The translations under genes and the position numbers were made by a program. Under the pieces are notes generated by a model. The model saw only the letters and a list, made by a program, of their open reading frames with translations. It had not been told where the DNA came from and did not search any database. A stretch of 64,000 bases of DNA, from the NCBI RefSeq assembly GCF_006345805.1, contig NC_043008.1, positions 36,890,001-36,954,000 on the forward strand. The letters run 5' to 3'. Of the stretch, positions 1 through 64,000 are shown in pieces. How positions within the stretch are numbered: the first letter of the stretch is position 1; the number at the start of each line of letters is the position of its first letter. The DNA comes from Octopus sinensis (Eukaryota).

Positions 1-1263
1 CTTCATTAGAGCAAGTGGCCGATTTTATGAGATAAGTGCCATTAATGTTGATGCTTCCAGCAGCATTAGATAAATGCTGATAGCCTGTTGTTTTATCCCT
101 TTTAATGGTAACCATCATATCAGCATTGAGAGATTTTAGTAAACCTGACTCTCACAAACAGACACACGCACATGCAAAAAAAAATTAAAAAATGCATAAA
201 AGTAATTAATTAAAAAATAAAAGCATATAAAAGCAGATCTGATGGAAATAACTTTCTGTTGCTAATGAAGTAACAGTGAAGAGTATTAAGATTAGTTCTT
301 TTCATTTCTCATTTAACCGTGTCATTTTCACTAGACTGAAGAAAGGGTGAAGTAGAGGGGAGGAAGGAACACAAAGGTCACGGGTACTGCTACTTCTCTT
401 TTCGCTAGGAAAAAAAAAAAAAACTATTCAAAATGCAAAGCTGCAAAAGAAATTCACCATTTTCAATGCTCTGATGCACTTAACGAAATTCCCTTTGAAT
501 TAATAACTCTGCTTCATTTCTTTAACTAATTTTGACCTTGATCATTAAGTAAAACCTGAAGCATCTGAGGAGGCAGCGTTCTCTTTTCACTCTCTCGTGA
601 GAAATAATGAGGTCAGCCTCTCAGTCTCTTTCACTTTCACTTTCCCCCCCCTCTCTCTCTCTCTTTCTCCGACACATATATTCCCTGTCTCTCTCTTTTT
701 CTCTCTCTCTCTCTCTCTCATCAGTTTGCTGCAGGCTTGCACACTGGACTCTTTGGATCATTATCGCATTTAATGGTAGCTTACTTATGTGTGAGTGTGT
801 ATGGGTGCATGTGTTAGTATCACTGTGTGTGTGCATGTGTGAATGTGCATATATGTATATGCATGTGCACAAAGAGAGAGAGAGATGAAAAGAGTACATA
901 CAACAATTGTCTAAAAAAATAATGCATGATTATGGTGTGTGCATATATATATGTACATACATCTGCATATACCCATATATCTGTATATAAATGCTTATAT
1001 CTATATATACATACATACATACATACACACATATGTATTTATTTATTTGTTTATTTATTTATTTATTTATTTACTTATAGGCTAAATTGGTTTAGGGCAA
1101 TCTAGCCTCTTTCATCTTTCCTTGGTATTGCTCTTCTAATTTACTAAAGGCACTCTGAGGCTTTTGTAATACTGGTGTATTATGGTAGCATAGGCTTAGA
1201 TGGTCCCTCATACTGAATTGTAGCAATATACATACATATATGTATATATATATATATTGTATG

Positions 1264-1295
<32 letters not shown>

Positions 1296-2287
1296 CATAC
1301 ATATATTATACATATCACATATACATATATACATACCATATATATATACCTATATATCTAGATATATATATACATACATATATATATATCCATATACACA
1401 CAATATATATATAATATTAGGATACGTATATATATATATGTATATTAATATATTATATATATACATATATATACAACACACATATATATATATATATGTT
1501 GTATATATATATATCTATATTATATATATATATTATATATACTATATATACACACAACATATATATTATATGTATGTATATATATATATATACATATATG
1601 CATCCAATATATAACGAAGACAGAAAGTTAATTAGATACTTTTGCTTTTGAGATCAGTCAGGAGATGATTGCTAAATGAAATTATCACCACAGCAACATT
1701 GCACAACTGTGCAGGATGGCCCCGGCGCAGGAAACTTGGCAACAAGATCAGAATGCATCAGAGACTTTCTGTAACTTTGTAGCGAAACCAAGTGCAAGGA
1801 GAGTGTGTGTACATCTATATGTGTTTGTGTATGTATATATATGAGTGTGTGTGTGTGTCTACATATGTCTCTCTTTCTCTGTGTCTCTCTGTATATACAT
1901 TTAGTAATTTTTATTGGGTGACTAGTAGCAATCCATGCGCAGCACATGCATAGATATATGCATACATGTGTGTGTGTGTGTGTTGGTAGATACTTAAATA
2001 ACATACCTGTCAAGAAGCACAGGGTTTGGTTCTTGTCTCCTTCTTTCACTCTTTTTCTCTGTGTTTCTGTCTGCCTCTCTGTTTCTCCATTTTTGTCTCT
2101 CCCTCTCTCTCCTTCTCTCTTTCTCTCCACCTCTCCTTTTTACTGAACGAGCAATGTTGCACTGTAAAAGGGAGTGTATGAGTGCCCAGAATTTTTGCTC
2201 CTATTAAACTATCCGGAACTATCCAATGATGCTCAACTCTATGTGAAATAATGGAAATTAAGAAGATACATTGATGCATGCTAATAT

Positions 2288-2480
2288 ATCAGCATCATCA
2301 TATTCCTATGCAACCGCTGAGCCTGGATGCACATTCATCCATCCGTTGATATTCTCGGTGTCGGGGGTTGACCTGTTTTCTCTTCTGCGGGTCTTACGAA
2401 TAGCAAAGGACCACGTTTCGGACTTCTCCCACTACTTGCGACCTCTGGGATGAAGACCGCTTCACTCAACAAACAACCAA
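2288..2480. repeat. Dispersed repeat (second copy at 41355-41545)
   Basis: Direct sequence match between the two loci. Confidence 0.8.
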
Positions 2481-2910
2481 ACAAACAGGCATCATCATCA
2501 TCATTATCATCATCATCATCATCATCAGCATTATCATAATCATCATCATTTAACGTCCACTTTCCATGCTGGCATAGGTTGAATGGTTTGACAGGAATTG
2601 GTAAGGCTGAGAGCTGTACCAGGTTCCATTGAATGTTATAGTATATTTTCTATGGCTGGATGTATTTCCTCACGCCAACAACTTCACAGAGTGTACTGGG
2701 TGCTTTTCACATGGCACCATCACCAGTGTTATCTACTTGGTACCAGCATTGTTTCTTTTTGTGTAGCAATAGCACTGATAAAGTTACTTGCGAGACAAAA
2801 ACCCCTCAAATGTGAGAAGGAAGTACTACTGAGTGGGTGGTGTTTTTTTACCAGTTGATGAGAGATTAAGGGTATAAAGGGACAATAATACATGTGTTGC
2901 TGTAGAGTAA

Positions 2911-2963
<53 letters not shown>

Positions 2964-2984
2964 TTAATAATAATAATGAAATTA

Positions 2985-3335
2985 TTGTATACAGTGCTCA
3001 GGTGCACTTGAGTGTGTATAAAGTGTGTATAAAGCATATGCAGTAATGTATAAATGTCTGGTAAGTGAACAGTATATGAGTCAGATACATGCTAGTGTGT
3101 GTATGGAGGGGAGAAAGTCAGGTGTAGTGTTGACGAATCTCAGGAAGCATGGAAGTTTTGAAGGATGCAGTGCTCCAACAACTAACAACTGATGCCGACA
3201 GTTTGTTCCATACTTCAGCAACTCTTAGCATGAAAAAATGTTTCCGAAAGTCATGGGAGCTGTACTGTTTTCTGATTTGTAAACATGTCCACGGGTGTTA
3301 GACAGGTAGAGTTTGAAAAGGTGCTCAGAGTCCAT
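2985..3335 (-). mobile_element. CR1-clade LINE 3' end (decayed)
   Basis: Minus-strand translation with one frameshift: HLFKLYLSNTRGHVYK/IRKQYSSHDFRKHFFMLRVAEVWNKLSASVVSC...FK*. This matches the CR1 ORF2 C-terminal pattern TRGH..K....R..FF..RV...WN.LP. It ends near an (AAT)n run. Confidence 0.85.
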
Positions 3336-4115
3336 GAGTACTCCAGTTGACAAAGAAAGGAGGGTGAGTTAGAGAGTAAGACAAGGAGAGCAATTGTGAG
3401 AGAGATGGTGGCAAGGATGTGTCCTGTGAGGGACATTGGTGGGGTAGGAATGGGGAGTACAGGTTGTGTCATACAAAGGAGGCATATGATGGAGTGAAAT
3501 ATAGGAAAGGCTTGGGGACAGGATCTGCAGTAGGTGTGTGAGGAGATTGAAGGTGATATATTTCTTTACTACTCACAAGGGGCTAAACACAGAGGGGACA
3601 AACAAGGACAGATAAGCAGATTAAGTTGAATACATTGACACCAGTGCGTAACTGGTACTTAATTTATTGACCCTGAAAGGATGAAAGGCAAAGTCGACCT
3701 TGGTGATAGCTGATATGTGAGGTGTTGATGATAGAGAATGACCCAAGGAATAAAAGGCACAGAAGGGAGGTGATTAGAGAGACAGTAGGTGGGGGGGGGC
3801 GAATATTAGGGAATGGATGTGGTTTGGGGTTGAGAAGGAGATAACTGAGAAAGCTGGAGGATTATAGTATGTGCCTATTCTGCTCTCGGGTGCTAGAGAA
3901 GTGATGCAATCAGGAGTTCTATATGCAACCCTCTGCATCCATACATATCACATGCTCAAATCAGTGCAGTCTTCTCTTTTTCACATTGCATCTAATTCCT
4001 CTTTTCTCTCAATACACTAGTGTTCTGTTACACATGTATGCCAACATTGCACATCCAGAGGAATATACTAGTTTCATTCCTTTCTTGCCTTTGCATGTCA
4101 TGTAGCATTACTGTT

Positions 4116-4151
<36 letters not shown>

Positions 4152-4589
4152 CATCAAACATTCTTCCTTTCACTTGAGGAGAGAGACCTTTCATTGCCAA
4201 CAGAGGTAAAAGCTCCCTGAAATCTCTCTCTCTTTCTCTCTCTCTGTCTCATACACACACAGACACACACACAGAATGTAAAGAAGAGAAAGAAGAAGAA
4301 AAGGTGAACAACTATGATGAATTGAAGTGTGGGCAATATAAAGAGAGTGGATGTGATACCAATAGTAAGTGGTGCATTTGGAAGTATCTGTACTCCACTA
4401 CCAACATGTTCTCAAGAAAATTGGTATGAATGTAAAAATAGAACACCTACAAAAATCATCATTGCTTAGAACTGCAGGAGAACTCTGTAAGGGCATGACC
4501 AGTAAACAAGTGTCACCTTAGTCTGCTGGTTGTGGACAGCTAACACTTTTCTATCATACCCAGTAAAATAAAACTGAGGTTTTGCATGA

Positions 4590-4632
4590 TATAAGAATAA
4601 TGATAATAATAATAATGATAATAATGATGATG

Positions 4633-4705
<73 letters not shown>

Positions 4706-4813
4706 TAATAATAATAATGATAATAATAATAATGATAGAGGTCCTTGTTGTGATTTGACAATATCTTCAATCAACAACCTCATGATATTGTATACTGTGT
4801 GACATCTATAATA

Positions 4814-4866
<53 letters not shown>

Positions 4867-4875
4867 ATAATGATG

Positions 4876-4921
<46 letters not shown>

Positions 4922-4935
4922 TAATACTGATAATA
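4590..4935. repeat. (AAT)n/(GAT)n microsatellite cluster
   Basis: Long trinucleotide runs. Confidence 0.95.
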
Positions 4936-6115
4936 ATAACTTGAACATGTCCCCTGGTGGCTGACGATATGTGCATCTCTGATCATGAGCAGAAGTAATG
5001 AGGGAGCATCATAACCGTGTGTTGAGAGAGATTCTTTGAAATTTGAATGATTCACCCCTGGAGACATTGGTGTTTTGTTCATCATACCTAAACATCCCTT
5101 ATTCAGGGACCTTTTAATCAGGATGGGCTATTTGACCTAAAGAAAATTTTAACTGGGCCCCACGTGCAAGGTCATGCACTGTTGATATTGAAATAAGGTC
5201 ACCATGTTGTGCACATTTAGTTGTGATGGACATGGCTGGTGAACCCTTATCAAAAGGGTAGTGAAGATGGGTATATTGAGTTTTGTATATTTGTACCCCA
5301 GTATCACTTGGATGGCATGCGCTACTCTCTCACTCAATAATAGTAACAATAATGATTTAATTTTTTAGTAATGATAAATATAATTATATGTACACACACA
5401 TACACACATGCACCCATACTCATCACCAGCACCAATAAGCATCACCCCCCACCCCCCACCTCCTGCCACATATGGATACAGTATGTCTGATAAATAAAGA
5501 CAAGTTGGCCCCCTCCTGTAGCACCTCTGACCAATATCTGTCTGCAAATAGAATTTACCCGGGGCTAAACAACAACAACAATAACAACAACAAAGACAGA
5601 CACAGACTTACCCATAGAGGTTCACACATGCACACACAACAAGCACACATGCACACACAACAAGCACACATGCACACACACACACACGCAAATGCACATG
5701 TGCAGATACACAGCACATACATGAATAGATACAGCACATACATGAACAGATACAAAGACACACATGCACACATACACACACACACACACACACACATACA
5801 CACATACACACAGTCACATGCATGCACACAAACACACATAAATACGCATATACAGAAACACACAAGCACATGCATACAACTGCATACATACAACACACAA
5901 TCTTATAAATATACAAGAAAGGACAACTAGAACAATACACTCATCACTATATACATACATGCTCACAGATGGGTATCCAGCCACCCACACCCACACCCAT
6001 ACCCACCCACACACACTTAAAAGTACATAGGAGGATAGAAGAATGCAAACAATACACTCACAAGTGCATGTATGCATGTATGTCTGCGTGCACATACATA
6101 CATGTGCACAAATGG

Positions 6116-6173
<58 letters not shown>

Positions 6174-6235
6174 CACTTTCACACATGCTCATACACTCTT
6201 AGATAAATTCATGCACACTTTGAAATACATGGGGG

Positions 6236-6261
6236 TTGAAGAGGAGGAGGAAGAGGAGGAA

Positions 6262-6308
<47 letters not shown>

Positions 6309-6384
6309 AGAAGAAGCGGAAGAAGAAGAAGCGGAAGAAGAAGAAGAAGCGGAAGGAAGAAGAAGAGAAGAAGAGGAGGAAGAA

Positions 6385-6416
<32 letters not shown>

Positions 6417-6465
6417 GGAAAAGAAGAAGAAAAAGAGGAGGAAGAAGAAGAAAAAGAAGAGCAAC
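6236..6465. repeat. (GAA/GAG)n polypurine tract
   Basis: About 230 bp of near-pure purine trinucleotides. Confidence 0.95.
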
Positions 6466-6996
6466 AACTACAACAACTGAAGAATTGGTGGTGGTGGTGG
6501 TTAAGCAATAACAGTGGCAAGAACTACAGCAATAACAACACCAACAACAAGACAAATATACTTAGATATCCCTCCCACCTACTTTTACCGCTCTCAAAAA
6601 ACAATAAGTTACAATAATTAAAAACCTAACGATGTAAAAAAAAAAATTAATACGAACACAGTAGAAAAAATAGTTACCAAAACAAAGCAAAAAAAAAACA
6701 ATTAAAAATCGACCATAATTATTGCCCTAAAATCTTTAATTGAATGAAACGAAGGGCAGGAAATCAATAACAAGACTTTACATAAAATTAAACGAAGCAA
6801 TAAAAAAAATAAATTCATTAAAAAAAAATGCAATAATTAAGAAGGTGTGTGTGCTTAAGGGGTGAGGGCGGAGGTGTAGAAGGTGGTGATAGGTTGGTGG
6901 AATTAGCTAAATAATGACTTGATTGGATTAATTAGTTTGTTGATAAGTTAATGAACATCAGGTGGATTTACCATCAACTGTTAATTAACCTGCCTG

Positions 6997-7031
<35 letters not shown>

Positions 7032-7545
7032 TATGTACATATATGTGACTATGTGTATATGTTTGTATGTGTGTATGTATGTGTATATGAATGGATGTAC
7101 GGGTATGTGTGTATGTAAGTATGTATATGTATGCATGTATGCGTATGTATGTGTGTATGTATTTCTGTATGTATATATGTATTTAAGTGTGTGTATGTGT
7201 ATTTATGTGCATGTATGTCTAGGCATGTATGATTATACATGTATATGTGTATATATACATGTATGTATATATACATGTGTGTATATATACATGTATTTAT
7301 ATATACATGTATGTGTATATATATGTGTGTGTGTGAGTATCTATGTGTGTATGCATATGTATGTATATATGTGTATATATACATGTATGTATATATACAC
7401 GTATGTATATATACATGTGTGTATATATATACATGCATGTATGTGTATATATATGTGTGTGTGTCTGTGAGTATCTATGTGTGTATGTATATGTGTACAT
7501 ATGTGTATATGTGTGTACATATGTATGTATATATATGTGTGTGTT
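6997..7545. repeat. Cryptic (TG/TA)n alternating purine-pyrimidine tract
   Basis: TGTA/TATACATG-type degenerate repeats. Confidence 0.9.
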
Positions 7546-7816
7546 GATTACTGCGTTGCTGTTGTTGTGGTGTTTATTGTTCTTGCTTGCGTTTTTTTGT
7601 TGCTGTTTTGGTTGTTGTTGTTGTTGTTGTTGTTGTTATTCCTGTTGCAGTCATTGCTATTGTTTTGTTACACTCTTTCTTGCTGTTGTGTTCACCCTCA
7701 CTGATGTTGTTGTTCTTGTTGTTTCCACTGCTCTTGGAACTCTTGTATATCTGCTTGTCTGCTATCATTTCCTCATTTCTAAATGTCATTCTCTCTGCCT
7801 CCCTACCTGCCTCTCA

Positions 7817-7880
<64 letters not shown>

Positions 7881-8033
7881 ATGTCAGTGTATGCCAGTCT
7901 GTCTGTGAATCTGTCTATTTGTCTGTCTTTATGATTGTCTGTCTGTCTTTCTTAGTCTGCTCCACTCTGTCTCTCTGTCTATGTACATTTGTCTGTGTCT
8001 CTCCCTCTTTGTCTGTCTGTATGAATGATGCCC

Positions 8034-8067
<34 letters not shown>

Positions 8068-8214
8068 CATATATATATATATATAGATATCATACATAAA
8101 TACATACATATATATATATATGTACATATGGATGTATATCTATAAAAATATACATATATATGTATATGTGTGTATATATATGTGTGTATATATGTATATA
8201 TATATGTATATATC

Positions 8215-8370
8215 GGGCATGGCTGTGTGGTTAGGGAGCTTGCTTCCTAGCTACATGGCTTCGGGTTCAGTCCCACTGTGTGGCACTTTGGGTAGGTGTC
8301 TTCCACTATAGCCCCGAGCCGACCGGAGCTTTGTGATTGAATTCGGTAGGTGGAAGTTACTGCCGTGTGT
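8215..8370 (+). mobile_element. Abundant SINE family, 5' fragment
   Basis: GGCATGGCTGTGTGGTTAGGGAGCTTGCTT...GGTTCAGTCCCACTG. Similar fragments occur at ~56800-56930, 58760-58925, 58969-59050 and 62200-62352. Confidence 0.75.
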
Positions 8371-8457
8371 GTATATGTGCATGTAGGTGCTTGTGCCTCT
8401 CCGAAAGAGAGAGAGAGGATATATATATATATATATAATATGTATAGTATATGTATG

Positions 8458-8491
<34 letters not shown>

Positions 8492-8522
8492 ATGTATACT
8501 TATGTATTATGTATAATATATA

Positions 8523-8557
<35 letters not shown>

Positions 8558-8699
8558 GTCAAACCTCTGTCAACCACTGTTTCTTTACTAAACGTCAAGG
8601 ATCATAAGAAGAGTCTTTGAGATCTAAAGCTGGTAGATGTAGCATGCTCTACAAGGAAAACTTATTCCAATTCAACATTCTTACACTGAGATAACTAAG

Positions 8700-9760
8700 T
8701 AATAACTAAGTAATAATGGCAAATACCGAAAGAGAGCTAATAATGTTGATGTTGACAAAGCCCTCACACATCAGTAGTTGGTGTTTTCTGCCTTAAAGTC
8801 AGAAGGGTTTATCTTAGCAGCCCAAGATCAATGCCTACCTAAGAGGAGCTACCAGGCCAACATATTAAAGAACGGCAGTAACCCAACATGTTGTGTACGT
8901 AAACAACAAAATGAAACCATCGATAATGTTGTCTCCATGTGCAGTCTTCTTATGCCTACAGAGTATCTCAACAGGCATGGTAGAGCGGCACAGTATATTC
9001 ACTGGGTAATTTGGAAAGATTGCACCTGCCCCATGATAAAAGTAGTGGTAGCACAAACCACCACCAGTGCTTGAAAATGACCACATCTCACTCGTTTCGA
9101 ACTTCACTGTTCAAACTGACAGAAAGTTAAATGCAAATAGGCCAAACATTATATTGAAGGATTTCAGACAAAGACCATGCCTCCTCATTGATATGACTGT
9201 CTCAATTGATATAAATATCAAGACCTACCAAAAAAAACTGAGCAAGTATAAAAATTTTGAATAGAAATTGGCAAAAGGTGGAACTTCAAGACTAAAACAA
9301 TACCTGTTCTCATAAGTACCACTGGAATGATAGTAAAAGAGGCTGATTGCTACATAGGTTAGATACCAGGAAATCTGAAAATGGAAGAATTTTAAAAAAA
9401 TAGTGCTCATAGGAACTGCCAATATCTTCCGTAAAATATTGTCTATGTAATCCCCAAAATATTTTAATCTGTAAACAGTGTCAAAATACTTTTAAATATA
9501 CATAACAGAAAAAGCACTTTTACTGTCATCTTAACATCAGACTATCATCTTTTAATTAAACTACTTTTAAAACAAACTTCTAATTTACTTATTTTTTGAC
9601 AGGCATTCTCTAGAACAATACTCTGTGCAAAAACCAAATATATGGCACCTTAGTCATAAAACCAACTTGAACTTCTAACTTGTTATCTCTTGAGGTCCCT
9701 GGGTGAGACTTGGAGTCAACTTATTCTAATACAAAGCAAAAGACAAGCATATAATAATAA
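8700..9760 (+). mobile_element. R4/Dong-clade non-LTR retrotransposon 3' part (zinc knuckle + restriction-like endonuclease), decayed
   Basis: LKSEGFILAAQDQCLPKRSYQANILK...ETIDNVVSMCSLLMPTEYLNRH...IHW, then VLENDHISLVSNFTVQTDRKLNANRPNIILKD...LLIDMTVSID...KLSKYK. The 3' end runs into (TAA)n, the known Dong-type target. Confidence 0.88.
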
Positions 9761-10389
9761 TCATTTCTAATATAGGGCTAAGGCCTGAAATTTAGAGGAG
9801 GCAAATTGGTTAAATCAACCCAGTACATAACTGGTACTTTGTTTTATGATCCACCATCCTTAGGAAAGGCAAAGTTCACTTCAGTAGGATTTGAAATAAT
9901 AATGCAAAGAAACATAACTAAATACTACAGTTTTCATTGTGTGCTCCACTGATTCTACTAATTGGTAAGTCACCAATATTTGTCATAAGGGTGCCAAATG
10001 AGAGGCATATTGCAAATACAAATTACAATTTCTCTGGTTGTTTGCATAAAATCAGGCAAAGAAATGAAAAATAATGATATACACCTTTAATAATGATAAT
10101 AATTAGTTTTATTGATCCTAATACCTAATTAATATTTCATATTTTATTGACTCTAAAAAGATGAATGTCAAAACTGATCATGGTAGGATTTGAACTTAAA
10201 ATATAAAGAGATGGAACAAATACTGCAAGGCATTTTGTCCTGGGATTTAATTATTCAGCCAATCCACCACTTTTAATCCTTCTGTATTTAAACTAGCCAT
10301 ATCAGGCCCAAATATTTTACTTGTTTTATGTTCAAACTGTCTAGATACAGCCTTTCACACTTAAATGTCTTGCAAACAACTTGCACATG

Positions 10390-10925
10390 CAAGTGCTACC
10401 AGTCAAAAACTCCGCATACCGGAAGCCAGCAAGTGTATGGGGTCATCAGGAGAGAATGCGTGCCGTTTTCGGGCCTACTTCTCGACGGCATCAATGCACA
10501 CCGCCCCCACCTCACTGATATGAGGCCCCGCTTGCTAGATCAGCTGGTTATCAAATAAAGCTCAATATTCTTCTAGCCATTGCTCATCGTCTCTTTTTAA
10601 CCAAATCCAGTGGCTAGCCTTCTCCACTGTAGTTTAGATATCGGTCATGGTGGCATTGACTTTATGATGAGTTAAACCTAATGATAACAACAGTCGTCTC
10701 ACACTGTGTCCAACGAACCCTCTACATCCGACTTCAATTGGAAAATGCTCTGCTCTCCAGCCTGTGTCTTCACATTCCTCGAGGAGATTTACATAACGGT
10801 CAATCTTTCGAGTCTGAGCAGCATCCATGTTATCTTCATGAGGAACCATTAACTCGACTAGATTTACAACTTTCCTTCTTTCACACCACATCAAAATGCC
10901 TGGTTTTTTCGTAACTGGGATGGGA
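10390..10925 (-). mobile_element. HERO/R2-like non-LTR retrotransposon 3' end (RLE endonuclease fragment + 3' UTR)
   Basis: ORF 10634-10894: KVVNLVELMVPHEDNMDAAQTRKIDRY..L..EC...GW....PIEVGCRGFVG, followed by EKASHWIWLKR. This is the ELTVPxE / PxEVGCRGF pattern of HERO-type endonucleases. Confidence 0.8.
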
Positions 10926-11343
10926 AAGAATCCCTACAATATCATTCTTAAAAATAAACAATCACATCATTGAAATCTCAAATCTATGAGATAATCCAGG
11001 ATTAATTCAAAACAATGTGAACTTACAAGCATTACATTTGACACAATAGTCTAAATGCTAAAGGGTTAATAATTCTTTCTAAATTAGACACAAGGCCTGA
11101 AATTTTGGTATGTCCCCCAGCACTTCTTAACAACTGGTGTTGGTTTGTTCATGTCCCTGTAACTTAGTGGTTTGGCAAAAAGAGACTGATAGAATAAGTA
11201 ATCAGGGTTAGAAAAAAAAGCATATAGTGGGGTTGATTTGTTTGACTACACCATTCAAGGCAGTGCCCTAGCATGGTCACAGTCCAATGACTGAAACAAG
11301 TAAAAGGTCATTTGTGAATGACAGCTAAGCCTTTTTTGTTGTT

Positions 11344-11426
<83 letters not shown>

Positions 11427-11863
11427 TTAGTACTGGGCATCTTAAAGGGGCCAAGCTTAGCAAGGGCACTTTTGTTTTGTGATGCATGCTAAAATTATCA
11501 CCACATTTATTCCATTTTAGATGGAGAGTGATTTCCATAGTATATGGTATGTACCCATCAAGGTTACCTTTTGTAGTTCACAGAGATCGGAGTTACCAGG
11601 GAGTTGCTTAATATACTTCTCAGCTCCCTTCTTTATCCTTCCCAATGCATCAATCACTACTGGTATTATCATAGTACTAAGCTTCCACATTTTTGTGATT
11701 TCAATTTGCAGATCTTTATAGTGAAAAAGCGTTTCATATTCCTTTCTTGAGACTTTTTAATCTTGTGGGACAGATATATCTATTAACAGACAAGTTCCTC
11801 TGTTGTCATCCTTGATCACAATGTCTGGTCAATTGGAGTCAATTTTTCTGTCTCATTGTAGTA

Positions 11864-11896
<33 letters not shown>

Positions 11897-12389
11897 TTAT
11901 TATTATTATTAGATTGGTTGGTATCAGCAAGCTGGCAGAATTGTTAGTGCGATGGACATAATGCTTTGTGGCATTTTTTCTGGCTCTTTACATTCTGAGT
12001 TCAAATATTTCTAAAGTAGACTTTGCCCTCAGCCATTCAGGGACAAGAAAATAAGTTGCCTGAACTTCCTGTTTTAAAATACTCTGAAGAAAATCAATTA
12101 TTGGAATTTGGTGCTAAGTTATGTTACAAAAAACAAAAAAAATACCACTTTAAGAATGACAAAATAATTTTAATAAATGCTTAATTATATTGCAAATTAA
12201 TTGAAACCAGAATGCATATTTCAAGAGAAATATGGTAACAAAAGGATTGAAATTCTCAAGTGTAAATTTTATGCAAGGAACTACATTCTTGCTGTGAACA
12301 CTTGGACTTTGTCTATGATATAGTACAGTGCTTGGTAGCTTTAATTTGGCTAAAGCTGGGGTAGATGAATTAGACTGCAAAAAGAAGAA

Positions 12390-12720
12390 ATGAAGGCCAG
12401 ACACAAGGCACTATGTCCAAAAAAAAAAATGCATGGCTATACACAGTCGGAAGAAGAGATGTTATAGAATGTGTCAATGATAAGAAGTGCATCATTAATT
12501 GCTATCAATATGTCCATGAAGAAAACAGTGAGAGCTTGTCTTGAGTGGAAGCTAGACAAGTGCAACAAAAGGTGTGGCAGGCATGTGAAAACCTCATTGA
12601 GGACTTGGGCAAAGGATCTACCAATTATAGGCCTGTCCTGGGAGCAGACTCATAATAGGGATTGTGGCCCATTCAAAGTGGGAGTCTCTAATCACCTGAT
12701 ATTCAATGAAGTGCAGAAGG
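12390..12720 (+). mobile_element. RTE-like LINE C-terminal remnant
   Basis: LEWKLDKCNKRCGRHVKTSLRTWAKDL resembles the LxWxP..KR.RGRP.KTW..T...DL tail of RTE ORFs. Heavily decayed. Confidence 0.45.
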
Positions 12721-12728
12721 AACTTAGA

Positions 12729-12762
<34 letters not shown>

Positions 12763-12949
12763 CAAAATAAGCAACAAGAATTACTTCAGTAATTTGGTAT
12801 GATTGTTTCACACTACATCATTTTATTAAATGTTGTAAGTATTACAACAGTTTTAAAATGCTGAGCACTCATCAGCCATTAATAGAGGTTTTCCATTAAT
12901 ACATAGTTTTCATATCAAGTGTGCATATATATTATGCACACTTATATAT

Positions 12950-13020
<71 letters not shown>

Positions 13021-13739
13021 ATATGTATATATATATATATATATTATATATATATAGTACAATATGATTCAAAAGACATTGACAGGTGTGGGGGTACAAC
13101 AAACAGAATATAATAGTTTGACAATTATGGAAAATGGAAGAGTCTTTGATGTTTTGAGCCTACATTCTGCTACAGAAAGAAATGAAAAAAGACAGATGGA
13201 GAAAGGAAAAAAATGGAGAGAGAGAAAAAAACCATGCTTGCATTCATGGTTGCAAACACGCACGTCTGCACATACACACTTACATACACACATACATATA
13301 TAATAAAATATTATATTAATAAAAGTATTTATTTAGATAACCCTTGTACATATGTTTCCATAATAGATACTTGAAAAATATTAAAAAAATAATACCTATC
13401 ATTTCCTCAGCAATTGAAATGTAAATAAAGTTTTAAAACCAAGTAAAATATAGCATATGTTGTTACAAGTGGAGGAAGACAAACCATACAGTTGATGTAA
13501 ACAGAAAAAAAAATGAAAAGATACACATGCATACAATGTGTATATATATATATATATATATTATATGTATATATATATATATTTAATTTATATTATGTAT
13601 ATATAGATATAATGTATGTTATATATATATATATATATATATTATGCACACTTATATATATTTTATATATGTATATATATGTATATATATATATATATAA
13701 AGTTAATGTTTGTTTTTTTATAGTTAGTTATAATAAAAG

Positions 13740-14090
13740 CATCCTATACACAAAGTACAAAATGAGTAGCTTTCTCGGGCAGCAAGTCAATAAATATACT
13801 CACAAACAGGAATTACTTCTTGTGCAGAGGTAAAACGACAGAAGCTTGCCTGGTATGGTCATGTATACTGCTACAACTCCCTGTCCCAAATCATTCTTCA
13901 GGATGAAAGAAAGACAGACAGAGACAATCCTGGTTTGATAGCATCAAGGACTGGACAGGTCACAATACCGATAACTTGCTACATATGTGAGAAAACAAAC
14001 ACCTGTGATAACAGCTGATTATATGAAAGGGTCTAGAGTGGCACCCCAACAACTGGCTGCATCAGTTAAGGGATCTTGATCATAATATTG
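13740..14090 (+). mobile_element. RTE-clade LINE 3' fragment
   Basis: VKRQKLAWYGHVYCYNSLSQIILQ.../RQRQSWFDSIKDWTG matches the RTE C-terminal KRRKL.WFGHV.R...L.K.ILQG...GR...W.DNI..WTG pattern. Confidence 0.8.
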
Positions 14091-14231
14091 ATGAGGATAT
14101 TATAAAAACAATTTTACATTGGTCTGAGGGGTTCCTCTGTACTTTTTTAGAGTACAAATTTATACTTAAACAAGAATATTATTGACATTGAGTTTGAAGT
14201 TTCGACTAGCTAAACTATCTTATGTTATATA

Positions 14232-14550
14232 TACAGGGTGGCACATGAAAATGTATCCTAGGTTCCATAACATAGTGTGAATACAGAAATAAATTTACAC
14301 ACACGAAAAAGCACGCAGCTTTTTGTTTGCAAGTGTCATTGTGTAATTTTGACTGAAAAACTAAGATTTAAAAATGATATGGATTCAACTTTAAACTTTT
14401 CCATATCCGTTGCCATGACCTCCTGCTTGTGTGAGACTGCAGCTCCAATTTGCATGTTGACTTCTTTGGACTTTGAATAATCCTTTGGTCAATGTCCTGA
14501 ATAACTTTCAACATTTGAACTGTAGGGTCTCTTTGTTTACGGCTGTGCTC
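14232..14550 (-). mobile_element. Tc1/mariner non-autonomous fragment
   Basis: TA followed by CAGGGTG terminal motif at 14232-14240. Minus-strand VIQDIDQRIIQSPKKSTCKL...RRSWQRIWKSLKLNPY resembles a mariner transposase N-terminal HTH region. Confidence 0.6.
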
Positions 14551-15975
14551 TGACCCCGCAGTACCATCATCATAATCACCACCACCACCACCACACCACC
14601 ATAATTTAGTTTTCAGTAACAATGCTTAGTCCAAGTTGTTTCTTTTCCCAAGATTATTTCATTTCATTTCAGTTCAGTTCTTTGTTTATATCTACTTTCC
14701 TTGGTTAATACAAAGTTCGAATAGCAAATTTAAAAGAAAATAATAACATTCACAGCTATTTTGCTAAGGCACTTCACTTTCATTAAAAAATTTATCCTCC
14801 TGTCTATGATAAGTTTAGTATCATATCGACTGTAAGCCTTCCTTTTTCCATTCTCCCGTTGATGTGTTATTTGTCAATGTGGATTGACAGAGAAATAGAT
14901 TGATAAATAGAAAATACGAAAAAATGAATATTAAAATGTTATTTTTTTGTCAGTTGCAATATTATAAGATGTTTAAAATTCTCCTCTGTTTAACAGTTTC
15001 TGTCTCTCTCTCTCTTTCTTTCTACCTTTTACTTCCTCCTAACTTTTTAACCATATCAATCCCCTCTTTACATTGTTATCATTTCTCTCTTTCTCTTCTC
15101 TCACTTCTACTAACCATGTGACAACATAATGCATCAGCTGGCGAGAGTACCACTACTCTCTCTCTCTTTCTTTTCTTTTCACTCTCAATATAAATGATTC
15201 CCTCTCTTTCTATCTCTATCTGTCTTTCTTTAATATCCCAACCAGAACACCACCCCTCAACTAAACATTGTATTTCTAACTCTCTCAATATCTCTCCTTT
15301 CAACTAACTTTTTAACCAAGTAATAACTATTACTTTTCCCTACCTCATGTCATTAACACTTCTCTCTCCTTTTTCTCTCATTCTTTGCCTTTGCCTTCAA
15401 CTAATCATGTGACAACATAACAATTTTCAGCCTTAGTGTATTGATATATAGATGGTTTCCAATTTGTGCACAAAGCCAGCAAGTTCAGGGGATGGGGCTA
15501 GTCAATACCAGTGCTCAACTGGTACTTATTTTATCAACCCCAAAAAGATGAAAGGCAAAGTCAACCTCAGTAGAATTTGAACTCAGGACGTAAAGACAAA
15601 CGAAATACTGATAAGCATTTTACCTGACATGCTTATGAGTTTGCCAGCTCCCTGCCTTAGTAGTAGTAGTAATAATAATAATAATAATAATAATAATGAT
15701 AATAATAGTAATAATGATAATAATAATAATGAGAAGAAGAAGAAGAGGAAAATTCTTTGTAAATTTGGCAAAATGCCAGTGAATTTTGATGGGGTGGGGA
15801 AAGTTGGTTTCACTGACCCTTGTACTCAGCTGGTACCTATTTCATTGTCTCCAGAGGGATGAAAGACAGAGTTCACCTTCGTGGCATTGGAAGTCAGAAT
15901 GTAAAGATTTGGAAGAAATGCTACTAAGCATTTTTGTCCCAGGTGTTAATGATTCTGCTAGATTTTCTACCTTAC

Positions 15976-16031
<56 letters not shown>

Positions 16032-16847
16032 ACTGATCATCAGTAATCATAAGCTCTGTCTGAAACATTGAATGTTTTTTTTTATTTTTTGCTTATGTCA
16101 TAACCTGACCTGACATACCTGGTTTGTGGGAAGGTTTTAACAACATGCAAATATTCAGATTTACAAAGGTAGTGGTAGTTGTAGTAGTAGTAGCGGTGGT
16201 GATGGTGGTGAGGAGATAAAGAAAAAATTATTCACACCTATGATAGCTTGAAAAATGTGTAGAAATGTAAAAGTATGTAAAAAAAAAAAAAGAGAAAACC
16301 ACAAAATAAGTAGAAAGAAAACTGAATAAATCCTAGACGATTTTATTTTCTAGAATGAGTAAGAATATAAAAGGAGAAGAAAAAATACAATCAATACATT
16401 ACATAAAAAAATATAGAAATTATTGTTGGAAAGAGAATTATTTTTTTTGTCTGGATTTTCGTTTTTTTTTCTTTTTCAATTTTATTTGTATTGAATAGAA
16501 AAATATTTAGATTTGAATCTGTATTTTTATTGTTTTTTTTTTGTTGCCATAAAGTTTCATACTTAGGAAGAGAAATAACAAAAATGTAAAAGAAAATAAA
16601 TAGAAAAGAAGTAAAGAAAAATAGAAATTTCTTTTCTCGTAAAGTAATTAACTCTGTGAGTTCCATGGAGCTGGAAGGTTGTGGAAAATTAATGATGATA
16701 AAAGCATCTCTTTGGCATTTTTCCTTGGCTGCTGTCAGTCAATTTGGTATGGAATTGTGGCTTCCAAGGATTGGTGTATGGGAGAAACAAGAGCAAACAA
16801 CACTGGAGGAGAGGAAGGAGAAAGGGGAGAAGGAAAATTGAATGAAT

Positions 16848-16886
<39 letters not shown>

Positions 16887-17052
16887 TGAGAAGGAGGATG
16901 GAAGCAAATGAGAAATGAAGGCAATGATGAGAAGACAGTTAAGAAAGAGAGTTTAGTGAATGAGAAAGATGAGTTGGATAGAGAGATAGAGTGAGAGGGA
17001 GACAAGACAGAGAGATAGAGAGAGGAACGAGATAGGCTCTTGTAGAGATATA

Positions 17053-17087
<35 letters not shown>

Positions 17088-17493
17088 TAAGGAAGAAGGA
17101 AGAAAATCATCTGAGGGAAGAAATGAAAAAAATGGGTGGAAGAGAGAGACTGAAGGGTAGAGATTATTGAAAGAGAATAAAATACAGGGATGGTTGTAGA
17201 GGTGGTGTGGAGAAAGAGAGAGAGAGAGAGAGAGGGGGGAGAGAGAGAGAAAGAAAGAGAGAGAGTGTGTGTCTGTGTGTGTTTGAAGGAATCAGGAGGC
17301 AAAATAGAAGTGCAGGGGTAAGAAATAGAAGGAAAGGAAAGAAATAATGGGAAAAGAACAAAGGAGAATGAGTGAGAAAATGAAAGAGTCTTGGAGCAGG
17401 TGGAAGTATATAAAACAGAGAGAGGAGAGAGGTAGTTGGATTATACATGTTTCTGTATATATGTGTGTATATATATGTGTGTGTGTGTATATG

Positions 17494-17531
<38 letters not shown>

Positions 17532-18036
17532 TGTGCATGCATTTATGCATCAGAGTATTTGAGAGTGAAGATAAGATAGAGACAGTGTGTAATTGTAAAG
17601 AGGAGAAAGGTGCTGCATCTCAGATTACCTTCATTCTCTGATATTGTCATATAACAAATTTGATGTGTGTTTATAATCACTTATTTTCTGTTTTGATGTG
17701 TGAAAGCGTTGGAATATTGCCCATTGCATATTTAACTACCATTCTGGTCATGCCTTTGGATATACTGCATCTTTGCAAGTACTGGACAGCCACAAATGAA
17801 GCAGTCTTTTGTTATTGTTATTTAAAGAATAAGTATACTCCCCCAACACCTACGAAAACAAAAACACAGTGTAGCACACGCCTCAGGATCATGGAGCTGT
17901 ACCTAGTGATGCAGGAGAAATTTGTATGAAACTATTTAATAATAATAATAATCCTTTCTACTTTAGGCACAAGGCCTGAAATTTTGAAGCAAAATTCCAT
18001 TATGAACCTGATTTACATATGTGTGTTTATTTGTGT

Positions 18037-18071
<35 letters not shown>

Positions 18072-18111
18072 TCCATCCATCCATCCATCCATCCATCCAT
18101 CCATCCATCCA

Positions 18112-18160
<49 letters not shown>

Positions 18161-19229
18161 AATCTATCTATCTATCTAGCTAGCTAGCTGTCTCTCCATC
18201 TGTCTGTCTATCTATGTGTGTGTGTGTAATCTCAAAATATTCTTATTCAACGCATTTATATAAAACTGTCTCCAACGTGTCAATAGCACAAACATGATTT
18301 GTATTCATGTTATTCCACTTTTGCTTACACAATTGCAAGGTGATAACCTGTTGATTTCTGAAAGTTCCAGTAAATAATCAAGTTTCATATTTCTCTAGAA
18401 TTAGTCATTATCACATACCGTAAGCTAATTTCACGAAGAAAAGGCAATAAGTGAACATGGAACTTGCTAATTAAGGAAAAGTATGCATGTTAAAAGAGGG
18501 TACAGCATACCAAAAAAATGTATGGTTGAACAAATATATGTACAGTCAGTCAGAGTGTATGGTATTGTATAACAAACAAAAGTTTGGTTGCATACAATTG
18601 TCACATTTGGTGTCTTTCTGCATTTTATCAAGTGTGCTATGCTTGCACTTTTGGCTTTCATTATTGTCTTTCTTTACCTGACTTAATTGCCATTTTCTTG
18701 TTTTTTAATTTTTTCTGATGAATTGTTGTGCACTGGAGCACTGTATACACTAAGCTCATTGTTATTGTGTTTATAAGAGAAATAGCAAGAGAAAAAAGAA
18801 AGGAACCTAGAAAGAAAGAGGAAAACCCAGATGCACACTAGCAACACATTCTCATTGCTTGACTATGCATTTACAATAAAAAGTCAGTTAACATACCATC
18901 ATAAAAAATATCAAATAATGAAACTAGAAGAAAACATTAGTTGACAACACTTTTACCTTATACATTGGGTTGTCAGCTAAATTTATTCATATTTTTTGTC
19001 TTTTTGACGCCCCATTGTTGTATATCTGAAAAGAGGTAACATTTATTCAAATTTTAGAAACTATAAGCATAAGTTGTAGAGAAACAATAAAGCTACAAAA
19101 ACCCCATAAAAGACTATGATAAAATATTTTTCATGTTAACTCAGATAACATTGGAAAGGATTAAATTAAGTGAAAAGAAAAACAAAAAACGAGAGAGATA
19201 GAGAGAGAGAGAATTGAATTTATTTAACA

Positions 19230-19500
19230 ACTCAATAGAATTCCTCAAAGAAAAATGTGAAGACTATAGAAGCTTTATTAATAGCAAAATTTAAACCAAA
19301 AGTCAACACAATTTTAACAGGAAGTAATCAGTGAATAATTTATCGATGTAGCTTTGATGATGCTATCAGTTATAACAGTATTTTCATGATCCTTTGCAAA
19401 GTGCACAAACAACACAGAAATACTGCTATCTTTTAGATGATGAGACTGAGAATCTGCCTTTAAACAATTATAGACTTGGGAACATCCTTGCTTATATACA
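19230..19500 (+). mobile_element. Possible Penelope GIY-YIG C-terminal remnant
   Basis: IEALLIAKFKPKVN resembles the EAL.I....P.LN end of Penelope-like ORFs. Short and decayed. Confidence 0.35.
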
Positions 19501-19956
19501 GGAATATAAGTGAATTTGAAAAATCTGTAATAAAAACATTGAAACTGTATATGTGTGTATATTCATATATGTATGTCAAGCTAAGTAAAATCATGGCCAT
19601 CTATACATGCCCCACTCCTGTCTCTCTCTCTCTCACACACATACACAATCTGTCCTCTGTCAAAATTCCTTTAATGGTAATAGTAATCCTGTCAACTAAA
19701 GACACAAGGCCTGAAATTTTGGGGTGTTGGGTAGTTGAATATATCAATCCAGTACATAACTGATACTTATTTCATTAACCCCCAAAAGACACCATTGGTC
19801 CAGGACTTGGATGGTAAATGTTTTTATTTATCATTACCTTCAAAACTTTATCCCTAATAGTGGTTCAGAATTTAACTGTCCTTTCTAGCGTGTGAGGAAT
19901 CCTATGATGGCTACCTCTTATGTGTTTAAACATACACTGTATTTATATATATATAT

Positions 19957-20252
19957 CACCGTCACCGTGATCGACCAGGCTATCAGATGTTGTTACACAT
20001 TGCTGGTCACAATGTGCTTCACATTGTTTTAGCCTTCAAACGACGCCACCCCGCTGGCTAAGCGAGCAGGCCAAGAAGAAGAAAGAGTGAGAGAAAGTTG
20101 TGGCGAAAGAATACAGCAGGGATCACCACCAACCCCCTGCCGGAGCCTCGTGGAGCTTTGGGTGTTTTCGCTCAATAAACGCCCGGTCTGGGAATCGAAA
20201 GCACAATCCTACGACCGCGAGTCCGCTGCCCTAACCATTGGGCCATTGCGCC

Positions 20253-20254
<2 letters not shown>
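19957..20254 (-). mobile_element. tRNA-derived SINE (tRNA-Arg-like head)
   Basis: Head GAGGCGCAATGGCCCAATGGTTAGGGCAGCGGACTCGCGGTCGTAGGATT...TTCGATTCC with A- and B-box-like motifs and a TCG at the anticodon position. Resembles octopus OR-type SINEs. Confidence 0.85.
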
Positions 20255-20297
<43 letters not shown>

Positions 20298-21601
20298 GTA
20301 TGTATGCATGTATGTACATATGTACGTATGTATGTGCGTGTATGTTGTATGCATGTATCACTGTATGTGTTTTCTAATAAGAATAGAAAGGAAAAAAGGG
20401 AGAAATCAGTCATTTCCATAGTGCTGTAACTGTTTACAGTTACGAGCCTATATCATATGTCACATGTAGCGGTACCTACCTATGGCTAAGCAGAATGGGC
20501 CATTCAGAGTAAAATCAATCCCCTCGCGCCATCATCATTGCATAGAGCTACCTGTAACGTGATTTAACTTCTTGAATGCATCCACAATATTTTTCTTAAC
20601 CTGTATCTTTTTTCAAACTCAAACATTTTGTAGCTCTGTAATAAGGTCAGGCACCAGATTTATAATAATTGCACCTTAGACTAAACCATTTAAAACCATG
20701 AAATAAAAAATTTATGACAATTTACTCCCATGGTGGTGTTACTAGACAACTTTGCAATTAGCAAACTCAAAACCAATAGGAAGTACATTTTTTTACTTCC
20801 ATTATTTTTCTCTCCTCCCAATTTTTTTTTCTATCTTTCTTTTTTATTTTTAATTATTTATTTATTTGTTCTTTCAATTTTGATTAAATGAAAATTCTGA
20901 AGCAGCACAACTTCCTCCTCTATCCACAACCAAAACAAAAAAAAAAAAGAAAAAGTAAAAGACACACATGTACACAAACAGACACAAAAAAAATTTCCAC
21001 TAATTGATGTTAATTAATTACTTAATCAAAATACCACCTTTTATGTTGGTGTCGGTGATGGGAATTTGTGGTGTAATTAATAGAAAATAAGTTAGATAAT
21101 TGTGCTTACAATAACATTCTGACGCGTTCAGTTACACTTGAGCTGAGCTGAGACAGTGATAACAATAACAGCATAATCATAACAACTACTTAAGAAAGGA
21201 GAAGAACACCAAAACAAACAATATAAGATAAGGCAATAAGAAGAATGCCTTCATAAAGTCACAACACAAACAAAGACATAACAACAGTGAGCCCAGATAT
21301 CAATGTAAACAACCAGAACAAAGACAAACAAATAGCAAAGGGGACAACAAAAACACTCGAAGACACTACAGAAAAATCAGACTCAACAGACATGAATAAT
21401 AATAATAATAATAATGATAATGATGATGATGATGATGATGATGATGATAATAATAATGATAATATTAATAAATGTAATAATGATAATAATATTGGCCGTA
21501 GAAACATTGCCAAATCAGACTGGGCCTGGTGCAGCCTTCTGGCTTCCCAGACCCCAGTTGAACTGTCCAACCCATGCTAGCATGGAAAGCGGACGCTAAA
21601 C

Positions 21602-21649
<48 letters not shown>

Positions 21650-21688
21650 TAATGATGATGATAATAATAATGATAATATTAATAATAG

Positions 21689-21735
<47 letters not shown>

Positions 21736-22129
21736 GTAATGAGGATAATGATAATAATGGTAATAGTAATCCTATCAACTAAAGGCACAAGACCTGAAAT
21801 TTTGGGGTGTGGGGTAGTTGAGTATATCAATCCCAGTACATAACTGGTACTTATTTCATTGACCCCCAAAAGACAAAATGCAAAGTGGACCTTGGTGGAA
21901 TTTGAACTTATAATGTAAAAACAGATGAAGTTCCACTAAGCATTTTGCCTGGTGCAGTAATGATTCTGCCAGCTCAACACATTATTAATAAGAGTAATAA
22001 TAATAATAATAAGCAAATGCCCTAGACTTGCCAAAAACCACTACAAGTTGTGGCAACATAGTATATTATTATTACCTTCTCTCTCACACACACAAATGCA
22101 CACACACACAAATGCACACACACACAAAT

Positions 22130-22170
<41 letters not shown>

Positions 22171-22379
22171 GGGTACTGTGAATAACTTGTCATCTAAATT
22201 ACGCAAAAATGAAAATAACACTGACATCTCATTTCAACAGATATATTTACCAGAATTACATGAAAATATTTTGAAATACTAAAGAGTAAATTTATTCAAT
22301 AAAATCGCTGTTGGCTTCAACAACAGCTTCCAGATGAGTTTGGAATCTCATGCAACTCTTCTTGGGATGGGGTGGTGAA

Positions 22380-22870
22380 AAACGACCTTCAAATGTTGGG
22401 TCTCATGGAGGCGATGACAAGAGACTGAGACCTTTGGAGATATGCTGTGCTTGAGAAGACCCAGCAAGCCTAGGGACACCATAACCGTGGCCTATGCCAG
22501 TGCAGCATAACCGGCCCATTTAAGAGTACCCTTCAATCATTGGGCAATAAACTGCACTTGCAAAGACCTATTGAGTCAATTGAAGTCATTGTCATGGCAG
22601 TACTGCATCATTGGCACGTAAAAAGCACCATTCGGGCATGGTCGATGCCAGTACCGCCTGACTGGCCCTCGTGCTAGTAGCATGTAAAAAGCATCCACTA
22701 CACTCTCATAGTGGTTGTTGTTAGGAAGGGCTTCCAGCTGTAGAAACTTTGCCAGACCTGATTGGAGGCTGGTGCAACCTTCTGGTTTGCCAGCCCTCAG
22801 TCAAACCATTCAACCCATGTCAGCATGGAAAGCACACATTTAATGACAATGATGATGATGATGATGATAT
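22380..22870 (+). mobile_element. Retroposon family ending AGGAAGGGC.TCCAGCTGTAGAAAC...CCATGCCAGCATGGAAA + (GAT)n
   Basis: Related copies at 57360-57740, 52080-52320, 59080-59270, 21490-21650 and, reversed, 2500-2720 and 34070-34200. Confidence 0.75.
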
Positions 22871-22929
22871 ATATCTATATATACATGCATACATAAATAT
22901 GTATATGTATGCATGTAATATATATATAT

Positions 22930-22989
<60 letters not shown>

Positions 22990-23186
22990 GATGGATAGAT
23001 AGATAAATAGATAGATAGATATAGATATATGTATATATATATATATAATATATATATATATATATAAAATATTATTAGAGACAAAACCACTATTTTACTA
23101 TAAAATTGGATTTAATCCTAAATCTGATTTTTTCCCTGTAAATTTGGATTTATTCCCTAATATTTATTATATATATATATATATAT

Positions 23187-26100
23187 ATTAACAATTAAGG
23201 AACGGCCATAATAGGCCATTCACCCACTAGAAATAACAGCCAAAGCTTCTACCGCAAATAAAGATCAATTCCGTAAACAGGAGAAAATTAAAAAAACATT
23301 TACCCTGTAATTTCTTGTACGGTATACCGTTTCATCCGTTGTTTAATGGTAAACCAACCTAATTAAATTAAATCAAGTCAATCTTCCATAAGCCCTCGGA
23401 TTCATCAGCAAGAAATAGCTCTCGGGACAGATAATTACACGAGGCATATCCAATCTTGCCAAGTCAATATCTGACCTAAAATTTTCAAATCGTCGCACTC
23501 GCGCCAATTTATCGGCAGCAATAAATATCAGCCGTCGATTCCATTACGGAATTAACCAAAAAATTCATAATTAATCAATATAGGGTGGCAAGGAAAATTT
23601 TGTAGAATTTTTGCCACCAGCGGCCCAGCGGGAAAAAAAATTAAATAGTCATAGACCATTTTTAAGTTCAACATTAACAATTAAGGAACGGCCATAATAG
23701 GCCATTCACCCACTAGAAATAACAGCCAAAGCTTCTACCACGCAAATAAAGATCAATTCCGTAAACAGGAGAAAATTAAAAAACATTTACCCTGTAATTT
23801 CTTGTACGGTATAACCGTTTCATCCGTTGTTTAATAATGGTAAACCAACCTAATTAAATTAAATCAAGTCAATCTTCCATAAGCCCTCGGATTCATCAGC
23901 AAGAAATAGCTCTCGGGACAGATAATTACACGAGGCATATCCAATCTTGCCAAGTCAATATCTGACCTAAAATTTTCAATCGTCGCACTCGCGCCAAATT
24001 TATCGGCAGCAAATAAATATCAGCCGTCGATTCCATTACGGAATTAACCAAAAAATTCATAATTAATCAATATAGGGTGGCAAGGAAAATTTTGTAGAAT
24101 TTTATTGCCACCAGCGGCCCCGGGAAAAAAATTAAATAGTCATAGACCATTTTTAAGTTCAACATTAACAATTAAGGAACGGCCATAATAGGCCATTCAC
24201 CCACTAGAAATAACAGCCAAAGCTTCTACCGCAAATAAAGATCAATTCCGTAAACAGAGAAAATTAAAAAAACATTTACCCTGTAATTTCTTGTACGGTA
24301 TACCGTTTCATCATCCGTTGTTTAATGGTAAACCAACCTAATTAAATTAAATCAAGTCAATCTTCCATAAGCCCTCGGATTCATCAGCAAGAAATAGCTC
24401 TCGGGACAGATAATTACACAAGCATATCCAATCTTGCCAAGTCAATATCTGACCTAAAATTTTCAATCGTCGCACTCGCGCCAAATTTATCGGCAGCAAA
24501 TAAATATCAGCCGTCGATTCCATTACGGAATTACCAAAAAATTCATAATTAATCAATATAGGGTGGCAAGGAAAATTTTGTAGAATTTTATTGCCACCAG
24601 CGCCCAGCGGGAAAAAAATTAAATAGTCATAGACCATTTTTAAGTTCAACATTAACAATAAGGAACGGCCATAATAGGCCATTCACCCACTAGAAATAAC
24701 AGCCAAAGCTTCTACCGCAAATAAAGATCAATTCCGTAAACAGGAGAAAATTAAAAAAACATTTACCCTGTAATTTCTTGTACGGTATATACCGTTTCAT
24801 CATCCGTGTTTAATGGTAAACCAACCTAATTAAATTAAATCAAGTCAATCTTCCATAAGCCCTCGGATCATCAGCAAGAAATAGCTCTCGGGACAGATAT
24901 TACACGAGGCATATCCAATCTTGCCAAGTCAATATCTGACCTAAAATTTTCAAATCGTCGCACTCGCGCCAAATTTATCGGCAGCAAATAAATATCAGCC
25001 GTCGATTCCATTACGGAATTAACCAAAAAATTCATAATTAATCAATATAGGGTGGCAAGGAAAATTTTGTAGAATTTTATTGCCACCAGCGGCCCAGCGG
25101 GAAAAAAATTAATAGTCATAGACCATTTTTAAGTTCAACATTAACAATTAAGGAACGGCCATAATAGCCATTCACCACTAGAAATAACAGCCAAAGCTTC
25201 TACCGCAGCCAATAAAGATCAATTCCGTAAACAGGAGAAAATTTACCCTGTAATTTCTTGTACGGTATACCGTTTCATCCGTGTTTAATGGTAAACCAAC
25301 CTAATTAAATTAATCAAGTCAATCTTCTTCCATAAGCCCTCGGATTCATCAGCAAGAAATAGCTCTCGGAAGATAATTACACGAGGCATATCCAATCTTG
25401 CCAAGTCAATATCTGACCTAAAATTTTCAAATCGTCGCACTCGCGCCAAATTTATCGGCAGCAAATAAATATCAGCCGTCGATTCCATTACGGAATTAAC
25501 CAAAAAATTCATAATTAATCAATATAGGGTGGCCAAGGAAAATTTTGTAGAATTTTATTGCCACCAGCGGCCCAGCGGGAAAAAAATTAAATAGTCATAG
25601 ACCATTTTTAAGTTCAACATTAACAATTAAGGAACGGCCATAATAGGCCATTCACCCACTAGAATAACAGCCAAAGCTTCTACCGCAAATAAAGATCAAT
25701 TCCGTAAACAGGAGAAAATTAAAAAAACATTTACCCTGTAATTTCTTGTACGGTATACCTTTCATCCGTGTTTTTATGGTAAACAACCTAATTAAATTAA
25801 ATCAAGTCAATCTTCCATAAGCCCTCGGATTCAATCAGCAAGAAATAGCTCTCGGGACAGATAATTACACAGGCATATCCAATCTTGCCAAGTCAATATC
25901 TGACCTAAAATTTTCAAACTCGTCGCACTCGCGCCAAATTTATCGCAGCAAATAAATATCAGCCGTCGATTCCATTACGAATTAACCAAAAAATTCATAA
26001 TTAATCAATATAGGGTGGCAAGGAAAATTTTGTAGAATTTTATTGCCACCAGCGGCCCAGCGGGAAAAAAAATTAAATAGTCATAGACCATTTTAAGTTC

Positions 26101-29100
26101 AACATTAACAATTAAGGAACGGCCATAATAGGCATTCACCCACTAGAATAACAGCCAAAGCTTCTACCGCAATAAAGATCAATTCCGTAACAGGAGAAAA
26201 TTAAAAAAACTTTACCCTGTAATTTCTTGTACGGTTATACCGTTTCATCCGTTGTTTAATGGGAAACCAACCTAATTAAATTAAATCAAGTCAATCTTCC
26301 ATAAGCCCTCGGATTCATCAGCAGAAATAGCTCTCTGGGACAGATAATTACACGAGGCATATCCAATCTTGCCAAGTCAATATCTGACCTAAAATTTTCA
26401 AATCGTCGCACTCGCGCCAAATTTATCGGCAGCAAATAAATATCAGCCGTCGATTCCATTACGGAATTAACCAAAAAATTCATAATTAATCAATATAGGG
26501 TGGCAAGGAAAATTTTGTAGAATTTTATTGCCACCAGCGGCCCAGCGGGAAAAAATTAAATAGTCATAGACCATTTTTAAGTTCAACATTACAATTAAGG
26601 AACGGCCATAATAGGCCATTCACCCACTAGAAATAACAGCAAAGCTTCTAAAGCTTCTACCGCAAATAAAGATCAATTCCGTAAACAGGAGAAAATTAAA
26701 AAAACATTTACCCTGTAATTTCTTGTACGGTATACCGTTTCATCCGTTTTTTAATGGTAAACCAACCTAATTAAATTAAATCAAGTCAATCTTCCATAAG
26801 CCCCCTCGGATTCATCAGCAAGAAATAGCTCTCGGGACAGATAATTACACGAGGCATATCCAATCTTGCCAAGTCAATATCTGACCTAAAATTTTCAAAT
26901 CGTCGCACTCGCGCCAAATTATCGGCAGCAAATAATATCAGCCGTCGATTCCATTACGGAATTAACCAAAAAATTCATAATTAATCAATATAGGGTGGCA
27001 AGGAAAATTTTGTAGAATTTTATTGCCACCAGCGGCCCAGCGGGAAAAAAATTAAATAGTCATAGACCATTTTTAAGTTCAACATTAACAATTAAGGAAC
27101 GGCCATAATAGGCCATTCACCCACTAGAAATAACAGCCAAAGCTTCTACGCAAATAAAGATCAATTCCGTAAACAGGAGAAAATTAAAAAAACATTTACC
27201 CTGTAATTTCTTGTACGGTATATACCGTTTCATCCGTTGTTTAATGGTAAACCAACCTAATTAAATTAAATCAAGTCAATCTTCCATAAGCCCTCGGATT
27301 CATCAGCAAGAATAGCTCTCGGACAGATAATTACATGAGGCATATCCAATCTTGCCAAGTCAATATCTGACCTAAAATTTTCAAATCGTCGCACTCGCGC
27401 CAAATTTATCGGCAGCAAATAAATATCACAGCCGTCGATTCCATTACGGAATTAACCAAAAAATTCATAATTAATCAATATAGGGTGGCAAGGAAAATTT
27501 TGTAGAATTTTTTGCCACCAGCGGCCCAGCGGGAAAAAAATTAATAGTCATAGACCATTTTTAAGTTCAACATTAACAATTAAGGAACGGCCATAATAGG
27601 CCATTCACCCACTAGAAATAACAGCCAAAGCTTCTACCGCAAATAAAGATCAATTCCGTAAACAGGAGAAAATTAAAAAAACATTTACCCTGTAATTTCT
27701 TGTACGGTATACCGTTTCATCATCCGTTGTTTAATGGTAAACCAACCTAATTAAATTAAATCAAGTCAATCTTCCATAAGCCCTCGGATTCATCAGCAAG
27801 AAATAGCTCTCGGGACAGATAATTACACGAGGCATATCCAATCTTGCCAAGTCAATATCTGACCTAAAATTTTCAAATCGTCGCACTCGCGCCAAATTTA
27901 TCGGCAGCAAATAAATATCAGCCGTCGATTCCATTACGGAATTAACCAAAAAATTCATAATTAATCAATATAGGGTGGCAAGGAAAATTTTGTAGAATTT
28001 TATTGCCACCAGCGGCCCAGCGGAAAAAAAATTAAATAGTCATAGACCATTTTTAAGTTCAACATTAACAATTAAGGAACGGCCATAATAGGCCATTCAC
28101 CCACTAGAAATAACAGCCAAAGCTTCTACCTAACCGCAATAAGATCAATTCCGTAAACAGGAGAAAATTAAAAAAACATTTACCCTGTAATTTCTTGTAC
28201 GGTATACCGTTTCAGTCATCATCCTTGTTTAATGGTAAACCAACCTAATTAAATTAAATCAAGTCAATCTTCCATAAGCCCTCGGATTCATCAGCAAGAA
28301 ATAGCTCTCGGGACAGATAATTACACGAGGCATATCCAACTTGCCAAGTCAATATCTGACCTAAAATTTTCAAATCGTCGCACTCGCGCCAAATTTATCG
28401 GCAGCAAATAAATATCAGCCGTCGATTCCATTACGGAATTAACCAAAAAATTCATAATTAATCAATAGGGTGGCAAGGAAAATTTTGTAGAATTTTATTG
28501 CCACCAGCGGCCCAGCGGGAAAAAAATTAAATAGTCATAGACCATTTTTAAGTTCAACATTAACAATTAAGGAACGGCCATAATAGGCCATTCACCCACT
28601 AGAAATAACAGCCAAGCTTCTAAAGCCTACTTCTACCGCAAATAAAGATCAATTCCGTAACAGGAGAAAATTAAAAAAACATTTACCCTGTAATTTCTTG
28701 TACGTATACCGTATACCGTTTTCACATCCTTGTTAATGGTAAACCAACCTAATTAAATTAAATCAAGTCAATCTTCCATAAGCCCTCGGATTCATCAGCA
28801 AGAAATAGCTCTCGGGACAGATAATTACACGAGGCATATCCAATCTTGCCAAGTCAATATCTGACCTAAAATTTTCAAATCGTCGCACTCGCGCCAAATT
28901 TATCGGCAGCAAATAAATATCAGCCGTCGATTCCATTACGGAATTAACCAAAAAATTCATAATTAATCAATATAGGGTGGCAAGGAAAATTTTGTAGAAT
29001 TTTATTGCCACCAGCGGCCCAGCGGGAAAAAAATTAAATAGTCATAGACCATTTTTAAGTTCAACATTAACAATTAAGGAACGGCCATAATAGGCCATTC

Positions 29101-30293
29101 ACCCACTAGAAATAACAGCCAAAGCTTCTAACCGCAAATAAAGATCAATTCCGTAAACAGGAGAAAATTAAAAAAACATTTACCCTGTAATTTCTTGTAC
29201 GGTATACCGTTTCATCCGTTGTTTAATGGTAAACCAACCTAATTAAATTAAATCAAGTCAATCTTCCATAAGCCCTCGGATTCATCAGCAAGAAATAGCT
29301 CTCGGGACAGATAATTACACGAGCATATCCAATCTTGCCAAGTCAATATCTGACCTAAAATTTTCAAATCGTCGCACTCGCGCCAAATTTATCGGCAGCA
29401 AATAAATATCAGCCGTCGATTCCATTACGGAATTAACCAAAAAATCATAATTAATCATATAGGGTGGCAAGGAAAATTTTGTAGAATTTTATTGCCACCA
29501 AGCGGCCCAGCGGGAAAAAAATTAAATAGTCATAGACCATTTTTAAGTTCAACATTAACAATTAAGGAACGGCATAATAGGCCATTCACCCACTAGAAAT
29601 AACAGCCAAAGCTTCTACCGCAAATAAAGATCAATTCCGTAAACAGGAGAAAATTAAAAAAACATTTACCCTGTAATTTCTTGTACGTTATACCGTTTCA
29701 TCCGTTGTTTAATGGTAAACCAACCTAATTAAATTAAATCAAGTCAATCTTCCATAAGCCCTCGATTCATCAGCAAGAAATAGCTCTCGGGACAGATAAT
29801 ACACGAGGCATATCCAATCTTGCCAAGTCAATATCTGACCTAAAATTTTCAAATCGTCGCACTCGCGCCAAATTTATCGGCAGCAATAAATATCAGCCGT
29901 CGATTCCATTACGAATTAACCAAAAAATTCATAATTAATCAATATAGGGTGGCAAGGAAAATTTTGTAGAATTTTATTGCCACCAGCGGCCCAGCGGGAA
30001 AAAATTAAATAGTCATAGACCATTTTTAAGTTCAACATTAACATAAGGAACGGCCATAATAGGCCATTCACCCACTAGAAATAACAGCAAAGCTTCTACC
30101 GCAAATAAAGATCAATTCCGTAAACAGGAGAAAATTAAAAAAACATTTACCCTGTAATTTCTTGTACGGTATACCGTTTCTTTCATCCGTTGTTTAATGG
30201 TAACCAACCTAATTAAATTAAATCAAGTCAATCTTCCATAAGCCCTCGGATTCATCAGCAAGAAATAGCTCTCGGGACAGATAATTACACGAG
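23187..30293 (-). repeat. Tandem array of ~488-bp hammerhead-containing units, forward block (14 full + 1 partial)
   Basis: The unit start ATTAACAATTAAGGAACGGCC recurs at about 23187, 23673, 24164, 24651, 25140, 25619, 26104, 26588, 27084, 27572, 28064, 28559, 29066, 29554 and 30037 (period 479-507). Units differ mostly by small indels. Strand is given as the ribozyme-sense strand. Confidence 0.97.
23310..23416 (-). ncRNA. Type I hammerhead ribozyme (first of 15 minus-strand copies)
   Basis: The plus strand reads ATTTCTTGTACGGTATACCGTTTCATCCG...CGGATTCATCAGCAAGAAAT, the reverse complement of the motif. Predicted cleavage is between 23317 and 23318. One copy per unit follows, up to 30157-30266. 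Copies in units 6, 11, 12 and 14 show disrupting changes. Confidence 0.88.
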
Positions 30294-30614
30294 AAGCTTT
30301 GGCTGTTATTTCTAGTGGGTGAATGGCCTATTATGGCCGTTCCTTAATTGTTAATGTTGAACTTAAAAATGGTCTATGACTATTTAATTTTTTTCCCGCT
30401 GGGCCGCTGGTGGCAATAAAATTCTACAAAATTTTCCTTGCCACCCTATATTGATTAATTATGAATTTTTTGGTTAATTCCGTAATGGAATCGATGGCTG
30501 ATATTTATTTGCTGCCGATAAATTTGGCGCGAGTGCGACGATTTGAAAATTTTAGGTCAGATATTGACTTGGCAAGATTGGATATGCCTCGTGTAATTAT
30601 CTGTCCCGAGAGCT

Positions 30615-30721
30615 ATTTCTTGCTGATGAATCCGAGGGCTTATGGAAGATTGACTTGATTTAATTTAATTAGGTTGGTTTACCATTAAACAACGGATGAA
30701 ACGGTATACCGTACAAGAAAT
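30615..30721 (+). ncRNA. Type I hammerhead ribozyme, predicted cleavage after GUA at 30713
   Basis: Stem I ATTTCTTG (30615-22) pairs with CAAGAAAT (30714-21). Core CTGATGA at 30623-29. Stem II ATCCG (30630-34) pairs with CGGAT (30693-97). GAAA follows, then stem III ACGG-TATA-CCGT and the GTA triplet. All conserved core positions match the hammerhead consensus. Confidence 0.9.
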
Positions 30722-31092
30722 TACAGGGTAAATTTTCTCCTGTTTACGGAATTGATCTTTATTTGCGGTAGAAGCTTTGGCTGTTATTTCTAGTGGGTGA
30801 ATGGCCTATTATGGCCGTTCCTTAATTGTTAATGTTGAACTTAAAAATGGTCTATGACTATTTAATTTTTTTCCCGCTGGGCCGCTGGTGGCAATAAAAT
30901 TCTACAAAATTTTCCTTGCCACCCTATATTGATTAATTATGAATTTTTTGGTTAATTCCGTAATGGAATCGACGGCTGATATTTATTTGCTGCCGATAAA
31001 TTTGGCGCGAGTGCGACGATTTGAAAATTTTAGGTCAGATATTGACTTGGCAAGATTGGATATGCCTCGTGTAATTATCTGTCCCGAGAGCT

Positions 31093-31198
31093 ATTTCTTG
31101 CTGATGAATCCGAGGGCTTATGGAAGATTGACTTGATTTAATTTAATTAGGTGGTTTACCATTAAACAACGGATGAAACGGTATACCGTACAAGAAAT
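31093..31198 (+). ncRNA. Type I hammerhead ribozyme, predicted cleavage after 31190
   Basis: Same fold as 30615-30721: ATTTCTTG-CTGATGA-ATCCG...CGGAT-GAAACGGTATACCGTA-CAAGAAAT. Confidence 0.9.
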
Positions 31199-31423
31199 TA
31201 CAGGGTAAATGTTTTTTTAATTTTCTCCTGTTTACGGAATTGATCTTTATTTGCGGTAGAAGTAGAAGCTTGGCTGTTATTTCTAGTGGGTGAATGGCCT
31301 ATTATGCCGTTCCTTATTGTTAATGTTGAACTTAAAAATGGTCTATGACTATTTAATTTTTTTCCCGCTGGGCCGCTGGTGGCAATAAAATTCTACAAAA
31401 TTTTCCTTGCCACCCTATATTGA

Positions 31424-31467
<44 letters not shown>

Positions 31468-31959
31468 GCATACACACACACACACATATATTACCCATAT
31501 ATATATAATTATATGCACACAGACACACATGTATATATACATGTTTACATATGCACACACTCACACACACACACACAAATGTATATTGGTATATATATAT
31601 ATATATGTATATAGATCCATATGTATGTGTATGTTGTATACATATTTTTTCTTTCTAATCTCATTGGTAAATTTATGGAGGTTTTTTTTCTGTCTAAAAT
31701 CTATTTTTTTGGTGTGTGGAGGAGGCTTGATTCACCTTCTCTCATCATCATCATCATCATTGTTGTTGTTATTGTTGTGGTTGTTAGCTTGGATTAGAAC
31801 TTTTATCATAACGATCATCATTGCGATCATTAACATAATTATCGTCGACATCGTTTTTGCATCATTTCATCATTTCCATGACCATCATGAAAATGACCAT
31901 CACCATCATTTTTAGCATTATCACCATCACAACCACCACCACCATGGTCTTCACAGCTG

Positions 31960-32031
<72 letters not shown>

Positions 32032-32306
32032 CTATGAAAGTCATTATCACCAGTGTTGCCCATTGTTATCTTTGCCATCATCATGACAATGCCGTCCCTG
32101 CCCTAATCACCTATTATCCTCCAAATCTACATTAACGTGTTCAAATGCAACAATTCCATTATATATATACATATATGCTACATCCATATATATATGTGTG
32201 TGCTAAACGCATACACACACACTCACAAACATGCACATATATATAAGAATATATATATATATATGTATATATATATACATATATATATATATACATATAT
32301 ATATAC

Positions 32307-32343
<37 letters not shown>

Positions 32344-32760
32344 CATACACACATATATATATATACATGCACACACATACACAATATACATATATATATT
32401 TAAAATAGTCCTTCATTTTGTAGATTGTTTTTCTATGATTTTTTCTTCTCCTATTGTCCTCTGCCCCTCATCTCCTATTCTATATCCCACTCACACTGCT
32501 TCTGCTGCTCATCTTCCGAAACCCTCCCCTTGTCCCTTTCTGCTGTGCTCCACCCTCTCCTCCTTGATAGTGGAATAAGCTATCTCTGAATATCTGAAAT
32601 CAATTTTAATATAAAATAAGACACCAGAGATGGTAACTGAGATTAGGAATAAAGGTAAAGATAGAAATCGAGAGACGTGGAAAGAGAAAAGGAAAAGAAA
32701 ATATTGATATATATATATATATATAAATATATATATATGTATATATATATGTATATATAA

Positions 32761-32791
<31 letters not shown>

Positions 32792-33316
32792 GAGAGAGAA
32801 ACAAACATAGTAAATATTGAAACAGAAAAATAGAGAAGACAGAAAGAAAGAATGAAAGGAGGAAAGAGGGATTGTATAACAGAAGCTTCCTACAGAGATT
32901 CTATGTATTTGGTAGTTCTGGAAAATTTCAGTGTCTTACTTGCACTTTAGGTGGTGAATTTGCAGATTCGTTAAACCATTGGTATTTGTTTTGGTTCACT
33001 CTCACTGTCATCTGAGTTCAAGTACCATTCAAGTCAGTTTTGATTCCGGGGTCAGTACAGAATATCTGTCTGTCTCTCTCTCTCTCTCTCTCTTTCTTTT
33101 ATTCTGTCTCTCCCAAAATTCATTATAGTGTTCTGTGAGAAGATCATAGGATGGGTATAGATAGAGATCGCTCTTAGTGCCTGTTTATACCCCTATAAAG
33201 GGAGGAGAATTGAGCTAGGGGATAGCAATTCCCTGCTCAGTGTGCTACAAAAAGTGTCAGAGAAACCATTGAACATGGTTAGCATTGATGGACTGATGTG
33301 CTGTATGACATGGAAA

Positions 33317-33354
<38 letters not shown>

Positions 33355-33382
33355 CAATATAGTCTAGGTAATAACCTTATGT

Positions 33383-33692
33383 GGAGGCACAATGGCCCAA
33401 TGGTTAGAGCAGCGGACTCATGGTCGGACGATCGTGGTTTCGATTCCCAGACTGGAGGTTGTGTGTGTTTATTGAGCGAAAACACCTAAAAGCTCCACAA
33501 GGCTCTGGCAGGGAGTGGTGGTGACCCCTGTTGTACTCTTTTGACACAACTTTCTCTCACTCTCTCTTCCTGTTTCTTGAGTAACGCTGCGATGGACTGG
33601 CATTCTGTCCAGCTGGGGGGAAACACATACGCCACAGAAACTGGAAAACCGAGCCCATGAACCTGGCTAGACTTGAAAAGGGCGAAGAAGAA
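33383..33692 (+). mobile_element. tRNA-derived SINE, same head, different tail
   Basis: GGAGGCACAATGGCCCAATGGTTAG...TTCGATTCCCAG. The tail contains GCTGCGATGGACTGGC.TTCTGTCCAG. Confidence 0.85.
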
Positions 33693-34422
33693 AAATAACC
33701 TTATAGTGTACTTTCCAAAGCTTGTTTCCAGGTATCAGCTACCAAATCTCATTATATAGTAGGATTTCCCTTGTTACTGAATATACTTGTGGAAATCTAT
33801 AAAGATCCAGAGATCATAAGCAAAGAATTTTAATAGAAGATGGGATGAACAGGCTTTTTACGAATCACTACAATTGTTTCAATATATTATTAACAGCTGT
33901 TGATTACTGAATGCTATATATATTATGCACAATATTGTATTAATATGATGCAACAATATTTGTACACATGCACATCCTCAGGTGATCAGAGTCAAAGCAC
34001 TACTCTATATGCATATGTGCACACACACACACACACTCACACACATAATCATCATCATTATCATCTATTTTCCATACTGGCATGGGTTGCTTGGTTTGAC
34101 AAGAGCTGTCCAGACTCCATTTGTCTGATTTTCACATGGTTTCTATGGCTGGATGCCCTTTCTAATGCCAACCACTTAACAGAATGTGTGTGTGTGGGGG
34201 GGTTACATGGCCATAAAGAACAATCCTCTATGTATGGATGACTATAATTTTACTTAGCTTGACGTGTCTTCTCGAGTACAGCAAATTTCCACAGGTCCTG
34301 CTAACTTATCTCCTTAGTGAGGCCCAGCATCTGAAAATCCTTTCCCACCACTTTGTCCCACATCTCCTTGAGTTTACCCCTTCCACTGGTTCCCTTCATA
34401 TATAATATGTACATATATATAT

Positions 34423-34633
34423 ATACTCTTTTACTTGTTTCAGTCATTTGACTGTGGCCATGCTGTAGCACTGCCTTTAGTCGAGCAAATCAACTCCAGG
34501 ACTTATTCTTTGTTAGCCTAGTGCTTATTCCATCACTCTCTTTTGCTAAACCACTAAGTTACAGGGAAGTAAGCACACCAGCATCAGTTGACAAGCGATG
34601 TCGGGGGGAACAAACACAGACACACAAACATAT

Positions 34634-34666
<33 letters not shown>

Positions 34667-34838
34667 CATATATACGACGGGCTTCTTTCAGTTTCTGTCT
34701 ACTAAATCCACTCACAAGACTTTGGTCAGCCTGAGGCTATAGTAGAAGACACTTGCCCAAGGTGCCATGCAGTGGGACTGAACCCGGAACCATATGGCTT
34801 GTAAGCAAGCTACTTACCACACAACCACTCCTATGCCT
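34423..34838 (-). mobile_element. Abundant ~410-bp SINE family, full copy
   Basis: Consensus-like GGAGTGGCTGTGTGGTAAGTAGCTTGCT...GGTTCAGTCCCACTG...GACTGAAACAAGTAAAAGAGTA with an internal (TA)/(TG) tract. More than 10 copies occur in the window. Confidence 0.9.
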
Positions 34839-34990
34839 ATTAAATGGAGCCGCTTGAAACAGTCGTACTGCATCACCTCTTGATATCCTGTTGCTTATTT
34901 TGATTTTATTCACCTCACTTCAAGTTGTGCGAATAATATCGGAGTGACTTGGTGCTTTAACTTAAGTACCCAATTCAACTGAATCTCAAT

Positions 34991-35049
<59 letters not shown>

Positions 35050-35054
<5 letters not shown>

Positions 35055-35656
35055 TAATCCAAACGGGAAAACAGAAAAAACAACAACACGTGGAACAATT
35101 ACAGTATTATTATTATTAGGCGCTCAGAAAATGGAAGAAGGAGGGTATGACGTTTCGAGCGGAGCTCTTCGTCGGAAACATAAGAGAAGGAAGAAAGAAG
35201 AAAGAAGAAAGATCCCGATGTGGGCGAAAGAGGGAAAAAAACGCGACTGGTGTTTACAGTTTGAAAACAATTGAAAAAAGTTAGGAAAGAGTTTTGAGAG
35301 TCAACGGACAGATTAAATAATGATTTTCAATCACGATAGTGGCAGTACTCCGGAAGAAAGGTAGCAGGTAATCCGTGGGTCCGGAAGAATGGTAACAGTA
35401 ATCCGTAGGTGCAAAAATCCGGGATTTGGTATCCAAGGTACAAGGGGTCCGTGTAAGCGCGCAGGGGTATAAGGTTAATCCAAACGGGAAAACAGAAAAA
35501 ACAACAACACGTGGAACAATTATAGTATTATTATTATTAGGCGCTCAGGAAAATGGAAGAAGGAGGGTATGACGTTTCGAGCGAGCTCTTCGTCGGAAAC
35601 ATAAGAGAAGGAAGAAAGAAGAAAGAAGAAAGAAAGATCCCGATGTGGGCGAAAGA

Positions 35657-35658
<2 letters not shown>
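35050..35658 (-). mobile_element. Penelope-like element terminus, partial tandem repeat, with degenerate minimal hammerhead core
   Basis: Direct repeats at 35050-35233 and 35471-35658 (offset 421). Each has minus-strand GTTT-CCGACGA-AGAGC(T/TC)CGCTC-GAAACGTC-ATAC, the GAAACGTC-type terminus typical of Penelope-like pseudo-LTRs. Flanked by (TA)n on both sides. Confidence 0.6.
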
Positions 35659-35709
<51 letters not shown>

Positions 35710-35807
35710 CACATATATATATACATCATCATCATCATCATCATCACTTATATATATATACATACATATATATATATGTCTATATATGTATATATATGTA
35801 TACACAC

Positions 35808-35838
<31 letters not shown>

Positions 35839-35878
35839 ATATATATATATAATATATATATTCATATATGTATATATT

Positions 35879-35910
<32 letters not shown>

Positions 35911-36765
35911 CATACATATACATATATATATACATATATATATATATATACATATACATATACATATAGATATATAAGAATAGAATTTTTTGCATAATAA
36001 GATTAAAAAACCAAGGCTGTGTAGATATTAGAGCATTTATAGATAGAAGGTCTTACCATTGTTTCTAGGATATTTATTGATAATATCCCTTCATCGGAGA
36101 TGGTGTGAGAGGATAGTTAAGTCATAGTTAGTTTAGATGTGATGCAAAATAGACAGTGAGGTGGAGGAAAGAAAATAGATGCAAGATATGTATGGGTATT
36201 GAAATTGTAAATCTATTTTTTAGTCATAATGGTATATATGCATTATTCCAATATCCTATGAGTAAAGTCCAAAAGTCCAACAGAGTTTAATATGAGTCCT
36301 TCCAAATATAGAGTTTATAAGCAATGTAAGATTTCCTTATGAGTGAGATCCAGCAGATTTTTAAACTTGGTCATTCCCAGTAGAGAATTTATATACAGTG
36401 TTGCAGAGTCAAAGATTTGTATTTAAAGTAAATACAAACACTTTAAATACAAACCATATCTTGCATCTATTTTCTTTCCTCCATGGATGCACCTTTGATG
36501 AAGCCCAGAGGCACACTCATGTACCTTAATTTTATCTACCAAATACTTCAGTTAACTGTAGGGATGGAAGTAAAGTGGGGTACTATGACCCCTTGGCTGA
36601 AACAGCTGTTAGAAACTATTCTACTTTCTATGTTCTACATTATATATTTTAGTAATTACTGGTATTTTTATATATGTAAAGCATAATCTGTTATACATGT
36701 ATGTATATTATTATAATTGTTTTTTAAAAAAATAAATAAATAGACCTAATCTCTCCCTCTCTATC

Positions 36766-37145
36766 CGCTTAGTCGAAGTCGACTCTCGGTTACTCGTTGG
36801 ATCAGTGTCCTCCAGTCAGTTCTATCCTGGGCCGCTTCTTTCAGATTGGCTATGTCCATTCCGGTATCACTCCTGATGGTGTCAAGCCAGCGGGTTCTTG
36901 GTCGGCCTCTTCCTCTCTTGCCACTGACCATTCCGAGCATGATGTCCTTCTCCAGGGATTTTCTTCACATAATATGACCGAAATATGCCAATCTACGCTT
37001 GGTTATCCCAGCTTCTAGTGACATTTTTGGCCTTATCAGCTTAAGAACTTCTCCATTGGTGAGCCTCGCTGTCCATGGAATCCGCAAAAGTCTTCTCCAA
37101 CACCAAAGCTCAAATGCATTAATTCTCTTCTGTCTAAAAGTTGAT
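36766..37145 (-). mobile_element. RTE/BovB-like LINE 3' end
   Basis: RINAFELWCWRRLLRIPWTARLTNGEVLKLI...ITKRRLAYFGHIM*RKSLEKDIMLGMVSGKRGRGRPRTRWLD...VTESRLRLSG*. Classic BovB-type C-terminus. Confidence 0.92.
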
Positions 37146-40100
37146 GAATACCACCTCTTGTTCCCCTCCATTTTCTTATTGCCATATATATATATATATA
37201 TACATAATAATAATAATAATAATAATAATAAAAGATGGGTTTCTTTCAGTTTCTGTCCATGAAATCTACTGTCAAACTTAGTAATGAAGAGGTGAGGTCA
37301 TTTTTTTACTAGAGGAGGATAAAGGGCAAGAATGATTAGGTATGATAGATCTACCCACCTCTGTTCTCTAGCTTTGCTTGTGTGGTGTTATGATTTGTCT
37401 TATGATTTGGCATAAAATATTTCAACTTTTGCCAAAGAACAGATTTACTCAGTGTGACACATGATAATAAAACTATTGATTTCTAGTTTGGCAGTTAACT
37501 ATATTCTTTTCATCAGAATTTTTATAATTGTTTTTAATTCATAATTTCTTTTTATGATTTATAAATTTTTTTTTTTCATAATTTAGAATTTTTATAACTT
37601 TTTTAAGAATGCATTTTTTTTCAGTTAATGTAGAAGAGGGTGATAGTTGGAGGAAGTTGTATGCACCAAATGTCAATTGCTAAAAAGCATTCGTGAAGTG
37701 AAATCATGTAGCAACACCAAATGGCAGTGCCCCAGCATGGGCACAGCTCGTGAGCTGAAACTAGATGAAATAAAAAAAAATGGAGTATGGGGTGCACATT
37801 TTACTGCCTGGAGTTGGTGGACATTGTAGAGCTGGGAAGTGGGGACAGAGATATATTGTAGGGCTGGAATAGGGTGCTGAATACTTTAGTGCCAGACTTC
37901 TCCATGAAGGTTTAAGAGAATGAGTGGGTGGTATCACTTGTTTAAATTTATATATCTGTGTGATTAGAAGTTACAACATGATATATTTACTGTACAAATT
38001 TAAACAAGAAAGAAAAAATACGAGGATTAAATATGAATTTTTACATTAAGTCTTGATAATGATTGAATATCAAATGAAATATGAATTCTTCTGGTAATTA
38101 TTATAAGATTTTAAATTGTATGGTTAAGAGTGAAATCCTTAAATTTTAAATATTTCATAGAAAATACTTAGAAATAAGTTATAGTTGTGTATTCAATAGA
38201 TGTCCTTAAAAGAAAAGCTACTTGCTATTTCCCCATAAAATATATAAACTTAGAATAGAAACAGATTGAAACTTCATCTTGTAGTAAATGAGGACATACA
38301 TTAAGATTTATATTATCTGATGAAGATAATGATTATTGTGTTGGCAATGATTCAAGTAAACAAATGTATTAAATAACGGATTATATCAACATATGCTTTC
38401 TGATGAACGTTTATTTACTCTGCAAATGAATAACATCAACAATTATTTTTTTTGTTTTAACTAATTTTCTTGATTTTTTTTGTGTCTTTATTTGTTTACT
38501 TGTTAACAACAAAGAGATTATGGTTTTTTTGTTTTGTTTTTAAATGATAAATCATTTTATGTCTTTTCATTTATTTATCTTCTTGAGTCAATCAGTTCAT
38601 ATTTTCAGAATAAAAGAATGAAATTTAATTTCTTTCAAGAGTCATGTTTCATAAATTTACAGCATTTTTCTGAAAAGAAAATTGAAACAATTTTTTATTT
38701 AATTATATTTTAATTTCAAGATATACATGTGTATGTATATATATTGATTTCATTTTTATTTAGTAAAATGGTAACACTATCTTAATGATTTTCAAGTGTA
38801 CATAGAGTGAACATTTAAGACAATGCATGAATTCTTTATTTGATTTTTATTTTCTTTGTTTACCCATTGTTAAGAAATTTTTGATGGCGCCACAAAGAGT
38901 GGCGGACTAATAATGAAAATGGCATTGGTTCATATCCACTCACTGACACAACAATATGTGACCTTCACCAAGACAAACAAAATATTCAATTACTTCACTT
39001 CATTTAGTTGTAAACAACTGTAAACATGCATATGAATACAGGCTATTCTTGTAGATAGAGATAGTTGAAATTGTCTGTAATTTCTAGCGAGGGTCAAATT
39101 GACCGTTATAATCTTTCACAGATTTCTGTCAGGTCTCAAATTTGGGCCACACAATGGCCCTAGCTGCCAGTGCTTTAGTCAAGTGTATCAACTCCCACCA
39201 CCCTCTGTTTACCTCAGTTGAGTATACAGTTTATCAACCTCTGTTTTTGTAATTAGTAAAGTATAGGATATAATGGAATACAACTAAATATGGTACACTT
39301 TATAGGGTACAAACATAGACAAAAATAATGCAGACATAAACACAAAATATATACACTTATGTCTGCTCTACTGGTCATTCGCTACAACATCTGTTTGCGT
39401 TCAGACTGTCTTTGCACTGGGGCCATCTGGACTCCCACCTTTGCTGTGAACAGAAATTAATCTTCTCTCTTTGCTTCTTTGTGCTACATGGACTCAACTC
39501 ACCTCCTCTCTTCATCTGACACCAATCTCACCTATTCTCTTCATTTGATACCAACCCCACACCACTCCACACACACTAGCACTGACCACTTCCCAGCATC
39601 CACACCACCCACTATCATCCACACACCCACATACAACCTTCAATAGTGTCACCACACATACCACACACCATCATACACACTCCCACACCCACACAAGCAC
39701 ATAATACCTGAACACAGACAATATATACATACACATGTAACATGCTTTAACACACGCGACATACATAGACAAAGATAACTTTCACCCACATATATATACA
39801 CCATACACATGCACACTCTGGTCACAGACCCACAAACACACACGGTTGTGCACACACTGCATGAAATAGGCACACATCAGCTGCTACACATAATGGACAC
39901 TCACACGCATCAGAATCACTCACTCCTATTCACACACACACTTACACAGTCACACACACCATTTCTCACATATAATATGCATAGTCAAACCTTCTCTTGT
40001 TGGGATCATTAGCACTTTATTATCTCCCTTTCTTACAATCGCTTTCCTTCCAGTCAATCACTATGCTGGATCACTGAAATCTACAAGATTTTTCATTCTC

Positions 40101-40307
40101 TCCCTGTTTATTTCTTCTTATTCCTTTCTGCTGAAGAGCATAAGCTTGAAACATAAATGACTTTTTCATATTCCCCGAGCGTCAAACTAATACAGTTGCT
40201 TGTTATTCATACACCTGTTTTCATCTTTTGTTTTCTATAAATTTCAACTATATAGAAGTATACATATATGTGTCTGTTTTTTTTTTGGCTTACACACACA
40301 CACACAC

Positions 40308-40475
40308 AAACACATATACATATACATATATATTGTAAGTGTGCACATTGAACATGCATGTGTACATGCACACACACACACACACACACACACAAGCACA
40401 TATACATATATATTGTAAGTATGCACATTGAATATGCATGTGTACATGCACACACACACACATACACACACACTC
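40308..40475. repeat. Two-copy ~80-bp tandem duplication
   Basis: CATATACATATATATTGTAAGT.TGCACATTGAA.ATGCATGTGTACATGCACACAC occurs twice. Confidence 0.8.
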
Positions 40476-40483
40476 AATCAAGC

Positions 40484-41075
40484 AGAGGATGTTCAGGCTA
40501 AATTCGTCAGTTTACGTAAAAGGAAAAAGCAACACAATTTCCTATTCCAAAATAGAAGTATTTTTAAAAATATCAAAAAATCTCAATTGGATTATGACTG
40601 GGAGTTAGTAGTTTCCTCAAAGAAGCTGCCTCCAACTTCCACCATGGCTTCAAGACAGCTTTGGCACCTGGTACATGCATTCCTCACTGTGTCACTGGGA
40701 AGATCTTTAAACACCTCCTTGATCTTAGCCACCAGGTCACCTTTGCCAGTGCAAACAGAGCAGTTGGTGTCTTCCTCAACCGTGTCACACTCAATTGGTG
40801 GAATTAGAAGGCCAGAAATTGTGGCTGGTGAAGAGATAGAAAATTCTCTGACAAGCACTTCTAACTTTTCCTGGAGGTATGGCAAGTACACAAATCCTAC
40901 TGCCATGTATATGGTTTTCCAGTTGCAACCCACTCCAGCCTGGGCTTGACCACAGACTCTAGCAGCTTCACATAGCCATCTGAACTGAGCTTACGGCCCC
41001 TGTTCAAAGATGTGGAGATGAACTCCAGCATGCAGATACAGTCAGGGCGCCTGCTGTGTCCCCTTCTGCATCCCC
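40484..41075 (-). mobile_element. DD37D/maT-like (Tc1/mariner) transposase C-terminal fragment with 3' end
   Basis: SDGYVKLLESVVKPRLEWVATGKPYTWQ* then ...KGDLVAKIKEVFKDLPSDTVRNACTRCQSCLEAMVEVGGSFFE. Typical maT-type C-terminus with stops and deletions. Confidence 0.8.
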
Positions 41076-41155
41076 TGTGTCCCCTCCTGTAGTCCTCCAT
41101 GTCACATCTTACAGCCTTTATAGTGTTCACAGAGCGTTGAGCAGCAGTCACAAGT

Positions 41156-41545
41156 GGAGGCGCAATGGCCCAGTGGTTAGGGCAGCGGATTCGCGGTCGG
41201 AGGATCGCGGTTTCGATTCCCAGACTGGGCATTTTGTGTATTTATTAAGCAAAAACACCTAAAGCTCTACGAGGCTCCGGCAGGGGGTGGTGGCAACCCC
41301 TGTTGTACTCTTTCACTTCAACTTTCTCTCACTTTCTTCCTGTTTCTTGTCCCCGACTTCCTATGCAACCGCTGTGCCTGGATGCGTATTCAGCTATCCG
41401 TTGATGCTCTTGGTGTCGGGGGTTGACCTGCTTTCTGTTTTGCGGGTCTTACAAATAGCTAAGGACCACGTTTTGGACATCTCCCATCTTGCGAGCTCTG
41501 GGACAAAGACTGTTCGCTCAACAGCGACTGCTCAACAGCAACAGC
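41156..41545 (+). mobile_element. tRNA-derived SINE head joined to a repeat also seen at 2288-2480
   Basis: GGAGGCGCAATGGCCCAGTGGTTAGGGCAGCGG...TTCGATTCCCAG. 41355-41545 matches 2288-2480 (TTCCTATGCAACCGCTG.GCCTGGATGC...GGACCACGTTT). Confidence 0.8.
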
Positions 41546-42298
41546 AGCAGTCATGATGTCAGTATTTTGATACTTGACACAAATGATCATGACACAAGTA
41601 ACTCTTTCAAATATTCAGATGGCTCCAATCCTCCGTATCACCAAACTTTTTCTCAACTACAGCTTTAATCTTTATGCTTTCCAGTGCCAATCACCATTCA
41701 CCAATACACCAAGCTGTTCCTATAAAAAGGAGTCATAAAAATCGTCAGATTTATCCTGAATTCCCTGTATACAAAATGAATTTCTTTCAATCTCTGCCTA
41801 CCAGATCTATTCACAAAGTTTTCATTGGCTCAGGGTTATAGTTGAAGATGTCTGGAGGAGTGTTGAGTGGTGAACCTGAAATCACATGGGTGTGAACTTT
41901 TTAGTCACTCAGCCATGCCTGTTTTTGTTATATTTAACCATGGGTTTGTACAGTTCAAAAAATTCTTCTCTAAAGTATAGGCCTGCACTTGCTCACTCAC
42001 ACAAGTCTCTGTTTTTACTATTAATGATGTTGAAGAGAAAGGTACGCTTATGCTCCTTGGCACCCATATCATCACAGGCATTGCTGGCCAAATGCAAATA
42101 GAACAGTTAGCACAAAGCACTCTGTGTGAAACTAACTTTTCTGATAATCCACTGCTCAGGGAAAATGGAAATTAAATGAAGACATGGTTTCCTAGCATTT
42201 TAATGATGAAGAATCAATTATTTGATGAGTGAATTATTTGTTTAGGGTTTGCAAAGCAAACTTCTTCATCATTCAGGCCATGTTGATACTGTGTCTAT

Positions 42299-42447
<149 letters not shown>

Positions 42448-42464
42448 CTATAAATATATATAGT

Positions 42465-42800
42465 GAAGGTGCATGGCTCAGTGGTTAGAGCGTCGAGCTT
42501 ATGATCTTGAGGTTTCGAGTTCAATTCCTGGACTGGGTTTCATGTTGTGTTCTTGAGCAAGACATTTTATTTCATGTTGCTCTAGTTCACTCAGCTGTAG
42601 AAATGAGTTGCGATGTCACTGGTGCCAAGCTGTATCGGCCTTTGCCTTTCCCTTGGATGATGTCCATGGCGTGGAGAGGAGAAACTGGTATGCATGAGTG
42701 ACTGCTGGTCTTCCATAAACAACCTTGCCTGAATTTGTGCCTCAGAGGGTAACATTCTCGGTGTAATCCGATGGTCATTCATGACCAAAGGGGGTCACTC
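42465..42800 (+). mobile_element. tRNA-derived SINE of a further family
   Basis: GGTGCATGGCTCAGTGGTTAGAGCG...GAGTTCAATTCC head, then GTGTTCTTGAGCAAGACA...TCACTCAGCTG, a conserved SINE-core-like motif. Confidence 0.75.
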
Positions 42801-44839
42801 TTATATATTAACTATCCTCTTAAAATTGCTAGTCAAAAATTTGAAATCATTATAGATGAGAAGGATACTGGATTAGGATTAGTAGAGTGTTAAACAAAAT
42901 ATCTTGTGGTATTTAGTGTATTTAGGGTATGGGTGCACTTGGCTTGATTGGTCCTCTTAAGCACAGCACATTACATTCTGTATTTACATTCCATCAAGGT
43001 TCATAAAATAATCACCAGACAATTTAAGACTAGGGTCAACTTAATTGACTGTTTCTTCCTTAAATAAAATCTGAATAAAATAATAGATAAATGAATAAAA
43101 TTTCCAATTCTATTTTAATGATTCTGATTTAGAAGATAGTTGGATGCTATTAATATCTGGAAGATAATAACAAACTTTTGCCAGGGAGAAATATCCGATA
43201 TTGAAGTTACTTTACAGATATCTTAAATTCCATTTTGCTCTAATTTAATTAAGGACATGAAATAGATTATGCTTTCACAAGCCATGTGAATGGAGACTAA
43301 TTATAGTATTCCTAATTAGGATCTTACTCTTATTAGGATAAATAAATTATGGCAGTATGAATGTAAGATTATTTCTTGTTGGTTGAGGGCATGCAAGGAT
43401 CTGTTCTGATGTTGGGCAAGGATCTGTTCTTCTGGTTGGTTTCATATCACATGGAGGTTTGTTCTGGGCAGGTTGTTGGTCCTCTGCAAAAGAGTCAGAT
43501 GAAGAAGCTGCCATCTTGGTGACAAGCCAAATGTACTACCAGTCACCATTAATCTGAAACCTCTCTGGGAGACTGGCCTACCTAGAGTGGGTCTACCAGG
43601 AGCAAAGCTCTAGCTGGTAACATTTCTTGGACCTATAAAACATGCAAGCCCCCTTCTCATGACAAAGCCAGACCCAGGAGTTGTCATCATGGAGGAGCAT
43701 CAATATAGCTTTTTTTTTTCTTTTTCGTTTGGTTTGATGGAAGGAGTGGGGCACATGGCTTTGCAGGGCCTCTCAGTAAAACCAGTGATGTTAACACTGT
43801 TAATTTTATGCTTGAGCTGTTGTATGCTGACAGCTGCAATACAAAGATGTACATGAAGGGAATTCTAGAGGGCAATGTTCTGGGTATGGTATTAGACAGT
43901 TCAGGTCTTGAGTGGGGATGCTGGGATGAACACTACAAGGATAAGAAGTGAAGAGATCCGTGAGCTACAAGTGCCTTGCAGAAGGATCCATGATACCAGT
44001 CAGCTGTGAGGAGTAGAAGCTGCAGTAGTAGCAGTGGAAAAACAGAGAGAGAGAGAAGATACAGCATGGCTTTGGATCAGAGGTTGGCTTATGTTGGTAA
44101 CTTTATGCCAATCACGCAACTTATCTTTCTTTGAACTCAGATTAGGATGCCAGTGTGTCTAACATCAACATTGTCCAAGGTGTGGGAGTTTTGTTCATTG
44201 TATGTCTCACCTGAGATTTGTAAATGGTTATTAGTCTTTGGCAGTGGAAGTATTTTCTTGCTATGAAAAATCAGAAACGCCAATCTTTAAGATGCCATTA
44301 TTTTATGTCAAGCATATTCTTGGAGTCTTGTGGCTCTTGATTGAATCCTAAAAATTTACATTTTAAAATGCACTGAATGTAAGTTACCATTCCAGTACTA
44401 TGTTACTCTTTCACGCTGATCAAATATTATTTGCTTTTCTCTTCCAAAATGAAGTTAATGAAAACAGAAAAGTGAACCAAAAAAAAACTATAAAATAAAA
44501 TAATAAAGAAAAAAGCATAACAAAAGAGAATAAAACTATAACCACATTTGACATTAAATTCTAAAATCTTCTGATTTAGCAATAAAATCGTTGTGTTTTT
44601 TAAACAAGTGAAATTGTATTCTATCAGATTATCAATGGTAGTAATTAGTAAAATCCCATCGCAATCTATGTATTAATGGCGAAAGATTGAATCAAATATG
44701 TTGTTGTAATTTGACAACTTGTACACACTTGTAAAAAAAAAACAAAAAAAAAGCAAAAATAGTTCCACTCTTATTTTATTTGTTGCTTTGTGGTGGGGGT
44801 CTCATTTTTGTATCTTAATAGGTTCTTTTCTTTCACACA

Positions 44840-45031
44840 TACACACACACAAACACATACACACACAAACACACATGCACACCCACATATATACATAATA
44901 CCTACATGTGTATATATATATATATATATATACCTACATATATGTATATATGCACATACATATATACACACACACACATACATATGTACATACCTGCATA
45001 TATGTGTATATGTGTGTGTATATATATATTT

Positions 45032-45066
<35 letters not shown>

Positions 45067-45163
45067 TTCATATATATATATATATATACATACATACACA
45101 CACACACACACTATATATATATATATATACATACATACACACACAAACACACACAACACACAC

Positions 45164-45197
<34 letters not shown>

Positions 45198-45279
45198 TTC
45201 ATATATATATATATATATACATACATACACACACACACACACATATTATATATATATATATACATACATACACACACAA

Positions 45280-45330
<51 letters not shown>
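44840..45330. repeat. (TA)n/(CA)n compound microsatellite
   Basis: Direct inspection. Confidence 0.95.
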
Positions 45331-45331
<1 letters not shown>

Positions 45332-45889
45332 CTTTAAGAATTTGATACTATCGGAAAGAATAATTTATTTAATGTAAATGAAGCTTAGACAAATTATTTA
45401 TTGTTTCTTTTTTCCTTTAAGAAGAGAACAAACATAAAATTCTACATTTTTGTTTTGGCCTTTTTTTTAAAAACTTTTGTTAATAGTATTTTGTTTTTGT
45501 TTGTTGCTTTTTTTTATATATATATATTTTTGTTATTAATATTTGCATATTTTACGTTGTTTTATACAAATATTTTTCGGGTTAAAACCAGAGTGCTCTT
45601 GCTGTATTCCTTTTAATTATCCTATCGGTTCCATTCTCAGATTTTATTGTTACATTTATGATGATTTCTCGTTAAAGAACACACACAATTTTCGATGGCA
45701 AATGTAGTTTAGCGAAAATGAGAAATGCAAACACGAAACATTCCTTTTAATATGATAACATTAAAGTTTGTCTTTTAATCTAAAATTTTAGCTTTTTTTT
45801 TTTCTTTTTTCGCCTATGAAATTTATTGTCATCGACTTGAACTCTTTTTCTTTAAATATCTTATGATCTCACTAGAATAGCAAATATCT

Positions 45890-46025
45890 CAGAAGCAATA
45901 ATAATAATGATGATGATAATAATAATAATAATAACATTAATATTAATATTAATAATAATAACTACAACACTAACAACAATAATAATGGCTTCTTCCATAA
46001 CAATGATAATAATAATAACAACAGC

Positions 46026-46057
<32 letters not shown>

Positions 46058-46330
46058 TAATAATAATATTAATAATAATAATAATAATATTAATAATAAT
46101 GATAACAACAATAATAATGATGATACTATTACTATTACTACTAATACTACTACTACTAATAATAATAATAATGATAATAATAATAATAATAATGATAATA
46201 ATGATAATAATACAAAAATCTGACATAATGAGCATGGAACGCTGATGTAATGACGAAAATAATAATGATAATTATGATGATGATGGTAATAATAAAAATA
46301 ATGATAATAATAATAATAATAATAATAATA

Positions 46331-46369
<39 letters not shown>

Positions 46370-46380
46370 TATGGTATTGA
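45890..46380. repeat. (AAT)n degenerate microsatellite
   Basis: Direct inspection. Confidence 0.95.
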
Positions 46381-46999
46381 TGATAATAATGTTGCTAACA
46401 ATGATGATGAGGATGATGGTGATGATATCTGTTGAAAGTAAATTAGCTCTTCTGAGAGAATTTTATGTATTAAAATTTATTCTTCCTCCAAGATGCTGTT
46501 TCGTAGAAGTACGAGTTCATCATGAATTTATCAAAAAATGTAGCTGTCGTGGGAGTGGAGTGGAATAGGGAGGAAATATGGTGATGCAACAAATTGCAAA
46601 GCATGACAGAAAGAGACAATATCAATGGATTTCACTGGATTCTTAACAACACTTAGCTTCCAAGTCTTACAACACTTTCCATAATTTAATCCATTTCAAA
46701 AAAGGTTTCTTGAAGGAATCATTTTTATTGATATTTTCTTTTATAAAACTAAAAAATTCTCTCTTTTTACAACCAATGTTTCAATATTTTCAGGCAAAAT
46801 CTTTAGGGTGTCAGACAAAATGCCTTGCGGTATTTCTTCTAACTCTTTACATTCTGAGTTCAAATCCCACCAAAGTTAACGTTGTCTTTCATTCCTCCAG
46901 GGTTAATAAAACAGAATATGAGTCAAATACTGGGGCTCCTTTAATCAACTAATTTTCCCTTACATCAAATTTGAGGCCTTATTCCTATTTTAAAGAGAT

Positions 47000-48170
47000 T
47001 ATTATTGTTGTTGTTGTTATTATTATTCTCATCTTATTTTCCTTTCTACTCCTGAGTTATTTATGTCACTTCTCAGGTTCTCAGCTGTGTACTTATAAAG
47101 TTTGGTATTTGTCGCTTTTGATGTCAGAATATTGTTGTCTTTGAGATGGTTCCAAGTGCATTGATCACAACAGGTAAAACTCTCTTTTGAGGCTCTATGG
47201 TTGTCTTTCATTTCCAATACAAGGTCTTAGTACCTCTCAACTTTCTCCCCTGTCTTCACAATATTTTAGTCTGCAGGAATAGCTATATTGATGAAGGTCC
47301 ATTCTTTAGACCCTCTTCAATAGGAGAGTGATTTCTGATCAGTTATGTTGTCGCTTCTTATCTATGTAGATTGACATATTTCATGTGAGTTTCACCTGAT
47401 CATTCTCTACTATTGGCAAAGGTTGGTGCTCATATCACTTATTGGAACATTTTAGCCCATACTTCTTGCACAACTCCAAGTGTATCTTGCACTGCCACTT
47501 TGTAACAGCATTTTTTGTACTCCTTTGGAGCCAGTTCTGGGCATCCAATTATTATGTGTTTAATTGTCTTCGATGATTTTTCACATAATCTACACAAAGG
47601 TGATATTGCTGTCTTATTAATGTTACACTTCATTCAGTTGGTGCATAACACTTGTTCTTGAGCAGCAAAGATGAGTCCTGTCACCTTCTTTAAAAATCCA
47701 TATCTTAACCATCTCCAAAATTTTTCCAACAGTTTCATCTGTTGTAAGCTGGAAAAAAAACTTTCTGGTAATCAATCTAAGTCATTTTGAGGTTTGTCTT
47801 TATCTTTTTACAGTGCTCTATAATGACAATGACGTTGACATGACTGACTTCCCAACCATCAAAATTTCAGGCCTTGTGCTGATAGTAGAAAGGATTACCA
47901 TTATTATTATTATTAAAACAACTACATGCTGAAATAGTTAGCAGGAATTTTGCCTTGAGGTTTGGTCATGAGTCTTAAATCTCAAGAATTCCTCAAAGAA
48001 TTCTTCAAAATACAGGATTGCACTTTTCTTAAGGCTGACTACACCAGTCACAATTCCTGCATCTTTCAGCCTCTTAAGAAGCCATTTAGATGTTGTGCCA
48101 AACACACCAGGTACTATGGGAATAATTGTCATCTTAGTCTTCCACATCCTCTTCATCTTTCTGGTTACAT
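47000..48170 (-). mobile_element. Second R4/Dong-like element, fragmented
   Basis: CNINKTAISPLCRLCEKSSKTIKHIIIGCPELAPKEYKK (CxxC...HxxxGC knuckle) and MKRMWKTKMTIIPIVPGVFGT...LKKSAIL (RLE tail). Interrupted by a SINE fragment at ~47830-47920. Confidence 0.8.
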
Positions 48171-48502
48171 CCTTAGCATTACCATCATTACTGCCACTGC
48201 CATAATTGTTCTGGTTAGTATTATTGTTATTATTGCAGAATCAGTACAGCAACAAAGTTCCCATGCATTATTTAGTTATGTCTCTTTAAATTTTCAGTTA
48301 AAATCCTACCTGTTTTGAACCTGCCTCTCCCTTTTGAGCATATTGGTCAAATTAATTACCAATCAAGTGGCTTCCTAAGAGGCTGAAAGATACAGGAATT
48401 GAGGCAGGTGTAGTCAGCCTTAAGAAAAGTGCAATCCAGTATTTTGCAAGAATTCGTAGAGGATTTCTTGATATTCAAGACTCATGCCCAAGCCTCATAT
48501 AT

Positions 48503-48997
48503 GTAAGAGCAAAATAGCTAGTCCTAAAATCTCTAAACGAGATATAAGTGGTGACAATACTAGGCAGTAATGTTTTTTTGCCACTATAACAAGGCTGTTG
48601 CATAAAGAACTATTGTTACTACATTTTAACCCCCCCCCCCCGAAAAATCTCTTTTCCTGTTGGTTAAACGGCACCCAATCGGTGTTGATATATTGTGAGT
48701 GAATTGCTCCCCTCCAGCTTTGCAAAGCCAGTAGACCATGGCTTCTAGGTCTTTACTCTTCATCGGTACTGGACACCTGGCTGCTAGAGATGACAGTCAC
48801 TCACTTACTCACAATATACCGGACACAAATTGTGTGTTGTTAACCAGCGGGAAAAGACCCTTTCTTGGGGTTAAAATGTAGGAACATAGTTCTTTATAGA
48901 ACAGTCATGTTATAGTGACAAAGAAATGTTACCGCCTAGTATTGTTACTACTTATATCTCATTTAGAGATTTTAGAATTAGCTATTTTGCTCCTTAC
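48503..48997. mobile_element. Fold-back / MITE-like element with ~195-bp inverted arms
   Basis: Left arm 48503-48700 is the reverse complement of right arm 48807-48997. The spacer is ~105 bp. Confidence 0.8.
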
Positions 48998-49026
48998 GAG
49001 ATCTACTGTCTACTGCATCTCTGTTT

Positions 49027-49282
49027 ATATATTGTGAGTAGGGGGTGAGTGATTGCCATCTCTAACAGGCAACTGCCCAGTATCGATGATGGGTAAAGAC
49101 CCAAAGACCATGGTCTACTGATCTTGCCAAGCTGGAGGGAAGTAATTCGCTCTCTTACTCACAATATATTGGATATAGATTGTGTGTTGTTAACCATCTA
49201 GAAAAGAGATTTCCTGGGTTTAAAATGTAGTAACATAGTTCTTTATAGAACACCCATGCTATAGAGTCAAAAAAACGTTACC
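49027..49282. mobile_element. Truncated second copy of the fold-back element in opposite orientation
   Basis: Its spacer is the reverse complement of 48701-48805. It is bounded by ATATATTGTGAGT/ACTCACAATATAT and has a partial arm to 49282. Confidence 0.75.
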
Positions 49283-49951
49283 TATATGTGTGTGTGTGTG
49301 TGTGTGTGTATGTATTTATGTGTGTATTTGTGTCTGTGTTCATCTCCCCCACCATCACTTGACAACTGATGTCGGTGTACTTACATCCCAATAACTTAGT
49401 GGTTCAGCAAAAGCGACTGCTAGAATAAGTACTAAGTACAAGGCAGTGAGCTGGCAGAAGTGTTAGCACGCCAAGTGAAATGCTTAGCAGTATTTCGTCT
49501 GCCATTACATTCTGAGTTCAAATTCCACTGAGGTCGACTTTGCCTTTCATCCTTTCAGGGTCAATAAATTAAGTACCAGTTACACACTGGAGTCGATGTA
49601 ATTAACTTAATCCCTTTGTCTGTCCCCTCTATGTTTAGCTCCCTTGTGGGCAATAAAGAAATAAGTACTAGGCTTACAAAGAATAAATCCTGGGGTTGAT
49701 TTATTTGACTAAAACCCTTTAAGGTGGTGCTCCAGCATGGCCACAGTCTAATAACTTGACTGAAACAAGTAACAGAGTAGAAGAATAGTAAAACCGTATT
49801 ATGAAGATCTACAAATTTATGTACATACACAATATCAAATTTAAGAAGTTATAAGCATGAAATTTTTACATGTCTTGCTAGATGTTATTACTTGCACAAT
49901 CCAATACAACAAGCTGGCAGAATCATTCACATGTCAGACAAAATGCATACT

Positions 49952-50107
49952 GTGTGGTAAGTAGCTTGCTTACCAACCACATGGTTCTGGGTTCAGTCCC
50001 ACTGTGTGGCACCTTGGGCAGGTGTCTTCTACTATAGCCTCGGGCCGACCAAATCCTTGTGAGTGGATTTGGTAGACGGAAACTGAACGAAGCCCGTCGT
50101 ATATATG

Positions 50108-50150
<43 letters not shown>

Positions 50151-50365
50151 ATGTTTGTGTGTCTGTGTTTGTCCCCCCAACATTGCTTGACAACCAGTGC
50201 TGGTGTGTTTACGTCCCCCGTAACTTAGCCGTTCGGCAAAAGAGACCGATAGATTAAGTACTAGGCTTACAAGAAATAAGTCCTGGGCATCAATTTGCTT
50301 GACTAAAGGCGGTGCTCCAGCATGGCCACAGTCAAATAAATGAAACAAGTAAAAGAGTAAAGAGA
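49952..50365 (+). mobile_element. Abundant SINE family, full copy
   Basis: Same family as 34423-34838, plus orientation. Confidence 0.9.
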
Positions 50366-50959
50366 ACAGCACTTTATCAATCTTTATGTCCTGAGTGCAA
50401 ATTTTGCGAAGGTCAGCTTTGCCTTTCATCCTTTCGGGGTCAGTAAATAAGTACCTGTTGAATACCCGGGACCCATGTAATCAACTGACCCTCCAAATTT
50501 CAAGCCTTGTGCTTTTAATGGAAAAGATTATTACTTGCACAGTCAGCTTTGTTTATCCAAGATTCACTCTAGTCTCCTCCCTCTGGAATCAAAGAAATAA
50601 AGTACCAGTTAAGTACAGGGTTTGATGTAACAGACTGACCTCTCTCCTAAATTTATTGCCTTTTACCAACACAAGGAATTACTATTCGCATTAGGGTCAA
50701 CTTTATCTTTCATCCTTTCATCCTTTGCTACAATAAACTACTAGTTACTCACTGATGTTAGTGTAATTGCCTAAGCTGCCCTCTCCTAATAATGACTGAC
50801 CCTGGTCTAAATCAGAAACCATTATTATTAATAAAACCACATATTTATAGACTGGGCCTTCATATCCACTGGTACTCAAATTCCTGGTTAGTAAAGCCTG
50901 ATTCAAAAGAAAAAAATCCTTTCCCCCAAAGTCAGTATTTTTCTGGTAGAATATCTTCT

Positions 50960-51350
50960 TCTTCGTGAGACAGCATTCACCCGGGGTGAGTTGAGCTGGC
51001 TTCATTCATCCTCAATGCTGCATCTCTCACAAACCAGGCCTGGTGATTTGAGGCTAGCAACCGCGTGATCTCCAACCACTCCTTATTCCAGCGGCGAACG
51101 CCGTAGACATGGGGGCCTAGGTTGGGTTCCAGATCAGCCTTGACTGTCACCAGCCAGGTTTTTTGTTGTCCACCACATCGCTTTCGCCAACCGTGAAGGG
51201 GAGCTGGGGCAATTGCTTCGTAGATGAATTCTCCTGGTTGACGACGGAGGGCATGACCCAGCCAACCCAATATACTTGCACTATGCTTGAGGATCTCAGT
51301 AGGAATGTTATCTTCGCCGGTAGCTTTGTTGTTTTTGAATATGAAGAAGA
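50960..51350 (-). mobile_element. RTE-like LINE derivative with an in-frame internal deletion
   Basis: FKNNKATGEDNIPTEILK (pre-RT KAxGxDxIPxE motif) is fused in frame to GWLGHALRRQP...WRKRCGGQQKTWLVTVKADLE (RTE C-terminus). Confidence 0.75.
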
Positions 51351-51576
51351 TTATGTTGCAAGTGAGAGGTGAGAGCCATTTTGGTTAACATAAATAATCT
51401 AAATGGAGAGGAAAAATTATTGAAACACGTTAACATTTTATTAGTATACGGATGGAAGATTCATGAAAAAGAATAAGAAGTTCATTCCTATTGATACAGA
51501 CCAGCACTAATCTCCTCAAATTTCTATTGGTTATGTTAAAGTAGCCATAAATATTATATGTTGTTACTGCACCACT

Positions 51577-51608
<32 letters not shown>

Positions 51609-52937
51609 ATAATGATGGTGATGATGATGATGATGGTGGTGATTTCTCACATCAATGCAAAGCTACAAATTATTGTTGCCGTTTAGCACCAGGTCAGCGC
51701 TGATCGAGCCGACTCGTGATCAAAGGCATTCCAGCAGAGTTCTGATCAAAGAAATTTAGTCTTTTTGTGCAATGTGTCTTTATTTAAGACAGTGAAATAT
51801 TATTTCAGGAAGATTTGCTGCTATTTCTAGCATGTAGATTGATAGGGGTACAATATAGTCAATTAGTGGGTACTCTGTGGTTGAATGGCTAGGAAGTTCA
51901 TTTAGCAACCATGAGTCTTAGGTTCAATTCCACTGTATGGCATCTTGGGCAAGTCTCTTGTATTATAAGTCTTCAGTTGACCCATACCTTCTGAGTGAAA
52001 CTGGGGAAATGGAAACTATATAGAAGACCATCAGATGGATCATACTTAGAATTCAAAGGTTTGACTGTATCACACTGAGTCACCTTGGTTCCACCAGTGC
52101 CAGTGTCATGCGAAAGGCACTGCTGCTGGTGCTACATAAAAAGCACCCAGTACATTCTGTAAAATGGTTGGTGTTTGGAAGGGCATCAAGCTGTATATAA
52201 AAAACATGCCAAACAAAGGAACCTGGTAGAGCTCCTGGCCTTGCCAGCTCCTATCAAACTGTTCAACCCATGCCGGCATGGAAAACAGATATTGAATGAT
52301 GACGATGATGATGATACATCTCTATGGAATACTCAGCCACTTATATGCTGATTCAATGAACCTGGTGACCCATTTCATTGAACAGTTTTAACACATACTT
52401 AAAATCTCTGACCAAGGCCCATTTTCATGGTCAATTAAATGAACCTTTGTCTATACCTGCTACTCATTTCTGTCAACCCCAGTCAGATAGAAGGAAGTTT
52501 AGACTGAGATTGCGGAGGCCTAAATATTGATGGTTTACTGCTTTAGCTTGGCTTAATCATCACCGCCTTCACAACACCAGTGTCATCATCATCATTGATG
52601 ATTACCATATTTTCTATAACACATGTTGACTTTTTCAAATCCTAATCCACAGCCAAAACACGAAGGTTGGTCAACATATACATCAAAATGACTTCGAAGG
52701 ATGAAAAATTCCATGTGAGATGCAGCAAGATTTGGGAAGAAAGTGACAAAGTTTGAATGCTTCCATTGGATGTTGATACTATTTATTACATTGATTCGCA
52801 TGCTGGAAAATACAGTATCATCATCACCATCAGCAATAATGATTCTTTTGCTGTGTTGTAGAGTAAAGGTAGTTAGTGGACAGTACTATGACAAAATTGC
52901 TCAATTCATGGAGGTTTTTTTTTATATCTTGTACAAT

Positions 52938-53106
52938 GGGTGTAGGAGTGGCTGTGTGGTAAGTAGCTTGCTTACAAACCACATAGTTCCGGGTTCAGTC
53001 TCTCTGAGTGGCACCTTGAGCAAGTGTCTTGTACTATAGCCTCAGGCTGACCAAAGCCTTGTGAGTGGATTTGGTAGATAGAAACTGAAAGAAGCCTATC
53101 ATGTCG

Positions 53107-53140
<34 letters not shown>

Positions 53141-53272
53141 TTGCTTGTCTGTATTTGTCCCCCGAAGATTGCTTGACAACTGATGCTGGTGTGTTTACGT
53201 CCCTGTAACTTAGCGGTTCAGCAAAAGTGACCAATAGAATAAGTACTAGGCTTACAAAGAATAAGTCCTGGG
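52938..53272 (+). mobile_element. Abundant SINE family, 3'-truncated copy
   Basis: Same family, plus orientation. Confidence 0.88.
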
Positions 53273-53657
53273 TGGTGGTGGTGGTAATAGTGAAAAGAAA
53301 GTTACCTTCTTGAGTGATGCCACACTCATAAGGGCTGGTTGCCTCGGTTTCATGGCATATGGTCACCAGTCCATCGTAGGATGACTCAGTTTTGCCAGCT
53401 CAGTGGACTGGAGCAACAGGAAATGAAGTGTTTTGCTCAAGAACGCAAGGCTCCACCTGGTACCAGAATCCAGAACATCTAAGTTATGTACCTTTATGTG
53501 TGTTGGTATGGCTGTGTGGATAAGAAGGTGCGCAATCCCAATGCATGGTATTTAGGACAAGTGTCTTTGACGACAGTGTTAGGTTGACTAATGTTTTCTG
53601 ACTGATATTTAGTAGATGAAAGTTATGCAGATGTCTGCCAAATTTTTTTTTTTTTTT

Positions 53658-53858
53658 CACTCGTTTCAGTCATTTGACTGTGGCCATGCTGGAGCACCGC
53701 CTTTAGTCGAGCAAATCGACCCCGGGACTTATTCTTTGTAAGCCCAGTACTTATTCTATCAGTCTCTTTTGCCGAACTGCTAAGTGACGGGGACGTTAAC
53801 ACACCAGCATCGGTTGTCAAGCAATGCTAAGGGGACAAACACAGACACACAAACACAT

Positions 53859-53893
<35 letters not shown>

Positions 53894-54056
53894 CGACAGG
53901 CTTCTTTCAGTTTCCGTCTACCAAAACACTCACAAGACATTGGTCTGCCCAGGGCTATAGCAGAAGACACTTGCCCAAGATGCCACGCAGTAGGACTGAA
54001 CCTGGAACCATGTGGTTGGTTAGTAAGCTACTTACCACACAGCCACTCCTGTGCCT
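53658..54056 (-). mobile_element. Abundant SINE family, full copy
   Basis: Same family, minus orientation. Confidence 0.9.
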
Positions 54057-54620
54057 ATATATATATATATATATATATACATGCACACATGCATATATAT
54101 AGGAAAAGTAATAAGCAAGGTTGCGTTAAATTTTTATACATGTATACATTTTTGTTTGAATAAAACAAGTTTACTTTTTTAATGCAGGAGGTAAATATTT
54201 TTTAAAAAAATATTTATATATTTATGAAAGCAAAACTACAAAATTTTGTTTTTACATAACAAATATTTTTATACAATAGTTTTACTGAAAATATATTATT
54301 ATATGTATTCACAAAGTGAGTTTTTACGTACACAGCATAAAAACTATGTATATATATAATGAAGCATTGGTGCAAAGCAGTGTTTAGGTATAAGCTCAAT
54401 TTAGGTTAGTTGAAATATATTTGTCACATATTTCAACTGCTAAAGGCAAATACACTGCAGTTATCTCCCTTATGGTAAAAGGTGTGAAAACACCTAGTTC
54501 GTTCAGTGTCCCCATCTGTCAGGAATCTCAGACATTGATGTTTCAAGTTTTTTGACTCTTGTCATTTTAGGTGCACCTCATTGACCTAAATTGGGCTCAT
54601 ATATATATATACATATATAT

Positions 54621-54677
<57 letters not shown>

Positions 54678-54678
<1 letters not shown>

Positions 54679-54795
54679 TTTATTTAAAAGCAGCAGAAAT
54701 TTAACAAAAGCTGTTACTTGAAGTTTCATGTTCGAATGGGAACGTGAAACTCCGAGTAACAGCTTTTGTTAAATTTCTACTGCTTTTAAATAAAG
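54678..54795. repeat. Near-perfect palindrome (56-bp arms, 6-nt loop)
   Basis: CTTTATTTAAAAGCAG...TTTCATGTTC-GAATGG-GAACGTGAAA...CTTTTAAATAAAG, with 4 mismatches. Confidence 0.92.
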
Positions 54796-54866
54796 CATAT
54801 ACTCTACCTATGGTATTTGAGTACTCTTTTTTCCACCTTGTTTCACATTTATGTGTTTACTCTGGT

Positions 54867-54897
<31 letters not shown>

Positions 54898-54982
54898 TAA
54901 TCAGCTTGTGTGGGCAACACATGAAACTCTTGGCTCTTGAGTCACTCCGTAACACACACACACATGTGTATATATATATATA

Positions 54983-55396
54983 TACTCTTTTACTTGTTTC
55001 AGTCATTTGACTGTGGCCATGCTGGAGCACCACCTTTAGTCGATCAAATCGACACCAGGACTTATTCTTTGTAAGCCTAGTACTTATTCTATCGGTCCCT
55101 TTTCCAAATCACTAAGTTACGGGGACGTAAACACACCAGCATCAGTTGTCAAGCGATGTTGGATGGGGGGGGGGAACAAACAGATACACACAAACATATA
55201 CACACATACATATATATATAGATATATATATACGACAGGCTTCTTTCATTTTCCATCTACCAAATCCACTCACAAGGCTTTGGTCAGCCCGAGGCTATAG
55301 TTGAAGGCACTTGCCCAAGGTTCCATGCAGTGGGACTGAACCCGGAACCATGTAGTTGGTAAGCAAGCTACTTACCACACAGCCACTTCTATGCCT
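54983..55396 (-). mobile_element. Abundant SINE family, full copy
   Basis: Same family, minus orientation. Confidence 0.9.
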
Positions 55397-55834
55397 ATAT
55401 ATATACATATATTTATGTATATATATAGTTGTTTAAGAATCCAAGAGTCAAAACAAAAACAGAAAGCAAGCACTCCTGTAGTTGTTGATAGAGTAAGTAT
55501 ATTAATTATTTACATTGTACAGCATTATATTACCATTCCAGCTAATTTTCCTAATCAGTTTTGTATGTAAGAATTTGGCAGCTTTTACACATGAGAAGGC
55601 AAGGTAGTGAATGAATGGTAGAAATGAAAACCAGGAAAACAGAGATTGGTGCTTATTTTGGTATTATTATTGAGGGATTTCTGATAGAATCAGATTATCT
55701 AAAGTGATAGGAAACACAGGATAACCTGTGATGTACAGAAGGAGGCTGGATGTTGAGATAGAGGAAAGGCCAAAAGAAGTAGTGGTGGTGGTGGCGTTGG
55801 TGATGGTGGTAGAACTTTTCTTTAAATTTGTGAG

Positions 55835-55939
55835 CTATGCTGAGAAAGGGAACAAGAAAAATGAGCTGCAAACTTCCATGAGACAGATGAAATATTCCAA
55901 ATTTGATGAGGGAGAAGAAATATTGATATTAAGAGAACA
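55835..55939 (+). other. Candidate coding exon (unidentified)
   Basis: Flanked by AG and GTGAGT. 105 bp, symmetric phase, open frame YAEKGNKKNELQTSMRQMKYSKFDEGEEILILRE. No family recognised. Confidence 0.2.
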
Positions 55940-56177
55940 GTGAGTGCCTCCCACCACCACTACCACCATGCCCTCATGGTGGTAAGGAATATTAATAAGA
56001 ACAGACCATATTTCATTGAAGAACAGAACATTAGATTAAAGAAGAGACAAAAAGATAACTTTAACATGTTAAAACTGCAAAGTAGTGAATGAAGTAGAAA
56101 TTGAATCTGGGAAAATGGAGATTGGTGTTTATCTTGGCACATATTCATTTATTGTACAGGGATATATATATATACAT

Positions 56178-56217
<40 letters not shown>

Positions 56218-57299
56218 TATATATATAATATATATATATATGTAATTATATATATGTATATATATATATGTATATATATTATATATATGTGTATATATAT
56301 AATATATATATATATATAATTATATATATATATATATATATATACCATCATACATGTGTGTATGTGAAGTAATGTTACAGTGAGTTGTGTTCCTTTATGT
56401 CTAAAAGGTAACTTTATACTTCATGAAATGGTGATTGACAAAATAATACCAGACTGATAAAACTAGTGAAGTTAATATAAATCATCTCAAAAACGAGACA
56501 TTCAGAGAGTCTTGCCTCAGCATGGTCGCAATCCAGTGACAGTAAAAGTATAAAAGCCAATGAAAATACATAACTAAATTCTGAAAAGAAATTACTTTAG
56601 TACAGAATATTTCTATAGGTTTTACGTCAACCATGTAAGTATAGACAGATATAGACTCTTTGAGCTTATATAAAATATCTTCATCGACGACAAAAGAGAG
56701 ATTAAATGGGCCAGCTTTAATCCTGTGATGGGATTTCATCAGTGACAGTGTACATTCTTTAACTGTTCGTGGTGACTCTGCTTATGTCTCCAGTATAGGG
56801 ACAAAGCATGTTCACATCACAACCATACAGTATTGGATTTAGTCCCACTGCACACTTCCTTGGGCATGTGTCTTCTACCTCAGGCCTGGACCAACCAATG
56901 ACTTGTGAGTGAATTTCATACATGGAAACTGTACAGAATCTCAACCATTGATCCCTACAAATTTTTTCTCTCTCCGTTCTTTGTTCTTTGTTCTCTCTCC
57001 ATTTTCCCTCTCAATCTTCTCTGTCAAAGGGCATAGGCTTGAAATATCATTGACTTTTCCATTCTTCCAGAGCATCAAACTAATAGACCTACTTGTTGTT
57101 CCCTCACCTATTGTCATCTTTATCGCTAGCCACTACACATTCTTTATTTTCTCTCCTTGTTTCTTTCTGTTTTGCTTTCTGTGTAAGAGCGTAGGCTTGA
57201 AATGTTAAAGACTTTTTCACTTCCCAAACATTAAACTAATACAAATGCTTGCTGTCTACACCACTTGTCTTTGTCTTTTGTTTTTTGTGACCCCCCCCC

Positions 57300-57354
<55 letters not shown>

Positions 57355-58185
57355 ATTTGGCCGATACCAGTGTCACGTAACTGGCATTCATGCCAGTGGC
57401 ACATAACAAGCACCACTTGAACTTTGGGCCTCATGGAGGCAGTGACAAATGACCGAAACCTTTGGCAATATAACATGCTTGATAAGACCTATCAAGCCAA
57501 GTGAGATCACAGTCATGGCTGATGCCGGTATTGCATAATTGGCATCCGTGCCAGTGGAACGTCAAAAGTACCCTCTACACTCATGGAGTAGTTGATTTTA
57601 GGAAGGGCATCCAGCTATAGAAACTTTGTCACATCAGACTGGAACCTGGTGCAGCTTTCCAGCTTACCAGTTTCCAGTCAAACCATTCAACCCATGCCAG
57701 CAAGGAAAACAGACGTTAAACGATGATGATGATGATGATTAATGTGAATGGCAGAATTAGTACCTGAGTCAATTTGTTTAACTAAAATTCTTCAAGGTGG
57801 TGTGCCAGTGTAGCCACTGTCTGATGACTGAAATGAATAATCAATAAAAAGGTAAATAAATACTCACCTGACAGCTACTTTAATTAATGAATTACTGGTA
57901 TGTTAACACTATTGTGTTTCGACATTTTTTTCTATCTTTCCTACTTCTACTCTGCTACCCTTATTATGATAACTTTTTGAAATTTTTTTTATATTGGTTT
58001 GAACCAATCTTAGAATTGATTGGTTCTTATTTTACCAATGCCTGAAACGTGAGATGCAAAGTTGGCCTCTGCAGGATTTGAAATTCTCAACATAATGAGT
58101 TAGAACTAAATGCCACAATGAATATATTTTTTGCACTGTGCTCTAATTCTGTCAGTGGCTAAAGAACTACAACTATCTAGGGCAT

Positions 58186-58229
<44 letters not shown>

Positions 58230-58704
58230 TACAGACACACATATATATATATACATATATTTATACACATTTATACACATACCTATCCATACACACACAC
58301 ACATGTATATGTATATATACTCATATTTATATATGTATATTTATATGTATATGTGTTTATGTGTGTGTATGTATGGATGTATGTGTGTGTGTGTGTATAT
58401 ATATATATATGTTTATTTATATAAATGTCTTTCAGTCTTTTCCACAGAGATTAGACATTTTTCCCACAGTGCTGAAGAAAAGATGTAGATATAAGCAACT
58501 CTAACAGACAAATGAAGGGATGAATAGTTTGATGGATTGACAGGAGAAGGGACAGACAGACAGACAGATGGAGAGAGATTGTTATATAGATAGAAAGACG
58601 GATATATTGACAACTAGATAAAAGATTGACAAATGATAGACTGACACAGATGGATTGATAGATGGAATCTTACGTTAGTAGCTAAATGATAGACAAGCAG
58701 TATG

Positions 58705-58742
<38 letters not shown>

Positions 58743-59808
58743 ACGTATGAATACATAGGCACAGGCATGGCTGTGTTGTAAGAAGGTTGCTTCCCAACCA
58801 CATGGTTCCAGGTTCAGTCCCACCGCGTGGACCCTTGGGCATGTTTCCATTACTATAGCCTTGGGCCAACCAAAGCCTTGTGAGTGGATTTGGTTGACAG
58901 AAACTGAAAGACGCCTGTCATATGTATATATATATATGCACATATAGGCACTACTACCACTACTAGGCATAAGCATGGCTGTATAGTAAGAAACTTGCTT
59001 CCCAATCACAAGGTTCCTAGTTCAGTCCCACTACAAAGCACCTTATACTAGTTTCTCCTACTATAGTCTCAGACCTACCCATTACACTTTTGGAGTGGTT
59101 GGCGTTAGGAAGGGCATCCAGTTGTAGAAACCATGTCAAGTCAGATTGAAATCTAGTGCAGCTCTCCTGCTTACCAGTTTCATTCAAACCATCTAACCCA
59201 TGCCAGCATGGAAAGCGGATGCTAAATGATGATGATGATGGCAATGATGATGACGATGATGATATATGTATGTGTGTGTGTGTACTTACACCTGTAGAGA
59301 ATTGACAAAGTCATTTAGAGCATCTGATAGAAACCATTGTTCTATGTGTTCTGGCTCTCTGTACTCCAAGTTCTAATCCCACCAAGTTCAAGTTGCTTTT
59401 TATCCTTCTGGGGTCGGTAGGGGTCAGTAAATGAAATTGTAGACAAGTGCTGGTGCTGCACACTCTCCTGGTTTCAAATCCTAAATGTTGCAGTAAGTTG
59501 GCAGCACCAAGTGAAACTTTGTGCCTGCTCACTAGTTCATGTGTACCTAGAATCTATTAGTTCATATTGAGTGATGGCCACATATATGTGTGCATATAAT
59601 ATATATATATATATATATATTGATATATATATATTGATAGATAGATAGATAGACAGATAGATATATCATATATATATATATTATATATATATATATCGAG
59701 AGAAGAGAGAGAGAGAAGAGGGAGAGCGAGATAAACACACACACATATATGATGTTTATATTTAGAGAATATGTGTAGATACAGGTATGTATAATAAACA
59801 CATGCACT

Positions 59809-59856
<48 letters not shown>

Positions 59857-60567
59857 GTGTATATATATATATATATATATAATATATATAGATATATATA
59901 TATATATACTATATATACCTATATATAGAAATATGATTGTGTTCATGCCTATATTTCTGATATGTCTGTGTAAGGTGCACTGATTGTCTTTCAATTCTCT
60001 TGCCAAAAGTGTCAGCTGTCACAAGCACATCTCAAGAAACATTTACCTTTTTTTAGTTGGCAGTCCATGTGCACGTAGCATCCACGTATCTATGTATGTA
60101 TGTATGCACGCATGTGTGCACACGTTTGCATACAACAAGGCATGTATGATGTGTGTGTGTGGTGGGGGATGGAGTGGGAGGAGTATGGGGTGGGGTGTGT
60201 CACACGAGCACCTGGCAGAAACAACACCTTGCTGATATCAGTTCTCATCTACCAGGGACTTAAATTTCAACTTCCCATCCATGTGCTGCCATCTTGTTCC
60301 TAACTTTTTTTCACTTCCACTCTGCCACTCTGCTACTCTGCTTGAAATACCTTCCATCACACCACCCTCCTACTTGCTCCTTCCCGTACTGCATTCAGCA
60401 TGCAGATGCAACAACACACACACATACACCACACACACATACACACATATACTGTGTAATATCCTACACAGGTTTTTACACAAGTATAGCTTTGGCCTGG
60501 GGATAAACCGAGATACGACACTGAGGATTGGGATAAGCAAATGAAACAGCTAAGGGTTACTCTTACT

Positions 60568-60995
60568 CTTTACTCTTTTACTTGTTTCAGTCATTTGACT
60601 GAGGCCATGCTGGAGCACCGCCTTTAGTCGAGCAAATCGACCCCAGGACTTATTCTTTGTAAGCCCAGTACTTATTCTTTCGGCCTCTTTTGCCGAACCG
60701 CTAAGTGACGGGGACGTAAACACACCAGCATCGGTTGTCAAGCAATGCTAGGGGGACAAACACAGACACACAAACATACACACAAATACATATACTCTTT
60801 TACTTGTTTCAGTCATTTGACTGCGGCCATGCTGGAGCACCGCCTTTAGTCGCGCAAATCGACCCCGGGACTTATTCTTTGTAAGCCCTGTACTTATTCT
60901 ATCGGTCTCTTTTGCCGAACCACTAAGTGACGGGGACGTAAACACACCAGCATCGGTTGTCAAGCAATGCTAGGGGGACAAGCACAGACACACAG

Positions 60996-61030
<35 letters not shown>

Positions 61031-61201
61031 CATATATACGACAGGCTTCTTTCAGTTTCCGTCTACCAAATCCACTCACAAGGCACTAGTCGGCCCGAGG
61101 CTATAGCAGAAGACACTTGCCCAAGGTGCCACGCAGTGGGACTGAACCCGGAACCATGTGGTTGGTAAACAAGCTGCTTACCACACAGCCACTCCTGCGT
61201 C
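60568..61201 (-). mobile_element. Abundant SINE family, full copy plus tandem duplicate of its 3' half
   Basis: TACTCTTTTACTTGTTTCAGTCATTTGACTG occurs at ~60571 and ~60793 (offset 222). Confidence 0.9.
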
Positions 61202-62422
61202 TATTTGTGTATTTGTTGTGTATTTGGATTAAGGGGACAGGTGAGGATTTTGGTGATTGTCATGGTGGTGGTAGTAGTGGTGAGATGTCATTATATTATT
61301 CAATATTCATATTCGTTGTTGTTGTTGCTGTTCTGAAACATTGTCATTCTGTTTTTTTTTCATGCTTTTCCTTCATCTCTATTTTTGATTTTAATTTACT
61401 GTGAATTGTAGTCTTTGTAGCAGCAGCAGCAGCATTATTAATGGTTGTAGTGGTGGTGTTGGTTATAGGGGTGATGGTGATAGTAGTAGTGGTAGTAGTG
61501 GTTGTGGTAGTGGCAGGGTGATGATACTAATAGTAGTGATGGTGGTGGTTGTGGTAATGGTGGTGATAGTAATAATAATAATAATAATAGAAATGGTGGT
61601 GGTAGTGGTAGGGTTGGTGGTAGTAGAGGTAGTGGTGGTGGTGGTGGTGGTCATGGTAGAAATAGTGGTGGTGGTGATAGTAGTAGTAGTAGCAGCAGCA
61701 GCACAGCAGCAGTGCTAAAGCGTTTCTGTACTTTTGGAGGCAATTGTTGTTGCTGTTATCGTTGCTTAGCTACAAGGTCAACACTGATCAAGCAAAGCTG
61801 TCACAGACTTCCATGACCACCCACACTGGCATCCTCCACTCCAACTTCCCTCTGAGGTCATCTTTGGTAGTTCTCGTTTATATTTATTTATGGCAGAGTG
61901 CAATTTGAGGGAGGTTTGGCTGCAATTTCTTGCATGCCTATAAGCATCTGATGTTGTCCTTTCTTTTCCTTACTTGCATGGAGTGTTTGAGAGTGATGAG
62001 GTATTTACTGCAGGATGTCCTTCCAAAAAGCAACTTTTAACTGTTTCTCAAATAACGGATTACTTCTTTCACACAGCATGAAGGCATGAAGGGCCCAGAG
62101 GATTTGCTGATAGAAAACACTGACAACACTTCTGTACAAGTGAGTGCAGATGTAAATATGCACACACACATACACAGACGCACACATACACAATGATCTT
62201 TTTTTGGGTTCTGACAAACAAATCCACCCCCAAGGCTTCAGTGAATTCAGAGCTATAGTAGAAAATAGTTGCCAAAGGTCTACATAGTGGAGCTGCACCT
62301 GAAACCATGTAGTTGGGAAGTGAATATCTCAACTACGCAGCTACGCTTGCACCTGTCTCTCTGTCCATCTATCAGTCTATCTATGTATCTCTCAGTTGGT
62401 CTATCTATCTATCTATCTATCC

Positions 62423-62473
<51 letters not shown>

Positions 62474-62602
62474 ATTTATCTATCTATCCATCTATCTGTC
62501 CATCTATCTATCCATCCATCTTCCATCCATCCATCCATCCATCCATCCATCTATTCATCTATCTATCTATCTATCTATCATCTATCTATCTATCTATCTA
62601 TC

Positions 62603-62677
<75 letters not shown>

Positions 62678-62680
62678 ATA

Positions 62681-62807
62681 TAATTAAGGGATCAGCAAAA
62701 TTTGCGCTTCACCACATACCGAAATTTAGAAATAGCAGTCAACCTACTAATTCTAGAATTCTAAATTTCGGTATGTGCTGAAGCAAATTTTGCTAATACC
62801 TTAATTA
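62681..62807. repeat. Inverted repeat (~50-bp arms, ~27-nt loop)
   Basis: TAATTAAGGGATCAGCAAAATTTGC...ACATACCGAAATTTAGAA pairs with TTCTAAATTTCGGTATGTG...GCAAATTTTGCTAATACCTTAATTA. Confidence 0.88.
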
Positions 62808-63400
62808 TATTTATAATTATAAAAAAAGTTTTTGTATAAGTTTTTACTGATAATGTTTTTTTTTTCATGCCGAACTACCTGGTAAAATTGTTAATGATTA
62901 AATTAATAATTTTGTACCTTATATCTATAATATAAAATATATATATAATAATATATATATATATAATATATGGTACAAAAACATGAAAACAGTAAAAAAT
63001 ACAGGCAACAGAGTATATTAGGTTGACGTTGACATATGTTTATGTGTGTGTCTGTTCATGTCTCCTTTCTCTTGACAACACATGATTAGTATGAACGTCC
63101 ATTTTCAGTTACTTTCATACAAGCAATGTCATTTATTTCCTGGCCACCATGAAAAAATGCCTGGCCATGAAAGAATATTAGCCTGCTTGGAAATAGGTGA
63201 GTTTTGGCTCCAGGAAGGGCAGCTAGCTATATAAATCCTGCCTCAATGAATTTCTTGTGACCAATGCAAGCTTGAGAAAGTGGACATTAAAATCCATAAA
63301 ACCATAATGATGATGATGTTTGTCTCTTCATTGGCTTGTGACCATTTGGTTTCACTTGTTTTGATTGTAAAAACTAACCCTGGTTCAATTTGAACCAAAG

Positions 63401-63625
63401 GTACCTATTTCTTTACTACCCACAAGGGGCTAAACAGAGAGGACAAACAAGGACAGACAAACGGATTAAGCCGATTACATCAACCCCAGTGCGTAACTGG
63501 TACTTAATTTATCGACCCCGAAAGGATGAAAGGCAAAGTCGACCTCAGCGGAATTTGAACTCAGAACGTAGCAGCAGACGAAATACCGCAAAGCATTTCG
63601 CCCGGCGTGTTAACATTTCTGCCAG
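63401..63625 (-). mobile_element. SINE with conserved GCCTTTCATCCTTTCGGGGTCGATAAA..AAGTACCAG central domain
   Basis: Best-preserved copy. Decayed copies at ~3580-3705, 9770-9900, 11900-12110, 15460-15660, 15780-15970, 21770-21980, 46780-47000, 49440-49660 and 50370-50520. The domain resembles the Meta-type SINE core (inference). Confidence 0.8.
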
Positions 63626-63760
63626 ACATAACTAAGAACTTGGGAATCATTTATTTTGGTTCTATCATTTTTAAAAATGGTTTATAACATCGATTCAATG
63701 CCATAAATTTGTATGGTGAGGCAGTGAAGAAAATATGTGTGTGTGATAGAATCTTTCTAG

Positions 63761-63843
63761 CACCCATAATATAGATCTGTCCCACCACCCCAGGGGCGAA
63801 AATGAAAGAACACCACCCTCTAGACTTGTGTTTATAGAGAGAT
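63761..63843 (+). other. Candidate coding exon (unidentified)
   Basis: TCTTTCTAG acceptor and GTAAGT donor. The single open frame reads THNIDLSHHPRGENERTPPSRLVFIER. No family recognised. Confidence 0.22.
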
Positions 63844-64000
63844 GTAAGTGTGCAACACAAGGCATTTTGATTGGTGCTCTACTATTTCAACGATTGCTTC
63901 CACCTCCATCCTCCTTATCATGCCAAAATAACAATCTAATGGGAATCAAAATAACAATAATGAAATAGTGATGATGAAGAAATAACACCAATACTACTAC

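What the first reader, a model, noticed from the sequence alone, without database searches (positions are those of the whole stretch)
23187..31431. Retrozyme-like array: 17 type I hammerhead ribozymes spaced ~488 nt apart
Seen in sequence: every unit carries ATTTCTTG|CTGATGA|ATCCG-(58 nt)-CGGAT|GAAA|CGG-TATA-CCG|TA^CAAGAAAT. That gives an 8-bp stem I, an exact CUGANGA core, a 5-bp stem II, GAAA, a 4-bp stem III with tetraloop and a GUA cleavage triplet. Three independent helices close around the exact core, which is unlikely by chance. Established: tandem type I hammerheads define metazoan non-LTR retrozymes and ribozyme satellites (newt satellite 2, Schistosoma Sm-alpha, cricket pDo500), and such transcripts can self-process to monomers and circular RNAs. 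Inference: this is a cephalopod family with a long (~488 nt) monomer that could produce unit-length linear or circular RNA and spread by a rolling-circle-like reverse-transcription route using an RT supplied in trans. I do not recognise this family, but novelty needs a database search.
Basis: partly seen in the sequence, partly recalled or inferred. Interest (0 to 1): 0.95.

Follow-up and report, generated by a model that had tools for sequence, protein, structure and literature searches.

The report
Octopod hammerhead-ribozyme tandem repeat (retrozyme)
An 8.2-kb block of 489-bp repeats in an octopus-like genome carries a self-cleaving hammerhead ribozyme motif in each repeat, so it is a new example of the known animal "retrozymes", and its layout suggests it was pasted in by reverse transcription.

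Summary
The array is real at 23187-31431, with a 489-bp consensus unit and 36% GC. It holds 17 positions of a type I hammerhead (HHR).

- The array is two inverted arms. About 14.5 units (15 HHRs) lie on the minus strand and about 2.3 units (2 HHRs) on the plus strand. They are joined head-to-head at 30292-30293.
- Only 6 of 17 HHRs match the stated motif exactly. Two more pass a relaxed descriptor, and 9 carry indels in the core or stems as assembled. Most of these indels look like long-read noise.

The consensus 107-nt motif folds unconstrained into the exact hammerhead shape (z = -5.0). The descriptor gave 0 hits in 300 shuffles of the window. The whole monomer is strongly and strand-specifically structured. 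There is no coding capacity.

Rfam does not detect the motif, plausibly because helix II carries a 58-nt extension.

Both outer ends are sense-strand 3' ends abutting (TA)n tracts, and the inner junction has 2-nt microhomology. This is the layout described for Penelope-like-element insertions.

Verdict: a new member of the known metazoan non-LTR retrozyme / HHR-satellite class, from an octopod-like genome. Cleavage, circular RNA and mobility are inferred, not shown.

The parts
23187..30293 (-). Long arm of the array. In monomer coordinates (1 = first nt after the cleavage site, 489 = A17) it reads 364-489, then 14 full units, then 1-131. It holds 15 HHR positions.
   Evidence: TRF period 488, 14.5 copies, 95% matches. 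BLAST of the consensus gives 95-99% identity per unit.
30292..31431 (+). Short inverted arm: monomer 68-489, one full unit, then monomer 1-238. It holds 2 HHR positions.
   Evidence: BLAST of the consensus, 96-99.8% identity; sequence read.
30292..30293 (.). Head-to-head inversion junction. The dinucleotide AG belongs to both arms (2-nt microhomology). The arms meet at different phases, monomer 364 versus monomer 68.
   Evidence: Sequence and BLAST ends.
30294..30587 (+). 294-nt asymmetric spacer (monomer 70-363 of the plus arm) between the innermost complementary arms. The structure is therefore not a perfect fold-back palindrome.
   Evidence: Inverted repeat I13: 30202-30293 and 30588-30679, 100% complementary, 294 nt apart.
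23169..23186 (.). (TA)9 tract abutting the 3' end of the minus arm. The element ends ...TTGTTAAT|ATATAT. A 200-bp (TA)n tract lies about 100 bp further out, at 22867-23066.
   Evidence: Sequence; TRF.
31429..31464 (.). (TA)18 tract abutting the 3' end of the plus arm. The element ends ...GATTAATTAT|ATATAT.
   Evidence: Sequence; TRF.
30615..30721 (+). HHR, exact motif, 107 nt. Predicted cleavage after A30713.
   Evidence: Unconstrained MFE equals the hammerhead fold: -31.5 kcal/mol, z = -5.04, 0 of 200 shuffles as stable. Strict match.
31093..31198 (+). HHR, exact core and stems, with a 1-nt deletion in the helix II extension.
   Evidence: Strict match; passes the descriptor.
29190..29296 (-). 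HHR, exact motif.
26718..26826 (-). HHR, exact core and stems, with a variant helix II extension.
25253..25360 (-). HHR, exact core and stems, with a variant helix II extension.
23310..23416 (-). HHR, exact motif.
27206..27312 (-). HHR variant: stem I shortened to 6 bp and two extra nt (TA) in the helix III hairpin. Core intact, plausibly active.
   Evidence: Passes the relaxed descriptor; alignment.
23797..23907 (-). HHR variant: one extra T in the helix III hairpin and a 3-nt duplication in the helix II extension. Core intact, plausibly active.
   Evidence: Passes the relaxed descriptor; alignment.
26222..26328 (-). HHR variant: 1-nt deletion in the 5' strand of stem I (gives a bulge), an A-to-C change in the helix II extension and an extra A in loop III. 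Core intact, activity uncertain.
30157..30266 (-). HHR with a GAAA duplication between stem II and stem III. Core disrupted as assembled.
29676..29781 (-). HHR with a 1-nt deletion in stem II and a C-to-A mismatch in stem III.
28693..28806 (-). HHR with indels in the 3' strand of stem II and in GAAA, plus a 6-nt insertion in stem III. Broken as assembled.
28190..28302 (-). HHR with the 3' strand of stem II scrambled by insertions. Broken as assembled.
27695..27804 (-). HHR with a GAT duplication between stem II and G12. The same change is seen at 24286-24395 and 24773-24882.
25741..25846 (-). HHR with a 1-nt insertion in the core (CUGAUUGA) and a deletion in stem III. Broken as assembled.
24773..24882 (-). 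HHR with a deletion at A9/10.1 and the GAT duplication. Broken as assembled.
24286..24395 (-). HHR with the GAT duplication between stem II and G12.

Best explanation
The locus is a multimeric insertion of a non-coding, about 489-nt 'non-LTR retrozyme', that is, a hammerhead-ribozyme satellite, in an octopod-like genome.

Proposed cycle:
1. Transcription of the ribozyme-sense strand gives a multimeric RNA. The promoter is unknown. Three T6-T7 runs per unit argue against Pol III.
2. Each type I hammerhead cuts after GUA (monomer position 489). This releases unit-length RNA with a 5'-OH and a 2',3'-cyclic phosphate.
3. Stem I pairs nt 1-8 with nt 391-398. This holds the two ends together for ligation into a circle, either by a host RtcB-type ligase or by the reverse ribozyme reaction.
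4. A reverse transcriptase supplied in trans, most likely from a Penelope-like element (PLE), copies the circle round and round, or copies a multimer.
5. Synthesis is primed from both 3' ends of a break in a (TA)n microsatellite. The two cDNAs, 14.5 and 2.3 units long, then meet head-to-head and are joined at a 2-nt microhomology.

Shown here: the motif, the folds, the architecture and the absence of coding capacity. Inferred: cleavage, circularisation, the identity of the reverse transcriptase and the integration route.
For: The motif:
- Every conserved hammerhead core position is present in the consensus: C3-A9 = CUGAUGA, G12-A14 = GAA, A15.1-U16.1, and H17 = A.
- Three helices close around the core. 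The unconstrained MFE of 30615-30721 is exactly this fold (-31.5 kcal/mol, z = -5.04).
- The descriptor gave 0 hits in 300 shuffles.

The monomer as an RNA:
- Sense strand -143.6 kcal/mol, z = -4.99. As a circle, -138.2, z = -5.2. Antisense only -96.9, z = -2.87.
- Six of the 14 pairs of the helix II extension are G-U, so this helix exists only in the ribozyme polarity.
- In the linear monomer fold, stem I closes the molecule.

Non-coding:
- The longest ORF is 67 codons. No exact record, no word-sharing homologue, and 0 hits among 1.84 billion representatives.
- No tRNA and no Rfam family in the units.

Class features from PMC7229834: type I HHR in short AT-rich tandem repeats, with no LTR, PBS or PPT. 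All are met.

Insertion signature:
- Both outer ends are sense 3' ends, at different monomer positions (131 and 238), each in an A/T-rich stretch merging into (TA)n.
- The inner ends are 5'-truncated at different phases (364 and 68) and share an AG microhomology.
- PMC8557442 describes exactly this for PLEs: partial tandems, an adjacent inverted 5'-truncated copy, a (TA)n target bias, and multicopy head-to-tail insertions of non-autonomous derivatives.
- A 2026 preprint links animal retrozymes to PLE pLTRs.

Unit similarity:
- Units are near-identical. Of 152 variable alignment columns, 111 are singletons.
- There are 85 indel events. 46 of 58 deletions contract a run, and 15 of 27 insertions are tandem duplications.
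- This fits a single young multimeric cDNA plus long-read sequencing noise.
Against: - Rfam's hammerhead models do not report any of the 17 copies, at gathering score or at E <= 10.
- The 10.1-11.1 pair is A-U rather than the usual G-C (own knowledge). No canonical loop I / loop II tertiary contact can be pointed to.
- 9 of 17 copies are damaged as assembled.
- Only one locus is available. No second copy exists elsewhere in the window. No related sequence was found in the viral, metagenome, prokaryote-genome or plasmid collections. Dispersal in the genome is therefore not shown.
- No target-site duplication can be read inside (TA)n.
- No PLE reverse transcriptase was seen in the ten TE-like ORF pieces tested.
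- There is an AATAAA in the sense strand at monomer position 191.
- Array growth by unequal crossing-over after a smaller insertion cannot be excluded.
Confidence: 0.7

Rival explanations
1. It is an ordinary local satellite DNA. The array grew by unequal crossing-over or replication slippage, and part of it was inverted by a replication-based rearrangement. The hammerhead is a relic or a passenger with no role in spread.
For: Only one locus is seen. No target-site duplication is readable. The region is packed with microsatellites that favour slippage and template switching. A 2-nt microhomology junction also fits replication-based rearrangement. One 11-nt deletion is shared by units in both arms.
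Against: The strand-specific RNA structure signal and the complete catalytic core argue for selection at the RNA level. Both outer ends are sense 3' ends in (TA)n, and both inner ends are 5' truncations. Target-primed reverse transcription predicts this; a random inversion does not. The published class shows that such repeats are expressed as circular RNAs (PMC7229834).
Confidence: 0.15
2. The inversion, and perhaps the copy number, are assembly artefacts of a noisy long-read assembly. The true locus would be a simple one-orientation array.
For: Differences between units are dominated by 1-nt run contractions and small tandem duplications, which is typical of unpolished long reads. Tandem and inverted PLE-type structures are known to trouble assemblies (PMC8557442).
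Against: The junction is not a fold-back palindrome. The arms meet at monomer 364 versus 68, with a 294-nt asymmetric spacer. The two flanks are different unique sequences.
Confidence: 0.1
3. The unit is not a separate element. It is the terminal pseudo-LTR region of an autonomous Penelope-like element, amplified here as a coding-region-less tandem.
For: PLE pLTRs carry type I HHRs. Retrozyme consensus sequences match PLE termini in Xenopus. The PLE-style insertion layout is present here.
Against: There is no RT or endonuclease ORF in the array, and none was detected in the ten TE-like ORF pieces tested. Metazoan PLE HHRs are described as minimal, with almost no helix III, whereas this one has a 4-bp helix III. 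This rival overlaps with the best explanation, since retrozymes are proposed to derive from pLTRs.
Confidence: 0.2
4. It is an endogenised copy of an exogenous viroid-like or deltavirus-like circular RNA replicon.
For: The size is small, the RNA is highly structured, and it carries a hammerhead.
Against: A ribozyme is present in one polarity only. The descriptor and Rfam find nothing on the antisense strand of the units. There is no ORF and no match in viral contigs.
Confidence: 0.03

Closest known systems
Metazoan non-LTR retrozymes (Cervera and de la Pena 2020, PMC7229834): coral, mussel and axolotl type I HHR tandem repeats expressed as circular RNAs
   Same: A type I HHR in every unit. Head-to-tail multimers. 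Low GC (36%). No ORF, LTR, PBS or PPT. A highly self-paired monomer.
   Different: The monomer (489 nt) is above the 150-450 range given there, though inside the 51-972 range of the 2026 survey. Helix II carries a 58-nt extension, against about 4 bp plus a loop. Helix I is an uninterrupted 8 bp with no recognisable loop 1. Helix III has 4 bp. The host lineage (octopod) is not reported in those papers. Expression was not tested here.
Newt/salamander satellite 2 and axolotl HHR_Amex repeats (330-350 bp)
   Same: Tandem genomic repeats with a type I HHR and a palindromic helix III/loop. Here ACGGUAUACCGU is a perfect palindrome, so a double-hammerhead form is possible.
   Different: The amphibian helix III has only 1-2 bp and cleaves efficiently only as a dimer. 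Here the 4-bp helix III should allow single-motif folding.
Penelope-like element pLTR hammerheads and PLE insertion architecture (PMC4209133, PMC8557442)
   Same: A tandem plus inverted 5'-truncated layout. Insertion into (TA)n. HHRs found on opposite strands a few hundred bp apart.
   Different: No RT/GIY-YIG ORF here. PLE HHRs in metazoans are 'minimal', with a very short helix III, helix II of 6-8 bp and low activity. This motif has a full helix III and a much longer helix II.
Schistosoma Sm-alpha (SINE-like element with a type I HHR)
   Same: A type I HHR in a short, repeated, non-coding element of an invertebrate.
   Different: Sm-alpha is SINE-like (own knowledge). Here no tRNA-like region is detected, and T6-T7 runs in the sense strand would stop Pol III.

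Membership tests
Hammerhead ribozyme, type I | Conserved core: C3 U4 G5 A6 N7 G8 A9, G12 A13 A14, A15.1-U16.1, and H17 not G | tested here: met
   The consensus and 6 copies read CUGAUGA ... GAAA ... U-A, with cleavage after GUA.
Hammerhead ribozyme, type I | Three helices around the core, with helix I as the open one | tested here: met
   The unconstrained MFE gives stem I of 8 bp (open), stem II of 5 bp plus an extension, and stem III of 4 bp plus a UAUA loop. z = -5.04. 0 descriptor hits in 300 shuffles.
Hammerhead ribozyme, type I | Match to the Rfam hammerhead covariance models | tested here: not met
   No hammerhead family was reported at gathering score or at E <= 10 on 23000-31600. The likely cause is the 58-nt insertion in helix II together with the A-U at 10.1-11.1. 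This could not be tested because trimmed sequences cannot be submitted to that tool.
Hammerhead ribozyme, type I | Loop I / loop II tertiary contacts of canonical metazoan motifs | tested here: inconclusive
   Stem I is a continuous 8 bp and helix II has a 7+7-nt internal loop after 5 bp. No canonical contact can be assigned. Mussel retrozyme HHRs also lack most of these contacts.
Hammerhead ribozyme, type I | Site-specific Mg2+-dependent self-cleavage | not testable with these tools
   Needs in vitro transcription.
Metazoan non-LTR retrozyme | Type I HHR within short head-to-tail tandem repeats, from dimers to large multimers | tested here: met
   17 HHR positions at a spacing of 477-503 bp.
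Metazoan non-LTR retrozyme | Low GC content, no coding capacity, no LTR/PBS/PPT | tested here: met
   36% GC and a longest ORF of 67 codons. No protein relatives. The unit is a simple repeat without terminal repeats.
Metazoan non-LTR retrozyme | Monomer size of about 150-450 bp | tested here: inconclusive
   489 bp is slightly above the range in PMC7229834 but within the 51-972 bp range of the 2026 survey.
Metazoan non-LTR retrozyme | Highly self-paired monomer RNA | tested here: met
   z = -4.99 as a linear molecule and -5.2 as a circle, with 60% of nucleotides paired.
Metazoan non-LTR retrozyme | Expressed as linear and circular unit-length RNA | not testable with these tools
   No transcriptome access.
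Metazoan non-LTR retrozyme | Dispersed at many loci (mobility) | not testable with these tools
   Only one locus in the window. No cephalopod genome collection is available. Searches of other collections were empty.
Autonomous Penelope-like element | ORF encoding an RT, with or without a GIY-YIG endonuclease | tested here: not met
   No long ORF in the array. Pfam on ten TE-like ORF pieces of the window gave only a weak zf-RVT hit at 47442-47633.
Autonomous Penelope-like element | Insertion layout: partial tandem, adjacent inverted 5'-truncated copy, microsatellite target | tested here: met
   compared with the description in PMC8557442. This shows a PLE-like mode of insertion, not membership of the family.
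Viroid-like / deltavirus-like circular RNA replicon | Ribozymes in both polarities (or a delta-antigen ORF) | tested here: not met
   The HHR is in one polarity only. No other ribozyme family was found. There is no ORF.

The most novel reading that the evidence does not exclude
The locus may be a nearly untouched record of one integration event. In that event a circular retrozyme RNA would have been copied by rolling-circle reverse transcription from both ends of a break in a (TA)n tract (twin priming). That would give a 14.5-unit and a 2.3-unit cDNA, joined head-to-head.

If many octopod loci show the same anatomy, this would be direct genomic evidence for two things that are so far only hypothesised: the mobilisation route of animal retrozymes, and its dependence on PLE machinery. 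It would involve a hammerhead variant (long helix II, A-U at 10.1-11.1) that standard Rfam annotation misses.

A transcript crossing the junction would also fold into a hairpin of about 840 bp. That is a possible source of small RNAs or an ADAR substrate in a lineage known for heavy RNA editing.
Probability: 0.3. Interest if true: 0.65.

Novelty: new member of a known kind. Interest (0 to 1): 0.42.

Why it matters
Tandem type I hammerheads (animal retrozymes) are a known but poorly understood class. How they are mobilised is still a hypothesis.

This octopod-like family adds three things:
- It comes from a lineage not covered in the searchable literature. The only cephalopod mention found is a count of 235 Rfam hammerhead hits in the giant squid genome.
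- Its ribozyme architecture escapes Rfam. Annotation-based censuses may therefore undercount such elements.
- The locus layout matches Penelope-like-element insertions point by point, which gives a concrete, genome-wide testable prediction.

It is not a new kind of system.

Tried and rejected
- Rfam at gathering score on the whole window and at E <= 10 on 23000-31600 reported no hammerhead. The only hits were sub-threshold miRNA-like matches in TG/TA low-complexity DNA at 31437-31600, rejected as artefacts.
- I tried to reach other copies through the unit's 65-aa ORF. The exact-sequence look-up was not on record. The word-indexed homology search found no candidate. The exhaustive phmmer search of 1.84 billion representatives gave 0 hits. 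These results support a non-coding unit but yielded no related loci.
- Exact-pattern scans with a 23-26-nt HHR segment gave 0 matches in viral contigs, JGI metagenomes and GTDB genomes. blastn of two units against plasmids gave no match, so there is no sign of a vector or prokaryotic contaminant.
- ARAGORN found no tRNA-like part, which rejects a tRNA-SINE design.
- Pfam on ten TE-like ORF fragments found no PLE RT or endonuclease.
- The CTGATGA...GAAAC match at 12805-12875 fails the helix descriptor and is a chance match.
- My first fuzzy-regex scan timed out and was replaced by pairwise alignment.
- Literature searches for cephalopod, octopus or squid hammerheads or retrozymes found no description of this family.

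Full report
**Observation**

Tandem Repeats Finder reports one large array at 23187-30293, with period 488, 14.5 copies and 95% matches.

The array is not uniform in orientation. The pattern CTGATGA-N-GAAAC and the fuzzy motif searches put most copies on the minus strand and only two on the plus strand. I use monomer coordinates in which 1 is the first nucleotide after the predicted cleavage site and 489 is A17.
- The minus arm reads 364-489, then 14 full units, then 1-131 (window 30293 down to 23187).
- The plus arm reads 68-489, then one full unit, then 1-238 (window 30292 to 31431).

**The motif**

The 107-nt stretch 30615-30721 was folded without any constraint. The result is exactly the hammerhead secondary structure:
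- stem I of 8 bp;
- an unpaired core;
- stem II of 5 bp, continued after an internal loop by 4 + 14 further base pairs;
- stem III of 4 bp (including A15.1-U16.1) with a UAUA loop.

The energy is -31.5 kcal/mol against -17.0 +/- 2.9 for shuffles, z = -5.04.

I wrote a relaxed type I descriptor: CUGANGA, GAAA, an A-U pair at 15.1-16.1, H17 not G, and stems of at least 5/4/3 bp. It finds 8 copies in the array, none elsewhere in the window, and none in 300 dinucleotide-preserving shuffles of the whole window on both strands. The motif is therefore real and not a chance match.

**Intactness**

Two more (23797-23907 and 27206-27312) have an intact core with small changes in helix III, the helix II extension or stem I. 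Nine carry indels or small duplications in the core or at helix junctions.

Across the 15 full units there are 157 indel columns against 50 substitutions. These resolve into 85 indel events:
- 50 are single-base deletions;
- 46 of the 58 deletions contract a run;
- 15 of the 27 insertions are tandem duplications.

Of 152 variable columns, 111 are singletons. I read this as largely long-read consensus noise on an array of near-identical units. That is an inference and needs the raw reads. One change, a GAT duplication before G12, recurs in three units and may be real.

**The whole unit as an RNA**

The consensus monomer has 36% GC, and its longest stop-free stretch is 67 codons. The 65-aa ORF has no exact record, no word-sharing homologue, and no hit among 1.84 billion representative proteins. 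ARAGORN and Rfam find no tRNA or other known RNA family in the units.

The sense monomer folds to -143.6 kcal/mol (z = -4.99) as a linear molecule and -138.2 (z = -5.2) as a circle. The antisense reaches only -96.9 (z = -2.87). Six of the 14 pairs of the helix II extension are G-U, so that helix exists only in the ribozyme polarity. In the linear monomer fold, nt 1-8 pair with nt 391-398 (stem I). This closes the molecule and puts the 5' and 3' ends side by side, which is the geometry expected for circularisation.

Helix III plus its loop, ACGGUAUACCGU, is a perfect palindrome, so a double-hammerhead form is also possible. The sense strand has three T6-T7 runs per unit. By established knowledge these would terminate Pol III, so multimeric sense transcripts would need another polymerase.

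**Architecture of the locus**

The two arms meet head-to-head at 30292-30293, where the dinucleotide AG can belong to either arm. The phases differ (364 versus 68). The innermost complementary arms, 30202-30293 and 30588-30679, are 100% complementary and separated by 294 nt. The structure is therefore not the perfect fold-back expected from a read artefact.

Both outer ends are 3' ends of the ribozyme-sense strand. They stop at different unit positions:
- position 131: ...TTGTTAAT|ATATAT
- position 238: ...GATTAATTAT|ATATAT

Each merges into a (TA)n tract, at 23169-23186 and 31429-31464.

Target-primed reverse transcription from both sides of a break would give exactly this: 3' ends outwards in the target, 5'-truncated ends meeting in the middle, and microhomology at all three joints. 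The literature on Penelope-like elements describes the same picture. It mentions partial tandems, an adjacent inverted 5'-truncated copy, a (TA)n target preference in some clades, and multicopy head-to-tail insertions of non-autonomous derivatives (PMC8557442). It also reports hammerheads on opposite strands a few hundred bp apart (PMC4209133). A 2026 preprint argues that animal retrozymes derive from PLE pLTRs and co-occur with PLEs.

No PLE reverse transcriptase was found in the ten TE-like ORF pieces of the window that I tested. Any such enzyme would therefore have to act in trans.

**Origin**

A SINE-like repeat occurs about ten times in the window. One of its ORFs (49923-50429, minus strand) has its best protein hits in Octopus vulgaris and Argonauta hians. 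This supports an octopod-like source. There is no sign of a vector or a prokaryotic or viral contaminant.

**Comparison with known systems**

The element meets the sequence-level definition of metazoan non-LTR retrozymes: a type I HHR in AT-rich, non-coding, head-to-tail repeats that fold into highly paired monomers (PMC7229834).

It differs in several details:
- The monomer is at the upper end of the size range.
- Helix II carries a 58-nt extension, where the canonical form has about 4 bp.
- Stem I is uninterrupted, with no recognisable loop 1.
- Helix III has 4 bp, where canonical metazoan motifs have 1-2 bp.
- The 10.1-11.1 pair is A-U, where G-C is usual (own knowledge).

Rfam's models do not report it, even at E <= 10. 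I attribute this to the long insertion but could not test that.

The searchable literature does not describe a cephalopod retrozyme. The one relevant statement is a count of 235 Rfam hammerhead hits in the giant squid genome.

**Verdict**

The motif, count and coordinates are right. The claim that every unit carries the motif, and the implied single orientation, are wrong. The retrozyme-like interpretation is supported at the sequence level and strengthened by the insertion signature.

This is a new member of a known kind, with some variant features in the ribozyme. Self-cleavage, circular RNA, genome-wide dispersal and the identity of the reverse transcriptase remain to be shown.

The main rivals are a non-mobile local satellite, an assembly artefact at the inversion, and a PLE pLTR-derived tandem. 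The last of these overlaps with the favoured reading.

Noticed in passing
window 60571-61012, with further copies at 11108-11306, 34424-34644, 49309-49779, 50138-50359, 53124-53272, 53655-53873 and 54983-55212: A SINE-like repeat of about 222 bp occurs about ten times in the window (76-94% identity), once as a tandem dimer. An ORF through one copy has its best hits among hypothetical proteins of Octopus vulgaris and Argonauta hians.
   Followed up: partly
window 29450-31431: The two inverted arms would let a transcript crossing the junction fold into a hairpin of about 840 bp with a 294-nt loop. This is a possible dsRNA source (small RNAs or ADAR editing). It is pure inference.
   Followed up: no
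window 24783-25262 (unit m11) and 30714-31190 (unit p01): The same 11-nt deletion (AATGTTTTTTT, monomer positions about 18-28) is present in one unit of each arm. It is either a recurrent slippage deletion or a real template variant.
   Followed up: partly
window 31437-31600: Sub-threshold Rfam matches to mir-297, mir-3149, mir-466 and similar families (17-40 bits against gathering scores of 54-100) lie in TG/TA low-complexity DNA just right of the array. I judge them false positives.
   Followed up: yes
window 23067-23168: About 100 bp of non-repeat sequence, containing a 21-bp imperfect direct repeat (23119-23158), lies between the short (TA)9 next to the array and a 200-bp (TA)n tract at 22867-23066. 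It has no similarity to the unit. Whether it is target DNA or a PLE-style 'tail' is unknown.
   Followed up: partly
window 47442-47633 (-), 36764-36964 (-), 8778-9261 (+), 50980-51384 (-): Short ORF fragments resemble the C-terminal parts of LINE-type reverse transcriptases. Only 47442-47633 gave a Pfam hit (zf-RVT, E = 0.0022, below the cut-off). They are decayed retrotransposon remnants, not PLEs as far as tested.
   Followed up: partly
whole window: Microsatellite density is very high (138 TRF rows, mostly TA, TG/CA, TAA and GA tracts), and there is no convincing long ORF. The region looks like intergenic or intronic repeat-rich DNA.
   Followed up: no
window 12805-12875 (-): There is an isolated CTGATGA...GAAAC match outside the array. 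It lacks the three helices and is a chance match.
   Followed up: yes
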